Shown: positions 1 through 64,000 of the stretch, in pieces
How the letters are laid out: each line of letters begins with the position of its first letter
Position numbering within the stretch: position 1 is the stretch's first letter
Assembly: GCA_002787815.1 (NCBI GenBank)
Contig: PCUY01000072.1
Location: 30,973 to 94,972 of the forward strand
Source of the DNA: Bacteroidetes bacterium CG12_big_fil_rev_8_21_14_0_65_60_17
Lineage (GTDB): Bacteria > Bacteroidota > Rhodothermia > Rhodothermales > UBA10348
Length of the DNA stretch: 64,000 bases
Direction: 5' to 3'
Position numbers and translations under genes: made by a program
The notes under the pieces: generated by a model
The model's input: only the letters and a program-made list of their open reading frames with translations
What the model was told of the DNA's origin: nothing
The model's database searches: none

Positions 1-89
1 TGCTGGAGGGCGATTACACGCCTGGCTCGTACACCGTAAAACTGAATGGGCGTACACATACGTTCGTCGTGTCGGAGCCCCGGTCATGA
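1..89 (+). CDS. 3' end of an upstream gene (partial, product unknown)
   Basis: Frame 3 is open from the window edge (LEGDYTPGSYTVKLNGRTHTFVVSEPRS*) with GC-rich third codon positions. The TGA at 87-89 overlaps the next ATG (ATGA at 86-89), as in translationally coupled genes. Confidence 0.4.
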   Translation, partial: LEGDYTPGSYTVKLNGRTHTFVVSEPRS

Positions 90-931
90 ACCGTGCGCGC
101 AACATGTCCGTGCGACTGGCAGTTGTTTTATTGCCCACCATGCTTCTGGCCGCTGGTCTGAACCGGTCCGGTGCACCGGCTTTCTCAACAGGAGCCCCGG
201 GGGAGGGCACGTGTGCGGCGTGTCATACCGGAAATCCGGTCAATTCTCCCGACGGCTCCCTGCATCTGGTTTCCGAGTCAACCTATGCGCCGGGAGAGAC
301 GTTGGATGTGACCGTTCGTGTCGCCCATCCGGACGCAGCGCGGTTCGGTTTCCAGATCACAGCACAGGACATGTCGGGGACTCCCGTGGGAACGTTCGAC
401 GTATCGGGTCAGAACGTGCAACTGGCACTGGGCAGCCCCGATCACGTTACGCATGCCCCGGCGGCAGACAGCAACGGGGAATTCGAGTGGGTCGTACCGT
501 GGCAGGCGCCCATCGAGGGTGCTGGTGAGGTCACATTCTATGCGGCGGCCAATGCGGCCAATGCCGATTTCACGTCATCGGGCGACTTCATCTACACGAC
601 AGCGCATCCGGTCGCGCAGGGCGCTGCAACAGGGACAGACCGGGTGGAAGATGCTGTACCGGTCGGCTTCAGACCGGGGCCGGCTTATCCCAATCCCGTG
701 GTATCACATGCACGGTTGACCATTCCGATAGAGGGCCGGCCCCGCGGTTCAATCACACTCACCCTCGTCGATTTGGCTGGTCGGGTTGTGCGCACGGCAG
801 CCACGGATGACGCAAAAGGATTTGATTCCAATTTCCAGCTGCATACGGCCGGCCTTACACCCGGCATGTACTTTGCCCGGATAGGTGATGGCAGAAGCGA
901 ATACTCAATACCATTCATGGTGGCCCGATAG
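86..931 (+). CDS. secreted protein with one CxxCH haem-c motif and a T9SS-type C-terminal sorting domain
   Basis: Signal peptide (VRLAVVLLPTMLLAAG). GEGTCAACHTGNP contains CAACH. The C-terminal ~80 aa (AYPNPVVSHARLTI...LVDLAGRVV...GMYFARIGDG...FMVAR) looks like a Bacteroidota T9SS CTD. Confidence 0.75.
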   Translation: MNRARNMSVRLAVVLLPTMLLAAGLNRSGAPAFSTGAPGEGTCAACHTGNPVNSPDGSLHLVSESTYAPGETLDVTVRVAHPDAARFGFQITAQDMSGTPVGTFDVSGQNVQLALGSPDHVTHAPAADSNGEFEWVVPWQAPIEGAGEVTFYAAANAANADFTSSGDFIYTTAHPVAQGAATGTDRVEDAVPVGFRPGPAYPNPVVSHARLTIPIEGRPRGSITLTLVDLAGRVVRTAATDDAKGFDSNFQLHTAGLTPGMYFARIGDGRSEYSIPFMVAR

Positions 932-934
932 GAG

Positions 935-3805
935 TCACGGCCTGTTCTGGCTCCTTCTCAGCGAATCCTGCATGTCGTAGATCATTTTCAGGTCTTCCGG
1001 GGTCTGACGGATTGACGAGTCCCCGACGACATCGGCAATCATGTTCGTAAGCCGTGACGCCCCGTCAAAGTTGCCGGACAGCATGTAGGCCGCTCTGACC
1101 ATCTCGATAAGGCTTCCGAGACGCCGGAATTCCCTGTCTGTCATGGAGTCGGTCCGGGCCAACTGATGCATGATCAATGGCTCGGCTTTCTCGAAAATGG
1201 CATTTGCTTTTTCGTTCTCACCCAGATCACGATAAGCCTGCGCCATGAAGATGAAGGAGGTTTCATCGCCTGGAATGGTTTCGAACGGGACCTGCTCCAT
1301 GAACCAATCCAGCAGTTCCGCTCCACGCTGCTTTTCACCCATTTCGGCCAGTTGGGAGGCGGTATTGGAAAAGATGTTGCGGTAGTTGTCTACCATACGA
1401 CGGATGTTTTCGTCGAAGTACACGTCCGGATCATTCAGTCCCGTGAAGCGGAACTGTTTCAAGCGGGCATCGGTCAGTCCAGGCACGACACGTCCCATGG
1501 TTTCGTCATGCCTGATCGGTACAATGCGGTAAGCCTGACCCTCGAGCTGGAAGAAATCCTGAAGGTCGAGCTGTCCGCTGGGCGCAACGGTCACCGCGAA
1601 GTAGATGGGCCGTTTCCAGTTCTGCTGCGCATTGGTCATGATCATATTGAGAGCGACCTGATCTGCACCATAGAGCAGGTTTCTGTCCTGCGTATACGGT
1701 CTGCCCTCAAGACGCCATCGCATGGGTGACTCAAAACGGGACGTGTCTTCGAGCAGTCCGGGAATTCCGGCTTCCTCATAGGCCGTTGCCAGCGCCTCCC
1801 TGTTGACCGGGATTTCGAGTTCCCTCGGGGTCCACAAGTCGATTCGCAGGTCGTCGATAGCCTCTTCCGGGAGGGAAATGGGGAGCGGTTCCGACGTCCT
1901 GGAATACTGATTCTTCAATTGCCGGACATACCACGGCGTATTGAGCAGTGACAGATTCGCCACCCGGACATCCTGCCGTACACCTTCGACCTCCTGCATG
2001 TACCACAGAGGAAACGTGTCATTGTCACCGTTTGTGAGCAGAATGGCATTGTCATCCACACTCATCAGCATGTTGTACGCGTAATCTCCTGCGACGTACC
2101 GGCCACTCCTGTCGTGGTCGTCAAAGTTTTCCAGCATCATGAGCAAGGGTACCGCAGCGAACAGGATGGCCGAAGCTCCTACGGCAGCCGTTCTTACCCC
2201 CGGTTCGGAAAACCGGTCGGCGAGTGTATCGACCAGCATGCGGACAAGCCCTGTGGCCCCCAGTCCTATCCAGATGGAAAAGGCGAAGAAACTGGCCACG
2301 TATGAATAGTCCCGTTCCCGGGGTTGGAAGGGGGTCTGGTTCAGGTACAGGATAATCCCGATTCCCGTGACGAAGAACAATACACCCACGGCGAATGCCC
2401 TGCGCCAGTCACGCATGAAGTGAAAGGCCAGGCCGATCAACCCCAGCAGGAGGGGAAGCCCGTAGTAGGCGTTCCGACTGGCCCATTCACTTGGTGTCTG
2501 GTAAAAATAATCGGCGTCCTCCCTCTTGGAAAAACCGGTTATGGCCGGAGCATCCTGCGTGTCATTGGCGCGTCCCACGAAATTCCACAGGAAATACCGG
2601 ACATACATATGTCCGACCTGGTACTTCCAGAAAAACTCGGCATCTGACTTGTATTGGCGATACACCCGTACGTGATTCGGGTCCGGACTGTACCTGCGCG
2701 GAAAAAGGACCTCCTTGCGGGTATTGATGGTGCCCAATTGGTTGTCGTACGTATTCCCGGTCAGAATGGGCGTATTGCCATACTGTTCACGCTTGAGATA
2801 GGAGACAATGGCGCTGACGGTTTCCGGATCGTTTTCATCGATGGGTGGATCCGATGCACTGCGAATAAAAATCAGTGCATAACTGGAGTATCCTATGAGG
2901 ACCATGGTTACGCACAACATGATCAGGTTGGCTGCCTGATAGCCCCGGGCATGCGTGTACCATACCAGAAAAGCGATGGTGCCGATGAATGCCACCAACA
3001 TGAAGACAGGAGCGCCGCTCTCCCCGATGATACCAGGAAGAAGCTGCACGACACCGGGATACACCACGAGAAAGCCCGCAACGGCAACGGCACCCGTTGC
3101 CGCCAGTCCAAGGAAGCGCTGGAATGGCGTCCAATCCGGGTTTTCGAACTCGAAAAAGAATACGATCAGCGCGACAAAAAATATGGCAAGCAGATTGAGG
3201 AGATGCACACCGATTGCCAGTCCGAACAGATAGGCGATCAGAATCAGATATCTGTTTGTGGCCAGCCCGAAACGATGCTGGCCGCCAGTCAGGCGTTCCT
3301 CTTCAAGCGCTGCCTCTTCTCGCCATTTCATGACAAGCCACACGACCAGAGCCGTGAAGAGCATGGACATGGCATAGACTTCAGCCTCAACGGCGTTGAA
3401 CCAGAACGAATCCGTGACGGCGAACGTGGTGGCTCCAATCACGCCCCCTGCCAAGGCGGCAATGCGGTCCAGCGGGGACCACGTCTGCGGGGGACCTTGC
3501 CACTCGCGAACCAGACGTACAATGATGAGATGGAGAAGCACCACAGTCACGGCACTCGAAAGCACCGACACCATGTTCACGGACAGCGCAATGTAGGCCG
3601 TTGGCACGAACATGGAAAAAAGCCGGCCAACGAGCATGTAGAAGGGTGCGCCGGGAGGATGCGAGACCTGCAGCCGGTTCGCGATGGCAATGAACTCACC
3701 CGAATCCCAGAAGGAGGTGGCTGGAGCTACGGTCAGTACGTAGAGGACAAGCGCATACAGGAAGACAGCGGCTGCTGTGAGTCGGTCTGATCTGTTCCAG
3801 TCCAT
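935..3805 (-). CDS. DUF2723 / GT-C-like polytopic membrane glycosyltransferase-family protein
   Basis: I trimmed the 1009-aa ORF to the ATG at 3805 (MDWNRSDRLTAAAVFLY...). The N-terminal SFWDSGEFIAIANRLQVSHPPGAPFYMLVGRLF, the many TM helices and the soluble helical C-terminus are typical of DUF2723 proteins. Confidence 0.8.
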   Translation of the reverse strand: MDWNRSDRLTAAAVFLYALVLYVLTVAPATSFWDSGEFIAIANRLQVSHPPGAPFYMLVGRLFSMFVPTAYIALSVNMVSVLSSAVTVVLLHLIIVRLVREWQGPPQTWSPLDRIAALAGGVIGATTFAVTDSFWFNAVEAEVYAMSMLFTALVVWLVMKWREEAALEEERLTGGQHRFGLATNRYLILIAYLFGLAIGVHLLNLLAIFFVALIVFFFEFENPDWTPFQRFLGLAATGAVAVAGFLVVYPGVVQLLPGIIGESGAPVFMLVAFIGTIAFLVWYTHARGYQAANLIMLCVTMVLIGYSSYALIFIRSASDPPIDENDPETVSAIVSYLKREQYGNTPILTGNTYDNQLGTINTRKEVLFPRRYSPDPNHVRVYRQYKSDAEFFWKYQVGHMYVRYFLWNFVGRANDTQDAPAITGFSKREDADYFYQTPSEWASRNAYYGLPLLLGLIGLAFHFMRDWRRAFAVGVLFFVTGIGIILYLNQTPFQPRERDYSYVASFFAFSIWIGLGATGLVRMLVDTLADRFSEPGVRTAAVGASAILFAAVPLLMMLENFDDHDRSGRYVAGDYAYNMLMSVDDNAILLTNGDNDTFPLWYMQEVEGVRQDVRVANLSLLNTPWYVRQLKNQYSRTSEPLPISLPEEAIDDLRIDLWTPRELEIPVNREALATAYEEAGIPGLLEDTSRFESPMRWRLEGRPYTQDRNLLYGADQVALNMIMTNAQQNWKRPIYFAVTVAPSGQLDLQDFFQLEGQAYRIVPIRHDETMGRVVPGLTDARLKQFRFTGLNDPDVYFDENIRRMVDNYRNIFSNTASQLAEMGEKQRGAELLDWFMEQVPFETIPGDETSFIFMAQAYRDLGENEKANAIFEKAEPLIMHQLARTDSMTDREFRRLGSLIEMVRAAYMLSGNFDGASRLTNMIADVVGDSSIRQTPEDLKMIYDMQDSLRRSQNRP

Positions 3806-3879
3806 GCGGGCAGAAAATGCGTGGGGGTGAGGATGGTTTGGGCGACAGATCCCGTGAACGCGGCCCGGATTGTATTGAT

Positions 3880-4611
3880 TCAGGGCGGATCGCTTCCGGA
3901 GTTGTCCGTACGGCCAAGGGCCTTCCGGCCGCTGAAGCGGGAAGAGGCCAGCACCACAACGCATTCTCCTTTCAATGGTCGTGTGGTTGCGTGGGCGCTG
4001 AGCTCGGCGACGCTGCCGCGCAGGTATTCCTCGAACTTCTTGCTGATTTCCCGCGCAATGACCAGCTGACGATTGGGGCCGCAGGCGTCGCCGAGCTCTT
4101 TCAGCAGCTTGCCGATCCGGTGGGGCGATTCATAGAGCACCACCGTACAGTCCATGTCGGCAAGCTGCTGAAGCCGGGTGCGGCGGCCTTTCCTCGGCGG
4201 CAGGAAGCCCTCATACAGGAAGCGGTCGGTCGGCAGGCCACTGGCTGCAAGAGCCGTCGCAAAGGCCGCCGCACCCGGCAGCGCCTCCACGCGGAGGCCG
4301 GCCTCGACGGTGCTTCGGACGAGCAGGTATCCGGGGTCTGAGATGCCGGGCATTCCGGCGTCCGTGATCAGGGCGATTCTACGTCCATCCCGCATCTGCT
4401 CTACCAGATGGATGGCCTTCCGATGCTCGTTGTGCGCGTGAAAACTGGTTTTGGGCGTGGTGATGTCGTAGTGGGAGAGCAACACGCCGGAGGTACGTGT
4501 ATCCTCACACGCAATCAGGTCCACTTCGGCAAGTGTTCTGATGGCCCGCAGTGTGATGTCTTCAAGGTTGCCGATGGGAGTCGGCACCAGGAACAGGGAC
4601 GGTGATGGCAT
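3880..4611 (-). CDS. rsmI: 16S rRNA (cytidine1402-2'-O)-methyltransferase
   Basis: LFLVPTPIGNLEDITLRAIRTLAEVDLIACEDTR and GISDPGY motifs; the length is typical of RsmI. Confidence 0.9.
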   Translation of the reverse strand: MPSPSLFLVPTPIGNLEDITLRAIRTLAEVDLIACEDTRTSGVLLSHYDITTPKTSFHAHNEHRKAIHLVEQMRDGRRIALITDAGMPGISDPGYLLVRSTVEAGLRVEALPGAAAFATALAASGLPTDRFLYEGFLPPRKGRRTRLQQLADMDCTVVLYESPHRIGKLLKELGDACGPNRQLVIAREISKKFEEYLRGSVAELSAHATTRPLKGECVVVLASSRFSGRKALGRTDNSGSDPP

Positions 4612-4649
4612 GGGCTCAGCGGTGGTTCATGGGCTCAGCGGTGGTTCAT
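4612..4649. repeat. perfect 19-bp tandem duplication (gggctcagcggtggttcat x2) at the lptF-like/rsmI junction
   Basis: Read directly: 4612-4630 equals 4631-4649. On the minus strand each unit reads ATGAACCACCGCTGAGCCC (M-N-H-R-stop + GCCC), which is the last codons and stop of the upstream permease gene. Confidence 0.95.
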
Positions 4650-6107
4650 CGGCGTGAAAAGGGAGAGCGTGTGCCGAGCCCAGTGGCCCAGGCGGGCCCA
4701 GGGTGAAACAGCAGCCCGCAGGTCCAGCCATACGAACAGCGTCATGGCAAGTCCAAGGATGGCTGTCACGATATTGGCCAGCCACATTCCCAGCCAGGGA
4801 TCCATCAGACCGCGATCGGCAAATTTCTCACCGTTTGCGAGCGAGACCCAGTGGAACATGAAAATAGCCAGCGCTACCACGGCCGACGTGCCCAGTCCCC
4901 CACGTCGGATGGACAGCCCAAGCGGAGCACCGAGAATCATGAACAGAAAACAGGACAGAGCCATGGAGTACTTCTTGTGTATCTCGACCGTGTAGCGGTC
5001 CGCCCGTTCCGATGTGAACCGGACGGTACGGTGTCCCGAATCTATGCTGGTACGGAGCGCACGGGCGGTTTCACGGGCCGTTTCCAGCAGCAGGGCGCGG
5101 CCCGTGGAATCGGCCTCGGAAGGCTCAATCGGCGCCGGGAAAGCATTTCCGACATCCCGGCCACGCAGCAGAAGCCTACCCTGTGATGATCGCTGCCAGG
5201 CCTGGTCACTGAGTGTTCCATCTCCAAGCCTCAGGACCTGTTCAGCCAGTTCGTTCTTCTTGGCGCGTGCGGTCTGGTGGAGACTGTCGACCAGGGCAAT
5301 CATGGCCGATGACGGCATGGTCCTGTCATTCCGGTTTACCTGGTTTGGATCGGTTCGGCGAAAATCCAGATCGTCGAGCGAAATACGAAGCAGTTGTCGG
5401 TCGAACGACATACGCTCGTAGCGGTCGGGAACGGTTCCGGAACCCGGTCGCGGCCTGTGTACTTCCCCGTCGAAGAGCGTCAGCAGCAGCATGCGCCCGT
5501 TGTTCCGGGTTTGCAGTAACCCCCGCTCCGCCGTGATGTCTGTACGGAAGCGGACGCCGGAAGAGTAATCGTAGAGCGTCACGCCATACAATTCATTTGG
5601 ATTCTCTTCCGGAATATGCCGGACGAGCATGCGGTAGTTGTCAATTCCGTCGTACACGACGCCTGCCCGCAGGTCGAAGCCGGGTTTTGCTTCCCGGATG
5701 TTTTTCCAGAGCGTGAACGCCCGGAAATTGGCCTCCGGATGAATCTGCGTATTGAAAACCCACATACCACCCGAGAGCAGCATTCCCACGATCCACACCG
5801 GCCAGACGAGTTGTACGAAGCTGACGCCGGATCCCCGTATCACGGTCCAGGCCTGGGTCTCGGCAAGACGGCCAAATGCCATGAGCGTGGAAATGAGGGC
5901 AGCCATGGGTACAGCCAGTACCAGCATGTATGCCAGGTTGTACGAGATGAGTTCAAAAATCACGCGGACGGGGAGGCCCTTCCCAACGAGCTGCGGTAGG
6001 TACTTGATCAGGAACTGCATGACAAGCAGGAACAGCAGCACGAGAAGCCACGCCACGAACGGGCCCGGCAGCATGCGGAGCATCATCTTGTGAAACTGTT
6101 TCGTCAT
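4635..6107 (-). CDS. LptF/LptG-family (YjgP/YjgQ) LPS export permease
   Basis: N-terminus MTKQFHKMMLRMLPGPFVAWLLVLLFLLVMQFL, six predicted TM helices and a large periplasmic insert. Start set at the ATG at 6107 rather than the ORF-track 6140. Confidence 0.8.
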   Translation of the reverse strand: MTKQFHKMMLRMLPGPFVAWLLVLLFLLVMQFLIKYLPQLVGKGLPVRVIFELISYNLAYMLVLAVPMAALISTLMAFGRLAETQAWTVIRGSGVSFVQLVWPVWIVGMLLSGGMWVFNTQIHPEANFRAFTLWKNIREAKPGFDLRAGVVYDGIDNYRMLVRHIPEENPNELYGVTLYDYSSGVRFRTDITAERGLLQTRNNGRMLLLTLFDGEVHRPRPGSGTVPDRYERMSFDRQLLRISLDDLDFRRTDPNQVNRNDRTMPSSAMIALVDSLHQTARAKKNELAEQVLRLGDGTLSDQAWQRSSQGRLLLRGRDVGNAFPAPIEPSEADSTGRALLLETARETARALRTSIDSGHRTVRFTSERADRYTVEIHKKYSMALSCFLFMILGAPLGLSIRRGGLGTSAVVALAIFMFHWVSLANGEKFADRGLMDPWLGMWLANIVTAILGLAMTLFVWLDLRAAVSPWARLGHWARHTLSLFTPMNHR

Positions 6108-6145
6108 GTTCGCGTGGCAGCACCCGGAAACAACACCCAAGATAG

Positions 6146-6790
6146 ATGACAGTTCGCTCCTTTACGTGCAACCCTTTCCAAACCAATGGTTATCTGGTGG
6201 ATGCGGACGGGGAGGTGGTCGTGATTGACCCTTCCTGCATGACGGATGAGGAAATCAACCACGTCGTACGACTTGTTGAGATCGCCGGAGGCGCACTTAC
6301 GGCCATTCTGCTTACGCACGCCCACATCGATCACATCTTCGGAGTACAGGCGCTGGTGGACCGGTACGGTGTCGATGTACATGTCCATGGCGCGGACGAG
6401 CCGCTGCTGTCCAGAGCGGCGGAGCAGGCGGCACTTTTCGGTATGGATCTGACCGAACCCAGAGGGCCATTTACACCGCTCGTGCCCGGCGTCCCGCTCC
6501 GTGTTGGAGACCGGACGTGGGACGTGCTGCACACACCGGGGCACTCGCCGGGCTCCGTGACGTTCGTGGACCAGACGGAACGCATGGCCTTCAGCGGCGA
6601 TGTACTTTTCATGGACTCCATTGGTCGCACGGATCTTTGGCAGGGATCATTGCCCATTCTGATGGAGTCCATTTTTCAGCAGCTGGCCCCACTCGGAAGC
6701 GATATGCAGATTTTTCCAGGCCATGGAGACGTGACAACGGTGGGCCGAGAACTGGCCATGAATCCGTTCCTCACGGACTCTGCAGCCTGA
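6146..6790 (+). CDS. MBL-fold metallo-hydrolase (glyoxalase II-like)
   Basis: LLTHAHIDHIFG (HxHxDH), HTPGHSPGS and GHG motifs; 214 aa. Confidence 0.85.
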   Translation: MTVRSFTCNPFQTNGYLVDADGEVVVIDPSCMTDEEINHVVRLVEIAGGALTAILLTHAHIDHIFGVQALVDRYGVDVHVHGADEPLLSRAAEQAALFGMDLTEPRGPFTPLVPGVPLRVGDRTWDVLHTPGHSPGSVTFVDQTERMAFSGDVLFMDSIGRTDLWQGSLPILMESIFQQLAPLGSDMQIFPGHGDVTTVGRELAMNPFLTDSAA

Positions 6791-6808
6791 TTTTCCGGTG
6801 CCGGTCCA

Positions 6809-7876
6809 TCAGGAGATACCAAGGGGTGTCGTGGCCGGTTGTCTACCCTCGGCGAGTCGCATGATGGAGTGGTATACCAACTCGCCCATCGTATCGCACG
6901 CGGCAAACACATTGTTTTGATAATGGTCGGCCAGTTGCGAGCCAAGACGCGTCACGTACTCGTCAGATGAAATGATGTCTTCTCGCATGACGTCCATGAG
7001 GGCGTCGAAACGACCATGCGAAACGCGGACGCGACTGGCAATGAGGCTCCGTTCCTCTTTCTGGTACTGCAGCACGTTTGCGGGTGCCAGGGCTTTCACT
7101 GTCAGATTGACGAACGTCTCATTCTGTTGAAAGAACTGGGGCAGATAGACTTCCTTGCGCCAGTGATGACTCTGCTGGTCAAAATCTATCGGGTGTATGC
7201 GGAAGTGCCACTTCTTGAAGTCACGTGTGAGCTCGACGACGAAATTTCCCGCGTGCATGTCTCCCAGCAGCGAGACGAAGCATCGCTCGTTGAACTTCAC
7301 GAACTCCTTCGCCAGACGAACCGTGTCAAAGTCTGAAATCCGGATATTCTCCCTCAGAAACGCATCGGCAGGTATACCGATGATGTGCTCCTCGATGATG
7401 GTCTTTCCGTGGATGAAATAGTTCAGCCTGTTGGGAGAGAGGATATGCTCGAGTTCCAGTCCGTAAATCCTGTTCGAATCGATCCTTTTTACATAGAAAT
7501 AGTCAAAGTTTTCGTTGATACTGTTTACGACCCTGACGCGAAAGGGCAGCGTATTTCCGTGGTTGCACAGATCCACGCGGTCAATGAACAGGTGTTCAAC
7601 GATGGAGATATCACCATCGGCCTTCAGGATGGCATAGGCCTCGAGAAGAGCGGCATGGATTTCCCGCCGTTCGCCGTCACTGAAAAATACTGTGGACCAG
7701 AGCGTGTCCTGCCCCTCTTCATCATAGACGGCAACGGCACTCGTATATCGCTGCAGGTCCTCGTATCGAATGCTGTTCGGCCAGATGCGACCGTAGCGCG
7801 AAAGGTAGGACCGGAGAAAATCCGATACCGGATAGGACGTTTTCTTTTTGGATATGAGGTGGGCCATGGGCTTCAC
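6809..7876 (-). CDS. conserved hypothetical protein with a protein-kinase-like catalytic signature
   Basis: LLGDMHAGNFVV (D-x4-N catalytic-loop-like) is followed 25 residues later by IDFD (Mg-binding-like), with an upstream FYVKRI lysine. GTG start at 7876 or ATG at 7867. The gene looks locally more AT-rich than its neighbours. Confidence 0.55.
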   Translation of the reverse strand: MKPMAHLISKKKTSYPVSDFLRSYLSRYGRIWPNSIRYEDLQRYTSAVAVYDEEGQDTLWSTVFFSDGERREIHAALLEAYAILKADGDISIVEHLFIDRVDLCNHGNTLPFRVRVVNSINENFDYFYVKRIDSNRIYGLELEHILSPNRLNYFIHGKTIIEEHIIGIPADAFLRENIRISDFDTVRLAKEFVKFNERCFVSLLGDMHAGNFVVELTRDFKKWHFRIHPIDFDQQSHHWRKEVYLPQFFQQNETFVNLTVKALAPANVLQYQKEERSLIASRVRVSHGRFDALMDVMREDIISSDEYVTRLGSQLADHYQNNVFAACDTMGELVYHSIMRLAEGRQPATTPLGIS

Positions 7877-7900
7877 AGTGGCCGGGCCGTGCAGGACGCG

Positions 7901-9040
7901 TCAGACAACCGCCTGTTCCAGAATTCGTTCGTAGTAGGCCTCGTAGCGGGGGATGATTCGTGAGAGATCGAATTCGTCGACGGCCCGCTTGCGTGCGGCA
8001 GCAGACATGGAGGCCTGCAACTCGGGATTGTCCAACAGCTGCATGGCACATGCGGCGTAGGCATCGATATCGCCAAGTGGTCTCAGAAAGCCTGTTTCGC
8101 CCTCAACGACAAGCTCCGGCAAGCCACCGATATTGGATGCTATGACAGGGACGCCGCAGGACATGGCTTCAAGCGCAGCAAGCCCGAACGTTTCCGAGCC
8201 CGACGGAATGAGGAAAATATCCGTAATGGCCAGGATTTCCTCTACCGGTTCCTGTTTCCCGAGAAATCGGATATCGTCCACTACACCGAGTTCGCGGGCC
8301 TTGTGTTCGGCTGCAGCCCTGTCAGGGCCATCGCCAACGAGAAGCAGCTTCGTCGCGTATCCGGCCGCCCGGACACGGTGGAAAATTTCGACGACTTCCG
8401 TTGCGCGCTTGACAGGTCTGAAGTTGGACACGTGAGCGAGGAGTTTCTCTCCGTTCGGACAGAGGGCCTGCTTGAAATGGTCTTTCTCCAGGGGGCGGAA
8501 TCGGGTGGTGTCGATGAAGTTGGGAATGACCTCGATGTCGGCCGTGATTTCGCAGCACGTGCAGGTCTCCTTTTTGAGGTATTCGGATACCGCCGTGACA
8601 CCGTCCGATTGGTTGATGGAGTAGTTCACAACAGGCGCAAAGGACGGATCCTGACCGATAAGCGTGATGTCGGTGCCGTGCAGGGTGGTTACAATCGGCA
8701 CGTGATGTCCGGAAACAGCCAGTATCTGTCGCGCCAACACGGCGCTCGTTGCATGGGGAATGGCATAGTGCATATGCAGGAGGTCCAGCTCCTCATGCCG
8801 TGCCACATCTACGAGCTTGGAAGTGAGATTGAGTGTGTAGGGAGGATATTCAAAGAGTGGGTACGCATTTACATTCACTTCGTGAAAAGTGATGTTGTCC
8901 TGTATGTGCCCCAGACGAAAGGGCAGCGAGTATGCGATGAAATGGATGTCATGCCCGCGGACAGCCAGGGCTTTTCCCAGTTCCGTGGCTACGACGCCAC
9001 TTCCGCCATAGACCGGATAACACGTAATGCCGATTTTCAT
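7901..9040 (-). CDS. bshA: N-acetyl-alpha-D-glucosaminyl L-malate synthase (bacillithiol biosynthesis GT4 glycosyltransferase)
   Basis: MKIGITCYPVYGGSGVVATELGKALAVRGHDIHFI... and the C-terminal GT4 motif (PSGSETFGLAALEAMSCGVPVIAS). Start trimmed to the ATG at 9040. Confidence 0.8.
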   Translation of the reverse strand: MKIGITCYPVYGGSGVVATELGKALAVRGHDIHFIAYSLPFRLGHIQDNITFHEVNVNAYPLFEYPPYTLNLTSKLVDVARHEELDLLHMHYAIPHATSAVLARQILAVSGHHVPIVTTLHGTDITLIGQDPSFAPVVNYSINQSDGVTAVSEYLKKETCTCCEITADIEVIPNFIDTTRFRPLEKDHFKQALCPNGEKLLAHVSNFRPVKRATEVVEIFHRVRAAGYATKLLLVGDGPDRAAAEHKARELGVVDDIRFLGKQEPVEEILAITDIFLIPSGSETFGLAALEAMSCGVPVIASNIGGLPELVVEGETGFLRPLGDIDAYAACAMQLLDNPELQASMSAAARKRAVDEFDLSRIIPRYEAYYERILEQAVV

Positions 9041-9153
9041 GATAGCGCCCGAGCGCACGCGGCGCCCCGAGTGAAGTAATCAAAAAGCGAAGGACTCAAA
9101 ACCAGAGGGACAAACTCGCGTACCACGGTCATGTTGCACACCCACACAAGCCC

Positions 9154-9771
9154 ATGACATACCAACGCTTTTTCCTTCCCCTTTTTCTCACGGCCACACT
9201 TGCCATGCTTCCCGCAGGTGCCCATGCCCAACTCGGCGTGGCCGCCGGCCTTAATTTTGCATCAATAGACGATATCGACGTATCGGGCGGTCGCGGCAAT
9301 TTCGACAGCGCAACGGGCTACCATGTCGGTGCCTTTTACGATCTGGGATTGGGACCTGCCGCGTTGCGGCTTGGTCTCTTCTACAGGGACATGGGCGATG
9401 TAGACGTATCGCTCGCCGGCATCCGGGAGTCGTTCGATGTGACCCTGATTGACATTCCGTTTGACCTCCGGTTTGATGTCATGGCCACACCCGTTGTCCG
9501 TCCCTATATCCTGGTTGGGCCCGTGTTCTCGTTTGCCTCGAGTGACAACGATGACTTCGACAGTGCACTGAAGGATGTCCAGGTGGCTGGCAATGTCGGC
9601 GTCGGTCTATCCATAAACGCAGGTGTCGCACACCTATTCCCGGAAATCCGTTACAGCGTCGGGCTGTCGCGATTCATGGATGACGATGCTACAGTGCGTG
9701 GTGTCCGGTTCTCGGCCGACGACACGCAAAGACAGAACAGCGTGATGCTGCGTCTCGGTCTGCGTTTCTGA
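9154..9771 (+). CDS. small outer-membrane beta-barrel protein
   Basis: Signal peptide ending AGAHAQ, an alternating hydrophobic pattern, and a C-terminal aromatic terminus (LRLGLRF). Confidence 0.7.
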   Translation: MTYQRFFLPLFLTATLAMLPAGAHAQLGVAAGLNFASIDDIDVSGGRGNFDSATGYHVGAFYDLGLGPAALRLGLFYRDMGDVDVSLAGIRESFDVTLIDIPFDLRFDVMATPVVRPYILVGPVFSFASSDNDDFDSALKDVQVAGNVGVGLSINAGVAHLFPEIRYSVGLSRFMDDDATVRGVRFSADDTQRQNSVMLRLGLRF

Positions 9772-9789
9772 CGCGTTACAGACTTTCCG

Positions 9790-10476
9790 TCACGACACGC
9801 CTTCAAAGAAACGGAACCTGCGGTCATCGACGCGGATGGTCTCAACTTCAGGCTCGACGGGGTCACGGCCCGCGGCCCATTCCGGCACCGCGGCGTTGGT
9901 CATGGACCGCTCGCTGTAGAAATGGCGAGTCCGGGGTGAGAAGGGTCGGTGCCGAGAATCGGCATGGCGCACCATGTGGGCAATGTACAGTGCTGTATTC
10001 CATCCCGGTACACGATGCGCCGGTGTGAGACTCATGTAGTGCTCCCGTTTTGGCGATGTGGGGCTGAAAGCGCTGAACTGGAAAGGATCGAGCACGACGC
10101 TCTGATACGAGCGTTTGCCGCGGTATCCGGTTTCCACCCGATTCCTGATGACCCATGCTACGAGCGCCTGTTCTTCCGGGCGCTTGGTTTCCGAGTATAT
10201 GGCTCGTGCCAGCCAGAGTGTCTCGGAGTCGATATCTTCCGTGCGGAAGGTTTTGCGGTGTCGGGGATCCAACAGCGCCTCCTCCCACGGCTTCAGAGGA
10301 CTGGCTGCCCGGGAGTCCAGCAACAGGTGGGCCAGTTCCGGATTCAATGCGTACGACGTGGAGGAACGCAGATCGTGCTGATACACCATGAAACCTGTGA
10401 GACCCAGGATCAGGCACACCGATCCGAAAAGTCGCATTTTCATAGGTTTATCCAGATGATTACTGTAGTTGTACAT
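9790..10476 (-). CDS. SleB-family cell-wall hydrolase (Hydrolase_2-like)
   Basis: LWLARAIYSETKRPEEQALVAWVIRNRVETGYRGKRSYQSVVLDPFQFSAF matches the SleB/CwlJ-type catalytic domain. N-terminal signal/anchor (MKMRLFGSVCLILGLTGFMVY). Alternative starts at 10443 and 10437. Confidence 0.8.
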   Translation of the reverse strand: MYNYSNHLDKPMKMRLFGSVCLILGLTGFMVYQHDLRSSTSYALNPELAHLLLDSRAASPLKPWEEALLDPRHRKTFRTEDIDSETLWLARAIYSETKRPEEQALVAWVIRNRVETGYRGKRSYQSVVLDPFQFSAFSPTSPKREHYMSLTPAHRVPGWNTALYIAHMVRHADSRHRPFSPRTRHFYSERSMTNAAVPEWAAGRDPVEPEVETIRVDDRRFRFFEGVS

Positions 10477-10513
10477 TGGCCGCTCACTACGGCACGGTGA
10501 TAGTCCGGTTTCA

Positions 10514-10540
10514 TTATCGGTGGCTTTGCAAGAAACTGTA
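10514..10540 (-). promoter_or_regulatory. sigma-28 (FliA/SigD)-type promoter candidate upstream of the SleB-like hydrolase
   Basis: The minus strand reads TACAGTTT-N11-ACCGATAA against the consensus TAAAGTTT-N11-GCCGATAA (14/16, exact spacing). It ends 38 bp upstream of the ATG at 10476. Confidence 0.45.
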
Positions 10541-10684
10541 ACTATTGGGTTTACAGCTTTAAATTACGTATTCATGCCACCTTCAATACGCGTTCATCCG
10601 CAGTTCACTGCTCCTCAGTGGGGCCTTCACTGTACCTTGGCACCTGCTTGATATACACGTTCTCCACCGCTCACACCTACCCGA

Positions 10685-11824
10685 ATGAACATCCTGGTAG
10701 ATGACGCCATCCCTGCTGCCGCTCGCTGTTTCAGTCCATTCGGGCACGTGCGAAGCGTGCCGGGGCACCTGATTGGCCGTACTGAGGCAGCGTGGGCCGA
10801 TGCCCTTGTTGTACGCTCGGTGACACGCATTGACCGTCACCTGCTCGAGGATACCGACGTAATGTTCGTGGGGAGTGCGACGGCAGGCGTGGACCATGTG
10901 GATCAGGACTGGCTTCGCCAAGCCGGTATCTCGTTTGCGGCAGCCTCCGGTGCGAATGCGGCGGCCGTGTGCGACTACGTCCTCGCAGCCCTCGGTGTCG
11001 CCGTGGAACGGGGTGTTACCGGGAACTGGCCGGACACAGCGGTGGGAATTATCGGATACGGGAACGTGGGCTCAAAGCTCGCGCGGCGTCTGGAACAACT
11101 GGGTTGTCACGTACTGGTGAACGACCCGCCAAGAGCAGCGCGCGGTACGATGGACAGGGCATCTACGCCACTTTCCGATCTGCTCGGCCGGGCACAGGTA
11201 CTCTCGTTGCACACACCCTTGGTGGGCAGGGGCACGTGGTCCACGACAGGTCTCATTGATGCAAGACGACTGGCTGACCTCCCGGCACGAGCCGTGCTCA
11301 TCCAGACTTCACGGGGCGGGATACTTGACGACCAGGCGGCGGCACGTCTAAGAAGGCAGGGTGACCTGTCCTTCATGGCCATGGATGTCTGGGAGCACGA
11401 ACCCGTTCCCGACGTGGTCGTGATGGATAGCGCGGACCTGGTGACACCGCATATTGCCGGATACACGGCCAGTGCGAAGCGGCAGAGTGTGACAGCGATA
11501 GTAAAGGCGCTCGAAGTGTTTCTGGGACGTTCGCCGGGAGAATGGGACTCGCCACCTGAAAAGGTAAGCGTACTGCCCTCGCCACCACCCTGGCCGGGAC
11601 CGGGCCCGGCCTTTTCCTGGCTGACGCAACAGCTCTATGATATCCGGGAAGATGACAGATGGATGCGTCGTGCGATGACCGCCACGGATTCTGCTGCCGG
11701 GAAAGGGGACGTTTTCCATGGGCTGCGCAAGCGCTATGGCACGCGTCCGGGCTTTGACGCATACCGCCTGGAGACAAGCGATGCCCGTTGGAGGGCCCTC
11801 TTTGATGCGATTACACGCCCGTAA
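10685..11824 (+). CDS. pdxB: 4-phosphoerythronate dehydrogenase
   Basis: MNILVDDAIP... N-terminus, a D-2-hydroxyacid dehydrogenase NAD fold (GIIGYGNVGSKLARRL), and the PdxB-specific C-terminal extension. Confidence 0.8.
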   Translation: MNILVDDAIPAAARCFSPFGHVRSVPGHLIGRTEAAWADALVVRSVTRIDRHLLEDTDVMFVGSATAGVDHVDQDWLRQAGISFAAASGANAAAVCDYVLAALGVAVERGVTGNWPDTAVGIIGYGNVGSKLARRLEQLGCHVLVNDPPRAARGTMDRASTPLSDLLGRAQVLSLHTPLVGRGTWSTTGLIDARRLADLPARAVLIQTSRGGILDDQAAARLRRQGDLSFMAMDVWEHEPVPDVVVMDSADLVTPHIAGYTASAKRQSVTAIVKALEVFLGRSPGEWDSPPEKVSVLPSPPPWPGPGPAFSWLTQQLYDIREDDRWMRRAMTATDSAAGKGDVFHGLRKRYGTRPGFDAYRLETSDARWRALFDAITRP

Positions 11825-12725
11825 AGCCGAATGATCGCAGATGTCCCTCGTTGTTGCGCCAGTCACTGCGTACTTTCACGAAGAGGCGCAGGAACACGCC
11901 TCGTCCGAGGAACGCCTCGATATCCGTTCGGGCCTGCATCCCTATTTTTTTCAGGGCTTCCCCTTTTTTGCCGATCAGGATGCCTTTCTGTGAGTCACGC
12001 TCCACAATGATTTCCGCATCGATCAGATCCTTCTCGTCTTCGCGCTCTTCCCAAGCCACGATATCGACCTGGGTGGAGTAGGGTACCTCCTTGCGGTAGT
12101 TCATGAAAATCTTTTCCCGGATGATTTCCGATATGAAAAACCGCTCCGGTTGTTCGCTGATCTGATCCTTGGGATAGAACGGCGGACCCTGTGGCAGCAA
12201 CGTCTGTATTTCCTTCAGAACGCGATCCACGTTGAATCCTTTCAGGGCCGAAACAGGAATCACCGCATGGAAGGGATGTGCTTCGCTGTAGGCCGCCGCA
12301 AGTGGAAGTACTTCCTCCTGACTCATCTTGTCTATTTTGTTGAGGATCAGGATGGAGGGTGTCTCACCGGCGTATTTGAGCGTAACGTCATCGACGTCAC
12401 TGTACGTCGCATCTACCATGAAGACCATGATATCCGCGTCGGAGACGGACACCTTGACATCCGCCATCATGGCCTCCTGCATGCGGTATGCCGGCTTGAT
12501 GATTCCGGGCGTGTCGAGCAGGATGATCTGGTAATCGTCGCCCGAGAGAATACCGAGCACGCGCTGGCGTGTGGTCTGCGGTTTGCGCGTCACAATGGAG
12601 AGTTTCTGCTCCATGAGGGTATTGAGAAGGGTGCTCTTGCCCACGTTCGGGCGGCCAATGATGGCAACATATCCCGATCGGTGGGCGACGCTGGGTTCGA
12701 TACCGGTGTCTGGGGTGGTTTTCAT
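11811..12725 (-). CDS. era: GTPase Era
   Basis: GRPNVGKSTLLN, DTPG and NKID G-motifs plus a C-terminal KH domain. Confidence 0.95.
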   Translation of the reverse strand: MKTTPDTGIEPSVAHRSGYVAIIGRPNVGKSTLLNTLMEQKLSIVTRKPQTTRQRVLGILSGDDYQIILLDTPGIIKPAYRMQEAMMADVKVSVSDADIMVFMVDATYSDVDDVTLKYAGETPSILILNKIDKMSQEEVLPLAAAYSEAHPFHAVIPVSALKGFNVDRVLKEIQTLLPQGPPFYPKDQISEQPERFFISEIIREKIFMNYRKEVPYSTQVDIVAWEEREDEKDLIDAEIIVERDSQKGILIGKKGEALKKIGMQARTDIEAFLGRGVFLRLFVKVRSDWRNNEGHLRSFGFTGV

Positions 12726-13453
12726 TCGCGGATGGGTTGAACGAGGCGGCGCATGTCGGCAACGGCTGCGCGCAGTCCGGTGAACAGGGACCGGGCAATG
12801 ACAGCAAACCCGATGGACACCTCGGAAACATGGGGTACGTGCTCCCGGAAAAGTGGGTAGTTATCGTAGTCGAGGCCGTGGCCTGCGTGAACGACGAGTC
12901 CCTCCGCGCGGGCAATGCTCGCTGCCTCTGCCAGCCGCTTGAGCTGGGCATGCATGGCATCAGGGGTACGTGCATTGGCGAATTCTCCGGTGTGGAGTTC
13001 TACGGCGTCGGCGCCGACGCGACGGGCCGCGACGATCTGCTCGGGATTGGGATCCATGAAAATGGCCACCTGCGATATATCCGCGGCGTGCAATCGATCC
13101 ACGGCGCGCCGCGTGTCATCTTCCTGCGAGAGCACGTTCAGGCCACATTCCGTTGTTATTTCCTCGCGACGCTCGGGGACCAGTGTGGCCAGGTGTGGTT
13201 GAATCCGCTCGCAGATGGAGATGATTCCGGGAGCCATGCTGAGTTCGAAGTCGAGCTTGCCCTGGACACCTTGCTTCAGTTGTTCCACGTCACGGTCGGT
13301 GATATGGCGGCGATCTTCACGAAGGTGGAATACGATGCCATCGGCTCCTGCCAATTCGCATTCCCGTGCGGCCAGGGTCGGATCCGGATGCGCTCCCTGT
13401 CTGGCGTTGCGCAATGTGGCCACATGGTCTATGTTGATGAGTAGTCGGGTCAT
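12722..13453 (-). CDS. pdxJ: pyridoxine 5'-phosphate synthase
   Basis: LLINIDHVATLRNARQGAHPDP and HLREDRRHI motifs; its stop overlaps the era start by 4 bp. Confidence 0.95.
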   Translation of the reverse strand: MTRLLINIDHVATLRNARQGAHPDPTLAARECELAGADGIVFHLREDRRHITDRDVEQLKQGVQGKLDFELSMAPGIISICERIQPHLATLVPERREEITTECGLNVLSQEDDTRRAVDRLHAADISQVAIFMDPNPEQIVAARRVGADAVELHTGEFANARTPDAMHAQLKRLAEAASIARAEGLVVHAGHGLDYDNYPLFREHVPHVSEVSIGFAVIARSLFTGLRAAVADMRRLVQPIRE

Positions 13454-13650
13454 TGAAAAAATCAGAGCAACTGCAGCCCACTTTATGAGTCATGCTCGAA
13501 CCACCACCAACCGGGAATGTTTTGCGTGGCGTGTCGGCGAGCTTCTGGTTCCGCTGCGTTGCTTTTCGCAATGCATGCCCGTATTTTCATCCCGATATGC
13601 CATGAGGCATGTTATTCCATACTCCACCGATTTACTGAAACCCTACACTT

Positions 13651-14112
13651 ATGGCCTCCAGTAGCCAAGGAATTCAGACGGCCCTGCAGGCCGTTCTCGC
13701 CATTGTCATCGTTGTGCTGGCCTACATCCTCTACCAGTCCATCACGGAGCCGTATGCCAGGGTGGAACGCCAGAAAGAATTGACAGAGCTGACGCGCGAA
13801 CGCATGCGGGATGTCCGTTCAGCACTTGTGACCTATGAACGCAGGAATGATCGCTTCCTCTCGACACTCGACTCTCTGTTGATGTGGGTCAAACAGGACT
13901 CGTTCATGATCGCGAAGGCCGACAGTATTTTTGGCTCGGATCTGGACGTGGATTCACTGATCTACTCGCCCCGTACCGGAAAAAAGTTCGAATATGTACT
14001 GAACGACACGTCACGAGTGTCGACATATCTCCTGAAAGATCCGGACTCGATCGACTCCATAGGTACGATGATGGGCGACGTCACGTTGCTCAATGCGGCC
14101 AGCTGGGAGTAA
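13651..14112 (+). CDS. hypothetical single-pass membrane protein (pilin-like topology)
   Basis: N-terminal TM helix (ALQAVLAIVIVVLAYILYQSI) followed by a soluble domain. No recognisable catalytic motif. Confidence 0.55.
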   Translation: MASSSQGIQTALQAVLAIVIVVLAYILYQSITEPYARVERQKELTELTRERMRDVRSALVTYERRNDRFLSTLDSLLMWVKQDSFMIAKADSIFGSDLDVDSLIYSPRTGKKFEYVLNDTSRVSTYLLKDPDSIDSIGTMMGDVTLLNAASWE

Positions 14113-15016
14113 GCGATTGAGTCACGACGCCCGCTCACGAGTAGGTATTTCCTTTTCCCGTGGTGTCATGCGCTACGTGGAGGTGGACCGGCGGGAATCT
14201 GGATGGGGGCTGGTGCGGCTCGGCAGTTGTGATTTCGAGTTCAACGCCGAGCGTGAACTCTTCGGTGATGTAATGTCGCGGAAGTTGGATGTCATGCGAA
14301 GTGCTGTATCGGATGTGTTTGCGTCCACGTTCACCGGTGTGGTTCGGTGTGTCGTGCCGGCCGCCAGCACGACTGCTTTCCGGACCGCCGTCGAAGAAAC
14401 CGATTCCAGGGATCAGCGGGAGTCCATGTTGGCTTTCGAAGCGTCTGTGCTCACCGCGGGCAAAACGGGGGGAGATCTCTATCCCACGGAGGGGACGCCG
14501 CAGGAGCCGGGAGCCCCTGTTCCCGTTCACGTCTATCATGTGGATGAAGAGACGACGACGCGCGTCCGCCATGTTTGCAGCGTTTTTGACGACACACCGA
14601 TAGAACCGGTACCGTCGGCCACGGCGGTATATCATGGCGTCTGGCCCCTGATCGCGTCGTCGGCCCCATCCTGCGTGCTGCTTCTCGGAGCTTACGACCA
14701 ATACACGGAATACCAGGTCATTCTGGATGGTACGCGGCGTGCCGATACGGTCGTCGATGCGGGAGAGGAGGCTGACCGGATATATTTCAGTCTCGATGCG
14801 GTCCGTCGGTTGGGGATTGATGTAAACCGGGTGGACAACGTGCTCCTCCATGGCGACCGGGTAGACGGCAGCCTGATTGCGGCGCTGCATGAGGTGTGGA
14901 CAGGGCGTGTAGAGCTGGCCAATCCGGGACCGGTCGTACAGTTGGAGGAGGGGCGCCTCGAAGCGGATTTCGGATTTGAAGCGTTTCTTGCCACAGTGGG
15001 AGCGGCGATTTATTAG
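14093..15016 (+). CDS. hypothetical protein
   Basis: Long ORF with coding-like composition that overlaps the upstream gene. The start is uncertain (ATG 14093, TTG 14117 or ATG 14168). The N-terminus VGISFSRGVMRYVEVD weakly recalls PilM/actin-like ATPase N-termini. Confidence 0.5.
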   Translation: MRPAGSKRLSHDARSRVGISFSRGVMRYVEVDRRESGWGLVRLGSCDFEFNAERELFGDVMSRKLDVMRSAVSDVFASTFTGVVRCVVPAASTTAFRTAVEETDSRDQRESMLAFEASVLTAGKTGGDLYPTEGTPQEPGAPVPVHVYHVDEETTTRVRHVCSVFDDTPIEPVPSATAVYHGVWPLIASSAPSCVLLLGAYDQYTEYQVILDGTRRADTVVDAGEEADRIYFSLDAVRRLGIDVNRVDNVLLHGDRVDGSLIAALHEVWTGRVELANPGPVVQLEEGRLEADFGFEAFLATVGAAIY

Positions 15017-15039
15017 GGGTTACATGTTTTCAGGGATAC

Positions 15040-15585
15040 ATGCGCATAATTGCGGGAACGTACCGGAGGCGGACCATCAAAGCACCCGATGGCCATACAA
15101 CACGGCCTACAACAGATCGGGCACGGGAATCGATGTTCAACCTCATATTCAGCCGGTTGGATCTGGACGGTGTCCGCGTGCTTGATCTGTTTTGCGGGTC
15201 GGGATCGTTGGGTCTGGAAGCGCTGAGTCGAGGGGCCGGAGCGGTTCATTTTGTGGACCTTGAACCACGGGTAATAGCCGTTGCGGAAGAAAACGCAGCC
15301 ACACTCGATGATGACCTTCCGTGTTCGTTCGAGCTCGGGGAGGCGTTTGACGTTCTTCGTCGGACGGCCCCTGCCACGTATGATCTTGTTCTTGCGGATC
15401 CTCCGTATGACATGCCGGATGTTTCCCGGCTGCCAGCTGCCGTGAAGCACGTCCTGGGACCGGGAGGCCTGTTTGTACTGGAGCATGATCGGCATCTGGA
15501 CGTGGCCGACCATCCGGACTGTGAGACTTCACGGACGTATGGCCGGACCAATGTGTCGGTTTTCATGTATGGAGACGAATCATGA
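15040..15585 (+). CDS. rsmD: 16S rRNA (guanine966-N2)-methyltransferase
   Basis: MRIIAGTYRRRTIKAP...TRPTTDRARESMFNLI, the SAM motif LDLFCGSGSLGLEA, and DPPY. Confidence 0.9.
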   Translation: MRIIAGTYRRRTIKAPDGHTTRPTTDRARESMFNLIFSRLDLDGVRVLDLFCGSGSLGLEALSRGAGAVHFVDLEPRVIAVAEENAATLDDDLPCSFELGEAFDVLRRTAPATYDLVLADPPYDMPDVSRLPAAVKHVLGPGGLFVLEHDRHLDVADHPDCETSRTYGRTNVSVFMYGDES

Positions 15586-16076
15586 GCGTACGATTGGCAT
15601 TGTATCCGGGGTCGTTCGATCCCTTCACACTTGGACATCTCGACATCGTCGAGCGGGCGAGTCGCGTGTTTGACCGCGTGGAAGTGACCGTTGCTGAGAA
15701 CACGAGCAAAAAAACGCTACTGTCCCTTGAGGATCGACGGCGTCTCGTAACGGAGTCCACGTCGCATCTGGACAACGTTGATGTCCGCAGTTTTACGGGG
15801 CTGCTGGCCGAGTACGCCGTCAGTCGGGGCGCATGTGCCCTGGTCAGGGGGTTGCGGCAGGTATCCGATTTTGAATATGAGTTCAGGATGGCCTTTGCGA
15901 ATCGCCGTCTGGCCCCGGACATCGAGACAGTGTTTCTCATGACGAGCGAACAGTATGCGCTCGTGTCCTCATCCATTGTCCGCGAAATCCACCACTGGGG
16001 TGGCGATATTTCCAGTTTCGTTCCACCGCCCGTTCTGGGTGCCCTTTGCGGCACCCCGGGATCAGATCCGATATGA
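15582..16076 (+). CDS. coaD: pantetheine-phosphate adenylyltransferase
   Basis: YPGSFDPFTLGHLDIVERA (T/HxGH) and the ISSSIVRE-like SSSIVREI motif. Confidence 0.95.
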   Translation: MSVRLALYPGSFDPFTLGHLDIVERASRVFDRVEVTVAENTSKKTLLSLEDRRRLVTESTSHLDNVDVRSFTGLLAEYAVSRGACALVRGLRQVSDFEYEFRMAFANRRLAPDIETVFLMTSEQYALVSSSIVREIHHWGGDISSFVPPPVLGALCGTPGSDPI

Positions 16077-17290
16077 TGCTCACCGTGACAGAATCATTCA
16101 ACCCCCGACTGGAGGCCATGCAGCCGTCCGCAACACTGGCCATGACGGCACGGGCTGCAGCCCGTCGTCGAGCCGGGCATCCGGTGATTGGTCTGAGTGC
16201 GGGAGAGCCGGACTTCGACACGCCGGCGCCCGTCGTGGAGGCCGCCATCGCGGCCATCAGGGAGGGCTTCACGCACTACACGGACAACAAGGGTATGCCC
16301 GAGTTGAGGGAGGCCATTGCACGGAAGCTGCGCGAGGACAACGGCTTGTCGTATGATCCGGAACAGGTCATCTGTTCCAACGGGGCGAAGCAGTCGGTGA
16401 TGCAGGCGATAGCCGTACTCTGTCGCCCAGGCGACGAGGTCATTATTCCTGCCCCCTATTGGGTATCCTATCCTGAAATGGTCAGATTTTCGGGTGGTAA
16501 CCCGGTTGTTGTCACCACCGACGTCGCTTCGGAATGGAAAATGTCTCCTTCGCAACTGGAGTCTGCCATTACGGAGAATACGCGCATTGTCATCCTGTGC
16601 TCTCCCAGCAACCCGACCGGGAGCGTGTACTCGCGCAGTGAACTGGCGGCGCTGGTGGACGTGTTGGATCGTCACAGGCACGTTTATGTTATATCCGATG
16701 AAATCTACGAGCACCTGGTATACGGTGTGGATCACGTGTCCATGGCATCATGGGCATCGGTCCACGACCGGACTATTACGGTGAACGGATTTTCCAAGGC
16801 GTGGGCCATGACCGGTTGGCGCCTGGGATACATGGCGGCGCGACCGGATATCGTCAAGGCGGCCGCCAAGCTCCAGGGTCAATACACATCAGGTCCGAGC
16901 TCCATCTCCCAGCGTGCCGGCATTGCGGCTCTGACGATGGGACAGGGACCCGTGGAAGAGATGGTATCAGCGTTTCGGCACCGACGCGACACGACGCTGG
17001 CCGGTCTGACAGCCATTCCTGATCTTGTCTGTCCGGAGCCACAGGGAGCATTCTATCTGTTCCCCGACGTGGGAGCCTACCTGGGAGCCCGGCAGCCTGA
17101 CGGGACGGTGGTCGATTCCACGGAAACGCTCTGCTTCTATCTGCTGGAGGAACACAATGTAGCACTTGTACCGGGATCCGCTTTCGGGGGGCACCGCGGT
17201 ATTCGTCTGTCGTATGCAGCCTCCCTGGGGGACCTGGAAGAGGCGGTAACGCGCATTGTTCGGGCGTTTGACGCATTGGAACGCAGCTGA
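16073..17290 (+). CDS. class I/II PLP-dependent aminotransferase (aspartate aminotransferase-like)
   Basis: SPSNPTGSVY and the PLP-lysine motif NGFSKAWAMTGWRLGY. Start set at the ATG at 16073, overlapping the coaD stop. Confidence 0.88.
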   Translation: MMLTVTESFNPRLEAMQPSATLAMTARAAARRRAGHPVIGLSAGEPDFDTPAPVVEAAIAAIREGFTHYTDNKGMPELREAIARKLREDNGLSYDPEQVICSNGAKQSVMQAIAVLCRPGDEVIIPAPYWVSYPEMVRFSGGNPVVVTTDVASEWKMSPSQLESAITENTRIVILCSPSNPTGSVYSRSELAALVDVLDRHRHVYVISDEIYEHLVYGVDHVSMASWASVHDRTITVNGFSKAWAMTGWRLGYMAARPDIVKAAAKLQGQYTSGPSSISQRAGIAALTMGQGPVEEMVSAFRHRRDTTLAGLTAIPDLVCPEPQGAFYLFPDVGAYLGARQPDGTVVDSTETLCFYLLEEHNVALVPGSAFGGHRGIRLSYAASLGDLEEAVTRIVRAFDALERS

Positions 17291-18486
17291 TGCCACAACA
17301 CAGAGACCGGTATCTGCTGCACCTGATCCTGTTCGTACTGACACTCGGGTCGACCGTCCTGGCGGGAGCCACGCTGGCCGGGCGGGATATTGTCTACGGC
17401 GAAGCGGCGCCTCTTTTCCACATGTTGGGAATGCGTATAACGTGGCCTTGGCTACAGGATGGCCTGCTCTACGGGGGTTCGTTGCTGCTTTTTCTGACCG
17501 TACATGAATTCGGGCACTACCTCGCTGCGAGGTACCACCATGTTCGCACGAGCTTGCCGTATTACATCCCGTTTCCGTTCAACGGAATTGGAACATTCGG
17601 TGCTGTCATCCGGATTCGGCAACCGATTCCGGACATGCGGAAGCTGTTCGATATCGGGGCAGCCGGCCCCCTGGCCGGGTTTGCGGTAGCCCTCGGCGTA
17701 CTGATTTTCGCCGTGGCGACACTCCCGGGACCCGACTATATGATGGGTATGCCGGGACATGAGGCCCTCAAACAATACATTTCGCGGTACGGGGCCTTTC
17801 CATCGGCCGCTCCCGACGTGGCCAACGTACTGGGTGCCACTCCCGAAGGAGAGGGATTCACCCTTGTCGTCGGCATGACACCGCTCTACTGGCTCATTAC
17901 GTCATTTGCAGAGCACACACCGCCCATGTGGGAAATGTATCATTATCCGGTGCTGTTCGCCGGTTGGCTCGGGCTCTTTTTCACTGCGCTCAACCTTCTT
18001 CCGGTGGGACAACTGGATGGTGGTCACATTCTCTATGCCCTGGTGGGACCCAGATGGCATGGCCGCCTGGCCCGCGGGTTCGTGTTGTTCCTTCTCGTTT
18101 CGGGAGGGCTCGGTTTCGTAGCGGAAGCTTCCACGTCGGCGCATGCGTGGCTTCCCTGGCTTCCGGGAGCACCGTGGGTGCTGCTGGCCATCATGATGTA
18201 TCTGTTTCTGCAGCGCATTTTCCGGAACGAGTCGGACCTGATTGCACCCATGCTGCTTGCGATGACGCTCATTATTGCCCTCCTGTCACGGATCCCGTTT
18301 GCGGTCTCGACGTTCGGATACACCGGTTGGCTCATCTGGTGTCTGCTGATCGTGGTTTTCATCAAGGTGGATCATCCGCCCGTGCTATACATGCAACCGT
18401 TGTCACCCGCCCGCCGGTGGATGGCATACGCCGGCATGATCATATTCGTGCTCTGCTTCAGCATCCGACCCCTGTATGTACTCTGA
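17290..18486 (+). CDS. site-2 protease family (peptidase M50) membrane metalloprotease
   Basis: HEFGHYLAAR (HExxH), NLLPVGQLDGGHIL, and multiple TM helices. Confidence 0.85.
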   Translation: MPQHRDRYLLHLILFVLTLGSTVLAGATLAGRDIVYGEAAPLFHMLGMRITWPWLQDGLLYGGSLLLFLTVHEFGHYLAARYHHVRTSLPYYIPFPFNGIGTFGAVIRIRQPIPDMRKLFDIGAAGPLAGFAVALGVLIFAVATLPGPDYMMGMPGHEALKQYISRYGAFPSAAPDVANVLGATPEGEGFTLVVGMTPLYWLITSFAEHTPPMWEMYHYPVLFAGWLGLFFTALNLLPVGQLDGGHILYALVGPRWHGRLARGFVLFLLVSGGLGFVAEASTSAHAWLPWLPGAPWVLLAIMMYLFLQRIFRNESDLIAPMLLAMTLIIALLSRIPFAVSTFGYTGWLIWCLLIVVFIKVDHPPVLYMQPLSPARRWMAYAGMIIFVLCFSIRPLYVL

Positions 18487-19270
18487 AAGAATGTGTTTTG
18501 CCCTGCTCGCTGGTGCGTTTTTGATGGCGGGTTGTGACAGCGCACCAGGAACGGAAGACGTTTTCCAGCAGCCTCCGGTCGTCGGGGGACTGGTGGTTAC
18601 GCCCGATATCGTGGCAGCGACGCCGGGAGCCGAGACCCAGGTCGAAATCCTGGTCTCCTTTACGGCTACCGATGCCAACGACGATCTGGATCAGGTTTTC
18701 GTGACCGTCCAGGCAAGTGCGTCGGGAGGGGCACCACTCGGACAGGAAATCCTGCCGGCCACGCGCGGACGGCAGGAGGCCCGCGTACTTGTGACGTTGC
18801 CCGCGGGTACGGCCGGATCCTTTCCGGTCGTGGTGACGGCGTCGGACGCGCGAGGCTCGGTGGGCAACAAGCTGGTTGGCCGGTTGGATGTCACGGGCTC
18901 AAGTGCGCCTCCGGAAATTGTCGACATCGATATGCCGGACACGGCGCAGCGGCCGACCGCGGGGCAACCGCCCGTCACCATACCCATCGTTGCCACCGTG
19001 ACCGATCCGGACGGGCGTGCCAACATTGCTCGGGTGGAGGTGGTTGTCAATGGTAGCGTCACACTGCTGCTTTGTGATGACGGGGACAGGGGTACGTGCA
19101 ACGCCGGTTTTGGCTCAAGCGGCGATGAGACGGCAGGAGACGGCCGGTATACGCTGACGATCGCACTTGCCGCTGAAAATGCCGCTGGACCGAACAGCTT
19201 TACGTTCAAGGCAGTCGACCGGACAGGTCTCGAAAGTGCGCCCGTCACCCGAATCCTGGAGGTCCAGTGA
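18476..19270 (+). CDS. lipoprotein with two Ig-like repeat domains
   Basis: Lipobox LMAGCDS. Two internally similar beta-rich repeats (TATDANDDLDQVFVTV / TVTDPDGRANIARVEVVV). Confidence 0.65.
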   Translation: MYSERMCFALLAGAFLMAGCDSAPGTEDVFQQPPVVGGLVVTPDIVAATPGAETQVEILVSFTATDANDDLDQVFVTVQASASGGAPLGQEILPATRGRQEARVLVTLPAGTAGSFPVVVTASDARGSVGNKLVGRLDVTGSSAPPEIVDIDMPDTAQRPTAGQPPVTIPIVATVTDPDGRANIARVEVVVNGSVTLLLCDDGDRGTCNAGFGSSGDETAGDGRYTLTIALAAENAAGPNSFTFKAVDRTGLESAPVTRILEVQ

Positions 19271-20859
19271 TGTCACAAAACCGTGCGTTCCCGCCTCCTG
19301 TAAAGCGATCCGTATGGACGTGGCATCGCCTGACAGGTATCCTGACACTCGTTATCGCGCTGTCTGGCGATGCCATGGCGCAGGCAGTTGACCTGCCGGT
19401 CAGCGAGTTTGGCGTACTGAACAACAGCGTTGCCAATCTTCACGTACGGGGTGACTCGGTCTGGATAGGCCCCTTCCTGAACCTGACCGTCGATGACGGT
19501 GCGACATTTCATCGTGCAGATAGCGACTCCCTGTTCGGAACCATAAATCGCCTGTTCTCCATTGATGTCGAAAACGACGTGGTGGCAGCGGGTATTGGAC
19601 GTGCCGACAACAGCAACGGCGATGGCGTCCAGACGGCAGCCGGATTTTTGATCAGTGAGGATGGTGGCAACACCTTCCGGTTTCGATTCCCTCAGCTTGA
19701 CAATCCCGACGACACCACCATCGTGTTCGGAATCAATACGTTACCGGCTCTTCCCATCATTGCCCCGCAACAGAGTCCACCGTTCGACATCGATGTGGAT
19801 CTGGCGTCGGGCTCCCTGTGGGTTGCAGGGTGGGCCAGTGGCATCCGTCGTTCGGACGACCTGGGTCGCTCGTGGTCGCGGGTGGTTCTGCCTCCGGACG
19901 ACCTCGATTTCGTCTCACCAGATTCAATACATCAATTCACGGTGGAACCCCAACTTGCCGGATCGGGCTCGCTGAACCACATGGGTTTTTCTGTCCTGGT
20001 AGATGCGACGGGGACTGTCTGGGCCGGTACCGCAGGCGGTCTGAACCGCTCCACTGACGGCGGGCATTCCTGGCAGCGCTTCAAAACGGATGGTACCACC
20101 TCGTCACTGACCGGCAACTGGGTTATTTCCATTGAGGAGCAGCCGACCGGCAGCGGCCCGGTTGTGTGGGCGGCCACGTGGAATACAGGCGATGTGGGTG
20201 GCGGAATCAACGGCCAGTTCGGTGTGACCTATACCGCCGATGGGGGTGCAACCTTCAATCAGTCACTGCATGGAGAGCGCATCTTTGACTTCGCGTTCGC
20301 AGGGGACCGGGTGTACGCCGCCGGTGACAATGGTCTGTTCATCAGCGAAGACCAGGGAAGGACGTGGTTCACCATATCGGACTTCCGCGACAAAAGCGAT
20401 CCGTCCCGTCTGGTCCGGCCCGGTTCAAGTGTGTTCTCGGTGGATGTGACACGAAGTGGATCGCTCTGGGTGGGCACGTCGGATGGACTCCTGGTCTCCC
20501 GGGACGGTGGCCTCAGCTGGACCATTTTCCGGACCGATGTACCTGTCAATCCGGACGTGCCGTCGGGCCGTGTCCCCGATGTCGATACGTTTGCCTATCC
20601 CAACCCGTTCTCACCCAGTTCGGATGTATTCATCCGGGTCAAATTCGAGTCGGACCGGGATGGACAGGCCGATCTGCGTGTGTTCGATTATGCCATGAAT
20701 GCAGTCAGAACCGTTTCCGCTCCCATCGTTGCGGGTACGAGTGAGTTGCTGTGGGATGGGCAGGATGACCGAGGTACCCGCGTAGCGAACGGCGTCTATT
20801 TCTATGAAGTCGAAACCGGGAATGACCGGTTCCGAGGCAAGATCCTGGTGATTGAATGA
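19267..20859 (+). CDS. BNR/Asp-box repeat (Ycf48/sialidase-like beta-propeller) protein with FlgD-Ig/T9SS-like C-terminal domain
   Basis: Six Asp-boxes (SEDGGNTF, SDDLGRSWS, STDGGHSWQ, TADGGATF, SEDQGRTWF, SRDGGLSWT). C-terminus FAYPNPFSP...LRVFDYAMNAVRT...LLWDGQDDRGTRVANGVYFYEV. Confidence 0.75.
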   Translation: MMSQNRAFPPPVKRSVWTWHRLTGILTLVIALSGDAMAQAVDLPVSEFGVLNNSVANLHVRGDSVWIGPFLNLTVDDGATFHRADSDSLFGTINRLFSIDVENDVVAAGIGRADNSNGDGVQTAAGFLISEDGGNTFRFRFPQLDNPDDTTIVFGINTLPALPIIAPQQSPPFDIDVDLASGSLWVAGWASGIRRSDDLGRSWSRVVLPPDDLDFVSPDSIHQFTVEPQLAGSGSLNHMGFSVLVDATGTVWAGTAGGLNRSTDGGHSWQRFKTDGTTSSLTGNWVISIEEQPTGSGPVVWAATWNTGDVGGGINGQFGVTYTADGGATFNQSLHGERIFDFAFAGDRVYAAGDNGLFISEDQGRTWFTISDFRDKSDPSRLVRPGSSVFSVDVTRSGSLWVGTSDGLLVSRDGGLSWTIFRTDVPVNPDVPSGRVPDVDTFAYPNPFSPSSDVFIRVKFESDRDGQADLRVFDYAMNAVRTVSAPIVAGTSELLWDGQDDRGTRVANGVYFYEVETGNDRFRGKILVIE

Positions 20860-21884
20860 GGCGATTGTTTACATGGCTGTTTCTCGCTGGAGCACTGGTG
20901 TTGGCTCCCGTCTCCGTTGTCTCGGCGCAGAACGCCGGCGCGTTCACGCGAATAGGGTTCGGGGCGCGTGGTATTGCCCTGGGTAACGCCATCGCCGGAG
21001 ACGTGTCCGGTATGGCGTCTCCGTGGTACAATCCAGCCCACGCGCCCCGAACCTCTTCCCAGCACCTTGCGGCCACCGCCGGACTGTTGTCCTTCGATCG
21101 ATCGGTGCAGTACCTGCAGCTTGGTGCGCCGCTGCAGGGACGTGCCGGTTTTGCCGCCGGACTCATCCATGCGTCGGTAACGGATATTGACGGACGTGAC
21201 AACAGTGGATTCCATACGGGAAACCTCAGCGTGGACGAATATGCCGGATTTCTGGCATTCGGCTTGAATTTCAGTGAGCGCCTGGCCGGCGGATTGTCGT
21301 TCCAGTTCTTCCGAAGCGACCTGTTTGAGGGATTATCGGCCGCCCGATCTGTGGGTATTGATGTTGGCTTCAGTTATCGCCTGCGTGAGCACTGGGGATT
21401 GGGCCTCGTGATCGATGACCTGTTGGCAAGGTATACATGGGACTCCTCGTCCATTTCTTCAAGTGGACGCAGTGTGACCGATAATTTCCCGAGACGGATC
21501 AGGGGAGGGGTAACACATACCCGCATGGACGGTAGATTGCATCTCCTGGCCGAAATTGAATCGAGGACGACCAACGTGGATGTGCGGGTTCGCGAGACGC
21601 GTCTGTTTGGCGGCTCGGTGGTGCAGACCGAGCGCAATGACGATATCACACTCCAGGAGTGGCGCGTGCGTTACGGGGCGGAATATGCGCTGGCGCCAGG
21701 TTTCACGCTTCGGACGGGGCTCGAACAGTTGGGTGAGGATGCTTTTGACTCTGTTCGTCCATCACTCGGTTTCCGGGCCGTTATACCTGTGGGTGAACTG
21801 AATCTTCGGGCCGAGTACGTGTTTGCCTGGGAAGCCCAGGCCGGTGGTCGACTCAACCTGTTCACCGTGGTGCTGGACCTGTGA
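20856..21884 (+). CDS. PorV/PorQ-like outer-membrane beta-barrel protein (paralog 1)
   Basis: Signal peptide ending VSAQ. The N-terminal motif AGAFTRIGFGARGIALGNAIAGDVSGMASPWYNPA resembles PorV/PorQ family N-termini. Barrel-like alternation throughout. Confidence 0.6.
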   Translation: MRRLFTWLFLAGALVLAPVSVVSAQNAGAFTRIGFGARGIALGNAIAGDVSGMASPWYNPAHAPRTSSQHLAATAGLLSFDRSVQYLQLGAPLQGRAGFAAGLIHASVTDIDGRDNSGFHTGNLSVDEYAGFLAFGLNFSERLAGGLSFQFFRSDLFEGLSAARSVGIDVGFSYRLREHWGLGLVIDDLLARYTWDSSSISSSGRSVTDNFPRRIRGGVTHTRMDGRLHLLAEIESRTTNVDVRVRETRLFGGSVVQTERNDDITLQEWRVRYGAEYALAPGFTLRTGLEQLGEDAFDSVRPSLGFRAVIPVGELNLRAEYVFAWEAQAGGRLNLFTVVLDL

Positions 21885-22807
21885 GTCTCCTCAGGATGCT
21901 CTTCATTGTCGTGCTGGGAGCGGCAAGCGTCACATCGCTGCGCGCGCAGGAGTCTGGTCTTGCCTTCCTCGCTGTTGGACTGGATGCCGAATCGCTTGCC
22001 CTGGGCAACCAGGCCGTGGCAACGACCTCCGGTGCGCTGGCCAATTTCTGGAATCCAGCCGGACTTTCGGGCTTCGAAGGAGCGCAGGTCGCTGCATCGC
22101 ACCATATCTGGATCTCCGACGTGCGAACCTATGGAGCCCTCGCGGCGACGCGCCTGGGGCCACGCTGGGGAGGCGGGGCCTTTCTGTCAACGACCCGGTT
22201 CGGAATTGACGACAATTCGTTGCCCGGGAGTGTCAAGCCTGCAGAGGAAGAAGCCGAGTTTTTTGCCATTGGAGCCGCTGTCGGCAGGCACGTTGGCCGT
22301 CATCTGCGTGTTGGGGTCGGCCTCAAGGTCCTTTCCGAACAGCTCGCATCCAGCAGGGCATTCGGATATGCATTTGATGGTGGCGTACAGGCTTCATTTC
22401 TGGACAATGACATCCGTGCAGGGGCCGCACTGGCGAATGTGGGTGAGATGGGAACGTTGAATGTGGAACCGACCAAATTACCGCGTGTGATGCGCGTGGG
22501 GGTATCGGTCTCACCATTCCGGGTAGTGAATGCCTTCGATTCCTCGCTGCTGCTGGATACGGATTTGCATGCCGAGGTCTCGCACAACACGGCCCAGGAC
22601 AGGACACAGGTGCATCTGGGTGTGTCCGGCGTTGTGCTGGAGACGGTCATTGTGCGTACCGGATACCTGTCCAATGACGACCTTCGAAACTGGTCGTTTG
22701 GCGCCGGCATCCAGGCCGCAGGACTGGTGTTCGACTATGCGCTGTTGCCTTTCGAGGAGGGATTCGGGGGAGCAGCCCACATCCTGACCGGGACCTATTC
22801 GTTCTGA
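21881..22807 (+). CDS. PorV/PorQ-like outer-membrane beta-barrel protein (paralog 2)
   Basis: Signal peptide ending LRAQ. LAFLAVGLDAESLALGNQAVATTSGALANFWNPAGL and the C-terminal aromatic TGTYSF. GTG start at 21881 or ATG at 21896. Confidence 0.65.
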   Translation: MSLLRMLFIVVLGAASVTSLRAQESGLAFLAVGLDAESLALGNQAVATTSGALANFWNPAGLSGFEGAQVAASHHIWISDVRTYGALAATRLGPRWGGGAFLSTTRFGIDDNSLPGSVKPAEEEAEFFAIGAAVGRHVGRHLRVGVGLKVLSEQLASSRAFGYAFDGGVQASFLDNDIRAGAALANVGEMGTLNVEPTKLPRVMRVGVSVSPFRVVNAFDSSLLLDTDLHAEVSHNTAQDRTQVHLGVSGVVLETVIVRTGYLSNDDLRNWSFGAGIQAAGLVFDYALLPFEEGFGGAAHILTGTYSF

Positions 22808-22826
22808 GTCCGCAGCCGGCCGCAGG

Positions 22827-23618
22827 TCAAAGGGTGGAAAACGCCTGGCGGAGAGCATCCCATCCCCAGCCGCTCGTTCCGCCAGCACGAATACGTAGAG
22901 TAGCCCAGAAATCCAGGATCAGCATCTGTGTAGCATGGATGGGAACGGCAATCCAGAACGAACGGGTACGCCATACAAGTGCGCCCAGGGCAATGCCACC
23001 CACTACAGAGAGTAATGCCTCCGGCAGGGGCTTGTTCATGTGCAGAATGGCGAATGGCATGGCCTGCACGAAGATGGCATATACTCCGAAGGTGCGTCTG
23101 GTGCCGAAGAGCACAAAACCACGCCACAGGTACTCCCAGCCAACCCAGTAGAAGAGGAAGAGGCCTTCGTAGATCAAAAACCAGCGCCAATTGTGCGCGG
23201 CCGGAGCGTAATGGGGGTAATGCGCCTGGAAGTCACTGCCGGCGGAGAGAATCCATGTGCCTGCGATGACTACAGGGATGTAGACAGCGGTTATTTTCAG
23301 CGCGAGACGGATGTCACCCAGACCGAGTCCCATGTCCTGGACCGACTGCCCGAACACGAACCTCAGCAGCGCGACCGGAAGCAGGAAACCGAGTACTCCC
23401 TGCATGCCGAACCACCACCCCCACGACCACAGGCCCGGATTGCCGATACCGAGTGCGGGGGCAATCTCCATCCTGAACAGCCGGCGATCGCCAAACTGCA
23501 TCTGCAGGATGACGACGAGTGCCGCGACAATCAGTACGGTCACGGTCTGCACGTCAAGCCGTTTTACGACCCGCTGCAGTGTACGCCATTCAGCCGACCA
23601 TGACCCGGTGCCCGGCAC
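22827..23618 (-). CDS. CPBP-family intramembrane glutamic endopeptidase (CAAX protease-like)
   Basis: GWEYLWRGFVLFG (EExxxR-like) and MPFAILHMNKP (FxxxH) motifs; polytopic. GTG start. Confidence 0.78.
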   Translation of the reverse strand: MPGTGSWSAEWRTLQRVVKRLDVQTVTVLIVAALVVILQMQFGDRRLFRMEIAPALGIGNPGLWSWGWWFGMQGVLGFLLPVALLRFVFGQSVQDMGLGLGDIRLALKITAVYIPVVIAGTWILSAGSDFQAHYPHYAPAAHNWRWFLIYEGLFLFYWVGWEYLWRGFVLFGTRRTFGVYAIFVQAMPFAILHMNKPLPEALLSVVGGIALGALVWRTRSFWIAVPIHATQMLILDFWATLRIRAGGTSGWGWDALRQAFSTL

Positions 23619-23620
23619 GG

Positions 23621-24592
23621 CTACAGGTGGCGTTCAGCGTGATAGGACGAGCGGACGAGTGGACCACTTTCCACATGCTCAATGCCCTTGGACTCTCCAA
23701 CCTGCTTGAACCATTTGAATTTCTCCGGGTCGACGAATTCCACTACCGGGAGATGCATGCGCGTGGGCTGCAGATACTGGCCGATGGTCATTACGTCGAC
23801 GCCCGCACTGACAAAGTCGTCCATCAGGGCGAGGACCTCATCGTCCTGTTCACCGAGTCCAACCATGATACCACTTTTTGTGCGCAGTCCCTGGTCTTTC
23901 GAGCGCCGGAGAACTTCCAGGGAGCGCTCATAGATGGCCTGGGGACGGACCTTTCTGTAGAGACTGGGAACGGTTTCCACGTTGTGGTTCAGGATCTCCG
24001 GACGGACATCGAGAACAATCTGAAGGGCATCCCAGAGTCCCCTGAAGTCAGGAATCAGGACTTCGACCGTCACTCCCGGGATCTCCTCCCGGAGTTTTTC
24101 AATCGTGGCTGCAAAAATGGGGGCACCACCGTCTTTTCGTTCATCACGGTTGACCGATGTGATGACAGCGTGCTTCACGCCCATCAATTTGGCAGCGTGC
24201 GCCACACGGTTGGGTTCGTCCCAGTCCAGTCCCTCGTCGGGACGCCCTGTCATGACGGCACAGAACCCACAGCTGCGTGTGCAGACATTCCCGAGAATCA
24301 TGAACGTAGCTGTGCCCGCAGTCCAGCATTCACCCATGTTCGGGCATCGGGCACTCTGGCAGACGGTATGGAGGTCATTGGATTCGATGATCTCCACCAG
24401 GTTCTTGTACGTTTCACCGTATGGAAGCTTCACCCGCAACCAGTCGGGTCGTTTTCCCCGTTCACTGACCGTATGGGGTGTATCGAGCACAGGGAGCTCC
24501 ATCATTCCCGGATCTCCATCTCCGGAGGGCGCTGTACCCAACTGGATTTCTCCTGGACGGAAGGTGGAGCGTTGTTTTTTGCTGTCTGACAT
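23621..24592 (-). CDS. lipA: lipoyl synthase
   Basis: [13 protein letters not shown] and [10 protein letters not shown] cluster motifs. I trimmed the 385-aa ORF to the ATG at 24592 ([10 protein letters not shown]...), giving 323 aa. Confidence 0.93.
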
Positions 24593-24746
24593 GTAGGATC
24601 TGGTCCGTTGCGGCGCCTGTGTTGCACCATTCTCTTTCCGCGTCGCCGAGGAAACCGGTCGCATTGGGTTAAGATCCCCCGAAGCGCTTCCACTGGCAAT
24701 GAAGTTTCGGTTTGCGGTGTCTATCTTGCTTGGCGAAAGGACAGGT

Positions 24747-26174
24747 ATGACAGACCAGGACCAAACAGGAACGTACATGGATTCAGGACAGAAGAGACGG
24801 ATCGCTCCCGATCAGGTAGAGCAGATTTTCATGGAGCACACGAATGCGCGGGGCATGATGCCGATGGTGCTTGGAATGTCCGGATCGGGCGGTGTTCAAC
24901 TACACGATGAACTGCAGAACCGGTCCTATCTGGATTTTTTCGGATTCTATGCGTCGAATGCGATAGGAATGAATCACCCGAAGATGAAATCGGATGATGA
25001 CTTCCGGGAGAGGCTCATGGAAGCCGCCTTGAACAAGGTGACCAACTCGGATATCCGCACTACCCATATGGCGCGGTTCCTGGATACGTTCGGTCGCGTC
25101 GCCAAACCGGACTACCTGCCGCATGCTTTTTTTGTGTCCGGTGGTGCTCTTGCCGTTGAAAATGCGCTCAAGGCGGCTTTTGACTGGAAAGTGCGCAAGA
25201 ATTTCCAGAAAGGGTACAGGCGCGAGGTCGGCCACAAGGTGCTGCATTTTGATCAAGCATTCCATGGGCGAACCGGTTATACGCTCTCGCTGACCAACAC
25301 GGCGGATCCCCGGAAAACCATGTACTTTCCCAAGTTCGACTGGCCGCGGATTACGAATCCGAAAATGATTTTCCCGCTCGAGAAGCATCTTGATGCCGTA
25401 CGGGCACACGAGGAACTGGCGCTCAAGCAGGCCAAGCACTATTTTCGTACGTACACGGACGATATCGCCTGTATCATTGTTGAGCCCATCCAGGGAGAGG
25501 GTGGGGACAATCACTTCCGGCGGGAATTCCTGCAGGCTCTCAAGGATCTGGCATTGGAGAACGATGCATTGCTCATATTCGACGAGGTGCAAACAGGTGT
25601 GGGTGCGACGGGCGCCTTCTGGGCGCATCAGGCGATCGGAGTAGAACCGGATATTATTTCATTCGGTAAAAAAACACAGGTCTGTGGTATTATTGCGGGT
25701 CGGCGTTTGCACGAAGTGGACGATCATGTCTTTGAAATGGGCAGCCGGATCAACTCCACGTGGGGGGGCAACCTGGTCGACATGGTGCGTTTCGATCGGA
25801 TACTTGAGATCATCGAAGAAGACAACCTGATTGAGAATGCGTGCACTGTTGGAAAGCACCTGCAGTCCCGACTTCACGAAATGGAAGAGCACATGCCGGT
25901 GGTGAGCAATGTTCGTGGTCGGGGCCTGTTCTGCGCCATTGATGTACCGACAGGTGAGTTCAGGGATCGCGTCCTGGATGCGTGTTATGAGGAGGGTGTC
26001 GTCATTCTGGGATGTGGGGATCGTTCCATTCGCTTCCGAAGCCCACTTTCCATTACGTCAGAGGAGATTGACCAGGGAATTGAGGTGCTGAAACATGCCC
26101 TGTCGAAGGTCGCTTCAGAGTATCGTCCTCATCGGCAGAATGAAGACCTGAGGGATGCGTTGACCGACGGATAG
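24747..26174 (+). CDS. lat: L-lysine 6-transaminase (class III aminotransferase)
   Basis: [34 protein letters not shown] and FGKKTQVCG (PLP lysine) resemble L-lysine-epsilon aminotransferase. Start at ATG 24747 (MTDQDQ). Confidence 0.75.
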
Positions 26175-26205
26175 TGTGGAGAGTCCGTCTTCCCGGTCGG
26201 CCCGG

Positions 26206-26976
26206 TTATTCCACGGATATCTTCGGGCGGGACATTTTTTCTATGTCGGCGGGGGTGATTCCCGTGTTGATTTCAAATGATTCCAGTGAAACCGTCTGGG
26301 ATCCTGCATCCCCGGCATCGCCCTCCTGTTTGAACGACACGACAAGGCCGTTACCGACGTCCCGGAAGTCGCTGCTGTACATTGTGATGGCACCCATGGG
26401 CGTCGTGGCTTCCTGTCCTACCTGGTAGAGCGTTTCCACATCATAAAGTACGGTCGTTTCCTGTCCCGCCATGTTGATCTTCACCTCGTAGGCGCGGCTG
26501 CCATCCGGAAGATCCCTGATACCCGCCAGTGACAACAGCGAGTCAGGCATATCGATGTAGGCGAGCTCCGGCTTGGCAGTAAACTGGTTTCTGATACCAT
26601 CACGGGCAGCGGCGGGCATATCATTGATGTCCTGCTGTCCCTGGGCGCTTTTGACCCATCCACCATCCGGGGTGACATAGACCTCCTGCCGAACTGCCTC
26701 GGCCGGGATGCCCTCGGGACCGTCCACCAGGTTGACCAGGCCGTAGATATGGCCCGAGGTTGTACTGTGCGACTCCAATGAAATGCTGATCTCGCCCATG
26801 GCCATCGCAATCCCGATGTTGGCCTTCATGTGCATGTCCTGGACGGCCTCCCATGCCTCCTGTCCGCCGGTCGCTTCAAGGTTGGCTTCAATAATGGAGC
26901 GCGGAGACGTCAGCTCCTGGGCGAGCGCGGGAAACGCGAGGATGAACAAGAACGGTATGAGAATAATTCGACGCAT
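26206..26976 (-). CDS. secreted hypothetical protein (LolA-like/lipoprotein-sorting-fold candidate)
   Basis: Clear signal peptide (MRRIILIPFLFILAFPALAQ) and beta-rich composition. No diagnostic motif. Confidence 0.55.
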   Translation of the reverse strand: MRRIILIPFLFILAFPALAQELTSPRSIIEANLEATGGQEAWEAVQDMHMKANIGIAMAMGEISISLESHSTTSGHIYGLVNLVDGPEGIPAEAVRQEVYVTPDGGWVKSAQGQQDINDMPAAARDGIRNQFTAKPELAYIDMPDSLLSLAGIRDLPDGSRAYEVKINMAGQETTVLYDVETLYQVGQEATTPMGAITMYSSDFRDVGNGLVVSFKQEGDAGDAGSQTVSLESFEINTGITPADIEKMSRPKISVE

Positions 26977-27036
26977 GAGTCTGACGTTGTTTTTTTGGTG
27001 TTGAGCGCTGGTCTACGGGAAAGCAGGGGGAATGTT

Positions 27037-29589
27037 TTACGAAACGGTCCCGGCGTCCGGCGACTCCGTTTCTTCGACTACGATCCGGGTCACATCGGCA
27101 ATGGAGTCTCCGTCCCGCATTTTGATGATGCGCACACCCTGTGTATTGCGGCCGAGCCTGGAAATGGTCGAAATCTCCATACGGATCATGATTCCGTTGA
27201 CTGTCGATATCATGAGATGCTCGTCCTCCTGTACTCCCTTCAGGGAGACCAAGGGTCCCGTCTTGGGTGTCGTTTTCATGGTCAGAATGCCTTTGCCTCC
27301 ACGGGTCTGCACCCGGTATTCGTCCAAGGCGGAACGCTTGCCGTAACCATGGGCACTCACGGTCAGGATGTCGCGCGAATCGTCATGGATCACAACCATG
27401 CCGACTACGCGCTCGTTCTTTCCGAGCGCGATGCCGCGGACACCCCTCGTATTCCGGCCCATCGGACGGGCATCCGATTCATCAAAACGGATGGATTTCC
27501 CGCCTGAAGAGGCGAGTACGACATGGGCGTCACCGTTCGTCAGTCCTGCGTCGAATAACTCATCGTCTTCATCGATGGCTATGGCAATGATGCCGTTCGC
27601 ACGTGGACGGGAGAATGACTCGAGGCGCGTTTTCTTGACCTGCCCACGCAGTGTTGACATGACGACATAATGACTCTTCAGGTACTCTTCGTCTCGGAAG
27701 TCGTCCTTGGCGACAGGCAACACAGCCCGTATGCGGTCGTCCGGTCCGATTTGAATGACATTTCGGATGGAGCGTCCCTTGCTGGTCCGGCTTCCTTCCG
27801 GAATCTCGAAAATACGTAGCCAGAAGCACTGTCCCTGGTCCGTGAAAAAGAGCAGATAGTCGTGATTATTGCCTACAAACAGATGTTCAACAAAATCCTC
27901 ATCCCGCATGGCGCTGCCACGCCGGCCGACGCCACCACGTCCCTGCGCTTCATATTCTGACGAGGCCGTCCGCTTGATAAGTCCCTGGTGGGAGATGGAG
28001 ACAATCATCTGATCGTCCTCGATCAGATCCTCGATGAAGATGTCTCCGCCGCCCACATAGTCTATTTCCGTTCGGCGATCGTCCGCGTACTTCTCCTTCA
28101 TTTCGAGGAGTTCCGTCCGGATAATGGACATCTGAAGCTCCCGGCTTCCAAGGATTTCACGGAGCCGGTCAATCTCGGCCATGACGGCCTTGTACTCCTC
28201 CTCGATTTTTTGACGCTCCAGTCCGGTCAGCCGGTTGAGTCGCAGCTCCAGGATGGCCTTGGCCTGTATCTCGGTCAGTGAAAAGTTTGGCGATCCGTCG
28301 GTTGGGAGGCCAAGCCGTTGGAGTTGCCCGGCGGTCAGTTTTGCCGGGTATGTGCCGGCCATGAGGTTGAGCTTCGCCGCCTCCGTGTCGTCGGAGTGAC
28401 GAATGATCGTAATGACCGTATCGAGATGATCGAGCGCAATCGTCAAACCCTCAAGGATGTGGGCCCGATCCTCGGCCTTGCGCAGATCGTATCGCGTACG
28501 CCGGACGACCACCTCGTGGCGGTGGTCGACATAGTGCCCAATCATCTGTTTCAGGTTCAGCGTCTCTGGCCGCCCTTTGACAAGGGCAACCATATTCATG
28601 CCGAACGTGGTCTGGAGGGGAGTGTATTTGAACAGCTGATTCTGGACGACCATGGGTACGGCGTCCTTGCGCAGTTCAATCACAATGCGCATGCCATCAC
28701 GGTCACTCTCGTCCCGAAGGTCCGATATACCGTCGATTTTCTTGTCCCGGGCGAGAAGGGCTATTTTCTCTATCAGCGTCGCCTTGTTGACCTGGTAGGG
28801 TATTTCCGTGGCAATGAGAGCGAGTTTTCCCGGGCGGACCTCTTCCTCGTGAAATTTGGCCCGCATGATGACCCGTCCGCGACCGGTGTGATAGGCCTGG
28901 CGTACTTCCGTGTGGCCATAGATGGTACCACCTGTCGGGAAATCAGGAGCCGGCATGATTTCCACGAGCTCGTCGATCGTGATATCCCGGTTGTCGACAT
29001 ACGCCACCGTGGCATCGATGGCTTCCGCCAGGTTGTGAGGCGGGATCTTCGTGGCCATACCGACGGCGATCCCGTCGGTGCCATTGATGAGCAGATTCGG
29101 TACGGCGGCCGGCAGCACCTGCGGCTCCTCGAGCGATCCATCAAAGTTCTCCTGGAAGTCCACCGTCTCCTTTCCAAGGTCACGGAGCAGTTCCTCGGAC
29201 AGCTTCTGCATACGGGCTTCCGTATACCGCATGGCCGCCGCTGAATCTCCGTCCACAGAGCCGAAGTTTCCCTGCCCGTCCACGAGTGGATACCGCATGG
29301 AAAATTCCTGGGCCATGCGAACCATGGTATCGTATACCGCGGAGTCACCATGTGGATGGTACTTACCCAACACCTCACCCACGATACGTGCGCTCTTCTT
29401 GTAGGCCGAGCCCGACCCGATTCCAAGCTCGTTCATGCCGAAGAGTACCCGCCGGTGCACAGGTTTCAGGCCATCCCGTACGTCGGGCAGCGCCCGACTC
29501 ACAATGACAGACATCGAATAGTCGATGTAGGAGGACTTCATTTCGTCCTCTATATTGATCGGGAGAATGCGTGGGAGGTCTTGTTCCAT
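27037..29589 (-). CDS. gyrA: DNA gyrase subunit A
   Basis: [28 protein letters not shown], the active-site [10 protein letters not shown], and C-terminal beta-pinwheel repeats; 850 aa. Confidence 0.97.
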
Positions 29590-29747
29590 GATGCTTGGTT
29601 GCGGGAAAATCAGTGGGTGAGGGGCGCAAAAACCCTATCTTCCGAAGATACGAAAAACACGTGCCCGATTCAACAGTGTCGTGCACATAAATGAGTCTGT
29701 AACACGTTGTTGTACAACATATTGCAAGTGGACACCCAACCCCAGGC

Positions 29748-30647
29748 ATGTTTCCTCTCCGGCCCGTTTTACCTGACCATTTCCTGATCCTTGTCAGCGT
29801 CCTCTTCCCGCTCGTGTTCGGGGCATGCCGTCCGGCTCCGGACATCGACCTGCAGGGTCACCGTGGCGCTCGAGGCCTGCTGCCCGAAAACACTGTGGAC
29901 GGCTTCCTGCACGCACTCGATCTCGGGGTGCGCACGCTTGAGATGGACGTGGTGATTTCGGGAGATGCGCAGGTGGTCGTGTCGCACGACCCGATAATGT
30001 CCCCGGTCATCTGCTCGCATCCCGATGGGCGGCCTATAACGGCGGCCGATACCGTCTGGATTTACCGGCTCGACTACCGGGAGGTCGCGTCGTACGATTG
30101 TGGTGGACGTGGCCATCCGGATTTCCCGGACCAACAGCCTCGAAAACTGCACAAGCCTCTTCTGAGTGAGGTCCTCAGGGAGGCGGAGGCGCATGCCCGC
30201 CGAAGCGGACGGGAGCTACCGAGGTACAATGTGGAAACAAAATCCAGGCCTGGAGGAGACCGTCTGGCGCATCCCCCGCCCGATGAGTTTTCTGCGCTCG
30301 TAGTGCGCGCACTGAGAGAGGCTGGTGTGGAAGAGAGGGCCACCATTCAATCGTTCGATCCGAGGACGCTCAATGCTGCGCATGCCCTGGACTGGCAGGG
30401 CGAAACGGCGCTCCTCGTCGCGCGCGATGAGCCCCGGTTCGAAGTGATCGTTGACAATATGGGGTTTACTCCGGACATCCTGAGCCCACACCACGAAATG
30501 GTCACTGAACGGTTTCTGACCCGTGCCCGTGAAGCAGGCATGAAAACGATTCCATGGACGGTCAATGATGTCGCGGAAATGCAACGACTTCTGTCTCTTG
30601 GCGTCGATGGCATCATCACGGATTACCCGAACAGATTTCCGCACTGA
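29748..30647 (+). CDS. glycerophosphodiester phosphodiesterase (lipoprotein)
   Basis: Lipobox LVFGAC, GHRGARGLLPENT (HR motif), and the C-terminal GVDGIITDYP. Confidence 0.85.
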   Translation: MFPLRPVLPDHFLILVSVLFPLVFGACRPAPDIDLQGHRGARGLLPENTVDGFLHALDLGVRTLEMDVVISGDAQVVVSHDPIMSPVICSHPDGRPITAADTVWIYRLDYREVASYDCGGRGHPDFPDQQPRKLHKPLLSEVLREAEAHARRSGRELPRYNVETKSRPGGDRLAHPPPDEFSALVVRALREAGVEERATIQSFDPRTLNAAHALDWQGETALLVARDEPRFEVIVDNMGFTPDILSPHHEMVTERFLTRAREAGMKTIPWTVNDVAEMQRLLSLGVDGIITDYPNRFPH

Positions 30648-30677
30648 TCATGGTCGGTCGCGGTACGTGCGTCCCAC

Positions 30678-32930
30678 ATGGTCCCCATCGTACACTCACA
30701 TTGGGCCGCGATCGTCGTCGTGCTGGCGACGCTCGTCCCTGGCCCCCCCGACGCATCCATAAGTGGTTTTGTCCGTGACGCGGAATCGGGCGAGACGCTG
30801 CTGTTGGCCAATGTATTCCTGCCTGGACTGAGCATGGGGACGGCCACCAATACGCGTGGGTTCTATACACTCACGGGGCTGCCGCCGGGGCGGCATGAAG
30901 TGCGCGTATCGTATCTGGGTTTTCAGACCCGGCGCCTGGAGGTGGAACTGCAGTCGGGGGAGTCGCTACGGCTCGACGTGGAACTGATGCCCGATGGCGT
31001 CATGGCGGCGGAGGTAGTCGTGGAGGCGGCGAGGGAAAGTGAACAGGAGGAGCGCCGGCTTGGAAGCACCCGCATGAATACGGCCATGATCAGGCAACTT
31101 CCCACTATCCTGGAAGCCGATGTATTCCGCTCGCTGCAACTGCTGCCGGGGGTGAAGGCGGCGAGCGACTACTCGAGTGGGCTCTATGTGCGTGGCGGTT
31201 CGCCCGATCAGACGCTTATTCTGCTCGATCGTACTACGGTATACAACCCTACCCATTTCTTCGGCTTCTTCTCGACGTTCAATCCCGATGCAATCAAGGA
31301 CGTTCGGCTCTACAAGGGAGCCTATCCGGCGCGCTTCGGTGGGCGGATCGGGTCGGTTGTAGACATCTACAACAAGGACGGGGATCGCAACCGGACGCAT
31401 GGCATGGCCACGCTCGGGCTGCTGGCCTCCCGTGCCATGATTGAAGGCCCACACGGACGGGGATCATGGATGGTAGCCGTGCGCCGTTCGACGCTTGAAC
31501 CGCTTCTGGCCGCCGCACGCCGCGGTGATGTGGATGGCATTCCGGACCGTTTCTATTTTGTGGATGCGAACGGAAAGCTGAATGTGGACGTGGGGTCGAA
31601 TGATTTTCTGTCCGTCTCTTTCTACGCTGGACAGGATGTGCTTCGGCTTCCCATTTCAACCGACTTCGATGTTCGGCTCCGGTATGGAAACAGAACGGTC
31701 AGCATGAGTTGGGCTCACGTGTTCTCGGAACGACTGTTCGGAGATGCGACGGCTACCGCATCTTCCTATTTCTCGGTGCCGGAATTCCTTGCGGCCGATA
31801 CGTTTTCAGAGCGGGACAACCAGGTCCGCGACTATTCCCTTCGGTATGACCTCCAATACGTCGTATCGTCGCGGCGCGAAATCGACGCGGGCGTCTGGGC
31901 CGGCCGGTTCTCCTTCCGACTGGCCGATACGTTCGACAACCGCCGTGTATTGACGCTGTCGGAAAATTCGACCTACGGATCGGCCTACGTGGAGGAGCGC
32001 CGCAGCCTGGGACTTTTCTGGACACTCACGACGGGACTTCACGGGAGCTGGTTTGGACGCGGGGATTACGTGCGCCTTGAACCGCGGCTGTCTCTGGAGC
32101 GGCAGGTTGCACCGGATCTGTTCGCACAGGTCGGGGCCGGGCGGTACCACCAGTTTCTGACCCTCGTTACGAATGAAGCCTTCAGTGGACTGGACGTCTG
32201 GCTCACATCCTCCAGTGGTGTGCCGCCGGCCTGGGGGGACCAGGTCGTTGCCGGCATCAAATGGACGCCGCCGTCCGCATATCGGCTGGAGGCGGAGGTA
32301 TACTACCGCTCGATGGAAGATCTTTTTCAGCTCGACCCCTTCCTGCCGGACGTAGCCGGTCTCGAGTATTCCGAGTTCTTTCATTTCGGGGATGGATACG
32401 CCTTGGGCAGCGAGTATATGCTTCAGAAAGAGCGGGGTCGGCTGACCGGCTTCGGGTCATACACGTTCGGGGTTACCCGGAGGCGCTTCGAGAACCTGAA
32501 CGGCAACCGGTTCTTCCCGCCGAAATATGACAGGACGCACGACGTGAACGTGACCGCCATGTATGACATAACGCGGTCATGGCGCCTGACGTCGGTCTTT
32601 GCATGGGCTACGGGTCAGGCCTATACCGAGCCCGCGTCCCGCTGGCAGCTGTCGAATTCCCCGCTTGCGAGCGAAGGCCTGGATGTACTGGAGAGCCCGT
32701 TCAACGCAGCGCGCCTGCCTGCCTATCATCGACTTGACGTGGGGGCCACGAGGCGCGGCCACATGGCCGGCGCCGCATTTGAATTGCAGGTCCAGCTTAT
32801 CAACGTGTATGGTCGCCGCAACATCTGGTTTTATTCGTTCGACTTCGAGGATGATGGCAATGTAGACCGGTCTATCGTGCCGCAGATTCCGATACCGGTC
32901 CCCAATATTTCATTCACCATGCGCTTTTGA
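30678..32930 (+). CDS. TonB-dependent receptor with N-terminal carboxypeptidase-regulatory-like domain
   Basis: ISGFVRDAESGETLLLANVFL...TNTRGFYTLTGLPPGRHEVRVSYLGFQ (CarbopepD_reg-like), a plug domain, a long barrel, and the terminal F (SFTMRF). Confidence 0.85.
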   Translation: MVPIVHSHWAAIVVVLATLVPGPPDASISGFVRDAESGETLLLANVFLPGLSMGTATNTRGFYTLTGLPPGRHEVRVSYLGFQTRRLEVELQSGESLRLDVELMPDGVMAAEVVVEAARESEQEERRLGSTRMNTAMIRQLPTILEADVFRSLQLLPGVKAASDYSSGLYVRGGSPDQTLILLDRTTVYNPTHFFGFFSTFNPDAIKDVRLYKGAYPARFGGRIGSVVDIYNKDGDRNRTHGMATLGLLASRAMIEGPHGRGSWMVAVRRSTLEPLLAAARRGDVDGIPDRFYFVDANGKLNVDVGSNDFLSVSFYAGQDVLRLPISTDFDVRLRYGNRTVSMSWAHVFSERLFGDATATASSYFSVPEFLAADTFSERDNQVRDYSLRYDLQYVVSSRREIDAGVWAGRFSFRLADTFDNRRVLTLSENSTYGSAYVEERRSLGLFWTLTTGLHGSWFGRGDYVRLEPRLSLERQVAPDLFAQVGAGRYHQFLTLVTNEAFSGLDVWLTSSSGVPPAWGDQVVAGIKWTPPSAYRLEAEVYYRSMEDLFQLDPFLPDVAGLEYSEFFHFGDGYALGSEYMLQKERGRLTGFGSYTFGVTRRRFENLNGNRFFPPKYDRTHDVNVTAMYDITRSWRLTSVFAWATGQAYTEPASRWQLSNSPLASEGLDVLESPFNAARLPAYHRLDVGATRRGHMAGAAFELQVQLINVYGRRNIWFYSFDFEDDGNVDRSIVPQIPIPVPNISFTMRF

Positions 32931-32932
32931 CG

Positions 32933-33964
32933 ATGCTTCAGCAATGGTTCATTACATGCTGCCGCCTTCCGGTGCTTTCCCTCTGTGGCATGCTGGCCGC
33001 GTCCGTATTACTTGTGGGCTGCGATACCACCACGGAAAGCATCCATGACGCGGAAATCGTCGTGGAGTCGTGGCTCATAGCCAATGAGCCCCTACCGGAA
33101 GTGTATCTGACCGAAAGCGTACCGGTCAATGAGGCGCTCCCGGGCGGTGGGCCGGACGTATCGGGAGCCGATGTGCGGGTCGTTCGCGTGTCGGAAGGGG
33201 GTACTTCCGGTGATGCGACGGGCGGTGATATTCTGGTATACGAACCGGTGCCGGGGCGCGCCGGGGCCTACAGAGCGCTTACGCACCACACGGTTCAACC
33301 CGGCGCCACCTACCGTCTCGACGTGGATGTCCCCGGGCGGGCGCCTGTCTCGGCGGAGACGACCGTTCCGGGTGACTATGATCTGCTCGAGGCCGGGCCT
33401 CTTGACCTTGTCTACCGGGCTGAAGAACAGGTCACTTTCCGCGTTACGGAGAGCTTCGTGCCCGGCCGGAGGGCGGTCTATGTGTTCTCCATCGAAGGCC
33501 TGGATCCACGGCCATCGAATCTGACACCGCTTTACCTGGACTTGATTTACGACCTGGATGAAGGAGACCAGTTCCGGGACGAGGACCTTGACGTCTCAGA
33601 ATTGGATGAGGTGCGCATCAACAGTTCACCGCCCATCAACGAGGGTAGTTATGAGCGCCTCCCGGACGGTACGCTGCAGGTCGACCTTCCGTGGTTCGCC
33701 GTGGCTTTCTACGGGCCGACACGCATTCGCATGTCGGCCCTTGACGACAACGTATTCGATTTCATCCGGTTCAGGGATGCCCAGGCCGGTGGAACAACAC
33801 TGTCACCAGGGGAAATACCGAACGTGAAAAACCACGTTGTAAACGGGAGGGGACTCTTTGGCAGCATGACCCGGGTGGAGGTCGTCGTGAATATCAGGCG
33901 GGTCCCCAGCCTCGGCCAATCCACGAGCAGATCGCTTCCAACTCGGACTGATCCGTACCGTTGA
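32933..33964 (+). CDS. DUF4249-like lipoprotein partner of the TonB-dependent receptor
   Basis: Lipobox LLVGCDT. Its position immediately after and overlapping the receptor gene is typical of DUF4249. ATG at 32933 (the ORF-track start at 32927 is TTG). Confidence 0.6.
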   Translation: MLQQWFITCCRLPVLSLCGMLAASVLLVGCDTTTESIHDAEIVVESWLIANEPLPEVYLTESVPVNEALPGGGPDVSGADVRVVRVSEGGTSGDATGGDILVYEPVPGRAGAYRALTHHTVQPGATYRLDVDVPGRAPVSAETTVPGDYDLLEAGPLDLVYRAEEQVTFRVTESFVPGRRAVYVFSIEGLDPRPSNLTPLYLDLIYDLDEGDQFRDEDLDVSELDEVRINSSPPINEGSYERLPDGTLQVDLPWFAVAFYGPTRIRMSALDDNVFDFIRFRDAQAGGTTLSPGEIPNVKNHVVNGRGLFGSMTRVEVVVNIRRVPSLGQSTSRSLPTRTDPYR

Positions 33965-34394
33965 ATGCTGCCGGTCTGTCCGAGTCGACGTCCAGGACAG
34001 CCACGAGTTTGCCATTCCGGTTCATGACGGGAACCACGATTTCCGACATGGTGGTTGCAGAACAGGCGATATGCCCCGGAAACGAATTCACGTCATCGAG
34101 CCTCATGGTTTCTTTCTGCCGGGCAGCCGTGCCACAGACACCGCGACCAATCGCGATGTCAATGCACCCGTGTCCACCCTGGTACGGTCCTACCTGGAGG
34201 CGCTTGCTGTCCATGACCCGGTAGAACCCCGTCCAGTGGAAGTCGTCGAATGCCGCGTGAAGTTCACATGCTACCGTCGCCATGACAGCAATCCAGTCCG
34301 TATCGGGCTGGAGAAGTGCGTCGAGGCGCTGGCGCACGGTTCTGTACGATGACTTGCGGTTGGCCATGGTCAGGGTCCGGGATTCATGCGGCAT
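33894..34394 (-). CDS. GAF-domain protein (free methionine-(R)-sulfoxide reductase-like)
   Basis: WTGFYRV...LQVGPYQGGHGCIDIAIGRGVCGTAA and SEIVVPV...VLDVDS resemble the YebR/MsrC family. Confidence 0.78.
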   Translation of the reverse strand: MPHESRTLTMANRKSSYRTVRQRLDALLQPDTDWIAVMATVACELHAAFDDFHWTGFYRVMDSKRLQVGPYQGGHGCIDIAIGRGVCGTAARQKETMRLDDVNSFPGHIACSATTMSEIVVPVMNRNGKLVAVLDVDSDRPAAFNGTDQSELEAICSWIGRGWGPA

Positions 34395-34493
34395 CTACCC
34401 GCGACGACACAGGCTTGATCCCGCGCAAATTTTCAAATTGATCTCGTACTCTTCCTGTGTACAGAACGTTACGCTTTCAATCGTTTCACACTC

Positions 34494-34835
34494 ATGCAGT
34501 CCATTCTTGTCTCAGCGCCCGACACTGTCCGGGACATCCGCCAGGTTCTTGAAAAAAGGTTTCCGTCGACCATTTTTGCCGTGCGTCTCGAGGATCCGGC
34601 ATGGGATTCCGGTGAGCTGCGCGGCGTCGATGTCGTATGGTCGACGGGGCCCAGTCGCGAAGAGGTGGAGGACGTACTCGATACATTCCAGGGTGTACGC
34701 TGGGATCCCCGCTCGGGCGCACTGGACAGCCGCTCACATTTCATGGTGGCTGCAGATGGCGAGCTCGTTGAAGTGTACTACAACATTGATTACATATTCT
34801 GCAACGGCCCCTCCACGTCTGTCATGGAGATCTGA
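34494..34835 (+). CDS. hypothetical small acidic protein
   Basis: This 113-aa ORF has more protein-like composition than the overlapping 211-aa ORF. No family recognised. Its 3' end overlaps the convergent S8 peptidase gene by 46 bp. Confidence 0.4.
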   Translation: MQSILVSAPDTVRDIRQVLEKRFPSTIFAVRLEDPAWDSGELRGVDVVWSTGPSREEVEDVLDTFQGVRWDPRSGALDSRSHFMVAADGELVEVYYNIDYIFCNGPSTSVMEI

Positions 34836-36301
34836 TACTGTTGCAGGGCCGCTCCACTGTTCAGGAGGGGTCCAATCTCATGAGCTGCCGGAATATCGGT
34901 CGCCGTGTCCCGGATGAGGGCCCACAGGTCCCGGGTCGTGAGCGACGGATTGAGCGCACGCAACAGTCCCAATAGTCCACTCACGGCTGGCGTAGCCATG
35001 GATGTACCACTCATGGAGACGTAGCCGCCACCCGTTCGCACAGACAGGATATTCGAGCCGGGTGCAGCAATACGGCGCTCGAGAGTCCTTGTAGTGTTGG
35101 AAAAGGAAGCCCGGTCCAGGTTTCGGTCCACGGCGCCAACGACAATCACGCCATCTACGTTGGCCGGGAATTGCCGGTCGGCATCTGTGCCGTTATTACC
35201 CGCGGACACGACGACGGGGATATCCCGTGAGAGAGCAAATGCAATGGCATCGCGGATGACCTTGGGTGTCGGACCTCCCGTGTCCGCACCCAGACTCATG
35301 GAAATCACATCGACGTTGTCTGTCGTAGCATCGACAATGGCCTGGGCAATGCCTTCAAGCGTGCCGGTCCCATTGGCAGACAGTGCCTGGTAGGCGGCAA
35401 TTCGAATGAATGCTCCTTCCCAGTTCATCGAGGCGACGCCGAGCCGGTTGTTTGTAACTGCCGCGGCTGTTCCAGCCACGTGCGTACCATGGCCATTGGA
35501 ATCGATCCGAATGCTACCGTGAGTCACCACGTCCGCCAGATCTTCGTGCGTTGCATCGACGCCCGTATCCAGAATGGCCACCGTCGCCGGCCGCACCGGC
35601 TGAAGTGACTGAAGCAGAGCGTGGACGCTGTGGGCACCGGTTGCCTCCAGTTCCCATTGGGAGGGGGCGAGCGGATCATTTTCCAACAACCGGGTCTCAA
35701 GCACGGACATGTCCGCAGGAGATCCCGTGGCCTGGTCAATGAACTGCAGGCGAAGGTTGGGTTCGAGGTGATCCACGTTTTCGGTATCGAGCCGCAATTC
35801 GCTTACGGCGGAGGACATGTCAGCGGGCGATCCATGCAGCAGGTATACCTGTGCAAGATCCGGTTGGTCTTCCCGCGACAGTGTCGGGAATGCACGTTCA
35901 TGGGACAGGTCGAATGCCACAAGAACAGGCTCGATTTCACTGATGTCGTCATCCGGTCCGAGTTCGACGAGCCATGTCACATGGTCTGACGTGGAAAGCC
36001 AAGCTCTTCCGAGACCCATGAGGACAGCTACCGTAAGCAGGACCGTCCCCATGGCCAGCCAGGGACGCGCCTTGGACGATTGCCGGAGCCGGTGGAATCG
36101 ACCGGCCAGTACAAGGCTACCGACGCCCAGCCCGGTGGCGGCGCTTGTCAGATAAGTGGAAAGTGACGACGCACCGATGGCACCCCACAGGAGGGCAGCA
36201 CCTACGCCAGCAAGGCCCGCGAGGCTGAACAGGGCGGCGCGCCGGGTGGTCCCCGCACCAAGAGCGAGGAGCAGGAAGGATGCAACAAGCAGCAGGATCA
36301 T
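34790..36301 (-). CDS. membrane-anchored S8 (subtilisin-family) serine peptidase
   Basis: Catalytic D/H/S motifs VAILDTGVD, HGTHVAGTAA and SGTSMATPAVSG. About four N-terminal TM helices precede a propeptide-like segment. Confidence 0.85.
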   Translation of the reverse strand: MILLLVASFLLLALGAGTTRRAALFSLAGLAGVGAALLWGAIGASSLSTYLTSAATGLGVGSLVLAGRFHRLRQSSKARPWLAMGTVLLTVAVLMGLGRAWLSTSDHVTWLVELGPDDDISEIEPVLVAFDLSHERAFPTLSREDQPDLAQVYLLHGSPADMSSAVSELRLDTENVDHLEPNLRLQFIDQATGSPADMSVLETRLLENDPLAPSQWELEATGAHSVHALLQSLQPVRPATVAILDTGVDATHEDLADVVTHGSIRIDSNGHGTHVAGTAAAVTNNRLGVASMNWEGAFIRIAAYQALSANGTGTLEGIAQAIVDATTDNVDVISMSLGADTGGPTPKVIRDAIAFALSRDIPVVVSAGNNGTDADRQFPANVDGVIVVGAVDRNLDRASFSNTTRTLERRIAAPGSNILSVRTGGGYVSMSGTSMATPAVSGLLGLLRALNPSLTTRDLWALIRDTATDIPAAHEIGPLLNSGAALQQYQISMTDVEGPLQNM

Positions 36302-36525
36302 GATGCACGAACGGGTTCAATGGACAGGACGTGGACATATATGCCCCACATGGCTGTACCGAGGACGTGGGCAGGTTCAATGGTGGCGAGCACCGGCATA
36401 CCGTCCTTTTTCATGCTGTCAGGGAGACCGTCGAGCAGGACGTACCGGTTACCCTGAGCATCCGTAAGACCCCAGAACCCACCCTCCAGGTCCTGGTAGG
36501 AAAGAGTGCCCTCCAGTTTTTTCAT
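36298..36525 (-). CDS. small hypothetical protein translationally coupled to the S8 peptidase
   Basis: 75 aa (MKKLEGTLSYQDLEGGFWGLTDAQGNRYVLL...). Its stop overlaps the peptidase ATG by 4 bp. Beta-rich, no signal peptide. Confidence 0.55.
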   Translation of the reverse strand: MKKLEGTLSYQDLEGGFWGLTDAQGNRYVLLDGLPDSMKKDGMPVLATIEPAHVLGTAMWGIYVHVLSIEPVRAS

Positions 36526-36626
36526 CTGCGATTCCTGTCGATGTCAGATAACGTACCTTGATCGTCGCTACGGGAGGAGGCGCTGGTGGTTTCAGGCCAC
36601 GCCACAATGGAGGCACTGCTTCAGAA

Positions 36627-38528
36627 ATGAGTCGCATCTCAGATACACATATCGAAGAAGTCCGGACACTCACGGACATTGTTGACGTGGTGTCGGACTA
36701 TGTTCGACTCAAAAAAAGGGGCAACAATTTCATCGGGCTCTGTCCGTTCCATTCAGAGAAGACGCCATCCTTCAATGTGAACCCGGGAATGGGCATATTC
36801 AAATGTTTTGGATGTGGGGAGGGGGGCGATGTGTTCCATTTCCTGGAGCGGGTGGAGGGGCTGTCGTTTCCGGAGACGGTCCGTCTCCTGGCGGAGCAGG
36901 TTGGAGTTCAGTTGCCGGAAGAGGACGGTCTGGACGAAGATACGTCGGAACGTGAAGCGGGATACCATGCGCTCCGGTTCGCTGCCCGTTTTTATCACGA
37001 CAACCTGACGAAGAGCGACGACGGCAGCGTTGCCCGTGCGTACCTGAAAGAGCGCGGGTTCGATGCGCAGTCCATCAGGAAATTCGGGGTCGGTTATGCT
37101 CCGGATTCATGGGATGCGCTTCTCCGGGCGGCAGAGACGAAGAACATCGGACCCGACATACTGGCGTATGCGGGCCTGGTGGTTCCACGCAAGGAGCGGA
37201 ATGGATGGTACGACCGGTACAGGCACCGTCTCATGTTTCCCATTTTTTCGCACGTTGGAAAGGTGCTCGGATTCGGAGGCCGCATTCTTCGGGATGAGGA
37301 CACCCCGAAGTACATCAATTCGCCGGAGACTAAAATCTACTCCAAGAGCAGGGTGCTCTATGGACTCTACCACGGCAAAAACGCCATGCGCCATCGAGAA
37401 GAGGCGGTTCTGGTGGAAGGGTATACGGACGTCGTATCTCTCTATCAGGCAGGCGTCCAGCATGTGGTGGCATCCAGCGGTACGGCCTTGACCGGAGAAC
37501 AGGTGGCCCTTCTTGGCCGGTACGTCAAAACGGTTGTATTGCTCTACGATGCTGACGCAGCTGGAGACCGGGCCGCTCTTCGCGCCATTGACCTCATTCT
37601 TGCGGCCGGACTTGTTCCATACGCCGTTCAGCTACCCGACGGAGAAGACCCGGATTCGTTCGTGCGCTCCAGGGGAGGACCGGCATTCGATGCGTACCTG
37701 AGGGATCACCGACAGGATTTCGTTGCGTTCATGCTGGCCGAGGCCGGAAAGTCCGGCAAAATGGATACACCGGAAGGGCGGGCGGCGATACAGAGGGCCG
37801 TTCTCGAGACGCTGGCGAAAATCAACGATCCGCTCGTGCGGGAGTCCTACCTCCGAGTTGCGGCCGGGCGGATGGGATTGCCGGACATGCAGTTGAGGCC
37901 ACTGCTCGAGGGTATCATGAAAAAACGCAGGTCGAAAGATGCACACCCAGCTTCACCCGCGCGGAAGTCGACGGTCGAAACCCCGCAAAACGCCGGCACA
38001 GTAGCTCCGGACGAGGAGGCCCTTCCCGCCGTAGACCCTGCACCACCGGAAAAATTCCTCCACTTCCTGATGCTCGACGGGGGACTGCCCATCATCGAAT
38101 ACGTGATGGGGCATCTGGCGGTTGACGAATTCACGTCCGGACCCAGCCGGGAGCTTGCCGGAGAACTGGTCCGTCAATATGTGTCCGGCGCGTTTGACCG
38201 GGAACGCATTCTGGGCGGAGCGGCAGGCGAGGGGGTGCGCCGCTTGGCTGCGGAGGTCCTGACACATCTGTCCGAACCCAGCATGAACTGGGAGCGTAGG
38301 CAGGGCATCAGCGTCCCGAAGTTGTCAGATGGCCCATTGGAGGCGGCGGGCTCGGCTATGGTACTGTTGCGATTGAAGCATGTAAACCGGAAACTCGATC
38401 GCCTTCAGAAAGAACTGTACCGGGCCCAGCAGACGGGTGCAGAAATGAGTCATCTCCTGAAAGAACAGGCCGAACTCCTGGCCTGGCGCCGTGCCATTGA
38501 AAACCGGGAATTCCTGAGTACAACCTGA
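36627..38528 (+). CDS. dnaG: DNA primase
   Basis: Zinc ribbon CPFHSEKTPSFNVNPGMGIFKCFGCGEGG and TOPRIM VLVEGYTDV...LLYDADAAG. Start at ATG 36627 (MSRISDTHIEEV). Confidence 0.92.
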   Translation: MSRISDTHIEEVRTLTDIVDVVSDYVRLKKRGNNFIGLCPFHSEKTPSFNVNPGMGIFKCFGCGEGGDVFHFLERVEGLSFPETVRLLAEQVGVQLPEEDGLDEDTSEREAGYHALRFAARFYHDNLTKSDDGSVARAYLKERGFDAQSIRKFGVGYAPDSWDALLRAAETKNIGPDILAYAGLVVPRKERNGWYDRYRHRLMFPIFSHVGKVLGFGGRILRDEDTPKYINSPETKIYSKSRVLYGLYHGKNAMRHREEAVLVEGYTDVVSLYQAGVQHVVASSGTALTGEQVALLGRYVKTVVLLYDADAAGDRAALRAIDLILAAGLVPYAVQLPDGEDPDSFVRSRGGPAFDAYLRDHRQDFVAFMLAEAGKSGKMDTPEGRAAIQRAVLETLAKINDPLVRESYLRVAAGRMGLPDMQLRPLLEGIMKKRRSKDAHPASPARKSTVETPQNAGTVAPDEEALPAVDPAPPEKFLHFLMLDGGLPIIEYVMGHLAVDEFTSGPSRELAGELVRQYVSGAFDRERILGGAAGEGVRRLAAEVLTHLSEPSMNWERRQGISVPKLSDGPLEAAGSAMVLLRLKHVNRKLDRLQKELYRAQQTGAEMSHLLKEQAELLAWRRAIENREFLSTT

Positions 38529-40702
38529 TGCCCACCAACAAGAAGAAGGACTATTCACTCAAAGATGTCGTACCCTGCGCCACGCGGCCACGCCCCGTGC
38601 CACAGCGGGTGTCAGCCAGTGATCACCGGCTGTATCTGAACCGGGAAATGAGCTGGGTGGATTTCAACTGGCGCGTATTGCATCAGGCCCGTGATGCGCG
38701 AGTGCCCGTATTGGAGCGCGCACGATACCTGTCCATCACGGCATCGAACCTGGACGAGTTTTTCCGCAAACGTATTGGTGGGCTGAAGCGTCAGGCGGCC
38801 GCAGGCGTGCAGCGGTTGTCGCCGGACGGGCGCACGCCGGAAGAACAACTCCGTATTGCGCGCGAGGCGGTCTCGGTCATGTCCGACATGTTGTGCGCGA
38901 CTTGGGAACAGGAAGTCAAGCCAGCGCTGCGTGCGGCCAACGTGTGCGTTCGCGCCTACAAAGAGCTGGACGCCGAGCAGCAGAAGGAGGCCGATACGTG
39001 GTTCGAGGAGCACATATTTCCGGTTTTGACGCCACTGGCGGTGGACCCCGGGCACCCCTTTCCGTTCATCTCGAATTTGAGCCTGTCTCTGGCTGTCGTG
39101 CTGCGGCATCCGGGGCGGTCGACCGAGCACTTCGCACGTCTCAAGGTGCCATCCACGCGGGGCCGTTTCCTTCCGCTCTCGGACAGCATTTCCTTCCTGC
39201 CCGTGGAAGATCTGATTCGGCACAACATCGGCTCCCTGTTCCGCGGGATGGAGGTCGCGGGGACGTACGCATTCAGGATTACGCGCAACGCTGACATAGA
39301 ACGAGAAGAAGAAGAAGCGGACGATCTGATATCCATGATCTCGGATGAGCTGCGCGAGCGGCGATTCGCTCCGATTGTACGTCTTGAGGTCGAAAAGTCC
39401 ATGCCGGCAGACGTCTGCGATCTTCTCATGCGGGAACTCGGCCTGCATGCCGAGGACCTCTACCGCGTCGATGGTACGCTCGATCTGACGGGCACGTCCT
39501 ATCTGGCCAACCTGAACCGGCCCGGCCATCAATCTGATGCCTGGAGTCCCATCACCCCGGCACGACTGTTGCACGAAGGTGAGACCGGAGACAGGCTGAA
39601 TATGTTTGAAATCATCAAGAGGGGAGACCTGTTGGTACATCACCCCTATGAGTCGTTCTCGGCCAGTGTGCTGCGATTCCTGGAGGAATCGGCGGACGAT
39701 CCTGACGTGGTGGCTATCAAGCAGACGCTCTATCGCACGTCCGATGAGTCACCAATTGTGAAAGCCCTCGTCCGAGCAGCCGACAAAGGCAAGCAGGTGG
39801 CCGTGCTGATAGAGGTCAAGGCCCGGTTCGATGAGAAGAACAACATTGAATGGGGACAGAAACTGGAGCAGGCCGGTGTGCACGTCACGTACGGGCTTGT
39901 CGGACTCAAAACCCATTCCAAGACGACACTCGTCGTGCGTGAAGAACCGCATGGCCTGCAGACGTATTGCCACATTGGAACAGGCAACTATAATCCCACG
40001 ACGGCACGTCTTTACACGGACTGCGGCCTGTTCACCAGTGCCCGTGACATCGGAACCGATGTGATAAACCTGTTCCACTACCTGACGGGGTATGCTCCGC
40101 AGCAGCGTTACAAACGTCTCGTTGTGGCGCCGCGTGACATGCGGGACACGTTCGTTCGTCTTATCCGGGAAGAGGTGCGTCTCCAGAAAGAGCACGGCAA
40201 CGGCCGTATCGTGGCCAAAATGAACGCGCTCGACGACCTGGATATCATCCAGGAACTCTACAAGGCGAGTTCCGCCGGTGTTCAGATAGACCTGGTTGTG
40301 CGGGGGCATTGTCGGTTGCGACCGGGACTGAAACGCTACTCGGAAAATATCCGCGTCATCAGCATTCTGGGACGCTTCCTGGAGCACAGCCGTATTTACT
40401 CGTTTCACAACAACGGGAAGCCACGCGTCTTCATCGGAAGTGCAGACTGGCAACGTCGGAACCTGGAGGATCGGGTTGAAGTCGTATTGGAAATCGACGT
40501 ACCGGCTATTCGTTCGAGGCTTCTCAGGACACTGGAGTTCGCGCTGCAGGACGCTGCGTCGGCGTGGGAGTTGCAACCGGATGGGCGGTACCTGTTGCGT
40601 GTTCCCGAGGACGAAAACGCGCCCATTTACGGGCTCCAGCAACGGCTCATGGACAGGGCGCAGAAGCGGTTGCAGGAAGCCGATGCCCCTTGGGATGTGT
40701 GA
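38528..40702 (+). CDS. ppk1: polyphosphate kinase 1
   Basis: YLNREMSWVDFNWRVL N-terminus, four-domain length (724 aa), and PLD-like C-terminal halves (GLKTHSKTTLVVR, RFLEHSRIYSF). Its ATG overlaps the dnaG stop. Confidence 0.95.
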   Translation: MPTNKKKDYSLKDVVPCATRPRPVPQRVSASDHRLYLNREMSWVDFNWRVLHQARDARVPVLERARYLSITASNLDEFFRKRIGGLKRQAAAGVQRLSPDGRTPEEQLRIAREAVSVMSDMLCATWEQEVKPALRAANVCVRAYKELDAEQQKEADTWFEEHIFPVLTPLAVDPGHPFPFISNLSLSLAVVLRHPGRSTEHFARLKVPSTRGRFLPLSDSISFLPVEDLIRHNIGSLFRGMEVAGTYAFRITRNADIEREEEEADDLISMISDELRERRFAPIVRLEVEKSMPADVCDLLMRELGLHAEDLYRVDGTLDLTGTSYLANLNRPGHQSDAWSPITPARLLHEGETGDRLNMFEIIKRGDLLVHHPYESFSASVLRFLEESADDPDVVAIKQTLYRTSDESPIVKALVRAADKGKQVAVLIEVKARFDEKNNIEWGQKLEQAGVHVTYGLVGLKTHSKTTLVVREEPHGLQTYCHIGTGNYNPTTARLYTDCGLFTSARDIGTDVINLFHYLTGYAPQQRYKRLVVAPRDMRDTFVRLIREEVRLQKEHGNGRIVAKMNALDDLDIIQELYKASSAGVQIDLVVRGHCRLRPGLKRYSENIRVISILGRFLEHSRIYSFHNNGKPRVFIGSADWQRRNLEDRVEVVLEIDVPAIRSRLLRTLEFALQDAASAWELQPDGRYLLRVPEDENAPIYGLQQRLMDRAQKRLQEADAPWDV

Positions 40703-40734
40703 TTGCAATTACATCAGGCCCTGGTCTCGGTGTG

Positions 40735-41187
40735 TCAGAAAAGACGTTTCATCCGCTCGTCAGCGGGCCGGTCCGGCGGTGTGCGCCGTATCCACCATGA
40801 ATCCGCGCTTGTGTCCTGGCTTCTGTCGAGGGGATCACGATCCAACAGGCGGACGACGACCCCGATCGGGGTGACGAGGACGAAAAAGACCGCCAGCAGG
40901 ATGACGCGCGTCATGATGTAGCCCAGGACAAGCGCGATGGCCATCCAGATCCGGTGAATGGGGCGCACGAAAGCGGCGCGGACCCGTGACAGGCCCCAGA
41001 GAATGCCACATGAAACGGCGGGTATCCAGGGGACGGGCGAAAGCCAGGAACGGGTTGCCCAAGTCCACCACACGGATACGAGAAGGCCGATGGCCAGGAA
41101 GACGGACATTGTGGCGCGGACTGCCCGATCTGACACGTCGACGTGCCGGATTTCTTCGAATATCTCGTGTACAGCTCGCAGCGCCAT
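40735..41187 (-). CDS. SxtJ-family-like small membrane protein
   Basis: IHRIWMAIALVLGYIMTRVILLAVFFVLVTPIGVVVRLLDRDPLDR resembles the conserved core of SxtJ-type membrane proteins. The start is uncertain. Confidence 0.5.
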   Translation of the reverse strand: MALRAVHEIFEEIRHVDVSDRAVRATMSVFLAIGLLVSVWWTWATRSWLSPVPWIPAVSCGILWGLSRVRAAFVRPIHRIWMAIALVLGYIMTRVILLAVFFVLVTPIGVVVRLLDRDPLDRSQDTSADSWWIRRTPPDRPADERMKRLF

Positions 41188-41259
41188 GATTACGGCCGGT
41201 ATATTCGTACTTGCGCGCGCCCCAATGGCACGCAGCAGAATGTACGGTGCAGATCACTG

Positions 41260-41757
41260 ATGGGCTGTATGGATCGTCTTGAATCAATGCTCACGCAGAT
41301 TGTATACGACACGCCTCCGCGTGTACATGCGGTGCTGGAAAAGCCTGCACCGGGCGTTCATGTGCTGGTAGACGAGGCTCTCATGCGGCCGGGTACGGGC
41401 TTCGACGGAAATCACGATCGGGTATCGTGGTGGAAGGGGAGGCCTGTGGAGGGGCGCGAAGTGACGGCCATGGCGTCAGAGGTACTGGATGTGCTGAATT
41501 CGCGCGCGGTCATACCTGGAGACAACCTGATCACCCGGGGCCTGGATCTGCGCGCGCTCCAGGACGGGGATCGGATCCGGGCCGGTGAGGTGGTGCTGGA
41601 GCGAACGGCTTCCATCCATAAGCCCTGCGCACTGTTTGCGGCACGAATATCAGAGGAGGCCCGGCGGGCCGTACTTGCAACCCAAACACGCGGTGCCCTT
41701 TTCGTTGTCCGTGAGGGCGGATTTGTGCGCACCGGAGATCCCATTACGCGCCTATGA
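41260..41757 (+). CDS. MOSC-domain protein
   Basis: GDNLITRGLDLRALQDGDRIRAGEVVLERTASIHKPCALF (MOSC beta-barrel with conserved Cys). Start candidates are 41260, 41269 and 41287. Confidence 0.68.
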   Translation: MGCMDRLESMLTQIVYDTPPRVHAVLEKPAPGVHVLVDEALMRPGTGFDGNHDRVSWWKGRPVEGREVTAMASEVLDVLNSRAVIPGDNLITRGLDLRALQDGDRIRAGEVVLERTASIHKPCALFAARISEEARRAVLATQTRGALFVVREGGFVRTGDPITRL

Positions 41758-42197
41758 AAAGGTCTTTCTGGATTTTCCTCCTGGTATTGTCCGCTGGATG
41801 CGCACCAAAGACATCTCCCGAATCGGGAGCGGACCTGTATGCGGCATACTGCTCCAGCTGCCACCAGCCGGATGGTAAGGGCATCCGCAATGCCTTTCCG
41901 CCCCTGACGGAGAGTGTATGGGTCCAGGGGGATGAAGGCCGTCTGATCCGGCTTGTGCTCCGTGGAATGCAGGGGCCCATCGTGGTTCAGGGCGAGCCCT
42001 ACAACAACGTGATGACCCCACACCGCTTCCTGTCGGATGAGCAGGTGGCCGCCGTACTCACACTCGTGCGCTCATCTTTCGGGAACGAGGCTCCACCCGT
42101 CGAGGCGGAAACCGTGGCGCGAGTCCGAAAGGCAACACCCGAGAGGGGCCTGTGGCAGGCTTCTGAACTGGAGGGCATGCTGGGAGTGCCCAAGTAA
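41754..42197 (+). CDS. c-type monohaem cytochrome (lipoprotein)
   Basis: Lipobox LSAGCAP, CSSCH haem site, and a distal Met region (NNVMTPH). Its ATG overlaps the MOSC stop (ATGA). Confidence 0.8.
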   Translation: MKRSFWIFLLVLSAGCAPKTSPESGADLYAAYCSSCHQPDGKGIRNAFPPLTESVWVQGDEGRLIRLVLRGMQGPIVVQGEPYNNVMTPHRFLSDEQVAAVLTLVRSSFGNEAPPVEAETVARVRKATPERGLWQASELEGMLGVPK

Positions 42198-42203
42198 GGC
42201 GTT

Positions 42204-43607
42204 TCAGCCAGCTCCCGGGATGCCGGGTTCGGTCATGTGTCTCACGTTGAGCACTTCGTCGAGCTTTTTCCCGTCCATGAGACCAAGCTCGAGGACCACA
42301 TCACGAACCGATTTGCGTTCAGCTGCACTTTTTTTTGCCACCTTCGATGCCTGGTCATACCCTATTTCACGGTTAAGGGCCGTTGCAATGGATGGGTTGA
42401 GCTCGAGGAGCTCACGGCATCGTTCCCGGTCGGCTTCAATACCGTCGAGGCACTTTTCCCGGAAAGCATGCAGGGTCCCGGAAAGGATGGAAATGCTTTC
42501 GAGCATGGCATGCGCCATGACGGGCATCATGACGTTCAATTCGAAATTTCCATGCTGATTGCCGATCGTGATGGATACGTGGTTTCCCATTACGCGGGCA
42601 CAGACCATCATCATGGCCTCACTTTGTACCGGATTGACTTTACCAGGCATGATGGAGGACCCCGGTTGAATGGCCGGGAGCCGGATTTCGGCCAGGCCTG
42701 AGGTCGGTCCTGACGAAAGGTGCCTGATGTCGTTGGCAATTTTCATCAGGGACGTGGCCAGCGTGTTGAGTACGCCGGAAGCATGGACATAGGCGTCCTT
42801 TGCGGCCTGGGCCTCAAAATGGTTGTCGGCTTCCCGGAAGGGATGTTCGGTCATCTGCGCAATATGACCAATGGCAGATGCGGCAAAACCCGGCGGGCAA
42901 TTGATTCCTGTTCCCGTAGCAGTTCCGCCGAGGGCCAACTCGGAGAGGTCATCGACGGCGCTTTCAAGTCGTTGGACCGCTTTTTCAAGTTGGGCCGCCC
43001 AACCGGAAAATTCCTGGCCAAGCCGCACGGGCGTAGCGTCCATGAGGTGGGTTCGTCCCGATTTCAGGACATCGTCAAAGTCGCGGGCCTTGCTGTGCAG
43101 CGAGGTGATGAACTCCTTCAGCGCCGGAATCAACTCACGCGTGATACCCAATGTGGCAGCAACGTGCATGGCCGTGGGGATGACATCGTTCGACGATTGG
43201 GACATGTTGACATCATCGTTCGGGTGCACCAGCTTGCTGCCCCGTTCCCCACCGAGAGCGACCGTCGCCAGATTGGCAATGACCTCGTTGGCATTCATGT
43301 TGGTCGATGTGCCGGATCCGGTCTGAAAAATGTCCAGCACGAACTCGGCGTCCCAGGAGCCGCTCCGGACGTTTTCAGCAGCATCCACAATGGCATCCCG
43401 GCTTGACTCGGGCAAGAGCCCCAATTCGTGATTGGCCCGGGCGGCCGATGCCTTGATAATGGCAAGGGCCTCGATGAATCGACGGGGAAAACGAATGCCC
43501 GAGATGGGGAAATTGTCCAATGCACGCTGCGTCTGCGCAGCGTACCAGGCATTTTCGGGGACGTGAACGTCTCCGAGCGAATCCTTTTCAATACGAAAGT
43601 TACTCAT
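42204..43607 (-). CDS. fumC: class II fumarate hydratase
   Basis: MSNFRIEKDSLGDVHVPENAWYAAQTQRAL N-terminus and the GSSIMPGKVNP signature. I trimmed the 577-aa ORF to the ATG at 43607 (467 aa). Confidence 0.95.
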   Translation of the reverse strand: MSNFRIEKDSLGDVHVPENAWYAAQTQRALDNFPISGIRFPRRFIEALAIIKASAARANHELGLLPESSRDAIVDAAENVRSGSWDAEFVLDIFQTGSGTSTNMNANEVIANLATVALGGERGSKLVHPNDDVNMSQSSNDVIPTAMHVAATLGITRELIPALKEFITSLHSKARDFDDVLKSGRTHLMDATPVRLGQEFSGWAAQLEKAVQRLESAVDDLSELALGGTATGTGINCPPGFAASAIGHIAQMTEHPFREADNHFEAQAAKDAYVHASGVLNTLATSLMKIANDIRHLSSGPTSGLAEIRLPAIQPGSSIMPGKVNPVQSEAMMMVCARVMGNHVSITIGNQHGNFELNVMMPVMAHAMLESISILSGTLHAFREKCLDGIEADRERCRELLELNPSIATALNREIGYDQASKVAKKSAAERKSVRDVVLELGLMDGKKLDEVLNVRHMTEPGIPGAG

Positions 43608-43695
43608 GGCGGCAGGTATCAGGATGTGTGTATCAAATGTACACGTATTGCGGACATCTGCGTGTTGATCTTTTCTGAAGATTGTACCTTCCGGG

Positions 43696-44553
43696 ATGCA
43701 GCTGATTGAGACCAGACCGTCCATGTTCGACCACGTCCGATCGTGGAAACGGTCCGGATTCCGGGTAGCCCTCGTACCCACCATGGGGGCGCTGCACGAT
43801 GGGCATTTGGCACTTGTTTCGAGGGCGTCCGACGAAGCCGATGTGGTGGTAGTCTCCATCTTCGTCAATCCCACACAGTTCGGCCCCGGGGAAGACTTCG
43901 ATGCATATCCCCGGGACGTATCGGCAGACGTGGACACCCTCAGGAGGCAAGGCCTGGCCTCCCACGTGTTCGCGCCAGCACCGGGGGAGATCTATCCGGT
44001 GTGGCCGAACAGAACCTGGGTGGAAGTGAAAGGGATGGATACGACGCTCTGCGGTGCGACACGGGAGGGTCATTTCAGGGGTGTTGTCACCGTTGTTTCA
44101 CGGCTTTTTGCCGTGGTACAGCCGGATGTAGCTGTCTTCGGCATGAAAGATGCCCAACAGTTCTTTATTCTCAACAGACTCTGTGAGGACATGGGATTCG
44201 CTACGCGAATGGTGGGCGTTGAGACGGTCCGTGAAGCCGATGGGTTGGCCATGTCGTCGAGAAACCGGTACCTGTCCGATGAGGACCGCCGACGCGCACC
44301 GTGTCTTTATGCGGCGGTCCGGAAGGCGAGGAGTCTCATTCTGGAAGGCGAGCGTAACGTGCGGGTCATTGAAACGGCCATGCGCGAAGAACTGGCTGGT
44401 ACGGACGTGGACTATGCCAGTATAGTAGATACAGCCCTGTTGCGACCCGTGGACACGTTGAGGCCGGGAATGGAGATTCTGGCTGCTGTCGCCGTTTATT
44501 TTGATCGCGCCCGCCTCATTGATAACACTGTCGTGACGGTGCCGGTCCCGTGA
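43696..44553 (+). CDS. panC: pantoate--beta-alanine ligase
   Basis: [15 protein letters not shown] and [13 protein letters not shown] motifs. Confidence 0.93.
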
Positions 44554-44605
44554 AACCTTCACAGCTCAATGCGATTGGAGCACGAGCAATCACACCTTGC
44601 CGCTC

Positions 44606-44998
44606 ATGCAGCTGACCATGTTTCGTGCAAAACTCCACCGCGTCCGCGTGACGCAGGCAGAGTTGTACTATGAAGGTTCGATCACCATCGACGAAGAACT
44701 GCTCTCGGCAGCGGGGATTCTTGCGTACGAAAAGGTCCAGGTAGTCAATGTAAACAACGGGGCCCGGTTTGAAACCTACACCATTCCGGCCGAAGCTGGT
44801 ACGCGAACCATCTGCCTCAATGGACCAGCGGCCAGGCATGCCGCCGTCGGTGACGAGGTTATTGTCATAGCCTATGCGCGTATGACCCTGGAGGAGGCGA
44901 GGTCCCATGCAGCACGCGTGGTCTTTGTGGATGAGAAAAATGATCCAAGGGAAATCAGGGATCTTCGTGTGGACAGCCCGGAATACGCGCCGGTCTGA
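44606..44998 (+). CDS. panD: aspartate 1-decarboxylase
   Basis: [29 protein letters not shown], including the Gly-Ser self-processing site. ATG at 44606. Confidence 0.93.
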
Positions 44999-45003
44999 AG
45001 GCT

Positions 45004-45978
45004 CTAACTCCCGGCGTCCTGCGAACGGGAGGAATAGGCGTTGATGATGTCCTTCACCAGGCGGTGTCGCACAACGTCTGACTGGTCGAAGTAAACAAAA
45101 TCGATGCCCTGGATTTTCCCCAGGATTTCTTCTGCCTGTACCAGGCCGGACATCTCTTTTGGCGGCAGGTCGGTCTGTGTCACATCGCCCGTCACAATGG
45201 ACCGACTGTTCGCTCCCAGTCGCGTAAGAAACATCTTCATCTGGGAAGTAGTCGCGTTCTGCGCTTCGTCCAGGATCACGAAGGCCGAGTTCAGTGTCCG
45301 GCCACGCATGTACGCCAGAGGCACGATCTCCACGGTATTCTGCTCCATGAACCCATTGAGTTTGTCCCGCGGAAGCATGTCTTCAAGCGCGTCGTAAAGG
45401 GGACGCAGGTACGGATCCACCTTGTCGCGCAGGTCCCCCGGAAGGAATCCAAGGCGTTCGCCTGCCTCGACCGCCGGTCGGCAAAGGACAATTCTCTTGA
45501 CCTGGCGCGACTTGAGTGCAGCCACGGCAAGTGCTACGGCCGTATAGGTTTTTCCCGTACCTGCCGGACCTATGGCGAATACGATATCGTTTTGACGGGC
45601 GGCATCCACAAGCCTGATTTGATTTGCCGTCTTGGCTTTGACGCTGCCGCCTGATGGCGTGAACAGAATGGTATGTGTCGCGGCGCTCGCCTCGGTGGAC
45701 TGGTGCGGGGTGCCGGATCCGTTCTGGAAAAGTGCGAGTACGGTGTCGACATCCCTCTCCGTCAGATTTCCATTCCTGTTGAGGAGAATGATCAGCTCAT
45801 CGAGAATTCGCTCTATCCGTGATATGGCTCTGTCCTGGCCACGGAGAATGACCTCATTTCCCCGTGCCGTAATTTGTGTCTCTGGAAATGCGGCCTCGAT
45901 ACGCCTCAGGTAAATATCATTGAAGCCGAAAAGAAGAAGCGGTTCGGCTTTGTCTATGTGGATGCGTTTATCGGCCAA
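45004..45978 (-). CDS. phoH: PhoH-family ATPase
   Basis: Walker A GPAGTGKTYTAVA and Walker B FVILDEAQN. The ORF-track start at 45978 is TTG. Confidence 0.9.
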   Translation of the reverse strand: MADKRIHIDKAEPLLLFGFNDIYLRRIEAAFPETQITARGNEVILRGQDRAISRIERILDELIILLNRNGNLTERDVDTVLALFQNGSGTPHQSTEASAATHTILFTPSGGSVKAKTANQIRLVDAARQNDIVFAIGPAGTGKTYTAVALAVAALKSRQVKRIVLCRPAVEAGERLGFLPGDLRDKVDPYLRPLYDALEDMLPRDKLNGFMEQNTVEIVPLAYMRGRTLNSAFVILDEAQNATTSQMKMFLTRLGANSRSIVTGDVTQTDLPPKEMSGLVQAEEILGKIQGIDFVYFDQSDVVRHRLVKDIINAYSSRSQDAGS

Positions 45979-46025
45979 ATGGAGGTATCATGGTTGATCA
46001 GGTGAAAAAACGAAGGGAGTACAGT

Positions 46026-46856
46026 ATGACAAGCACCCTGGTGGTGGAATTTACGAAAATGAGCGGCGCCGGAAATGACTTCATTGTTATTGATAACCGG
46101 TTCTATCATTTCAGTGATGACGAGTTGGCTCGTATCGCGAAAAAGTGGTGTCCACGCAGGACGGCTGTGGGTGCAGACGGCCTGTTGGCGTTGAGCCCGT
46201 CGCAGAAGGCGGATTTCCGCATGCTGTACTTCAATGCGGATGGGTCGAGGGGCAGCATGTGTGGCAATGGCGCCCGTTGTCTCGTGCTGTTCGCGACACT
46301 GGCCGGAATATCTCCTGCCGTCCTGGTTTTCGAAAGTGATGCCGGCATGTATGAGGCCCGTGTGACGGGTCATACGACCGTGCGCCTCAGCGTTCCTGCG
46401 CCCCGGGAATTCCACGAAGACATACCCGTCCCGCAGTCGTCCGGATATTCCAACGGGACGCGTATCTGGACCGGAACGGAGCACCTCGTTGTGTTCGTTC
46501 CCTCTGTTGAGGGTGTTGATATTGAGCGTTCCGGACCCATCATGCGTCACGCTCCTGTACTCGGTGAAGCCGGGGCCAATGTAGACTTTGTTGAAGTACT
46601 CGGGGACGACGCGCTTCGGGTACGGACCTGGGAAAAAGGGGTGGAGGCGGAGACGTTGGCGTGCGGAACAGGTGCTCTTGCTTCGGCACTCGTTGCAGCG
46701 CAGGCGGCACGTGTGTCCGGATCGCCCATTGCGGTACACATGCCCGGCGGAACACTCCAGGTTCACCTCGAAGGCAGTCTGATGCATCCGGAATACATTG
46801 CACTTGAAGGTGAAGCCCGCGTCGTATACCGCGGGACACTTGATCTCGTACTGTAG
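46026..46856 (+). CDS. dapF: diaminopimelate epimerase
   Basis: FTKMSGAGNDFIVIDNR and the catalytic Cys motifs SMCGNGARC and ACGTGA. Start at ATG 46026 (45990 is also possible). Confidence 0.9.
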   Translation: MTSTLVVEFTKMSGAGNDFIVIDNRFYHFSDDELARIAKKWCPRRTAVGADGLLALSPSQKADFRMLYFNADGSRGSMCGNGARCLVLFATLAGISPAVLVFESDAGMYEARVTGHTTVRLSVPAPREFHEDIPVPQSSGYSNGTRIWTGTEHLVVFVPSVEGVDIERSGPIMRHAPVLGEAGANVDFVEVLGDDALRVRTWEKGVEAETLACGTGALASALVAAQAARVSGSPIAVHMPGGTLQVHLEGSLMHPEYIALEGEARVVYRGTLDLVL

Positions 46857-46875
46857 GGCCTGCCCCGGAAACAGC

Positions 46876-48963
46876 CTATTGCAGGAACAGCCGGCGGTTG
46901 TCGTCGATGTCGGCCGATTCCCGCAGTGTGGCAACCCACTGCTGCCGGACCTGATTGCGTCGCTGAGCAATAAGGCGCTCCCTCATGTTCTCGATTTCGG
47001 CGGGCGTGAGTGGCGTCGGTTCATTTACGGCTGTGACACGGATTACGTAGGCCGCCGCTTCACCACTCAGCACCTTGCTGACCTCGCCCTCGGCCAGGCC
47101 AATGGCCGTGCCCACGAATTTCGGGTCCCGGCCAAGCCCTGGAATGACCATGTTCGAAAACCCAATTCCTTCTGCCGTGCGCATGGGCGAATTCACAGCG
47201 TTGCCCAGTTCGTCAAAACCATGAGCGTCCAGTGCTTCACGAAGGCGCGCAACCTGGATCTCCGCTTTGAGCTTGTTCCTGAGTCGTGGCTCGAGTTGAC
47301 TTTTGACGTCCTCGAAGTCCCGGTAACCTTCCGGGGTGACATCGTTGAGCCTGGCCACGACGAACTCATTGTTGAGTTCAATTACGTCAGATAAATCGCC
47401 CGGCTTGCCGGATTCAAGAAAAAGCTGCAGGGAACGGCTGTTCCCAAGTCCTGGGATGAATTGCTGTCCTTCCTCCACGCTGACCGTCTGGATGGCGAGG
47501 CCTCTACGCTCCGCCTCTTCTTCGAAACTGCCCTCCTCCGCTGAGAAGAACTGCAGATCGTCCAACTCTGTCTGTGCTGCATTCAATGTGGCGGCACTTG
47601 CCCTGAGACCGAGGGCAAAATCGGCAATCCTGGCTTCCAGTTCTGCCCGATCAGTGACTTCAATCAGGTGGTATCCGAATTGTGTTTCCACGGGACCGAC
47701 AAGACGCCCGACCGGTGCATTGAAGGCAGCCTCTTCAAACTCGGCCACCATGCGTCCTGGGCCAAACCATCCCAGGTCACCGCCACGGCTTGCCGTACCA
47801 TCGTCCCCGAATTCGCGCGCCAGATCTTCAAAACGCTCGCCGCCAACAATGCGCCGACGCACATCGTTGGCCTCCCGCAGCGCTTCGGCACGAGCCTTGG
47901 TGTCGTCCTCGGGCGCACGAAACAGGATGTGTCGTGCCTTGACCGCAGGCTCTTCCGGTTTGCGGACGTCAATTACCTTGATGAGATGAACTTCATCTCC
48001 TGCGATGACGGGACCGACAACGGTGCCGGGTTCCGGGTTCTCGAACACGACGGAAGAAATACTTTCGTCGAGCTCATCCGGGCGGAAGTATGCGCTGGAC
48101 CAAGGCCTCTCGGAGCCGTTTCTCACCAGGAAAAGTGAATCGTTTTCCGTTTCGACAAAAGTGTCGCGCAGTAACTCTACGTCACGGAAAACGGCAGCGG
48201 TATCGGCTGCTGTAGGCGATTTGGACCGGGAGACGTACGAGAACGTATACGACTTTTTGCGCGCAAATTCTTCCTTGTTCTGATTATAGAAGTTCCTCAG
48301 ATCCCGGTCGGAGTAGGAGATGGAGTCGTCGGGCAACGCTGCAAAGCGCAGTGCCACGAATTCAGCGTTGACCGTGAGATTCTGCCGGCGATGTTCTTCC
48401 ATGACATCGGCATCGGATATGCGGACGGTGGCGCCCACCAGATTGTCGAGCTTTTCTCGGCGGCGCTCCTGACGCAGGTAGTTTTCGATGTTGATCCAGT
48501 CCTGTACGGCTTCAGGATTGTCGATGAAGTTCTGCAACAGTGAGCGGTCCACGCCGTCGTTGCCATCGGAAAAGTAGGCTTTGATGATGGGGTGGGGGTC
48601 GGCTCCCTGGACCATATCCACCAACTCTTGGTCCGATACCGCAATGCCGAGGCGGTCCATTTCCTGTTCACGCAGCCGCGACTCGACCAGCTGATTGAAT
48701 ACCCGCTCACGCGTCTGGTCAAGCATCTGTGGCGGCATGCTCTCACCAGCTTGGTTCGAATAGCTCTGCACCTGTGCGTTGACGGCATTATTGAATTCTT
48801 CGACAGAGATGACGTCACCGTTCACGCTGCCAATATTATTGCCAACGTTTCCTACGGCATCGAGACCACCGGAATCCTGGAGGACCCAGATGACACCAAA
48901 GGCAAAAACAAGTATCCAGAGAATGACACCGGTGTTGTCCCGGAGACGGTTCATTACACCCAT
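46876..48963 (-). CDS. PpiD/SurA-like membrane-anchored parvulin peptidyl-prolyl isomerase
   Basis: N-terminal anchor MGVMNRLRDNTGVILWILVFAFGVIWVL and a parvulin core (VKARHILF...GGDLGWFGPGRMVAEFEEAAF). Trimmed to the ATG at 48963. Confidence 0.8.
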   Translation of the reverse strand: MGVMNRLRDNTGVILWILVFAFGVIWVLQDSGGLDAVGNVGNNIGSVNGDVISVEEFNNAVNAQVQSYSNQAGESMPPQMLDQTRERVFNQLVESRLREQEMDRLGIAVSDQELVDMVQGADPHPIIKAYFSDGNDGVDRSLLQNFIDNPEAVQDWINIENYLRQERRREKLDNLVGATVRISDADVMEEHRRQNLTVNAEFVALRFAALPDDSISYSDRDLRNFYNQNKEEFARKKSYTFSYVSRSKSPTAADTAAVFRDVELLRDTFVETENDSLFLVRNGSERPWSSAYFRPDELDESISSVVFENPEPGTVVGPVIAGDEVHLIKVIDVRKPEEPAVKARHILFRAPEDDTKARAEALREANDVRRRIVGGERFEDLAREFGDDGTASRGGDLGWFGPGRMVAEFEEAAFNAPVGRLVGPVETQFGYHLIEVTDRAELEARIADFALGLRASAATLNAAQTELDDLQFFSAEEGSFEEEAERRGLAIQTVSVEEGQQFIPGLGNSRSLQLFLESGKPGDLSDVIELNNEFVVARLNDVTPEGYRDFEDVKSQLEPRLRNKLKAEIQVARLREALDAHGFDELGNAVNSPMRTAEGIGFSNMVIPGLGRDPKFVGTAIGLAEGEVSKVLSGEAAAYVIRVTAVNEPTPLTPAEIENMRERLIAQRRNQVRQQWVATLRESADIDDNRRLFLQ

Positions 48964-49092
48964 GGAATAGAACGGCTGCTGTCGAATTGGAAATAGGCGG
49001 CCGCGCACGGGAGTGCGCTGACCGGTGCGAAGCTGACTAATATACAGCCTTTTTCCGTGAATGTTCAGTACATCCGTACTGAAAAAAAGGTG

Positions 49093-49854
49093 TCAAGCGG
49101 CTCGGTTCGACATGACCGACAACTGGTAGCGGAGCGTTTTGAGAACCTTTGCGAGAATCTGGCTGATTCTGGCCTCTGTCCGGTCCATGAGTTCGGCTAT
49201 TTCCCGAAGAGTCAGATTTTCGAAGTAGTAGAGAGCGAGTATGGTTTGCTCGCGGTCCGGGAGTTCGTTGATCAGCGTTTGGATGTATGCTTTCAGGCTC
49301 TCCCGGTCAATGGCCTCGAAGGCAAGCAGCGTGTCATTGTTCGGTATCGACTCGATCATGGTGTGATCGTCTTCCCCGTTCACCGGAGAATGCAGTGACA
49401 GGGAAAAGCGGCACTGTGCATCTTTGAGCAGTGTGTGGTAGTCGTAGAGTGACATGTCCAGGTACTCGGCCACGGCCTGGTCAGTGGGCTCTTCCCCAAG
49501 TTCCTGACGCAGCGTGTCCATGGCCTGGTGCGCCTCGGCAAGCAGGCGGCGGCGCTCCCGGGGGAGGGCATCGATGGAACGCAGGTAGTCCACCAGGGCA
49601 CCACGGATCCGGCCGTAGGCATAGGATACGAAGGGCGTACCCCGATCAGGATCGAATCCTTCAAGCGCCTGCAGCAGGCCAAGCTGACCCACGCTTTCCA
49701 GATCTTCACGCGATGCCAACGGGTGATCCGGAATGTTCAGTCGCCCAACAATGGAGCGGATGAGGGGGACAGCGGCCGTGACAACGGCTGTACGGTTCAC
49801 ATCGGAAGGGTTCGCTGCGAACGCGACGGCTACGGTTTGAAGATCCTGCGACAT
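49093..49854 (-). CDS. fliA: FliA/WhiG (sigma-28)-family RNA polymerase sigma factor
   Basis: Region 2 (REDLESVGQLGLLQALEGFDPDRGTPFVSYAYGRIRGALVDYLRSIDALPRERRR), region 3, and the region 4 HTH (LTLREIAELMDRTEARISQILAKVL); 253 aa. Confidence 0.78.
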   Translation of the reverse strand: MSQDLQTVAVAFAANPSDVNRTAVVTAAVPLIRSIVGRLNIPDHPLASREDLESVGQLGLLQALEGFDPDRGTPFVSYAYGRIRGALVDYLRSIDALPRERRRLLAEAHQAMDTLRQELGEEPTDQAVAEYLDMSLYDYHTLLKDAQCRFSLSLHSPVNGEDDHTMIESIPNNDTLLAFEAIDRESLKAYIQTLINELPDREQTILALYYFENLTLREIAELMDRTEARISQILAKVLKTLRYQLSVMSNRAA

Positions 49855-49880
49855 GGCGAAAAGGGGTTGAGGGGTTGGTG

Positions 49881-50165
49881 TCAGGCCGCTTTCTGGGCAT
49901 CCGGAATCCGGACGTCCCCACGCGAGTCAGCTTCCACATACGGGGCATCCTCGGTCATGCGGGCAGATGGTTCCATGTCATCCATGAGGCGATGAACGGC
50001 AAAATCACCGAGTAACAGCATGGCCCAGGTGGTACATCCGGCAGAACCGGCCCACAGGAGGGAGGGTGCCAGTCCGGAACCAGCCTGCAACAGGTTGGTG
50101 GCGGTCAGTGCGGCGACCAGCAAGCTGAACTGTATGATGAGGCTTCGCATGGGATATGGAATCAT
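49881..50165 (-). CDS. small two-TM membrane protein with acidic tail (function unknown)
   Basis: I shortened the ORF-track ORF (to 50237) because a sigma-54 promoter lies inside its 5' end. In-frame ATGs lie at 50165 and 50150. The gene ends 26 bp upstream of the sigma factor gene. Confidence 0.5.
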   Translation of the reverse strand: MIPYPMRSLIIQFSLLVAALTATNLLQAGSGLAPSLLWAGSAGCTTWAMLLLGDFAVHRLMDDMEPSARMTEDAPYVEADSRGDVRIPDAQKAA

Positions 50166-50182
50166 GGTTCGACTCCATGTCA

Positions 50183-50198
50183 TGCAAAGCGTGTGCCA
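50183..50198 (-). promoter_or_regulatory. sigma-54 (-24/-12) promoter
   Basis: The minus strand reads TGGCAC-ACGCT-TTGCA, matching every specified base of the TGGCAC-N5-TTGCW consensus with exact spacing. It points at the small membrane protein and fliA-type genes. Confidence 0.7.
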
Positions 50199-50309
50199 GC
50201 GGTCAACACCCGTGCGCCCTGCAACGCTGAAAACCACCTCTTAGAGGCCTTAAGGGCATAAAAGACCCCTGTATTCCTGTAGTGAGTGGCAGGTCAGTCC
50301 ACGCGGGAA

Positions 50310-50360
50310 CGGAAAAATATTCCGTGATCCGGGCTTGTGTCGAGCGGAAGATATTTCCGC
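50310..50360. promoter_or_regulatory. two dyad-symmetric candidate enhancer (UAS) sites for the sigma-54 activator
   Basis: cGGAAaaataTTCCg (50310-50324) and gCGGAAgatatTTCCGc (50344-50360). Both are 5-N5-5 dyads with centres 35 bp apart, about 120 and 155 bp upstream of the -24 element. Confidence 0.5.
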
Positions 50361-50370
50361 AGGCCACCGG

Positions 50371-51771
50371 TCACGTCAGATACCCTTCCTCGCGATATTT
50401 CTTCAGTTTGTTGCGAATGGTACGGGCACTGATACCCAGTTTGTCGGCTGCCTTCTGCTGATTGTTTCCACTTTCCTCGAGTGCCTCGAGAATCATGTGT
50501 CGCTCCATGTCCTCGATGGTATCATGATGGGAGGCGCCGTCCGACTGGCCAGACCGGGACGACCCGGCGTCGGAGAAGAAACTGTCGTACACGTCCGGGA
50601 CGTCGACGAGGGGACGGTCGGCCGAGAGGAGCACACCCCGCTGGATCATGTTTTCCAGTTCCCGCACATTCCCGGGCCAATCCTGCTCCAGCAGACGCTG
50701 CATCAGGGCATCTGAAATGTCTTTTGACGGCAGTCCGTAGAGACGGCAGTATTTCTGTGCGAAATGCCGTGTCAGAAGCGGCACGTCATCCATCCGCTCT
50801 GAAAGTGGGGGAACGGTAAGTGGAAAAACAGCCAAGCGGTGATACAGGTCTTCGCGGAACAACCCCTCAGCAATGGTCTGCGAGAGGTTGCGGTTGCTCG
50901 TTGCAACCACGCGGACATCCACCTTTTTTACTTCCGCTGAACCGATTTTCTGGACCTCCTGCTCCTGGAGCACCCGCAGCAACTTTGCCTGGATGGGAAG
51001 ATCGATCTCGGTGATTTCGTCGAGCAGCAGCGTCCCTCCGTCGGCGCGTTCAAATGCACCCGTCATGTCTTCCACGGCGCCGGTGAAGGCACCCTTGCGG
51101 TGGCCGAACAAGTGGCTTTCCACCAGATCGCGGGGGAGGTTCGCACAGTTCAGCGCCAGATATGGCCCGCTCGCACGATCACTCTCATTGTGTATCAGCC
51201 GGGCGAGAATCTCTTTACCGGTTCCGCTTGCCCCCTGGATGAACACGGGAGCGCGGTTTCTGGCTACACGCGGCAGCATGTCTTTCAACCTGCGAATGGG
51301 CCCGGACTGGCCCACGTACATGTCATCCACCGAACCCTGTGCCGCACTGCCCGGGCCGCGTTGTGTGCGGCTCTTTCCTGCAGCAGCGGTTTCTTCCGGA
51401 AGTGGCGTGTCGAGGGATTTCTGGACGCGCTCCACCAGTTCGGCGGCGGTAAATGGTTTCGGGATATAGTCAATGGCGCCATGCTGCATCATCCGTACGG
51501 CGTGCTGTACGTTGGCGTGTGCCGTGACCATGATCACGCGTGTCGTCGGGTAATGCTCACGGATGTGACTGAGCAATGAAAACCCGTCCATGTCGGGCAT
51601 CATGAAGTCGGTGACGACAATGTCAAACGACTCTCCAGCCAGGATATCGATGGCCTGGACAGCGCTGGAAGAGCATGTCACGTCAAAGCCGTGACGGGAG
51701 AACAGGCGCTCGAACAGGTTGTGGAGTAGATGTTCGTCATCGACGAACAGGAGCCGGGGGGTGTGTGACAT
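50371..51771 (-). CDS. sigma-54-dependent response regulator (NtrC/FleR-type enhancer-binding protein)
   Basis: REC domain (LLFVDDE...VVTDFMMPDMDG), an AAA+ domain with Walker A GASGTGKE and the GAFTGA loop, and a C-terminal Fis-type HTH (QQKAADKLGISARTIRNKLKK). Confidence 0.92.
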   Translation of the reverse strand: MSHTPRLLFVDDEHLLHNLFERLFSRHGFDVTCSSSAVQAIDILAGESFDIVVTDFMMPDMDGFSLLSHIREHYPTTRVIMVTAHANVQHAVRMMQHGAIDYIPKPFTAAELVERVQKSLDTPLPEETAAAGKSRTQRGPGSAAQGSVDDMYVGQSGPIRRLKDMLPRVARNRAPVFIQGASGTGKEILARLIHNESDRASGPYLALNCANLPRDLVESHLFGHRKGAFTGAVEDMTGAFERADGGTLLLDEITEIDLPIQAKLLRVLQEQEVQKIGSAEVKKVDVRVVATSNRNLSQTIAEGLFREDLYHRLAVFPLTVPPLSERMDDVPLLTRHFAQKYCRLYGLPSKDISDALMQRLLEQDWPGNVRELENMIQRGVLLSADRPLVDVPDVYDSFFSDAGSSRSGQSDGASHHDTIEDMERHMILEALEESGNNQQKAADKLGISARTIRNKLKKYREEGYLT

Positions 51772-51851
51772 GGAGGGAATATTGCGTCATCGATACGCAA
51801 ATATACCTCAAATTCCCAGCAAGTTTCAGATTCTCCCGCGTTGGGAAGTTG

Positions 51852-52592
51852 TCAGTCTGTCGGCGGCAGGGTAAGCACGAAGACCGTTCCGTTTTCGGGA
51901 GAACTCCCCTCAAGGACGAGCGTGCCTTTGTGCAAACGGGCAATCTGCTCGGCAAGTGGCAAACCCACACCCAGATTCCAGGCCTTCGTCGTGTGGAATG
52001 GCTGAAAGATGAGGTCCGGTGAGGTTTTGTGGCTGAGCGTACCCTCGTTGTGCACCTGTATGTGAATGGGGGGATTCGCGCCTGGTGCCGGGTTTCCCCG
52101 CGACAGGGTTATGGTTACGGGTGTTTTCTCGTGGTGTGTGGCCTCCAACGCATTCGTCACAAGGGCCATGACCGCCTGGCGCAGGGCTTTCGGGTCCGCC
52201 ATGACCCGCTGTCCCACGGGCAGGTTCATGTCAAAGCGTACGCGACGGGCATCCGTATCCGGAAGAATGCGTTCCAGGTGACGAACAACGTCGGTCAGCA
52301 CGACCGATCGCAGAACGACGTTGGGGTTCGCATGGTACAGGTCCAGGTCCTCCAACACGGATTCAATACGCCGGACACTCTCCAGGATCCTGATGCCGGA
52401 CTCCCTGTCCTCGGTTTTCGAAAGCGACGTCATGAGAAGCTCCGTATAGCCTTCTATACCACTCACAAGACTGCCTATCCGGTGGCGGAGTACCTGGGCA
52501 AACTCCCTGAATGGGGCCTCCTGTGCGGGTTGTTCGGCACCGCGCCTGACGGCCGGCCTGTTCCGGGCTATATTTCTGGATGTTTTTGACAT
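51852..52592 (-). CDS. soluble histidine kinase lacking any sensor or TM domain
   Basis: H-box FAQVLRHRIGSLVSGIEGYTELL, N-box LVTNALEA, and G/F boxes (HNEG, FQPFHTTK, GVGLPLA). Only 246 aa, so HisKA + HATPase alone. Confidence 0.8.
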   Translation of the reverse strand: MSKTSRNIARNRPAVRRGAEQPAQEAPFREFAQVLRHRIGSLVSGIEGYTELLMTSLSKTEDRESGIRILESVRRIESVLEDLDLYHANPNVVLRSVVLTDVVRHLERILPDTDARRVRFDMNLPVGQRVMADPKALRQAVMALVTNALEATHHEKTPVTITLSRGNPAPGANPPIHIQVHNEGTLSHKTSPDLIFQPFHTTKAWNLGVGLPLAEQIARLHKGTLVLEGSSPENGTVFVLTLPPTD

Positions 52593-52618
52593 GGAGGCTG
52601 TTGGCAGTGTTGTTGGTC

Positions 52619-53491
52619 TTACGACACCCGCTGTGTTGTAATGGAATCAAAGGAAGGAAGTGGGGCATGCAGCAGTTCGGCAGCAACGGTATCGACCGTC
52701 CGCATGAGTTCATCGCCGAGCAGAGGTCGCGCCGCTTCTGCAGACTCCATGTCCCTGGACCCGGAAGTTGTCGCCGCATAACCTGCTTCGATTACCAGAT
52801 TGGATGCGACGCTCACGAGCAGCTGCAGGAAAGGGGTAATGGTTGACGGATGGGCGACAGGATGCCCGCCAAGCGACATCACGTCGACGACGTAAGAAGG
52901 AAGGGCGAAGCGCAATCCTGCAAATGCACCGGTTTCGGAAGCATCGAACCCGAACAGAAGTTGTTGCGGGGTTCTCCAGTCGTGCGAATCGAAGAGAATG
53001 GTCTGAGGGGAAGAATCGGCCATAGCCGCGAACTGCGATGGGAAGGACTGGGCCAGCACAAGTGTTCCATAGTGGAAGAGCAGCCCTGCACTGAACGCTG
53101 TACCGGGCGGCGAGTCGGCTGCGTCCGGCCAGGTGCCTTTCGCCAATCGATGCGCAACGCGGGCGGTAGCATAGGCTTCGTTCCTGATGGCGTGAACCAC
53201 CTCCGCCTCTCTGACATGTGTCCGCGTGGACACGATCATGCGTGCCACACTCGCGGGCTCAAGGACTTCGATGGCCTGCGTAAGGCTGCCCACTGTGTTT
53301 CGTAGTCCGTAGTAGGAATTGTTGGCCCGCTTGAGCAGACCTGCCGCCGTAAAAAGATCGCGGGAAACAACCCCTGCCAGGGCACCGGCCCGGAGGGGAA
53401 GCCCGGTCTCGATCATATTCCTTACGCGCTCGGCAACAGACTCGACAGGTGGTCGCAGCAGGGTGAGGCCGGTAAAAAGTGTAGGTTCCAT
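52619..53491 (-). CDS. HDOD-domain protein
   Basis: AAGLLKRANNSYYGLRNTVGSLTQAIEVLEPASVARMIV and downstream HD-related helices resemble HDOD signalling modules. Confidence 0.7.
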   Translation of the reverse strand: MEPTLFTGLTLLRPPVESVAERVRNMIETGLPLRAGALAGVVSRDLFTAAGLLKRANNSYYGLRNTVGSLTQAIEVLEPASVARMIVSTRTHVREAEVVHAIRNEAYATARVAHRLAKGTWPDAADSPPGTAFSAGLLFHYGTLVLAQSFPSQFAAMADSSPQTILFDSHDWRTPQQLLFGFDASETGAFAGLRFALPSYVVDVMSLGGHPVAHPSTITPFLQLLVSVASNLVIEAGYAATTSGSRDMESAEAARPLLGDELMRTVDTVAAELLHAPLPSFDSITTQRVS

Positions 53492-53502
53492 GGTAGCGGA
53501 CC

Positions 53503-54345
53503 TCAGGCAGCAAGTCTGAGGGCGCCACTGCCTGACAGTCGGCGGGCCTCATCAATGCGTCCCTGTTTGATGTTCAGTGCCACAAGACGTCGACGCAGAA
53601 GCTGGCTCTCGGATCGAGTTTCGTAGAATGCCGTGTAGAGCGTGAGTGCTTCTTCCTGCCACCCCTGTTGGGCAATGGCCTGAATGACCTTGTCGGCCTC
53701 GGTCTCTTCAAGGTTCCGGATCATGATAGATGCGACGGCCGTGGCATCGCCCGGGTTATTGCGGTACAGGGCAAGCCTGAAACAATCCTCGCGCAGGGGA
53801 GCAGGCATGGTCTCAATCCCCTCCGGGTATGCACTTTCAAGGTGATCAGCTACATCATCCCATTTTCCGAGTTGCCAGGACCAGGCGGCCAGAAGCGTGT
53901 GCGTCTCGGTCGTTGAGAGCACGGTATCCCAGGTTGTCTTCGTGTCGCCGACGGCCAGGTTGGACATGTGCAGATAGGCCGCCAGATAGTCTTTGCGACC
54001 GGCAAGCACATTGACCTGGATCATGTGCGATGCCAACTGGTTCGGGAACAGGTCCAATGAACGGCCTGCCATGCGACGGGCAGGTTCCGTAGCGCCCAGT
54101 CGTCTCTGGGCTTCGGCCAGTGCCATTTCCATGGCGGCCCGTTCCTCCGGGTGGAATATCCGGGGCTGATCCATGGCTTGGCGCGCCTCGGCCGAGGCGG
54201 CCTCCCAGTTGCCATTTCGCATATGGTTCCAGATGGGAACGAGCGACGAGTAGGGGAGGTCGTCGCAGTCGAACGAGAGTTCGGGTACGCGGTAGCCGCT
54301 CAGAAAAGATTCTTCGCGGGGCTGGAGTGTGAGTTTGCGCATCAT
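53503..54345 (-). CDS. helical-repeat (TPR-like) hypothetical protein, first gene of the regulatory operon
   Basis: Repeated helical hairpins (GNWEAASAEARQAM, GKWDDVADHLESAY, GWQEEALTLYTAFYE, QGRIDEARRL). I trimmed the start to the ATG at 54345 because a terminator and a sigma-54 promoter occupy the ORF-track 5' extension. Confidence 0.5.
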   Translation of the reverse strand: MMRKLTLQPREESFLSGYRVPELSFDCDDLPYSSLVPIWNHMRNGNWEAASAEARQAMDQPRIFHPEERAAMEMALAEAQRRLGATEPARRMAGRSLDLFPNQLASHMIQVNVLAGRKDYLAAYLHMSNLAVGDTKTTWDTVLSTTETHTLLAAWSWQLGKWDDVADHLESAYPEGIETMPAPLREDCFRLALYRNNPGDATAVASIMIRNLEETEADKVIQAIAQQGWQEEALTLYTAFYETRSESQLLRRRLVALNIKQGRIDEARRLSGSGALRLAA

Positions 54346-54403
54346 GACGGTTCGGAATTTTGTGCTGTCCGGGTGTCCCGGTGTTCTTGTCTTCCCGTCG
54401 ATA

Positions 54404-54419
54404 TGCAAAGGGCCTGCCA
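54404..54419 (-). promoter_or_regulatory. sigma-54 (-24/-12) promoter upstream of the regulatory operon
   Basis: The minus strand reads TGGCAG-GCCCT-TTGCA (one mismatch to TGGCAC-N5-TTGCA, exact spacing), 59 bp upstream of the proposed ATG at 54345. Confidence 0.6.
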
Positions 54420-54539
54420 ACGATGAAATACGCTCTGGCGTCCCGAAAACCGTATGACGAATCGTGAACAGGCGGTAATCCTTTCCTGAAGGAGCGCAAA
54501 TATTTCCCATGTCGCGTTGCGAACAGCCCTGTTACAGAG

Positions 54540-54570
54540 AAGGCCCGGAGCGCATTGCGCTCCGGGCCTT
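54540..54570 (-). terminator. GC-rich stem-loop terminator downstream of rplU-rpmA
   Basis: AAGGCCCGGAGCGC-att-GCGCTCCGGGCCTT forms a perfect 14-bp stem with a 3-nt loop, about 80 nt after the rpmA stop. The minus-strand trailer is UCUCUGU, which is only weakly U-rich. Confidence 0.6.
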
Positions 54571-54648
54571 CCAAGATGCTGTCCACACAGGTGGTATGGT
54601 GCGTCCCGTTACGTGCTCGTTATATGTAACAGCTCATTGCCGCTCGGG

Positions 54649-54903
54649 CTACTCGCTGTCCACGTGGACGAATTTCCGGTTGCCCTGTCCACGGGAGAAT
54701 CGAACTTTGCCGGTTTGCGTCGCGAAGAGCGTGTCATCACCGCCACGACCGACATTGCTGCCCGGATGAAATTTCGTGCCGCGTTGACGTACAATGATGG
54801 CGCCTGCCTGTACGAACTCGCCTCCGTAGGCCTTGATACCAAGCATCTGGGGGTTCGAATCCCGACCGTTCTTGGTCGACCCCATTCCTTTCTTATGTGC
54901 CAT
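54649..54903 (-). CDS. rpmA: 50S ribosomal protein L27
   Basis: [31 protein letters not shown]...[13 protein letters not shown]. Confidence 0.97.
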
Positions 54904-54932
54904 TGCTGAGCTCCTCTGGGATTAGGTTCGGA

Positions 54933-55247
54933 TCAACCGGCGTTGAGCGCGGTCACCTTGATCTGTGTGTACGGCTGCCGGTGGCCCCGTTTGACCTTGT
55001 ACCGCTTACGGCGCTTCTTCTTGAACACAAGCACCTTGTCCGCCTTTACGTGGTCAAGCACCGTGGCATTGACCGAGGCTCCTTCGACCGTCGGTGTACC
55101 CACCGATACGTTCTCACCATCGGCGACCAGCAACACCTTGTCAAACGACAATGTGGACGAGGTTTCGGCCGACTGGCGGGGAATGTACAGTGTGTCATCC
55201 TGGGACACTTTGTACTGCTTACCGGCGATTTCTACGATCGCGTACAT
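54933..55247 (-). CDS. rplU: 50S ribosomal protein L21
   Basis: MYAIVEIAGKQYKV...KKRRKRYKVKRGHRQPYT. Confidence 0.97.
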   Translation of the reverse strand: MYAIVEIAGKQYKVSQDDTLYIPRQSAETSSTLSFDKVLLVADGENVSVGTPTVEGASVNATVLDHVKADKVLVFKKKRRKRYKVKRGHRQPYTQIKVTALNAG

Positions 55248-55345
55248 ATCTTGCCTCTGCTTTGGGCGGCGGGTTGGTTACCGTCGCGAGAGTGTATACG
55301 AAAACATTCAGTCAATCAATATACGGCGCACGCACGAGCCGTTCA

Positions 55346-56014
55346 ATGCGTATGGATATGGAAGAATTGAGAATTCAGGGGACAGATCACGTGCTGCGCC
55401 CCGGAAAACTCGTGTGCGTGGGGCGCAATTACCTGGCCCATGCGCGTGAAATGAAGAGCGATGCCCCGACCGAACCCATGCTCTTCCTGAAACCGGCGAG
55501 CAGTCTGACGGGTTTCGGCGGTCAGATTCTGCTGCCGCCGCAATCGGATGACGTGCATCATGAAGTTGAACTGGTTGTCGTCGTTGGACGCCGGTTGTGC
55601 CGGGCAACACCGGACGAAGCGATCGATGCGGTTGCGGGGCTTGCTGTGGGACTCGACCTTACGGCACGTGATATTCAACAGAGGGCCAAGGAGCGGGGGC
55701 ATCCATGGAGTGTATCGAAAGGCTTCGACACGTTTGCTCCCCTGGGGACCGTTGTGGAAGCCGATCCGGAGCAGCCCCGTCGCATCTCCCTGAAAGTCAA
55801 TGGTACCATAAGACAGAAGGCTTCCACAGCAGACATGCTTTTCCCGGTTGCTGACCTCCTGGTGTATGCGTCCGGCATTTTTACGCTCCATCCCGGGGAT
55901 CTGCTTTTCACGGGGACACCCGAGGGGGTGGGACCGGTGCGCGAAGGCGATCTGCTCGAGGCGGAGATCGAGGGACTTCCGATTCTTGAGATCAGTGCCG
56001 ACCGTAGGCGCTGA
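55346..56014 (+). CDS. fumarylacetoacetate hydrolase (FAH)-family protein
   Basis: GKLVCVGRNYLAHAREM, HHEVELVVVVG, and the C-terminal GDLLFTGTPEGVGPV. I trimmed the 306-aa ORF to the ATG at 55346, because its 5' part runs antisense through rplU. Confidence 0.85.
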   Translation: MRMDMEELRIQGTDHVLRPGKLVCVGRNYLAHAREMKSDAPTEPMLFLKPASSLTGFGGQILLPPQSDDVHHEVELVVVVGRRLCRATPDEAIDAVAGLAVGLDLTARDIQQRAKERGHPWSVSKGFDTFAPLGTVVEADPEQPRRISLKVNGTIRQKASTADMLFPVADLLVYASGIFTLHPGDLLFTGTPEGVGPVREGDLLEAEIEGLPILEISADRRR

Positions 56015-57224
56015 GGTAAGCGGTCACGAATCCGGAGGCTGTCTGTCGCGGGCGAATGAGTTCTACCGTTCCGTCGCCGTGAATCCAGACCTCGGCCGGC
56101 AGCGGACGCATGTTGTAGGTGGACGAGAGAGACATGCCGTACGCTCCGGTGTCAAGTATGGCCACGATGTCACCTTCAGAGAGCTTCGGTATGTCCCTGT
56201 CCCGGGCAAAGAAGTCAGCCGATTCGCAGATATTACCGACTACATCATACGTTTCGGGGGGGGCGTCCGGGCGCGACAGATTGCAGATCGTGTGCCAGGC
56301 GTTGTAGAGTGCCGGACGGAGGAGGTGGCCCATCCCAGTGTCCAGGCCGGCGAACGTGCGCTTTCCGGTGGACTTGATGGTATTTACGCGGCTGAGCAGG
56401 ACGCCCGACTCGGCCGTGAAGTAGCGACCCGGTTCAAACCTGATTTCCAGATCCGCAGACGGGTGGGAGTCCACGAACTGTCTGATCGAGGCAACAATGG
56501 TGGATTCAAACGTCTCAAGATCGAGTGGTGCTTCGTCATCCCGGTACGGTACGCCAAGGCCGCCTCCGACGTTGACAAAGCGCAGGTCCGGGAGTGTCCG
56601 GGCGGTTTCCAGTATGACGGTCGCGGCATCCCACAGGACGTCCGTACGCAGTATGCCGCTGCCAATGTGCTGGTGGAGACCAATGATCCGAAGGTCATGC
56701 GCGGCTGCAATTTCCCGCACGCGGTCCATCTGTTCAATCGGGATACCGAATTTGCTCTTGTCACCGCCCGTCACCACATGTGCGTGGTGACCTGCTCCGA
56801 TCTGCGGGTTGATACGAATGCAGACATCACTTCCGTTGTACATCTGACCGAGCCGCTCAAGCCTCGATAATTCGCCGATATTCATGGCGACGCCAGCCTT
56901 CACCGCATGATGCATTTCCTCATCGGTCATATTGTTGGCCGAATAGAGGATATTTGCCGGGTCAAAGCCAAGACGCAGACAGAGGTCAAGTTCTCCCGGC
57001 GAAACGGCGTCAATTCCCAGCCCGGCACTGCGCATGACATTGAGCAGCGGCGGACAGTGATTGGCCTTCATGGCATAGAGAAGGCGTGCAGGGATACCCG
57101 TCAGGCAGCGGGCCAGATCGTCAATGCGCGTCTTTACGGTTGTTTCGTCATAGACAAAGACGGGTGTGCCGTGCTCGGCGGCAATCTGTTTCAGCAGATC
57201 GGGATGGAATGGTCGGGTGGACAT
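55992..57224 (-). CDS. lysA: diaminopimelate decarboxylase
   Basis: Fold-III PLP decarboxylase motifs YAMKAN, HQHIGSG, GGGLGVPY, EPGRYF and CESAD; 410 aa. Confidence 0.88.
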   Translation of the reverse strand: MSTRPFHPDLLKQIAAEHGTPVFVYDETTVKTRIDDLARCLTGIPARLLYAMKANHCPPLLNVMRSAGLGIDAVSPGELDLCLRLGFDPANILYSANNMTDEEMHHAVKAGVAMNIGELSRLERLGQMYNGSDVCIRINPQIGAGHHAHVVTGGDKSKFGIPIEQMDRVREIAAAHDLRIIGLHQHIGSGILRTDVLWDAATVILETARTLPDLRFVNVGGGLGVPYRDDEAPLDLETFESTIVASIRQFVDSHPSADLEIRFEPGRYFTAESGVLLSRVNTIKSTGKRTFAGLDTGMGHLLRPALYNAWHTICNLSRPDAPPETYDVVGNICESADFFARDRDIPKLSEGDIVAILDTGAYGMSLSSTYNMRPLPAEVWIHGDGTVELIRPRQTASGFVTAYLSAYGRH

Positions 57225-57976
57225 CAGAGTAGCAGTTCGGCAACAATGAAATCAGCGATCAGGATGTTCACACAACTCACAACGACGGCCTGCGTCGTTG
57301 CGTTGCCGACGCCCTGGGCGCCTCCATGCGTATTGAATCCTTTCCAACAGGCAATGGACGTGATGATATATCCGAACGCAATGGACTTGGTCATGCCGTA
57401 AACGGCATCGAAGGGCGCAAAGTACGTGCGGGCACCGCGCACGAACGCATCCATCGAAAGAAATCCCATGTACTCACCGGCGAAGCCGCCGGCCGTGACC
57501 GCAACGAGAGCGGAGGCAACATACATGGCCGGGAACATGAGAAGGCCCGCCAGAACGCGTGGCAGGACGAGGTGACTGACGCTGTTGAGCCCCATGGCTT
57601 CGAGCGCATCGATCTGTTCCGAAACCTTCATGGTACCGATTTCAGCAGCGACGCTGGCTCCTACACGCGAGGCCATGACCAAGCCAGGGACGAGAGCGCA
57701 GAGCTCCAGCATGAGTGTCGGGACGACGATGGCCCCGATGGCATCTTCCGTAAGAACGGTGTTCTGGAGTTGGTAGGCCGTCTGGAGCGTTGTTACGATA
57801 CCGGCAAATGCACTGGCAAGCATGACCACGGGAAGGGCGTTGAAGCCCAGCCGCACGGCCTGGTGGAAGACCTCCCGGCGCAGGTGTACGGCCGAGCGCG
57901 CCGAGGACACGGCTTTGCCCATGAACAGCACGTAGTTGCCAAGGGACGACACAAGACTGGTAACGGGCGTCATCAT
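57224..57976 (-). CDS. mlaE: MlaE-family ABC transporter permease (no adjacent ATPase or MCE partner)
   Basis: RLGFNALPVVMLASAFAGIVTTLQ, EIGTMKVSEQIDALEAMG and the GGAQGVGNATTQAVV core motifs of MlaE/Ttg2B permeases. Confidence 0.85.
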   Translation of the reverse strand: MMTPVTSLVSSLGNYVLFMGKAVSSARSAVHLRREVFHQAVRLGFNALPVVMLASAFAGIVTTLQTAYQLQNTVLTEDAIGAIVVPTLMLELCALVPGLVMASRVGASVAAEIGTMKVSEQIDALEAMGLNSVSHLVLPRVLAGLLMFPAMYVASALVAVTAGGFAGEYMGFLSMDAFVRGARTYFAPFDAVYGMTKSIAFGYIITSIACWKGFNTHGGAQGVGNATTQAVVVSCVNILIADFIVAELLL

Positions 57977-57977
57977 G

Positions 57978-60641
57978 TCATGAATCGGAAATTGCGCTGG
58001 ATGTTCGGGCGGCAGGGTTGGTCAACGCCGTGTCTCTTTTGCGGGCTTCGCGCAATGTGCGCCATATGTTGCCGATGCCGTCGGGTTGGACGCCTTGTTG
58101 TCTGTTTGCGCTTCCAATACGGAAGGCAAGCATCCACTGGTTCATGAGCGTGAGCCACGCCCTGATAAGGGACGTATCCGGATCGTATATGTGTGTCGCT
58201 TCGGAAGATACGCCGTTGAGCTCCAGGATTTTGAAACCGTCTCCATGGACGAGACGGCCCGGGTCGGGCACCCGGACGTCGTATCGACCGAAGAAGAAAC
58301 CGTCTGTCTGACGGGAAATCCGGTCAATCGTTTCCGAGAGGGCAGGACTCATGTGTAGGCTTCCATCCAGGAAAAGGGCGCCACGGCAGTGCGTGCCCAC
58401 CTCGGCAAGGGGAATCCGCGTACCCTCCTCGAAAACATGGCCGAGATCGGAGGAGAATCGCTTCATGAAGAGGGGTGCCATGCTGACGGCGCGGTCATCA
58501 TCCAGAATGAGCCGCTCAAGGGTCCGGCGTCCATCGGCGCGTAGCCAGACGGGACGTTTTTCCGTCACTGAAAAAATCCATCCCACTGACTGCCCGGGTT
58601 CGCGAATGTAGAATATGCCGAGTTCCAGGCCATCTACGAATTCCTGGGCAATGATGTCGCCATTGTTGTGGGAGAAATAGTGCTCAATGTCTGCCCGGGA
58701 CCGCGCAATCCAGACGCCCTGCCCGCGTTCACCCACATCAGGTTTGAGAACAATCGGATACGACAATCCGTGCTGCTCCATGAAGGCGAGCACCCGTTCG
58801 GTCCGGTTGCCGGCGGTTGAAGGGATGAGGCGCCATGTGGCGACGTGGTCTTCGCTGTGGCTGAGAAGGCCGAGGATGTCCTGCTTGCGCTCACCCAGGA
58901 AGCCGCCGGTAAACATACCGGGGTTGGCGGCAGTGAACAGGGTCAGGGAGCGGTGCCGGATGGCCAGGATGAGTATCCACACGGCGATTGGGGCATAGAA
59001 GATATATGCCGGCCAGAATTCCCACCGGGATATACGGTGCCACCGGGAGAGGAGTCGGCGCCGTCCGTTGTGCGTCGTGAGTGGGATTCCCACGTGGATG
59101 CTCACGTACAGGACGGCCACCAGAATGACAAGGATCCAAAGGGCGTAAGCCTCATATGCGGCATAGAAATCGAAAATACCCATGCCGGCCCACGCCGAGA
59201 GTCCCGTAATGAGCGGCGTCCAGACAACGGCGGCTGCCAGGAAGTATCCCAGGAATACCCAGAATGGTGTCCGTAGCAATCCTGCGGCGACGTAGGTGGG
59301 GAGACGGGTTCCGGGCACAAACCGACTGGCCAGGATGACGTGCGGACCCTTCTCGCAGAACCAGCTGGCACCGCGCTCGAGCTGGGACTCCTTGAGCATC
59401 CAGGAAAACGGTGGGATGGTGAGCAGGCGTCGTCCCAGCAGCCGCCCCGCGGCGTACAGACCAACATCCCCGATCACAATGCCGAGGAAGGCAGCCAACA
59501 GGGCAATTTCAATGGATATCGTGCCGCGTGCGGCGAGCAGGCCGGCTCCAATGGCGGAAAGATCCTCGCTGATGAACGAGACGAATATGATCAGGACAAC
59601 CAGGACGAAGAGGCCGAATCCGGATGAAGGGGGTACGTTTGCGGCATCGAACGGGAGCCTGGAAGCGCGTACACGGTTCTCTTCGGCTGTGGCGCGGGTC
59701 GGCGCCTCCCGGCGCTCGACCCGCGCCACAAATTCTCCGATATACCGGGCCGTCATTTCGGCTTCCTGGAAGGGCAGGCCGTGTCCGTGTGCCTCGAGCC
59801 CGACCAGCTCGCTCTGCGGTACGAGGCGGTGGTGTTCGAGTGCCGCCTCGAATGGCACGAGTGGGTCGTCTTTTCCATGTATGATCTGCATCGGGCCATC
59901 CCAGCAAGAGAGATGGTCACGCAGCGGGCGCTGGTCCGTATCGTAGAAATTCCGAGCGTAGGACATACCCAGGATGGCATCGTCAAACCACCCAAAATGT
60001 GGCACCAGCTCAGACACGGTCCAGATGGCGGCAAGCTGCAATGCATGAACTGCCCGATTCAGGTGGTACTCGCCCATGAGTTCCAGCTCCTGAACGCCAA
60101 TGGACGAGAGCAGCTGAAGCGAGGCCATTCGGCGGGGCGCAGCGTGGGCTGCTTCAATGGCGACACCTCCGCCCATGCTGTATCCGACAAGATGCGAGCG
60201 TGCAATGCCAAGCGAGTCCTGCAGTGCCAACAGGTATTTCGCGTGTGCGGCAATGGAGTAGTCTTTGATGTGCCGCGTCGACCCACCGAAACCCGGTAAA
60301 TCGGGGGTGATAACGCGGAAACGTCCCCCGTCGGAGAGTTCCTTGTGCAGCGCCCGCAGGGAACGGGATGCAACCGGACTGCCGTGCAATACGATGATCA
60401 CGGGGAGCGCCGTCGGAACGGCAGCAGGGGTGGAGACCGGCTGTGAGTCCAGGAACGCCATGCGTACGGGCGTGGCACCGGGTTCGAGTGCCACCATGCG
60501 AACGCGTTGATCGTCGAGTGGTCCCGGTTCGTCCTGCATCCACCGGGTCAGGTGTGATGCCGCAAGCAGCACCAGCCAAACCAGAAGAATTTGTCCCACG
60601 AGCCGCCGCAGGCGGCTCGTGGATGCCTCCTTTTGCGTCAA
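57978..60641 (-). CDS. 887-aa fusion: alpha/beta hydrolase + DedA/VTT membrane domain + extra TM hairpin + ATP-grasp carboxylate-amine ligase-like domain
   Basis: aa ~78-305 form an alpha/beta hydrolase (HGSPV, nucleophile elbow GYSMGGG, HGKDDPLV, HGHGLPFQ). aa ~340-490 are DedA-like (FISEDLSAIGAGLLAARG, ASRFVPGTRLPTYVAAG). aa ~595-845 are ATP-grasp-like (YPIVLKPDVGERGQGVWI, IIAQEFVDGLELGIFY, FKILELNGVSSEATHIYD). Confidence 0.75.
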   Translation of the reverse strand: MTQKEASTSRLRRLVGQILLVWLVLLAASHLTRWMQDEPGPLDDQRVRMVALEPGATPVRMAFLDSQPVSTPAAVPTALPVIIVLHGSPVASRSLRALHKELSDGGRFRVITPDLPGFGGSTRHIKDYSIAAHAKYLLALQDSLGIARSHLVGYSMGGGVAIEAAHAAPRRMASLQLLSSIGVQELELMGEYHLNRAVHALQLAAIWTVSELVPHFGWFDDAILGMSYARNFYDTDQRPLRDHLSCWDGPMQIIHGKDDPLVPFEAALEHHRLVPQSELVGLEAHGHGLPFQEAEMTARYIGEFVARVERREAPTRATAEENRVRASRLPFDAANVPPSSGFGLFVLVVLIIFVSFISEDLSAIGAGLLAARGTISIEIALLAAFLGIVIGDVGLYAAGRLLGRRLLTIPPFSWMLKESQLERGASWFCEKGPHVILASRFVPGTRLPTYVAAGLLRTPFWVFLGYFLAAAVVWTPLITGLSAWAGMGIFDFYAAYEAYALWILVILVAVLYVSIHVGIPLTTHNGRRRLLSRWHRISRWEFWPAYIFYAPIAVWILILAIRHRSLTLFTAANPGMFTGGFLGERKQDILGLLSHSEDHVATWRLIPSTAGNRTERVLAFMEQHGLSYPIVLKPDVGERGQGVWIARSRADIEHYFSHNNGDIIAQEFVDGLELGIFYIREPGQSVGWIFSVTEKRPVWLRADGRRTLERLILDDDRAVSMAPLFMKRFSSDLGHVFEEGTRIPLAEVGTHCRGALFLDGSLHMSPALSETIDRISRQTDGFFFGRYDVRVPDPGRLVHGDGFKILELNGVSSEATHIYDPDTSLIRAWLTLMNQWMLAFRIGSANRQQGVQPDGIGNIWRTLREARKRDTALTNPAARTSSAISDS

Positions 60642-60643
60642 AA

Positions 60644-61177
60644 TCAGGTCCTACTGCCTGTAACAAGAGAAGCGCGATGTTGGAGCGTCGACGGGGCGAC
60701 GCCGAAATCCGGAGTCGGCTCCACCCCCTGGATGCGAAGAATGATCGCGATCAGGGCGTAATGGTGTATGGTATGGGCCTGCAAATACTGAAGCTCCCTC
60801 AATATGGTGGAGTTGGAAAGGGGTGAGGAGCTGTCCGGAGCGTGGGAAGCAGCCATTTTTATTTCAAGTGCTGCGTCGGAGGAGTCGATTGCATTCAGAT
60901 CGTCAATGAGGTTTCCCATCACATCAATGGCAAAACTGCGACTGGACGATATCCTGTCGTCCCGTTTCCGGGCATCGTAGTCAACTCGTCCGGAGGCAAG
61001 CCCGTCGAGGAACAGTTGATAGTGTTCCACAATGTGGCGCATATGCTCACCCACACCGGACGGGAAAAGTGCAGCTCGGGTCGCTGTGTATTGCTCATCG
61101 GTGAGTGAGGCAAGAAGGTCCATGCCTTGCCTGATATGCACCTGGTTCAGGGCTACAAGGTTGTCTGTGCGCTTCAT
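60644..61177 (-). CDS. DinB-family (four-helix-bundle, metal-binding) protein
   Basis: His-rich helices (GEHMRHIVEHYQLF; YLQAHTIHHYALI) are typical of the DinB/YfiT-like superfamily. Confidence 0.65.
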   Translation of the reverse strand: MKRTDNLVALNQVHIRQGMDLLASLTDEQYTATRAALFPSGVGEHMRHIVEHYQLFLDGLASGRVDYDARKRDDRISSSRSFAIDVMGNLIDDLNAIDSSDAALEIKMAASHAPDSSSPLSNSTILRELQYLQAHTIHHYALIAIILRIQGVEPTPDFGVAPSTLQHRASLVTGSRT

Positions 61178-61944
61178 CTGGCTGTCGTTGTGGGTGACTG
61201 CAAATATAGGTTTTCTACGGAATGGAAAGCGGCCTTGGACAATGTCTTACGGTCCGCGGGCTCAATGGGTGCGTGTCCGTACTGGATACGTGCATTGAAT
61301 CGCGGAAACGTTAGCAGGCGCCACAAATGGTCTGCAAACGTCATGTCTCCCCACCAGCACAGATCCGTCCTGGCATCGCCGCCTGGCAGATCATAGGATA
61401 TGGCTGCCGTGTGGACAGGCAGTCCGACTTCGGCAGGAACGGACATGAGCGATGCCTTGAAGGGGAGTATACCGGCCCCGGAAGATGACGTGCCCTCAGG
61501 AAAAAAAACGATACCGTCGCCTTCTGCAAGCACGTCGCGCATGTCGGCCGCTACCCGAGGTATGTCGCGGCTGCGTGATCGGTCAATGAAAATGGTGCCA
61601 AACGTTCTTGCCAGCCATCCGATGCCTGGCCACGCGGCCAGGTCGGCACGCGAGACGAGCCGCGCTTTTGTGGTGGCGATGACCACGAGGATATCAAGGT
61701 AGCCTTGGTGGTTGGCCACAAGACAGAAAGGCGGCTCGGGCGGGACACCCCTCACGTCCAGACGGCACCCCATGATACGGAGAAGGCCATCGGCCCACCG
61801 TGTTGTGATGGCATGCCGCCATGAGACACGGCCATGAACGCTTCTGTTCCGATACAGGCCGACAGCCCACCAGGTGAACGTCAGGAGGAGGGTATGAAGG
61901 ACGATGGCCACGAGCCGTCCGCCGGCTCGCACACGCTTGATCAT
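61174..61944 (-). CDS. PlsC/OlsA-type lysophospholipid (O-)acyltransferase
   Basis: HX4D motif NHQGYLD, FFPEGTSS, and an N-terminal membrane anchor. 4-bp overlaps with both neighbours. Confidence 0.8.
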   Translation of the reverse strand: MIKRVRAGGRLVAIVLHTLLLTFTWWAVGLYRNRSVHGRVSWRHAITTRWADGLLRIMGCRLDVRGVPPEPPFCLVANHQGYLDILVVIATTKARLVSRADLAAWPGIGWLARTFGTIFIDRSRSRDIPRVAADMRDVLAEGDGIVFFPEGTSSSGAGILPFKASLMSVPAEVGLPVHTAAISYDLPGGDARTDLCWWGDMTFADHLWRLLTFPRFNARIQYGHAPIEPADRKTLSKAAFHSVENLYLQSPTTTAR

Positions 61945-62741
61945 GAAAGGGTATAGAACGCCAGATCGGACTCCTGCAGGTTCTTCACGTCGAAGAGTGC
62001 AAGGAAGTCTATTGTCTTGAATTCCCGGTCCATGGCTGGAGGACCACAGATTCGGGCTCCAAAACTAAGGTACGCACGCATGAGGCGCGGCGGTCGAACG
62101 GGTTCGATTGTGGATCCCGCCGGAATTTCATCGCAACAGGCATGATCCGGTTGCGGAAAGATGTGCACATCCGGATGCATGTGTCCATGCTGCACCAGGT
62201 ATGCATACACGGCACGTCCCTCGAGTGGGTCCTGGCTGGTCAGGGAGCAACAACCGAACAGGAAGCGTGTACCCGTCGCCTGCAGGTAGTATCCGATACC
62301 TTTCCAGAGCAGGTAGAGGACTTTCAGGCTTCGATGCTCCCGCAATATGCACGCTCGGCCTGTTTCCACACTCCGGTCAAGAATGGAACTTGGCACGCTC
62401 GAAAAATCGAACTCGTTCCGGGAGTACCAGCCTTGGCCCGCGCGCGCCATGGAGGCGGTTTGCATCCTGTACGTACCGACGATCCGTCCCGATGGAACGT
62501 GCCGTACGAACAGATGATGAAACACATCATCGTAGCGGTCGCTGTCACGACCTGTGTCGTGCGATGCGTCCAGCCCTTCATTCAACTCCAGGTTGAATAC
62601 ATTGTAGCGCAGTTCCTGGACGGCATGCAACTCGGCCTGTGTATGAACCCAGCTCAACTCATATGCCCCGTTGACAAATGTCCGGTCCGGGGGACGCACC
62701 GCACCACTCGGGCGATTGGATATGTCAGGCTGTGCGCTCAT
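61941..62741 (-). CDS. OlsB/GlsB-type GNAT N-acyltransferase (N-acyl amino acid / aminolipid synthase)
   Basis: ELHAVQELRYNVFNLELNEG...DRYDDVFHHLFVRH...IVGTYRMQ...YSRNEFDF...ETGRACILREHRS resembles the hemolysin-like OlsB family (Acetyltransf_5-type). Confidence 0.78.
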   Translation of the reverse strand: MSAQPDISNRPSGAVRPPDRTFVNGAYELSWVHTQAELHAVQELRYNVFNLELNEGLDASHDTGRDSDRYDDVFHHLFVRHVPSGRIVGTYRMQTASMARAGQGWYSRNEFDFSSVPSSILDRSVETGRACILREHRSLKVLYLLWKGIGYYLQATGTRFLFGCCSLTSQDPLEGRAVYAYLVQHGHMHPDVHIFPQPDHACCDEIPAGSTIEPVRPPRLMRAYLSFGARICGPPAMDREFKTIDFLALFDVKNLQESDLAFYTLS

Positions 62742-62804
62742 GGCGGGATTTTACGTATACTACGATCGCTTTGTTGTCCTCAGAATAACCATTACGTAAA
62801 GATC

Positions 62805-63170
62805 ATGTCGGACGTCACACTTTTCACATGGGACAGTATGCCCAAGGAAGAACTGTCACCTCAGATTTCGCGCCGCCTCGTGAGCGGCGAGCGTGTGATG
62901 TTGGCGCACGTCTACCTCAAAAAAGGAAGCATTGTACCGCGTCACCAACACGACAACGAACAGATCACGTACATCCTTGAAGGGTCACTCCGCTTTTTCA
63001 TTGGCGAGAACGGTGAAAAGGTGGTCGATGTCCATGCCGGCCAGGTTCTCCACATTCCATCCAATGTCTGGCACAAGGCAGAGGCGCTCGAAGATACCCT
63101 TGACGTGGACGTATTCAGTCCGCCGCGGCAGGACTGGCTGGATGGTTCGGATGCCTATCTTCGGGGCTGA
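62805..63170 (+). CDS. cupin-domain protein
   Basis: The 121-aa C-terminal part of a 342-aa ORF. It starts at ATG 62805 (MSDVTLFTWDS...) and has cupin motifs (PRHQHDNEQITYILEG...HIPSNVWH). The upstream part of that ORF runs antisense to the olsB-like gene. Confidence 0.8.
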   Translation: MSDVTLFTWDSMPKEELSPQISRRLVSGERVMLAHVYLKKGSIVPRHQHDNEQITYILEGSLRFFIGENGEKVVDVHAGQVLHIPSNVWHKAEALEDTLDVDVFSPPRQDWLDGSDAYLRG

Positions 63171-63808
63171 CCAGCAGTTGACAGGGAACGGAGGTACTTC
63201 TTGAAACCGGGTTTGTTGTAATTGGCCATGCCGGAGTGGACCGTACCGAGCGTGCCATCCGATCCAATGACATAGGTTGTGGGAAGTACGCGACTTGTGT
63301 ACGGCTCCGGAAGCGGGCCGGCGAGCCGATATACGGGAAGCGTGAACCCTTTCTGCTCCATGTAGAGCTTCGCCTCCTGCGCCGTATCGTCGGTGGAGAT
63401 CATTACAAAGATGATATCCTCATCCTGCACGTCCTGGTAAAGCGCCTCGATATAGGGCATTTCTGCGAGGCACGGAGGGCACCAAGTCGCCCATATGTTC
63501 ATGAAAATGGGTTTTCCCTTGAACCGGGAAAGCGACACGGGTTGGCCGTCCAGCGTCACGAGGTCGACGTCGAAGTTTGCCGGCACCCGTTTTTCTTCGG
63601 CCCAGTTCACGTCTGCCTGGAAGAGCCCCGTCGCCAGGACCGCCTGCTGCAACCATCCCTGTGCCGTTGTGCCTGTATCGGAAAAACGGAAGAAGGCGAA
63701 TATGCCGACGATGGCGACCGCCTCCGCCAGGAGGCGCAGTCGGGAACGGCGCTTCGGCTGTGTATTCCGGTTGTGTGTTTCTGTTGGGGTCTCGTGGTTG
63801 TGCATCAC
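63155..63808 (-). CDS. TlpA-family thiol:disulfide oxidoreductase (membrane-anchored thioredoxin fold)
   Basis: TM anchor followed by FMNIWATWCPPCLAEMPY (CxxC). Confidence 0.85.
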   Translation of the reverse strand: MMHNHETPTETHNRNTQPKRRSRLRLLAEAVAIVGIFAFFRFSDTGTTAQGWLQQAVLATGLFQADVNWAEEKRVPANFDVDLVTLDGQPVSLSRFKGKPIFMNIWATWCPPCLAEMPYIEALYQDVQDEDIIFVMISTDDTAQEAKLYMEQKGFTLPVYRLAGPLPEPYTSRVLPTTYVIGSDGTLGTVHSGMANYNKPGFKKYLRSLSTAGQPRR

Positions 63809-63868
63809 TTTCCTGGGGAGCGTGTCTGCTTGGACTGTGAGAATGACATCGTGTTACGCACTTCTGTT

Positions 63869-64000
63869 CTATATGTCGAATGTCATTCCTTCGCGTGCTG
63901 CGGAGCATGCAGTAGTCGGCATGAGAGTGGAAGAGGCCTTGTGGCACAGCCTGTCAATATCGGCGTCACTTCGGCTGTAGTCGTGATGGAACAGGATCAA
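63869..64000 (-). CDS. possible 3' end of a gene extending beyond the window (product unknown)
   Basis: The minus-strand frame is open from the window edge (LILFHHDYSRSDADIDRLCHKASS...FDI*) with a high-GC3 first part and a TAG stop at 63869-63871. There is no other support. Confidence 0.25.
   Translation of the reverse strand: MILFHHDYSRSDADIDRLCHKASSTLMPTTACSAAREGMTFDI

Follow-up and report, generated by a model that had tools for sequence, protein, structure and literature searches.

FliA/sigma-D class III promoters read TAAAGTTT-N11-GCCGATAA in Escherichia coli, TCTAAAG/GCCGATAA at fliC of Pseudomonas aeruginosa, and TAAA-N15-GCCGATAT in Bacillus subtilis. The sigma-D regulon of the latter species includes peptidoglycan hydrolases, encoded by the autolysin genes lytC, lytD, and lytF, and a hydrolase gene is also the target considered here. 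It lies in a 64-kb stretch of Rhodothermales DNA, all of which we refer to as the window. The site in front of this gene resembles class III promoters in the spacing of its boxes, in its -10 core (CCGATAA), and in the conserved DNA-reading residues of the corresponding sigma factor. It differs from them in that it is found in one small clade, its -35 box departs from TTAA[GA], and no flagellar genes lie nearby.

The regulators encoded in the window also have described counterparts. As in the hierarchies of Vibrio (FlrBC), Pseudomonas (FleSR), and Campylobacter (FlgSR), a kinase is accompanied by a sigma-54 activator, and fliA is under a sigma-54 promoter. Unlike in those hierarchies, the regulators of the window lineage are adjacent and the intervening structural genes are missing. 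A highly conserved sigma-28-family factor encoded in a locus without flagellar genes recalls Chlamydia sigma-28 (hctB) and Streptomyces WhiG. In contrast to the Streptomyces case, no RsiG-like partner was identified, and here the lack of flagellar genes refers to the window.

As for the target, the FlgJ muramidase domain, Rhodobacter SltF, Caulobacter PleA, and Borrelia BB0259 are comparable in that the product is predicted, from its modelled fold, to be a peptidoglycan-cleaving enzyme that may answer to flagellar sigma factors. Unlike these dedicated flagellar hydrolases, the window enzyme has a SleB/Hydrolase_2 fold and its gene is located outside flagellar clusters. It shares the motif LARxIYSE...VxxNRV...QFSAF with the SleB/CwlJ spore-cortex enzymes (4FET), yet it carries an N-terminal membrane anchor in place of their peptidoglycan-binding domain, and its host is a non-sporulating Gram-negative bacterium.

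FliA and its sigma-54-controlled operon

The gene at positions 49093..49854 on the minus strand encodes a sigma factor of 253 aa, which the initial annotation had placed in the FliA/WhiG family. This call holds: the product scores 197 bits against TIGR02479 (FliA/WhiG), above the cut-off of 189.6, and conserves the promoter-reading residues D81, R84, and R91 (E. coli FliA numbering) as well as the region 4.2 helix. From the work of Koo and colleagues, D81 and R84 reportedly read the -10 core. The best PDB match is a chain of 6pfv, deposited as "RNA polymerase sigma factor," which we take to be WhiG; the WhiG-labelled 7lq4 is a weaker match. With reference to Koo et al. 2009, a paper on the open complex at P. 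aeruginosa fliC (PMC12784957) describes the equivalent of E. coli R91 (its R97) as reading the extended -10 GC pair. An orthologue of the window protein in Rhodocaloribacter litoris (75% identity) follows fliM-N-O-P-Q-R-flhB-flhA-flhF-flhG and the same small ORF that precedes the gene in the window. Given this placement after flagellar genes, the window sigma factor is an orthologue of flagellar FliA. Its regions 2.4/3.0 and 4.2 are identical in a flagellated relative, and the DNA-reading helices YGRIRGALVDYLRSIDALPRERRR and TEARISQIL are shared without change by the window and R. litoris; therefore, the same promoter preference should hold in the window organism.

The small ORF ahead of fliA (49881..50150, minus strand) encodes 89 aa, among which two membrane helices are predicted. 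It shares a transcript with fliA and is retained by relatives whether or not they have flagellar genes at this site. The small-ORF/fliA operon has a sigma-54 promoter, TGGCAC-acgct-TTGCA (50183..50198, minus strand), and between 110 and 160 nt upstream of it are two enhancer-like palindromes of the form CGGAA-N5/6-TTCCG (50360-50344 and 50325-50309, minus strand), and sequences similar to these palindromes are present in L146 and L147, which are flagellar loci. Beyond the palindromes, also on the minus strand, lie the genes for a sigma-54 activator response regulator (50371-51771), a histidine kinase (51852-52592), and an HDOD protein (52619-53491). The palindromes, the sigma-54 promoter, the small ORF, and fliA are all conserved in L084, L088, and L089, as is the activator gene. 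With a conserved sigma-54 promoter, enhancers, and an adjacent activator gene, the sigma-54 to sigma-28 cascade proposed for this DNA is well supported.

We also compared the surroundings of these regulators among relatives. In two flagellated Rhodothermaceae, the activator orthologue (67% identity) is located between flgBC-fliE-F-G-H-I-J and fliT-fliD-fliS plus two flagellin genes, with HDOD and TPR genes beyond in one of the two; in flagellated relatives, activator and HDOD orthologues thus sit amid flagellar genes. A sigma-54 promoter also precedes the flgB operon in a flagellated relative. The window and many marine relatives show the order L21-L27-TPR-HDOD-kinase-activator-small ORF-fliA-ppiD, with no structural gene between. 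Among the ORFs scanned, which cover most of the 64-kb window, there were no flagellar structural genes, and none is present in the window at the positions where relatives carry flagellar clusters.

The motif upstream of the hydrolase gene

The minus-strand letters at 10540-10514 are TACAGTTT-CTTGCAAAGCC-ACCGATAA. This sigma-28-like motif (10514..10540) comprises a -35 box at 10540-10533 and a -10 box at 10521-10514, and it agrees with the enterobacterial TAAAGTTT-N11-GCCGATAA, the consensus of another phylum, in 14 of 16 letters, the spacing being exactly the same. A scan of the 64-kb window showed no other site with three or fewer mismatches to that consensus; the runner-up sites have four mismatches each and lie in coding DNA. 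According to base composition, sites with at least 14 of 16 matches are expected by chance about 0.013 times in the window and about 0.003 times in 3.9 kb of intergenic DNA, compared with about 0.8 times per 4-Mb genome. The GC content is 0.445 to 0.47 in the motif region versus 0.58 to 0.63 in the flanks. Both the near-consensus motif and its AT-rich setting, as first claimed, were thus confirmed.

The distance to the gene had to be revised. The hydrolase gene (9790..10443, minus strand) encodes 217 aa, and in an alignment of 26 homologues its true start is ATG 10443, which is M12 of the long ORF (MKMRLF...), rather than 10476; the NCBI call of 199 aa is also at odds with the start of the family. 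With the start corrected in this way, 70 nt separate the end of the correctly oriented -10 box from the start codon, and the 38 bp given by the initial annotation (37 nt by our count) is wrong.

The two boxes each match the E. coli consensus at seven of eight positions (ACCGATAA to GCCGATAA in the -10 element). In the latter, the core CGA and the C of the GC pair are kept, but A stands in place of the first G. Tolerance of one such substitution within the extended -10 GC pair has been reported (PMC12784957), and a flagellin promoter of L147, TCCGATAA, has a T where the motif has this A. If the FliA holoenzyme uses this site, as we infer, transferring the position numbers of the open complex at P. 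aeruginosa fliC (PMC12784957) to the motif predicts transcription to start at position 10506 on the minus strand, 8 nt past the last A of the -10 box; a start at G10506 would yield a 63-nt 5' UTR.

A closer yardstick is provided by the sigma-28 promoters of the lineage itself. The two flagellated loci L146 and L147 contain seven sigma-28 sites, all of them intergenic and correctly oriented, which precede flagellin genes, fliS, a kinase gene, and one unknown gene. They follow the pattern TTAA[GA]-N14/15-[GT][CA]CGA[TA]A[AC], or TTAA[GA]-N14/15-GCCGATA[AC] in summary form, and the -35 element is TTAA[GA] in all seven of these flagellar promoters of Rhodothermales. Three more candidates, from genomes of non-flagellar context, have TTAA[GTA] as their -35. 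The motif in the window reads TTACA(10541)-N15-ACCGATAA in the lineage register, and its -35 box is off this consensus: TTACA (N12 register) agrees with TTAAG at three of five positions and with TTAAA at four of five, and the alternative TACAG (N11 register) agrees with the lineage consensus at three of five. As judged from these sites, the "GTTT" portion of the enterobacterial match is not conserved in the promoters of this order and is irrelevant to them. At the level of sequence, then, the -10 box is excellent and the -35 box is off-consensus.

We built a matrix from the seven flagellar sites, on which the hydrolase site scores 12.5 bits versus 17 to 21 for the flagellar promoters (17.4 to 20.3 when each is left out in turn). 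It ranks fourth in the window and is the best intergenic match there; three coding sites equal or exceed 12.5 bits, and none of them is conserved. The top match of the window (11075, minus strand, in pdxB; 16 bits) was discarded because it is not conserved in relatives. By our own estimate, about 0.2 chance matches at this score are expected in the intergenic DNA of the window. The promoter had been called strong on the basis of the enterobacterial consensus, a claim that is not justified given the off-consensus -35 box and a lineage score below those of the flagellar promoters. Overall, the motif is a plausible but probably not a strong promoter.

Promoter turnover and the conserved leader

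We aligned the motif region of the window with those of its close clade (L001, L002, and L086) and of three intermediate relatives (L085, L144, and L145). The motif is present in three of the four clade members: the window (TACAGTTT..ACCGATAA), L002 (TACAGTTT..TCCGATAT; 82% hydrolase identity), and L086 (TACAGTTT..TCCGATAC; 81%). The closest relative, L001 (87%), has TACAATTA-N11-GTCAATAT instead, and the motif is lost. In L085, L144, and L145 (67, 64, and 58% identity, respectively), it is not recognisable, and no orthologue below 81% identity has it at that position. All 14 core positions are invariant in the three carriers, and 6 of the 13 other positions vary (P = 0.006). Conservation upstream of orthologues is thus mixed: the motif is kept in L002 and L086 and is missing at that position from L001 and from all distant loci. 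Loss of FliA as the cause of the motif loss in L001 was rejected, since a FliA of the same cluster is found on a 78,890-bp contig, equal in length to that of L001. When metagenome contigs were scanned with the clade-specific 17-mer CCGTAGTGAGCGGCCAA, the 54 loci recovered were all chance matches, and no additional clade members were found.

The loss in L001 bears on a rival explanation, according to which the working promoter is a sigma-70-type site that overlaps the motif, GTTACA-N18-GATAAT (10513..10542, minus strand), and the likeness to sigma-28 sites is incidental, with the AT-rich -10 reading CCGATAAT. This site was detected by a promoter scan, and GTTACA with an nATAnn -10 is the only element common to all four clade members, including L001, which is without the sigma-28 core. 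It also fits the local sigma-A promoters, which are E. coli-like, as seen at rplU (TTGAAC-N17-TATATT) and its orthologues. Yet the match is weak (9 of 12), TTG is missing from its -35 box, and its spacer is 18 nt long compared with 16 to 17 nt in the rplU promoters. Sites of this kind often arise by chance (0.4 per 1.1 kb), the -10 of L002 (GATATG) is without the critical final T, and the invariance of CCGATA and GTTT in three genomes would go unexplained. We regard a sigma-70-type promoter at this position as unlikely.

A different kind of promoter is found farther upstream in relatives. L085 and L145 have a canonical sigma-54 promoter, TGGCA[CT]-AAAGG-TTGCT, about 95 nt upstream of the motif position (the contig of L144 stops short of this point), and GGCA[CT]-N5-TTGC occurs upstream of the hydrolase gene in about 20 of 80 distant loci. 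In most Rhodothermales, the hydrolase gene is preceded by a predicted promoter of the sigma-54 type. In the window, this ancestral promoter has decayed to GGTGCC-AAGG-TACA (10625..10645, minus strand), as opposed to TGGCA[CT]-AAAGG-TTGCT in the sisters, and the element is degenerate in all four members of the window clade. The sigma-28-like boxes occur only in this clade. Our main argument that they serve as a replacement is precisely that they have arisen in the clade that lost the sigma-54 promoter. The palindrome CGGAA-N5/6-TTCCG was not found near the sigma-54 promoters of the hydrolase gene; thus, the activator of the fliA operon is not implicated there.

To these observations can be added the lineage-matrix scores of the sense-strand regions upstream of orthologues, 6 of 75 of which reach at least 12 bits (L038, 19.0 bits; L068, 15.9; L042, 15.7). 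At the same threshold, the controls gave 0 of 75 on the antisense strand and 0 of 140 in coding DNA. This enrichment hints that the hydrolase gene may have been linked to FliA repeatedly.

The motif is embedded in a conserved leader of several blocks: TGAA repeats, a segment of 62 to 65 nt, a [TC]GAAAC block, and a hairpin. The NTGAAN repeat array (10569..10630, minus strand) is conserved in about 38 orthologous loci and has no counterpart elsewhere in the window. The TGAA copies have their T at 10629, 10607, 10596, 10585, and 10574, the last four being exactly 11 nt apart. These four repeats read GTGAAC/GTGAAG/TTGAAC/GTGAAT, and the window adds a fifth copy 22 nt upstream. A hexamer followed by a 5-nt spacer is the geometry of direct-repeat sites bound by winged-helix response regulators, and the predicted ligand of the array is a response regulator of the OmpR/PhoB type. 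Between the array and the -10 box there is a local inverted repeat, CTGTAA-N9-TTACAG (10536..10556, minus strand), whose 3' arm overlaps the -35 boxes. The arms are TGTAAC/GTTACA in close relatives, and the 6-bp repeat is present in all four clade members; its 3' arm could account for part of the conservation of the -35 box.

Directly downstream of the -10 box is the TGAAAC block (10508..10513, minus strand), whose last five bases, GAAAC, are the same throughout the family, the first being T or C. The block lies 62 to 65 nt past the last repeat. L038 and L148 read GCCGAAAC at this block, which prompted the idea of a -10 box. As a general sigma-28 -10 box, the [TC]GAAAC block was rejected: most loci have T for the core C, and the TTA block is 2 to 3 nt too close. 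The hairpin that follows, GCCGU-AGUGA-GCGGC (10479..10493, minus strand), is maintained family-wide via compensatory changes (CTCAC/GTGAG, CTCTC/GAGAG, and CTCAAC/GTTGAG). Single-sequence folds place a hairpin downstream of TGAAAC in most loci, with its register shifting between sub-clades, and the segment upstream of TGAAAC folds differently between them. RNAalifold predicted no pairs in a 28-sequence MAFFT alignment of the leader, and Rfam gave nothing credible, either at gathering thresholds over the whole window or at permissive E-values over 10300-10800. Because the hairpin register and the upstream folds differ between sub-clades and no consensus structure emerges, we stop short of describing the leader as a defined RNA motif.

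This leader raises the alternative that there is no promoter at the motif and that the region is a transcribed or protein-bound leader, with expression from farther upstream, either from a residual sigma-54-like GG-N10-GC at about 10632-10619 or from another promoter near the pdxB boundary. The conservation at the motif would then stem from leader elements, among them the inverted repeat, the hairpin, and the TGAAAC block. Consistent with this, distant orthologues have leaders of 300 to 490 nt that start at a sigma-54 promoter ahead of the TGAA repeats, and the whole 240-nt region is colinear with them; the window clade has kept the repeats, the hairpin, and the TGAAAC block; the -35 box coincides in part with an inverted-repeat arm found throughout that clade; and the GG-N10-GC arrangement AAGGTAC-N5-AGGC is kept in three of its four members. 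On the other hand, the canonical sigma-54 elements TGGCAC and TTGC are gone in all four, and neither a consensus structure by RNAalifold, nor a fold shared between sub-clades, nor an Rfam family speaks for a structured leader. We consider this alternative rather improbable, though not so much as the sigma-70-type promoter.

Our preferred reading, held tentatively and at somewhat less than an even chance, is that the motif is a FliA promoter specific to this clade, of moderate rather than high strength, which took the place of the ancestral sigma-54 promoter. Most Rhodothermales have a sigma-54-type promoter ahead of the gene, then the four TGAA repeats at 11-nt intervals and a leader with a hairpin. 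In the window clade, the sigma-54 promoter has decayed, and some 95 nt farther downstream, a 2-nt deletion together with a few substitutions gave rise to a near-perfect -10 (CCGATAA) and a partial -35. FliA, made from a sigma-54 promoter with enhancer sites beside a flagellar-type kinase/activator pair, would then start transcription of the gene for the membrane-anchored SleB-fold hydrolase near G10506. Since FliA is itself under sigma-54 control, the hydrolase would remain in the same sigma-54 to sigma-28 hierarchy, one step lower. The proposal that the hydrolase is an output of this cascade thus draws support from the motif, a true FliA, and a sigma-54-controlled operon, and it is weakened by the lineage score, the loss in L001, and the overlapping sigma-70-like site.

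The hydrolase and the retained cascade

The product of the hydrolase gene combines a membrane helix at its N terminus with a C-terminal domain of the SleB fold (Hydrolase_2-like). Its description as SleB-like stands at the level of the fold, because the AlphaFold model matches 4FET. The AF2 model has a pLDDT above 90 over residues 80-228, and among PDB folds only 4FET, the catalytic domain of SleB, matches it in a meaningful way (probability, 1.0; TM on the target, 0.68). The Pfam Hydrolase_2 score is 23.2 bits, under the gathering threshold of 27, and a sequence profile of the family matched no PDB chain; many of the homologues have a precomputed match to PF07486. E96, within IYSE, is invariant in 26 homologues and is a candidate counterpart of the catalytic Glu of SleB.

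In most of 80 Rhodothermales loci, the hydrolase gene is flanked by a divergent pdxB and a convergent gene for an outer membrane protein (OMP) beta-barrel. This pdxB-hydrolase-OMP synteny is kept whether or not a genome has flagellar genes near the regulators, and in none of the recovered loci is the hydrolase gene part of a flagellar cluster. The suggestion that the enzyme serves flagellar rod insertion is therefore unsupported, as the regulators in the window are also without structural genes.

The retained sigma-54/FliA cascade, together with the turnover of the hydrolase promoter, is a more interesting lead than the motif itself. One speculative account, which we think less probable than the promoter replacement alone, is that a flagellar cascade has been retained in Rhodothermales that deleted the flanking structural clusters and has been rewired to envelope genes, with the hydrolase as one target and the TGAA array as the candidate binding site of a further regulator. 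The steps of such a cascade would lead from the HDOD protein and the FlrBC-like kinase/activator pair, via the sigma-54 promoter, to the small membrane protein and FliA, the hydrolase promoter having switched from the sigma-54 to the sigma-28 type.

If the site does not work, the case would be a caution against scoring promoters by the consensus of another phylum. If it does, FliA would have its first candidate non-flagellar output in Rhodothermales, and the site would be an instance of sigma-54 to sigma-28 promoter turnover that keeps a gene in one regulatory hierarchy. A working site would also offer a handle on the puzzle of the very conserved FliA (66 to 96% identity) and the sigma-54 activator found in many marine Rhodothermales without flagellar genes at the usual sites.

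Sigma-28 and housekeeping promoters of the Rhodothermales

Flagellar sigma-28 promoters were located in two loci of flagellated Rhodothermaceae, L146 (8835-8861 on the plus strand; 14335-14308, 16910-16883, and 17873-17847 on the minus strand) and L147 (14432, 16102, and 19759, all on the minus strand). They share the pattern TTAA[GA]-N14/15-GCCGATA[AC], with a -35 box that is one substitution away from the enterobacterial TAAAG. The kinase/activator operon is itself preceded by one such promoter, an arrangement that suggests FliA feedback onto this operon. The rplU-rpmA promoter reads TTGAAC-N17-TATATT (window 55318-55346, minus strand), and equivalents were found in three related loci (L084, L088, and L089). 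Judging from these sequences, the housekeeping promoters of Rhodothermales appear to follow the E. coli pattern and not the Bacteroidetes one (TTTG/TAnnTTTG).

Upstream region and leader of the hydrolase gene

Most of the distant hydrolase orthologues carry a sigma-54-type element, GGCA[CT]-N5-TTGC, approximately 250 to 320 nt upstream of the hydrolase start (L003, L005, L006, L012, L014, L016, L019, L020, L085, L145, and L148, among others). The window clade has it in decayed form (window 10625-10645, minus strand). Where the sigma-54 promoter is present, an array of NTGAAN repeats lies just downstream, with the promoter 36 nt ahead of the first strong repeat. In the window, the array consists of four copies in exact 11-nt phase, GTGAAC-N5-GTGAAG-N5-TTGAAC-N5-GTGAAT (10569-10630, minus strand), and a fifth copy is found 22 nt upstream of the four. 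About 38 orthologous loci have the array at the equivalent place (for example, L016 2740-2780); its phase is invariant, and its spacers are variable in sequence. It resembles a tandem set of direct-repeat binding sites, with a putative role in protein binding.

Downstream of the family-invariant GAAAC block, the orthologous loci have a leader hairpin (window 10479-10493, minus strand), which is often followed by TTTG. Compensatory changes keep the hairpin across the family, with a pairing register that varies from subclade to subclade; a search of Rfam gave no family match for it. The GAAAC block itself is extended to GCCGAAAC in some lineages (L038 2688-2715 and L148 approximately 2851-2877, both on the plus strand). 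There, TTAAG or TTATT lies at sigma-28 spacing to the extended block, with scores of 19.0 and 11.3 bits on the matrix built from flagellar promoters, and in these genomes the block may also serve as a sigma-28 -10 box.

The start codon of the hydrolase differs among sources (window 10387-10476, minus strand). The public annotation starts at M30, giving a protein of 199 amino acids from which the membrane helix is removed, and the longest open reading frame (ORF) begins at 10476, whereas homologues back the ATG at 10443.

Control of the fliA operon

The operon formed by a small ORF and fliA is preceded by a canonical sigma-54 promoter and by two palindromes of the form CGGAA-N5/6-TTCCG (window 50183-50360, minus strand). 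Both features are kept in L084, L088, and L089, and the flagellar loci L146 and L147 contain similar CGGAA-N5-TTCC sequences. In the stretch that separates the enhancer palindromes from the sigma-54 promoter, the former three genomes have antisense-strand sigma-28-type sites directed into the activator gene (L084 9596-9569, L089 9431 and 9531, and L088 approximately 9470; minus strand). At the equivalent position, the window has TTAAG without a -10 box.

The small ORF, directly upstream of fliA (window 49881-50150, minus strand), encodes 89 amino acids with two predicted membrane helices and had no family matches. Genomes that have flagellar genes at the fliA site and genomes that lack them there both keep it ahead of fliA, and the Rhodothermales species R. 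litoris has a version of 111 amino acids. Its product is a candidate for a partner of FliA or an anti-sigma factor.

Regulators without flagellar clusters

The window was also compared with L082, L146, and L147 over the TPR, HDOD, kinase, sigma-54 activator, and FliA genes (49093-54510). These genes are contiguous in the window, a pattern that they share with abundant lineages from the sea; in the assembly collection, L088 is recorded in 72 blocks. In flagellated Rhodothermaceae, by contrast, two flagellar clusters either separate the same genes or surround them. This difference in gene order suggests that the window lineage lost the structural genes and retained the regulators.

Follow-up and report, generated by a model that had tools for sequence, protein, structure and literature searches.

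A close counterpart of the locus reported here is the flagellar cascade of Vibrio cholerae, in which sigma-54 and an enhancer-binding protein act on fliA, and FliA (sigma-28) in turn on late genes. There, fliA belongs to the sigma-54/FlrA-dependent genes of class II (PMC6504787), and nonphosphorylated FlrA activates it within the flhA-flhF-flhG-fliA region, while the soluble kinase FlrB and its NtrC-class response regulator FlrC work with sigma-54 on class III genes, mostly from FlrC sites 3' of the transcription start site (TSS). More generally, two-component systems that are associated with flagella and have cytoplasmic kinases occur together with FlhF/FlhG (PMC7064773). Examples are FleSR of Pseudomonas and FlgSR of Campylobacter and Helicobacter, in which a kinase without transmembrane (TM) helices is paired with a REC-AAA+ activator and sigma-54 in polar flagellates that carry FlhF/FlhG (PMC7064773). 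Rather than fliA, these systems activate genes for the rod and hook; FleS, like FlrB, has PAS domains; and FlgR of Helicobacter pylori is devoid of a DNA-binding domain (PMC3162934, in which FleT of Rhodobacter sphaeroides is also mentioned). Our literature search found no description of flagellar gene regulation in the Rhodothermales (Rhodothermota, relatives of the Bacteroidota) and, for Rhodothermus and Salinibacter, nothing relevant on either rpoN or sigma-54.

Parts of the same logic recur elsewhere. In Borrelia burgdorferi, the two-component NtrC-class activator Rrp2 acts through sigma-54 (RpoN) on a second alternative sigma factor, but the output is RpoS rather than sigma-28, Rrp2 reportedly has no defined enhancer site, and the system is nonflagellar. 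In the fla1 system of R. sphaeroides, fliA is sigma-54 dependent and is activated by the enhancer-binding proteins FleQ and FleT, although neither of these is a phosphorylated response regulator and FleT has neither a receiver nor a DNA-binding domain.

Here, we describe a locus in an uncultured Rhodothermales bacterium at which a conserved sigma-54 promoter and two predicted activator sites very probably switch on FliA together with a small membrane protein. It was found in a window of 64 kb, by which we mean the whole stretch of DNA that was analyzed (64,000 nucleotides). Like V. cholerae, it pairs a soluble kinase with an NtrC-class response regulator, in a lineage where FlhF and FlhG are present. 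Unlike in V. cholerae, it is a two-component response regulator that is predicted to activate fliA directly, its sites lie upstream of the start, and fliA has a promoter of its own, common only to the small membrane protein gene. Compared with FleSR and FlgSR, the predicted target is fliA itself, and the kinase is sensor-less and co-encoded with HDOD and TPR proteins. We view the locus as a well-supported and fairly ordinary case of the known two-component/sigma-54/sigma-28 flagellar cascades, one that carries an established regulatory logic over to another group of phylum level and leaves current understanding in place.

Genes of the locus

The features of the locus are listed in Table 1. As an earlier sequence-only reading had recognized, the gene upstream of the small gene and fliA encodes a GAFTGA-containing activator. 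It consists of a receiver domain (REC), an AAA+ domain with GAFTGA (at about 51093) that matches Pfam Sigma54_activat at E = 1e-63, and a Fis-type HTH_8 domain. The neighboring kinase is minimal, with no sensor domain detected by Pfam and NCBIfam matches to generic kinase cores only. Together, the two proteins have the makeup of a cytoplasmic kinase and an NtrC-class response regulator that would act with sigma-54. In loci of type (a), the HDOD gene keeps synteny with the genes for kinase and activator, and its product is a probable signaling adaptor of the module.

Table 1. Coordinates of genes and predicted regulatory elements, in window positions
Feature	Position	Strand	Basis or remark
FliA (sigma-28), 253 aa	49093..49854	-	Pfam regions 2, 3, and 4; TIGR02479
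Small protein, 89 aa, putative two-TM	49881..50150	-	Conserved MR(S/A)L start; AF2 helices
Inverted repeat ATGGAGTC-N7-GATTCCAT	50156..50178	-	Spans predicted TSS, about -6 to +17; fold z = -3.3
Predicted sigma-54 promoter TGGCAC-ACGCT-TTGCA (-24/-12)	50183..50198	-	Exact match and order-wide conservation
Predicted proximal enhancer dyad ACGGAA-N5-TTCCGT	50309..50325	.	Centered at -145 from predicted TSS
Predicted distal enhancer dyad GCGGAA-N5-TTCCGC	50344..50360	.	Centered at -180 from predicted TSS
NtrC-class response regulator/sigma-54 enhancer-binding protein, 466 aa	50371..51771	-	Pfam Response_reg, Sigma54_activat, HTH_8
Minimal cytoplasmic histidine kinase, 246 aa	51852..52592	-	Pfam HisKA and HATPase_c
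HDOD-domain protein, 290 aa	52619..53491	-	Pfam HDOD, E = 8e-16
TPR-like protein, 280 aa	53503..54345	-	Weak TPR Pfam hits
Second sigma-54-type promoter TGGCAG-GCCCT-TTGCA (predicted)	54404..54419	-	One mismatch; precedes TPR-HDOD-kinase-activator operon
Two probable activator sites, GGGAAATATTTGCG (54508-54495) and AGGAAAGGATTACCG (54487-54473)	54473..54508	-	Columns conserved in 12 loci, alignment A5

Two gene starts were corrected in the course of the analysis. The TPR protein had been called as a 335-aa open reading frame (ORF) from 54510, but its true start is the ATGATG at 54345 (MMRKLTLQP...), which gives 280 aa; this start (ATGATGCG) is conserved in relatives, and independent gene calls also give 280 aa. 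The small gene had been called as an ORF of 118 aa from 50237, which the sequence-only reading judged to be too long, and rightly so. Its start is the methionine of MR(S/A)L, at the ATG at 50150, and the product is an 89-aa protein. This methionine is conserved; upstream of it, 23 of 43 loci reach an in-frame stop without offering another start codon. The 29-codon N-terminal extension of the longer call is not conserved, and an independent gene call (P0174) yields an 89-aa product identical to that of the 50150 start.

An AF2 model of the small protein has helices at residues 2-24 and 29-67, which we read as those of a putative two-TM membrane protein, followed by an acidic, disordered tail with AA at its end. 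A profile search with the protein retrieved 91 proteins, and every match with a named source came from Rhodothermales. In relatives from sister lineages, the gene stands between flhG and fliA. This recalls FlgV of the Campylobacterota (HP1033b/Cj0062c), a protein of ~100 aa with two TM helices whose gene likewise has flhG and fliA as its neighbors (PMC10655999). The Rhodothermales protein is similar to FlgV in size, in its two-helix architecture, and in its gene position in sister lineages, the features looked for being about 100 to 120 aa, two TM helices, and a place between flhG and fliA (PMC10655999). The two nevertheless differ in sequence: the profile search, in which only Rhodothermales proteins matched, detected no similarity to Campylobacterota FlgV; the GFFxG motif of FlgV TM1 is absent, TM1 reading QFSLLVAAL here and QFSGLxGLL in relatives; and the acidic tail ending in AA belongs to the Rhodothermales proteins. 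Because neither FlgV sequence homology nor GFFxG was found, we treat the small protein as an analogue of FlgV in position and topology and not as a FlgV member; it would represent a Rhodothermales-specific family of small membrane proteins occupying the FlgV position.

A predicted sigma-54 promoter element upstream of the small gene and fliA

The sequence-only reading had reported a perfect -24/-12 element facing the small gene, and the search bears this out. On the minus strand at 50198-50183, TGGCACACGCTTTGCA has no mismatches to TGGCAC-N5-TTGCW, with TGGCAC at 50198-50193, TTGCA at 50187-50183, and the GG and GC dinucleotides spaced exactly 10 bp apart. It is the single exact match in 64 kb, against a chance expectation of 0.08, and at least one match arose in 8 of 100 shuffles. 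Transcription is predicted to start near 50172, ~12 nt 3' of the C of the -12 element. The dyad CGGAA-N5-TTCCG is likewise rare, its only exact matches in the window being CGGAAAAATATTCCG (50310-50324) and CGGAAGATATTTCCG (50345-50359); 0.09 matches are expected by chance, and none of 100 shuffles contained two. Single-window statistics of this kind are only moderate by themselves, and it is conservation in orthologous regions that provides the decisive evidence that the motifs are more than chance.

This conservation is strong. A GGCA[CT]-N5-TTG element is present upstream of fliA in 71 of 80 Rhodothermales loci when NGGCA[CT]-N5-TTGN is counted on the gene strand from -520 to -60 of fliA; its density there is 1.98/kb, compared with 0.035/kb elsewhere, a 57-fold enrichment. 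The element lies 34 to 66 nt upstream of the conserved MR.. start without exception. Its -12 part drifts across the order, with TTGT or TTGA replacing TTGC in many lineages. In alignment A2, which runs from the activator stop to the ATG of the small ORF in 10 sequences with a mean identity of 43%, nearly all of the invariant columns are those of GGAA/TTCC in both dyads, TGGCA, TTTGC, and the ATG. The comparison with relatives that the sequence-only reading had named as a test of its promoter and dyads thus came out in favor of both.

The small gene and fliA are separated by 26 nt and are probably cotranscribed across this gap, so that the promoter would face the mini-protein gene and then a sigma-28-family gene, in the order that had been described. 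A GGAG at 50176-50173 and an ATG at 50165, which are at or before the predicted TSS, were counted against the model.

Paired dyads and the predicted promoter of the upstream operon

Both dyads extend to 6-N5-6. Their centers are 35 bp apart, at distances of 120 and 155 bp from the -24 GG on its upstream side, and the distal one starts 10 nt past the activator stop codon (50371-50373), as had been noted from the sequence. They are symmetric elements of 15 to 17 bp, paired, phased, and at least ~80 bp upstream of the promoter, which is the geometry of NtrC-type enhancers. Across loci, the spacing within the pair is kept at 35 bp or becomes 45 bp (one extra helical turn), and between dyads and promoter there are anywhere from 125 to 282 bp, a variability in keeping with enhancer action.

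The occurrence of the dyads also follows that of the activator gene. Paired dyads co-occur with an adjacent activator gene across loci, and where the activator gene is divergent, single sites of a related kind (GGTAGGATTTTCC and similar) occur. In loci without an adjacent activator gene, exact GGAA-N5-TTCC is absent upstream of the small gene-fliA pair, with the exception of L021; this absence was counted against the model. Between fliR and flhB, Rhodothermus-like, Salinibacter-like, and other loci carry this dyad as well, with a GGCAC-N5-TTTC-like element after it. Dyads of 15 to 17 bp with a phasing of 35 or 45 bp suit NtrC-class enhancer-binding proteins with a Fis-type HTH. Taken with the HTH_8 domain of the activator, the co-occurrence and the phasing suggest that this protein may bind the two dyads.

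Upstream of the TPR-HDOD-kinase-activator operon lies the second sigma-54-type promoter, with a TSS predicted near 54393. TTGGC and TTTG of this element are invariant in 12 orthologous regions (alignment A5). The two sites preceding it are GG[AT]AA-N4-5-T[GA]CC variants of the fliA-proximal dyad, and the activator may bind them as well. Since the upstream operon has a conserved sigma-54-type promoter of its own, the relay is probably also autoregulated, with the activator probably driving its own operon from 54419-54404. This promoter sits within the over-long 335-aa ORF call.

FliA and its flagellar context

FliA scores 197 bits against TIGR02479 (FliA/WhiG), for which the cutoff is 189.6. 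Its orthologues are 54 to 96% identical and stand at the end of flagellar clusters, which in sister lineages have the order motA-motB-fliL-M-N-O-P-Q-R-flhB-A-F-G-small-fliA; L021, L058, L085, and L086 have fliA with flagellar genes in this way (flhF-flhG-...-fliA). In Roseithermus, too, FliA is found within a flagellar cluster (PMC7409140, Table 4). In both arrangements, ppiD lies downstream, and in the lineage studied here, rplU-rpmA and the TPR-HDOD-kinase-activator operon stand where the flagellar cluster of sister lineages would be.

By identity and gene order, the sigma factor is a true flagellar FliA orthologue. Because it and the small ORF are orthologous to the flagellar-cluster pair, the locus very probably represents the flagellar hierarchy proper, in a rearranged form peculiar to the lineage studied here. 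The sequence-only reading had likened the relay to FleSR/FlrBC-FliA hierarchies and remarked that no flagellar genes were nearby; the remark holds for the window ORFs that were scanned, but the comparison undersells the locus, as the pair ends the flagellar cluster in sister Rhodothermales.

Alternative explanations

The sigma-54 promoter and enhancer could be real and the module nonetheless uncoupled from flagella, with a FliA paralogue-by-function that runs a nonflagellar regulon, as with factors of the sigma-28/WhiG type in Chlamydia and Streptomyces. The flagellar cluster of sister lineages is indeed missing here, with rplU-rpmA and a regulatory operon in its place. Pfam or NCBIfam scans of the window ORFs, which covered all but a few of them, recovered no flagellar gene (several of the scanned ORFs have no family match), and no sigma-28-type promoter (TAAA-N15-GCCGATAA) was found in the window. 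The FlhA search, moreover, gave no match assignable to a genome of the same architecture; the assignable matches all come from loci without an adjacent activator operon, and two matches on megabase contigs are also of the flagellar-cluster type. We nevertheless consider such uncoupling unlikely. The close identity to orthologues inside flagellar clusters and the shared ppiD neighbor point the other way, as do the retention of the FlgV-like partner gene and the dyad motif that relatives carry upstream of flhB. Relatives of the same architecture also retain a canonical sigma-28-type promoter, TAAG-N15-GCCGATAC, in the intergenic region between the activator gene and the small ORF, on the opposite strand. 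Flagellar genes are, furthermore, often dispersed across a genome, and we infer that they are encoded elsewhere in this one. An rpoN gene in this genome is suggested by the GAFTGA-containing activator; the RpoN box (RRT[VI].KYR) is absent from six-frame translations of the window and the 80 loci.

Two other readings leave the flagellar identity of FliA aside and concern the motifs. The -24/-12 element might be functional and the dyads be the sites of another regulator or RNA hairpins that end or stabilize the activator transcript. Either dyad could fold into a hairpin of 6 bp, the first starts 10 nt past a stop codon, and the flhB-proximal dyad of relatives comes directly after the fliR stop codon. 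Yet the GGAA/TTCC columns are invariant and free of the compensatory changes that mark an RNA stem, no T-run follows the dyads, the terminator scan did not flag them, and comparable sites are found in intergenic regions between divergent genes, after no gene end. The tracking of paired dyads with the adjacent activator gene and their length and phasing, which fit Fis-type HTH enhancer-binding proteins, make this reading improbable. Still less credit can be given to the view that the motifs arose by chance and that read-through or a housekeeping promoter serves a fully translated 118-aa ORF. The exact -24/-12 match did recur in shuffled sequence, and a sigma-70-type scan gave weak matches (9/12) only, one of which, at 50343-50316, overlaps the dyads. 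Between the activator gene and the small ORF, the terminator scan found no terminator, which would allow for read-through transcription. The order-wide conservation of the element in position and sequence, the unconserved 29-codon extension, the many loci without a start codon upstream of the MR.. methionine, and the independent 89-aa gene call largely refute this view, and the comparative data leave it hardly any probability.

Proposed mechanism

The model that we favor, and think likely as a whole, makes the locus a regulatory node of the flagellar hierarchy in this uncultured Rhodothermales bacterium. The sensor-less cytoplasmic kinase would phosphorylate the adjacent NtrC-class response regulator, its input probably arriving via the co-encoded HDOD and TPR proteins. 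The phosphorylated activator would bind the two GGAA-N5-TTCC dyads, whose centers precede the start by ~145 and ~180 bp, and DNA looping would bring it to sigma-54 RNA polymerase at TGGCAC-N5-TTGCA, where ATP would be used to open the promoter. Transcription from near 50172 would yield a bicistronic mRNA for the 89-aa two-TM protein (start at 50150) and FliA, and FliA would then direct promoters of late flagellar and chemotaxis genes at other sites of the genome. This is in essence the relay from kinase to enhancer-binding protein to sigma-54 to sigma-28 that had been proposed from the sequence, and motif conservation, the GAFTGA motif, and orthology argue for it.

A bolder and rather doubtful proposal is that the FliA module has been freed from the flagellar cluster and placed on a self-activating sigma-54 circuit in which the HDOD and TPR proteins gate the sensor-less kinase. 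The two-TM protein, with a conserved ssrA-like AA at the end of its tail, might then be a membrane-anchored, proteolysis-controlled sigma-28 partner or anti-sigma factor that replaces FlgM as an assembly checkpoint. On the favored model, the locus offers a testable wiring diagram made up of a kinase without a sensor domain, its HDOD and TPR partner proteins, an NtrC-class activator, its predicted GGAA-N5-TTCC site, two sigma-54 promoters, and fliA as the predicted direct output.

Other elements

Near the predicted TSS of the small gene, the inverted repeat of Table 1 was considered as a conserved 5'-untranslated-region RNA hairpin and rejected as an RNA element of general occurrence; its position across the TSS was counted against the model. 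Forty leaders gave a mean z of -0.3, with significant values only in the window and in L001-L006; these closest loci are also the only ones with similar inverted repeats, which differ in arm sequence. The 5' arm of the repeat, moreover, lies upstream of the predicted TSS. No Rfam family matched in the window. In relatives, a conserved GTATCGGC...CTTAAG block was considered as an IHF site and set aside for its poor fit to WATCAA-N4-TTR; it reads instead as the canonical sigma-28 promoter TAAG-N15-GCCGATAC on the opposite strand.

Probable flagellar identity of the locus

Comparative gene order places the window locus, almost certainly, as the Rhodothermales flagellar node linking sigma-54 to sigma-28 and not as a flagella-independent look-alike. 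Our comparative set, obtained by scanning a single genome of each species, comprised 80 Rhodothermales loci with a FliA orthologue (L numbers below are locus handles), among which we distinguished three architectures. Type (a) has the window order, TPR-HDOD-kinase-activator-small-fliA-ppiD, "small" being the ORF directly upstream of fliA, read as encoding a two-TM protein (L001-L010, L012, L014, L015, L017, L020, L028, and L031). In type (b) the kinase-activator pair is inverted and hence divergent from small-fliA. Type (c) reads flhB-flhA-flhF-flhG-small-fliA-ppiD by Pfam and on megabase contigs extends to motA-motB-fliL-M-N-O-P-Q-R-flhB-A-F-G-small-fliA. The FliA gene also closes the annotated flagellar cluster of Roseithermus sacchariphilus (PMC7409140, Table 4). 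The position of its orthologues at the end of flagellar clusters identifies the window sigma factor as a genuine flagellar sigma-28. The sequence-only reading had seen a resemblance to FleSR/FlrBC-FliA hierarchies with no flagellar genes nearby; the logic holds, and no flagellar genes were found among the window ORFs scanned, but this is more than mere resemblance, as the orthologous pair ends flagellar clusters. On these gene orders, the small ORF is the conserved upstream partner of fliA, and the window lineage is set apart by a rearrangement immediately upstream of it. A FlhA search gave no match linked to any type (a) genome.

The window belongs to an uncultured member of the Rhodothermales whose closest relatives are MAGs (FliA identity, 96%); an identical activator protein was found on metagenome contigs only. 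The remainder of the window holds housekeeping genes (including gyrA, dnaG, ppk, panCD, phoH, dapF, lysA, rplU, and rpmA) and type IX secretion genes, the latter fitting a Bacteroidota-related lineage.

Features of the window and of related loci (positions are those of the window unless a locus handle is given)
Feature	Position	Strand	Remarks
TPR-like protein	53503-54510 as called	minus	
HDOD protein	52619-53491	minus	
Kinase, 246 aa	51852-52592	minus	HisKA and HATPase_c only, without sensor domain
Activator, 466 aa	50371-51771	minus	REC/sigma-54-interaction/HTH_8; GAFTGA present
Small ORF	49881-50237 as called	minus	
FliA/WhiG sigma factor, 253 aa	49093-49854	minus	TIGR02479, 197 bits (cutoff 189.6)
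Type IX components/cargo	86-931, 9154-9771, 19267-21884		Por_Secre_tail, PorT/SprT-like barrel, PorZ-like C-terminus, PorV/PorQ family
Sigma-54 promoter TGGCAC-ACGCT-TTGCA	50198-50193 and 50187-50183	minus	Exact consensus match
Proximal dyad CGGAAAAATATTCCG	50310-50324		Exact CGGAA-N5-TTCCG, extends to 6-N5-6
Distal dyad CGGAAGATATTTCCG	50345-50359		Exact CGGAA-N5-TTCCG, extends to 6-N5-6
Inverted repeat ATGGAGTC-N7-GATTCCAT	50178-50156	minus	Spans predicted TSS, about -6 to +17
Sigma-54-type promoter TGGCAG-GCCCT-TTGCA	54419-54404	minus	One mismatch; inside over-long TPR call
Upstream site GGGAAATATTTGCG	54508-54495	minus	Conserved; GG[AT]AA-N4-5-T[GA]CC dyad variant
Upstream site AGGAAAGGATTACCG	54487-54473	minus	Conserved; GG[AT]AA-N4-5-T[GA]CC dyad variant
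Strong hairpin GGCCCGGAGCGCAATGCGCTCCGGGCC	54542-54568	minus	3' of rpmA; probable rplU-rpmA terminator
Short hairpin CCGGGACACCCGG	54369-54381	minus	About +13 to +25 of TPR-operon promoter
Sigma-28-type promoter	L003 ~5530-5557, L005 ~5455, L007 ~3831 and ~3731, L010 ~1661, L012 ~4395, L017 ~4331, L020 ~5514, L031 ~5130, L035 ~5572	minus	
fliR-flhB dyad and element	L051 ~275, L054 ~237, L040 ~24, L071 ~82, L072 ~75, L073 ~149		
fliR-flhB dyad and element	L085 8728-8830, L086 8739-8800		

Gene starts

The 118-aa call for the small ORF had been suspected of being too long, and it is: orthologues all start MR(S/A)(L/I)..., which in the window corresponds to ATG 50150 (89 aa), 23 of 43 loci have no start codon ahead of the MR methionine before an in-frame stop, and an independent gene call (P0174, an orthologue entry from our profile search) gives the identical 89-aa protein. 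The gap to fliA is 26 nt. For the TPR gene, the start is ATGATG 54345 (280 aa) instead of 54510. Gene calls in other assemblies make the kinase 193 aa long; the 246-aa reading is more plausible because the shorter protein would lose the HisKA phospho-acceptor domain (residues 29-85).

The small-fliA promoter and its dyads

The exact -24/-12 element that the sequence-only reading placed at 50198-50183 is confirmed as the sole exact TGGCAC-N5-TTGCW match in the 64 kb (0.08 expected; at least one match in 8 of 100 shuffles). Of the 80 loci, 71 carry NGGCA[CT]-N5-TTGN on the strand of the genes, at -520 to -60 relative to the fliA ATG; its density is 1.98/kb there versus 0.035/kb elsewhere in the loci, and it always lies 34 to 66 nt upstream of the conserved small-ORF start. 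Ten aligned type (a) spacers average only 43% identity, with invariant columns at the GGAA/TTCC of both dyads, TGGCA, TTTGC, and ATG. Type (c) loci carry the same element inside the short flhG-small spacer, so sigma-54 control of small-fliA appears older than the rearrangement. The -12 C of sigma-54 promoters is normally near-invariant. Across the 80 loci, -24 TGGCA stays fixed while the -12 drifts, TTGT or TTGA replacing TTGC in many lineages (e.g., TGGCATACATCTTGTT), a loss that may reflect a lineage-specific sigma-54 preference. Six-frame translations of the window and the 80 loci contained no RpoN box.

The two dyads are likewise the only exact CGGAA-N5-TTCCG matches in the window (0.09 expected; no shuffle of 100 had two). 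Their centers are 35 bp apart, 120 and 155 bp upstream of the -24 GG, and the distal one begins 10 nt past the activator stop codon; all coordinates and distances first reported for promoter and dyads were correct on re-measurement, and the interpretation built on them is supported. Type (a) loci have paired GGAA-N5-TTCC dyads spaced 35 bp or, one helical turn more, 45 bp, at a variable 125 to 282 bp from the promoter, and type (b) loci have single related sites (GGTAGGATTTTCC and similar) within the divergent spacer. The dyads could instead be RNA hairpins or terminators, which is argued against by their conservation without compensatory changes and the lack of a following T-run. The motif is also linked to flagellar genes, for it recurs in the fliR-flhB interval of Rhodothermus-type, Salinibacter-like, and other type (c) loci. 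There, a single GGAA-N5-T[TG]CC dyad stands just past the fliR stop codon. The (T/C)GGC(A/G)C-N5-TTTC element that comes 55 to 90 bp after it, ahead of flhB, is unusually T-rich around -12 and probably serves the same regulon as a second sigma-54 promoter. We infer that the dyads would act as an enhancer bound by the adjacent activator.

The inverted repeat at 50156-50178 also covers the ATG at 50165. In the closest relatives, repeats with other arms occupy the equivalent place (L003, GGTGAGGG/CCCTCACC; L004, CGAATTCATGTT/AACATTGATTCG). A repeat is significant only in the window and these relatives and is absent from more distant loci (mean fold z across 40 loci, -0.3). The half-sites of the window repeat are dyad-like (GGAG-N11-TTCC). 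Rfam returned no family match anywhere in the window.

Probable autoregulation and possible feedback

The regulatory genes have a sigma-54-type promoter of their own, with TTGGC and TTTG invariant in 12 orthologous regions. Together with the dyad-like sites and the hairpin closing rplU-rpmA, it suggests that the TPR-HDOD-kinase-activator operon is probably sigma-54 dependent and positively autoregulated. The operon leader holds a conserved GAACAAACC motif and the short hairpin, whose loop and inner stem differ in L001 and L002 (CCGGGATGCCCGG and CCGGAATATCCGG).

In related loci, the opposite strand carries a canonical sigma-28-type promoter, TAA[AG]-N14-16-GCCGAT[AT]N, in the stretch from the dyads to -24/-12; this one spacer accounts for 11 of the 16 motif matches in 797 kb of loci. 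In L035 it is directed at the divergent kinase-activator operon, which suggests FliA feedback onto that operon. Where the architecture is that of the window, transcription from it would run antisense over the enhancer into the activator 3' end. In the window (~50246-50256), L001, and L002, it is degenerate, CTTAAG alone remaining.

Proposed mechanism and known systems

In our best-supported model, the activator would be phosphorylated by the kinase, which has no sensor domain and may be gated by the HDOD and TPR proteins, and would then bind the dyads and remodel the sigma-54 holoenzyme at the -24/-12 promoter. The small-fliA transcript would begin at a predicted TSS near 50172, and sigma-28 would then drive late genes. 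SadB and other HDOD proteins have established roles as adaptors in the control of flagella (PMC6543031, PMC12075610). The class II genes of V. cholerae include fliA, which depends on sigma-54/FlrA, and the FlrBC two-component system of that species has a soluble kinase (PMC6504787); two-component systems associated with flagella are found together with FlhF/FlhG (PMC7064773). The model follows the sigma-54/sigma-28 logic already known from polar flagellates. It differs from such hierarchies in that the two-component activator is predicted to target fliA directly, the kinase has no sensor domain at all, kinase and activator are co-encoded with HDOD and TPR partners, the module is probably autoregulated, and in the window lineage it is physically apart from the flagellar cluster.

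The small protein

AF2 predicts two helices (residues 2-24 and 29-67) and then a disordered acidic tail (pLDDT 63). The family is unannotated, and our profile search found it only in Rhodothermales. In size, two-helix architecture, and gene position it matches FlgV of Campylobacterota, a two-TM protein of about 104 to 118 aa whose gene sits between flhG and fliA and which assembles into a ring at the MS/C-ring junction (PMC10655999). However, it has neither detectable sequence similarity to FlgV nor the GFFxG motif, so we class it as an analogue rather than a member. In 32 of 39 orthologues the C terminus is AA ([LIK]AA-stop; window 49881-49895), an ending that resembles an ssrA/ClpXP-type degron. 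The window TPR protein likewise ends in LRLAA (53503-53515).

Follow-up and report, generated by a model that had tools for sequence, protein, structure and literature searches.

The locus lies on the minus strand of the 64-kb stretch of DNA that was analyzed (hereafter the window), where the order was a lysA-like gene, rplU, rpmA, a gene for a TPR-repeat protein, a gene for an HDOD-domain protein, a histidine kinase gene, an NtrC-type activator gene, a consensus sigma-54 promoter, a small ORF, fliA, and a SurA-like gene. The rplU-rpmA unit ended in a terminator hairpin (54538-54572, minus strand) with a 16-bp G+C-rich stem, a 3-nt loop and, here, a weak U tail. When folded, the 76-nt terminator stretch had a dG of -43.1 kcal/mol (z = -6.05), and orthologous loci had a hairpin and then a T run at the terminator position. 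For comparison, we fetched 40 loci that encode relatives of the TPR protein, 25 of which shared the rplU-rpmA, TPR, and fliA neighborhood where their flanks were fetched; together with the window, which derives from a Rhodothermales-like metagenome-assembled genome, these 25 Rhodothermales loci formed a set of 26 syntenic loci.

The TPR gene (53503-54345, minus strand) encodes 280 aa from ATG 54345, which shares its frame with ATG 54510 of a 335-aa ORF. Most of the 48 homologs examined were 279-280 aa long and started at the residue aligned to M56 (that is, ATG 54345), N-terminal extensions were not conserved among them, and in-frame stops were located upstream of the conserved ATG in the five loci L001-L005. 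These observations bear out a sequence-only reading of this DNA, made earlier, in which the 54510 start had been regarded as wrong. With ATG 54345 as the true start, the NCBI entry for the identical 335-aa protein (P0001) is ~55 residues too long. A structure model of the TPR protein was confident (pLDDT 88.8), and the fold search returned generic TPR superhelix matches only, so that the structure offered no functional clue. Outside the syntenic set, 12 Rhodothermales loci, including that of the complete Roseithermus sacchariphilus genome, had the TPR gene immediately 3' of flgK-flgL, with flagellin genes 3' of it where the downstream flank was fetched, and in the non-syntenic loci the HDOD gene was often next after the TPR gene. 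Since the pair sits among late flagellar genes in 12 genomes, the TPR-HDOD pair is associated with the flagellum, and its membership of a flagellar regulon is plausible.

The HDOD gene (52619-53491, minus strand) begins 11 nt after the TPR gene and is followed by the histidine kinase gene (51852-52592, minus strand). The kinase is a protein of 246 aa in which HisKA and HATPase_c were the only domains matched; about 28 residues lie ahead of the first match, no hydrophobic segment was apparent by eye, and the input to this kinase probably comes from partner proteins. The activator gene (50371-51771, minus strand) encodes an NtrC-family sigma-54 activator with a receiver domain, an AAA+ domain that carries GAFTGA at residue 227, and a Fis-type HTH, as recovered by domain matches to a receiver, Sigma54_activat, and HTH_8. 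A soluble kinase alongside an NtrC-type response regulator is the combination expected of a flagellar two-component system. Against NCBIfam, the activator scored 295.6 bits for FlgR and 354.7 bits for FlbD, in each case versus a cut-off of 750 bits, which places it outside both families, and its best matches were the generic AtoC and NtrC models, likewise below their cut-offs. No second NtrC-type activator gene was present in the 64-kb window. Nor was an RpoN-box peptide encoded there; with rpoN not within the window, the presence of sigma-54 in the host is deduced solely from the GAFTGA activator.

Sigma-54-type motifs upstream of the TPR gene and fliA

The TPR gene is the first gene 3' of a sigma-54-type (-24/-12) promoter motif, TTGGCAGGCCCTTTGCA (54404-54420, minus strand). 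Specifically, positions 54419-54404 of that strand read TGGCAGGCCCTTTGCA, with a T ahead of them at 54420, and this TGGCAG-GCCCT-TTGCA differs from TGGCAC-N5-TTGCW by one mismatch that falls outside the GG and GC. The GG (54418-54417) and GC (54406-54405) have the canonical -24/-12 spacing, about 10-12 nt. The motif is intergenic, on the sense strand and 3' of the rpmA terminator, with 59 nt from 54404 to ATG 54345, and its predicted start site at ~54393 would give a 5' UTR of ~48 nt. In all of this, the sequence-only reading was accurate: it had described the motif with one mismatch and correct spacing, 59 bp from the ATG and just 3' of the rplU-rpmA terminator, and each of these agreed when the sequence was re-read, the distance checked, and the hairpin located at 54572-54538. 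The predicted 5' UTR holds a small hairpin, CCGGGACACCCGG (54369-54381, minus strand), which was kept in L001 as CCGGGATGCCCGG and in L002 as CCGGAATATCCGG, the latter with one pair changed on both sides. An Rfam scan of 49800-55500 with E up to 1 gave zero matches, so that the conserved intergenic islands are not explained by a known RNA element.

Allowing at most one mismatch, the window contained 5 matches to the motif versus 2.39 expected, and 9 of 100 shuffles reached 5. Because this count falls within the random range, window-only statistics could not decide the question, and the significance of the motif comes from comparison across loci and not from the count in a single window. In 26/26 syntenic loci, a GGC-N7-TTG on the sense strand preceded the orthologous ATG by 33-101 nt, most commonly in the form TTGGC-N7-TTG, and the background chance per locus (70-nt window) was 0.029 for GGC-N7-TTG and 0.009 for TGGC-N7-TTG. 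Off the motif, the intergenic sequence averaged 0.19 bits per column (anchored, 20 non-redundant loci), with little conservation between clades; in the alignment of the window with L001 and L002, the three closest genomes, the promoter formed a conserved island. Twelve loci lacked the motif, and their gene arrangement differs from that of the syntenic set. Alignment of this intergenic region across related genomes had been proposed as a check of the promoter, and it turned out in favor of the claim that a -24/-12 promoter stands in front of the TPR gene, here conserved across the order. A functionless chance match would suit the window-wide count, yet the presence of the motif at an equivalent place in every syntenic locus, against 0.01-0.03 expected for each, effectively refutes it, and we give this explanation almost no credence.

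A second motif of this kind, the consensus sigma-54 promoter TGGCACACGCTTTGCA (50183-50198, minus strand), precedes the small membrane-protein ORF (49881-50150) and fliA (49093-49854). At this position, TGGCAY-N5-TTG was present in 24 of the 25 loci that cover the region, and the remaining one, L033, had CGGCAC.

The two promoters varied at the same position. On the TPR side, the GGC and TTG were found at the equivalent place in 26/26 loci, though the search pattern demanded both, and the -12 C was kept in 16 of the 26, with T in 6 and A in 4; on the fliA side, the C was replaced by T, A, or G in 12/25 promoters. This variable -12 position departs from the textbook consensus at both promoters.

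Replacement of a normally near-invariant C by T or A in 10/26 loci is what might be expected if TTGGC-N7-TTG were the site of another sigma factor or of a different DNA-binding protein, and rpoN was not seen within the window. Set against this, the spacing from GG to TTG was exactly of the -24/-12 type in all loci, and the -12 position varies in the same way across loci at the fliA-side promoter, whose sequence in the window matches the consensus perfectly. Moreover, a GAFTGA activator is encoded alongside, dyads are located at enhancer-like distances (see below), and the motif is accompanied neither by a TATATT-type -10 box nor by a sigma-28-type motif. Indeed, we found no TATATT-type box beside the TPR-side motif, and a search of the whole window, this site included, gave no sigma-28-type promoter. 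A site for some other factor thus seems very improbable, and from the motif and its conservation we infer that the TPR-side promoter depends on sigma-54.

Dyads at the two promoters

Two exact dyads, GCGGAA-ATATC-TTCCGC (core 50358-50346) and ACGGAA-TATTT-TTCCGT (core 50323-50311), were located on the minus strand within 50311-50358 at a spacing of 35 bp, and the fliA-side promoter follows 124-159 nt downstream of them. Only one other exact dyad match occurred in the 64-kb window, and paired exact GGAA-N5-TTCC dyads recurred upstream of the fliA-side promoter in most loci. A sigma-54 promoter with its dyads is placed directly in front of fliA.

On the TPR side, the proximal dyad (site B; 54474-54486, minus strand), GGAA-AGGAT-TACC, is centered at about -87 and was recognized by its fixed offset and by its position in a conserved island. 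In the window it reads CAGGAAAGGATTACCGC (core 54486-54474), with one mismatch to GGAA-N5-TTCC. A dyad with at most one mismatch started 64-67 nt upstream of TTGGC in 13/26 loci, the window included, and the clade whose activator gene is inverted had its dyad, exact or nearly so, 158-182 nt upstream. More broadly, GGAA-N5-T[TG]CC was found within the 190 nt upstream in 21/26 loci versus 1.1 expected (Poisson P ~5e-20); the window, L001, and L002 are among the five misses because their right half is TACC.

A distal degenerate site (site A; 54495-54507, minus strand), GGAA-ATATT-TGCG, is centered at about -108, and site B follows exactly 21 bp, or two helical turns, downstream of it. The distal site is the half-site of the sequence-only reading, which had matched it to the dyad at 50344-50360; the plus strand at 54495-54508 reads CGCAAATATTTCCC, and ATATTTCC is indeed present in both. 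Across 18 loci, the element 20-22 bp upstream of the proximal dyad had a mean of 3.2 mismatches out of 8, versus 5.1 in the background, with its left half kept and its right half degenerate. Both sites were conserved in L001 and L002, and those of the window are imperfect, with 1 and 2 mismatches. The proposal that the half-site serves as an activator element was therefore right in that a conserved upstream element of the same family stands there, but the best-conserved site is the dyad 21 bp nearer the promoter, and the half-site appears from its sequence to be a real but secondary site.

We considered other identities for these elements. As RNA hairpins the dyads were rejected, since their halves were invariant, with no compensatory substitutions, and pairing is lost in the TGCC and TACC variants; conserved halves of this kind instead fit a putative protein-binding DNA site. 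As a housekeeping -10 box (AATATT) the half-site was likewise rejected, given that by eye no -35-like hexamer was present at 17-18 nt and the orthologs lacked TATATT.

Site quality differed between the promoters, the TPR-side dyads being consistently weaker than those on the fliA side, which suggests that the two promoters may have different activation thresholds.

In five to six genomes of other arrangement, the dyad also occurred ~45-75 nt downstream of sigma-28-like promoters that precede a fliS-like gene. Because of these occurrences, the protein that binds the dyad could be another flagellar regulator or one of broader scope, or repression may be among the roles of the activator.

A regulator encoded elsewhere could thus bind the dyads and activate sigma-54-dependent TPR and fliA promoters. 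Such a hierarchy has precedent in Vibrio cholerae and Pseudomonas aeruginosa, where the flagellar two-component genes are transcribed under a separate master activator (PMC7064773), as when FlrA drives flrBC or FleQ drives fleSR. A separate master activator of this type would be the main rival to a self-contained loop; the dyads near sigma-28-like promoters before fliS-like genes would fit the wider flagellar role of such a binder, and regulators were sought in only 64 kb of the genome. However, the activator gene of the locus adjoined the fliA-side dyads always and in both of its orientations, a pattern typical of a regulator next to its own binding site, and the window holds no second activator gene. 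We therefore consider control from elsewhere unlikely, and the protein that binds the dyads is most likely the activator encoded four genes downstream.

The activator gene and its promoter

In the 80-nt gap between the kinase and activator genes, we identified an internal housekeeping-type promoter, CTGAAA-N18-TATATT (51800-51829, minus strand; box at 51805-51800). TATATT occurred within 130 nt of the activator ATG in 23/26 loci, in either gene orientation, against a background chance of 0.012 per 110 nt. On the minus strand of the window, TATATT was found only four times, in every case shortly before a gene; one of these genes is rplU, whose box is paired with TTGAAC. The TATATT-type box seems to be the form that housekeeping promoters take in this organism.

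The arrangement of the activator gene varied among the syntenic loci. All four genes (three in L026, where the HDOD gene was undetected) were co-directional in the window and in 13 of the related loci. In nine loci, the activator gene was inverted relative to the TPR gene, alone in seven and together with the kinase gene in two, and all nine retained the sigma-54 motif and a dyad upstream of the TPR gene. Upstream of the seven singly inverted activator genes, no convincing sigma-54 motif was present; these genes carried the TATATT-type box, with a variant or none in L010 and L012. In the two inverted kinase-activator pairs (L028 and L033), GGCAC-N5-TTTG was located upstream of the kinase gene on the same strand.

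Because the activator is separate, inverted, and lacking a sigma-54 motif in seven loci, self-activation is not the conserved feature of this locus. Rather, since the TPR gene keeps its promoter when the activator gene is inverted, the conserved cargo of that promoter is the TPR gene, joined by the HDOD and kinase genes in loci where these come next. Sequence comparison thus points to a conserved rule by which sigma-54 would be required for the TPR gene and for any HDOD and kinase genes behind it, and the activator gene would be served by an ordinary promoter. Feedback onto the activator itself could then occur only by read-through.

These observations bear directly on a stricter scheme, that of the sequence-only reading, in which one sigma-54 promoter would drive a single four-gene transcript including the activator, with strong positive autoregulation and a bistable, commitment-type switch as the outcome. 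Part of that scheme held. The four genes share one direction and are separated by 11, 26, and 80 nt, no terminator-like site was detected in the last gap, and both the promoter and an upstream element related in type to the fliA-side dyads are conserved. What did not hold is the single promoter, given the conserved housekeeping-type promoter directly before the activator gene, nor is the activator the conserved target of the loop, as it has this promoter of its own and is inverted, outside the sigma-54 unit, in nine loci in which the TPR promoter is kept. In addition, the sites on the TPR side are consistently weaker than those on the fliA side, and sequence is silent on bistability. We accordingly regard the strict scheme as improbable.

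That the conserved cargo is the TPR gene and not the activator is also compatible with a loop of opposite sign, in which the TPR protein, the HDOD protein, or both would restrain the kinase or the activator, such that promoter activation limits signaling. The TPR protein is a generic protein-binding scaffold, and the kinase, with no matched sensor domain, probably takes its input from a partner protein. A parallel exists in Pseudomonas, where FleN is induced by FleQ and limits it. Nevertheless, the TPR, HDOD, and kinase genes of the window all point the same way, and additional kinase might just as well strengthen signaling; negative feedback is conceivable here, although we are doubtful of it.

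Proposed wiring and known systems

Among the readings considered, we favor, and judge to be reasonably probable, the one in which the motif at 54420-54404 is a working sigma-54 promoter that puts the TPR, HDOD, and kinase genes under the NtrC-type activator of the GGAA-N5-TTCC dyads. Under this model, basal activator would be made first, from the housekeeping-type promoter in the kinase-activator gap. The soluble kinase, which lacks a sensor domain, would phosphorylate the activator, which would then bind the imperfect dyad at about -87, probably aided by the weaker site at about -108, and open the sigma-54 closed complex at the TPR-side promoter. The same activator, bound to the two perfect dyads, would act on the second sigma-54 promoter and turn on fliA. 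As an outcome, the activator would feed back onto its own signaling partners. Because the 80-nt gap contains no terminator-like site, extra activator may come by read-through of the gap, which would give some positive self-activation.

In enteric bacteria, the glnAp2-glnALG system (NtrBC) combines a sigma-54 promoter and upstream NtrC dyads with a weak sigma-70-type promoter that supplies basal activator, and the NtrC site is TGCACC-N5-GGTGCA. The locus studied here has the same two-promoter logic, and, counting the flanking CG, its dyad matches the 6-N5-6 geometry of the NtrC site. Unlike the enteric system, however, its sites have another sequence, its putative regulon is flagellar and not one of nitrogen, its first genes encode TPR and HDOD proteins and not an enzyme, and its activator gene is outside the sigma-54 unit in a third of the related genomes.

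FlbD of Caulobacter crescentus is a sigma-54 activator that acts on dyad enhancers, activating some flagellar promoters and repressing another class. The position of the dyads described here, upstream of sigma-54 promoters and downstream of sigma-28-like promoters, resembles this pattern, but the activator itself scores below the FlbD family cut-off (354.7 versus 750 bits). A literature search for the FlbD site consensus returned nothing relevant.

Closest in parts are the flagellar systems FlgSR of Campylobacter jejuni, FlrBC of Vibrio cholerae, and FleSR of Pseudomonas aeruginosa, in each of which a cytoplasmic kinase and an NtrC-type activator control flagellar genes via sigma-54; the fliA gene of P. 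aeruginosa requires neither sigma-54 nor FleSR (PMC7064773). The present locus shares with them a kinase with HisKA and HATPase_c only, a GAFTGA activator, and neighboring genes for flagellar regulators. It differs in having a separate housekeeping-type promoter for the activator gene, a dyad common to fliA and the partner genes, and a TPR-HDOD pair upstream of the kinase gene. This is a working likeness without established orthology, the FlgR and FlbD scores being far below their cut-offs.

Rhodothermales are flagellated relatives of Bacteroidota. Our literature search found nothing on flagellar gene regulation or sigma-54 regulation in Rhodothermales, and gave nothing relevant on HDOD proteins in connection with sigma-54 and fliA. 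The regulatory region is well conserved but unsurprising: feedback by an NtrC-type activator on its own signaling genes is well known, and the understanding of sigma-54 circuits is unchanged.

Two further ideas, which taken jointly we hold to be rather unlikely, would reach beyond this. First, TPR-HDOD could be an unrecognized input module that couples flagellar assembly to the sensor-less kinase in Rhodothermales. If true, the pair would replace the direct sensing of the MS-ring and export apparatus by FlgS, FlrB, and FleS, and the weak-site, sigma-54-dependent promoter of TPR-HDOD would create a self-adjusting checkpoint. Second, the sigma-54 of this lineage might recognize the -12 element in a relaxed or shifted way, which would account for how often the C is missing there at both promoters.

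The comparison yields a putative binding motif (GGAA-N5-TTCC), a corrected protein start, and a likely form of the housekeeping promoter for this organism. It also provides a testable wiring, in which a housekeeping promoter would supply the activator, the activator and sigma-54 would turn on TPR-HDOD-kinase and fliA, and sigma-28 would turn on the late genes.

Start, leader and promoter of the TPR gene

The long TPR ORF of the window (53503-54510, minus strand) is identical to a protein deposited at NCBI, P0001, which has 335 aa versus 279-280 aa in most homologs. Because most of these homologs begin at the residue encoded at 54345, the deposited start of P0001 is, as judged from this comparison of sequences, about 55 codons too early. 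Within the predicted 5' UTR of the gene we noted a small hairpin (54369-54381, minus strand), with GGA within or beside its loop, that was kept in locus L001 and also, with one pair altered on both sides, in L002. The leader hairpins of other clades were unrelated to it, and many related loci shared an ACAAAC motif in their leaders. The hairpin region is possibly a site of post-transcriptional control. In addition, a short element, CGTATTyC, was located at approximately 54433-54426 on the minus strand, some 6-13 nt 5' of the TTGGC motif, its conservation being limited to the three closest genomes (the window, L001 and L002).

The sigma-54 consensus has a C at -12 that was often substituted in this lineage, as seen across the window promoters on the TPR side (54404-54420) and the fliA side (50183-50198) and loci L003-L040. 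On the TPR side, 10 of 26 promoters had T or A at this position; on the fliA side, 12 of the 25 had T, A or G. GG and TTG were retained in these sigma-54-type promoters.

Housekeeping-type promoters and the activator gene

Directly 5' of the sigma-54 activator gene, sequence and conservation pointed to a housekeeping-type promoter, CTGAAA-N18-TATATT (51800-51829, minus strand), the TATATT box of which was kept in 23 of the 26 related loci, in either orientation of the gene. The 64-kb window had only four copies of TATATT on its minus strand (61203-61208, 55318-55323, 51800-51805 and 49039-49044), every one of them shortly 5' of a gene, and three had a TTGAAC- or CTGAA-like hexamer 17-18 nt upstream. 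The rarity of the box, its placement close to genes and the upstream hexamers together suggest that YTGAAM-N17-18-TATATT is the housekeeping promoter form of this organism.

An inverted repeat, TTGCGT-N7-ACGCAA (51782-51800, minus strand), abuts the 3' side of the TATATT box in the activator promoter. Its arms were the same in L001 and L002 and its spacer differed; the repeat might serve as an operator or fold into a hairpin in the 5' UTR.

Gene order around fliA and rpmA

Between the fliA-side sigma-54 promoter and fliA lies an ORF of 89 aa (49881-50150, minus strand), which matched no Pfam family and whose N-terminus is hydrophobic. Given the position of this ORF and the presence of a similar N-terminus (MR.L..QFS...) in related loci, fliA probably comes second in the unit behind this promoter. 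By eye, sigma-28-like -10 boxes (GCCGATA or GTCGATA) with a TTAAG-like -35 were also seen in the activator-fliA intergenic region of L003, L004, L026, L033 and others. Some loci carried them on the opposite strand, and L010, L012, L013 and L021 had them on the same strand as fliA; the window had none.

A gene for a type II/IV secretion ATPase with an MshEN domain was located between rpmA and the TPR gene in L010 (3571-5487, minus strand), an order that is a feature of the clade with the inverted activator gene.

Flagellar gene neighbors and dyads at sigma-28-like promoters

In 12 Rhodothermales loci (L017, L020, L022, L024, L025, L029-L032 and L034-L036) the TPR gene, often together with the HDOD gene, was directly 3' of flgK-flgL, and wherever the downstream flank had been fetched, flagellin genes were located 3' of the TPR gene. 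No sigma-54 motif belonging to the TPR gene itself was found in these 12 loci.

Apart from the two dyads upstream of the fliA-side promoter, the sole exact match in the window to the candidate activator dyad, GGAA-N5-TTCC, was at 5138-5150, a stretch covered by a long ORF on the minus strand (4635-6140). Elsewhere, the exact dyad occurred about 45-75 nt 3' of a sigma-28-like promoter, TTAAG-N15-GyCGATA, in L025 (7737-7822), L031 (10825-10922), L032 (11621-11720), and L022 and L024 (both at approximately 11640-11860), followed by a gene whose N-terminus was FliS-like as judged by eye. Sigma-54 enhancers are therefore not the only setting in which the dyad occurs.
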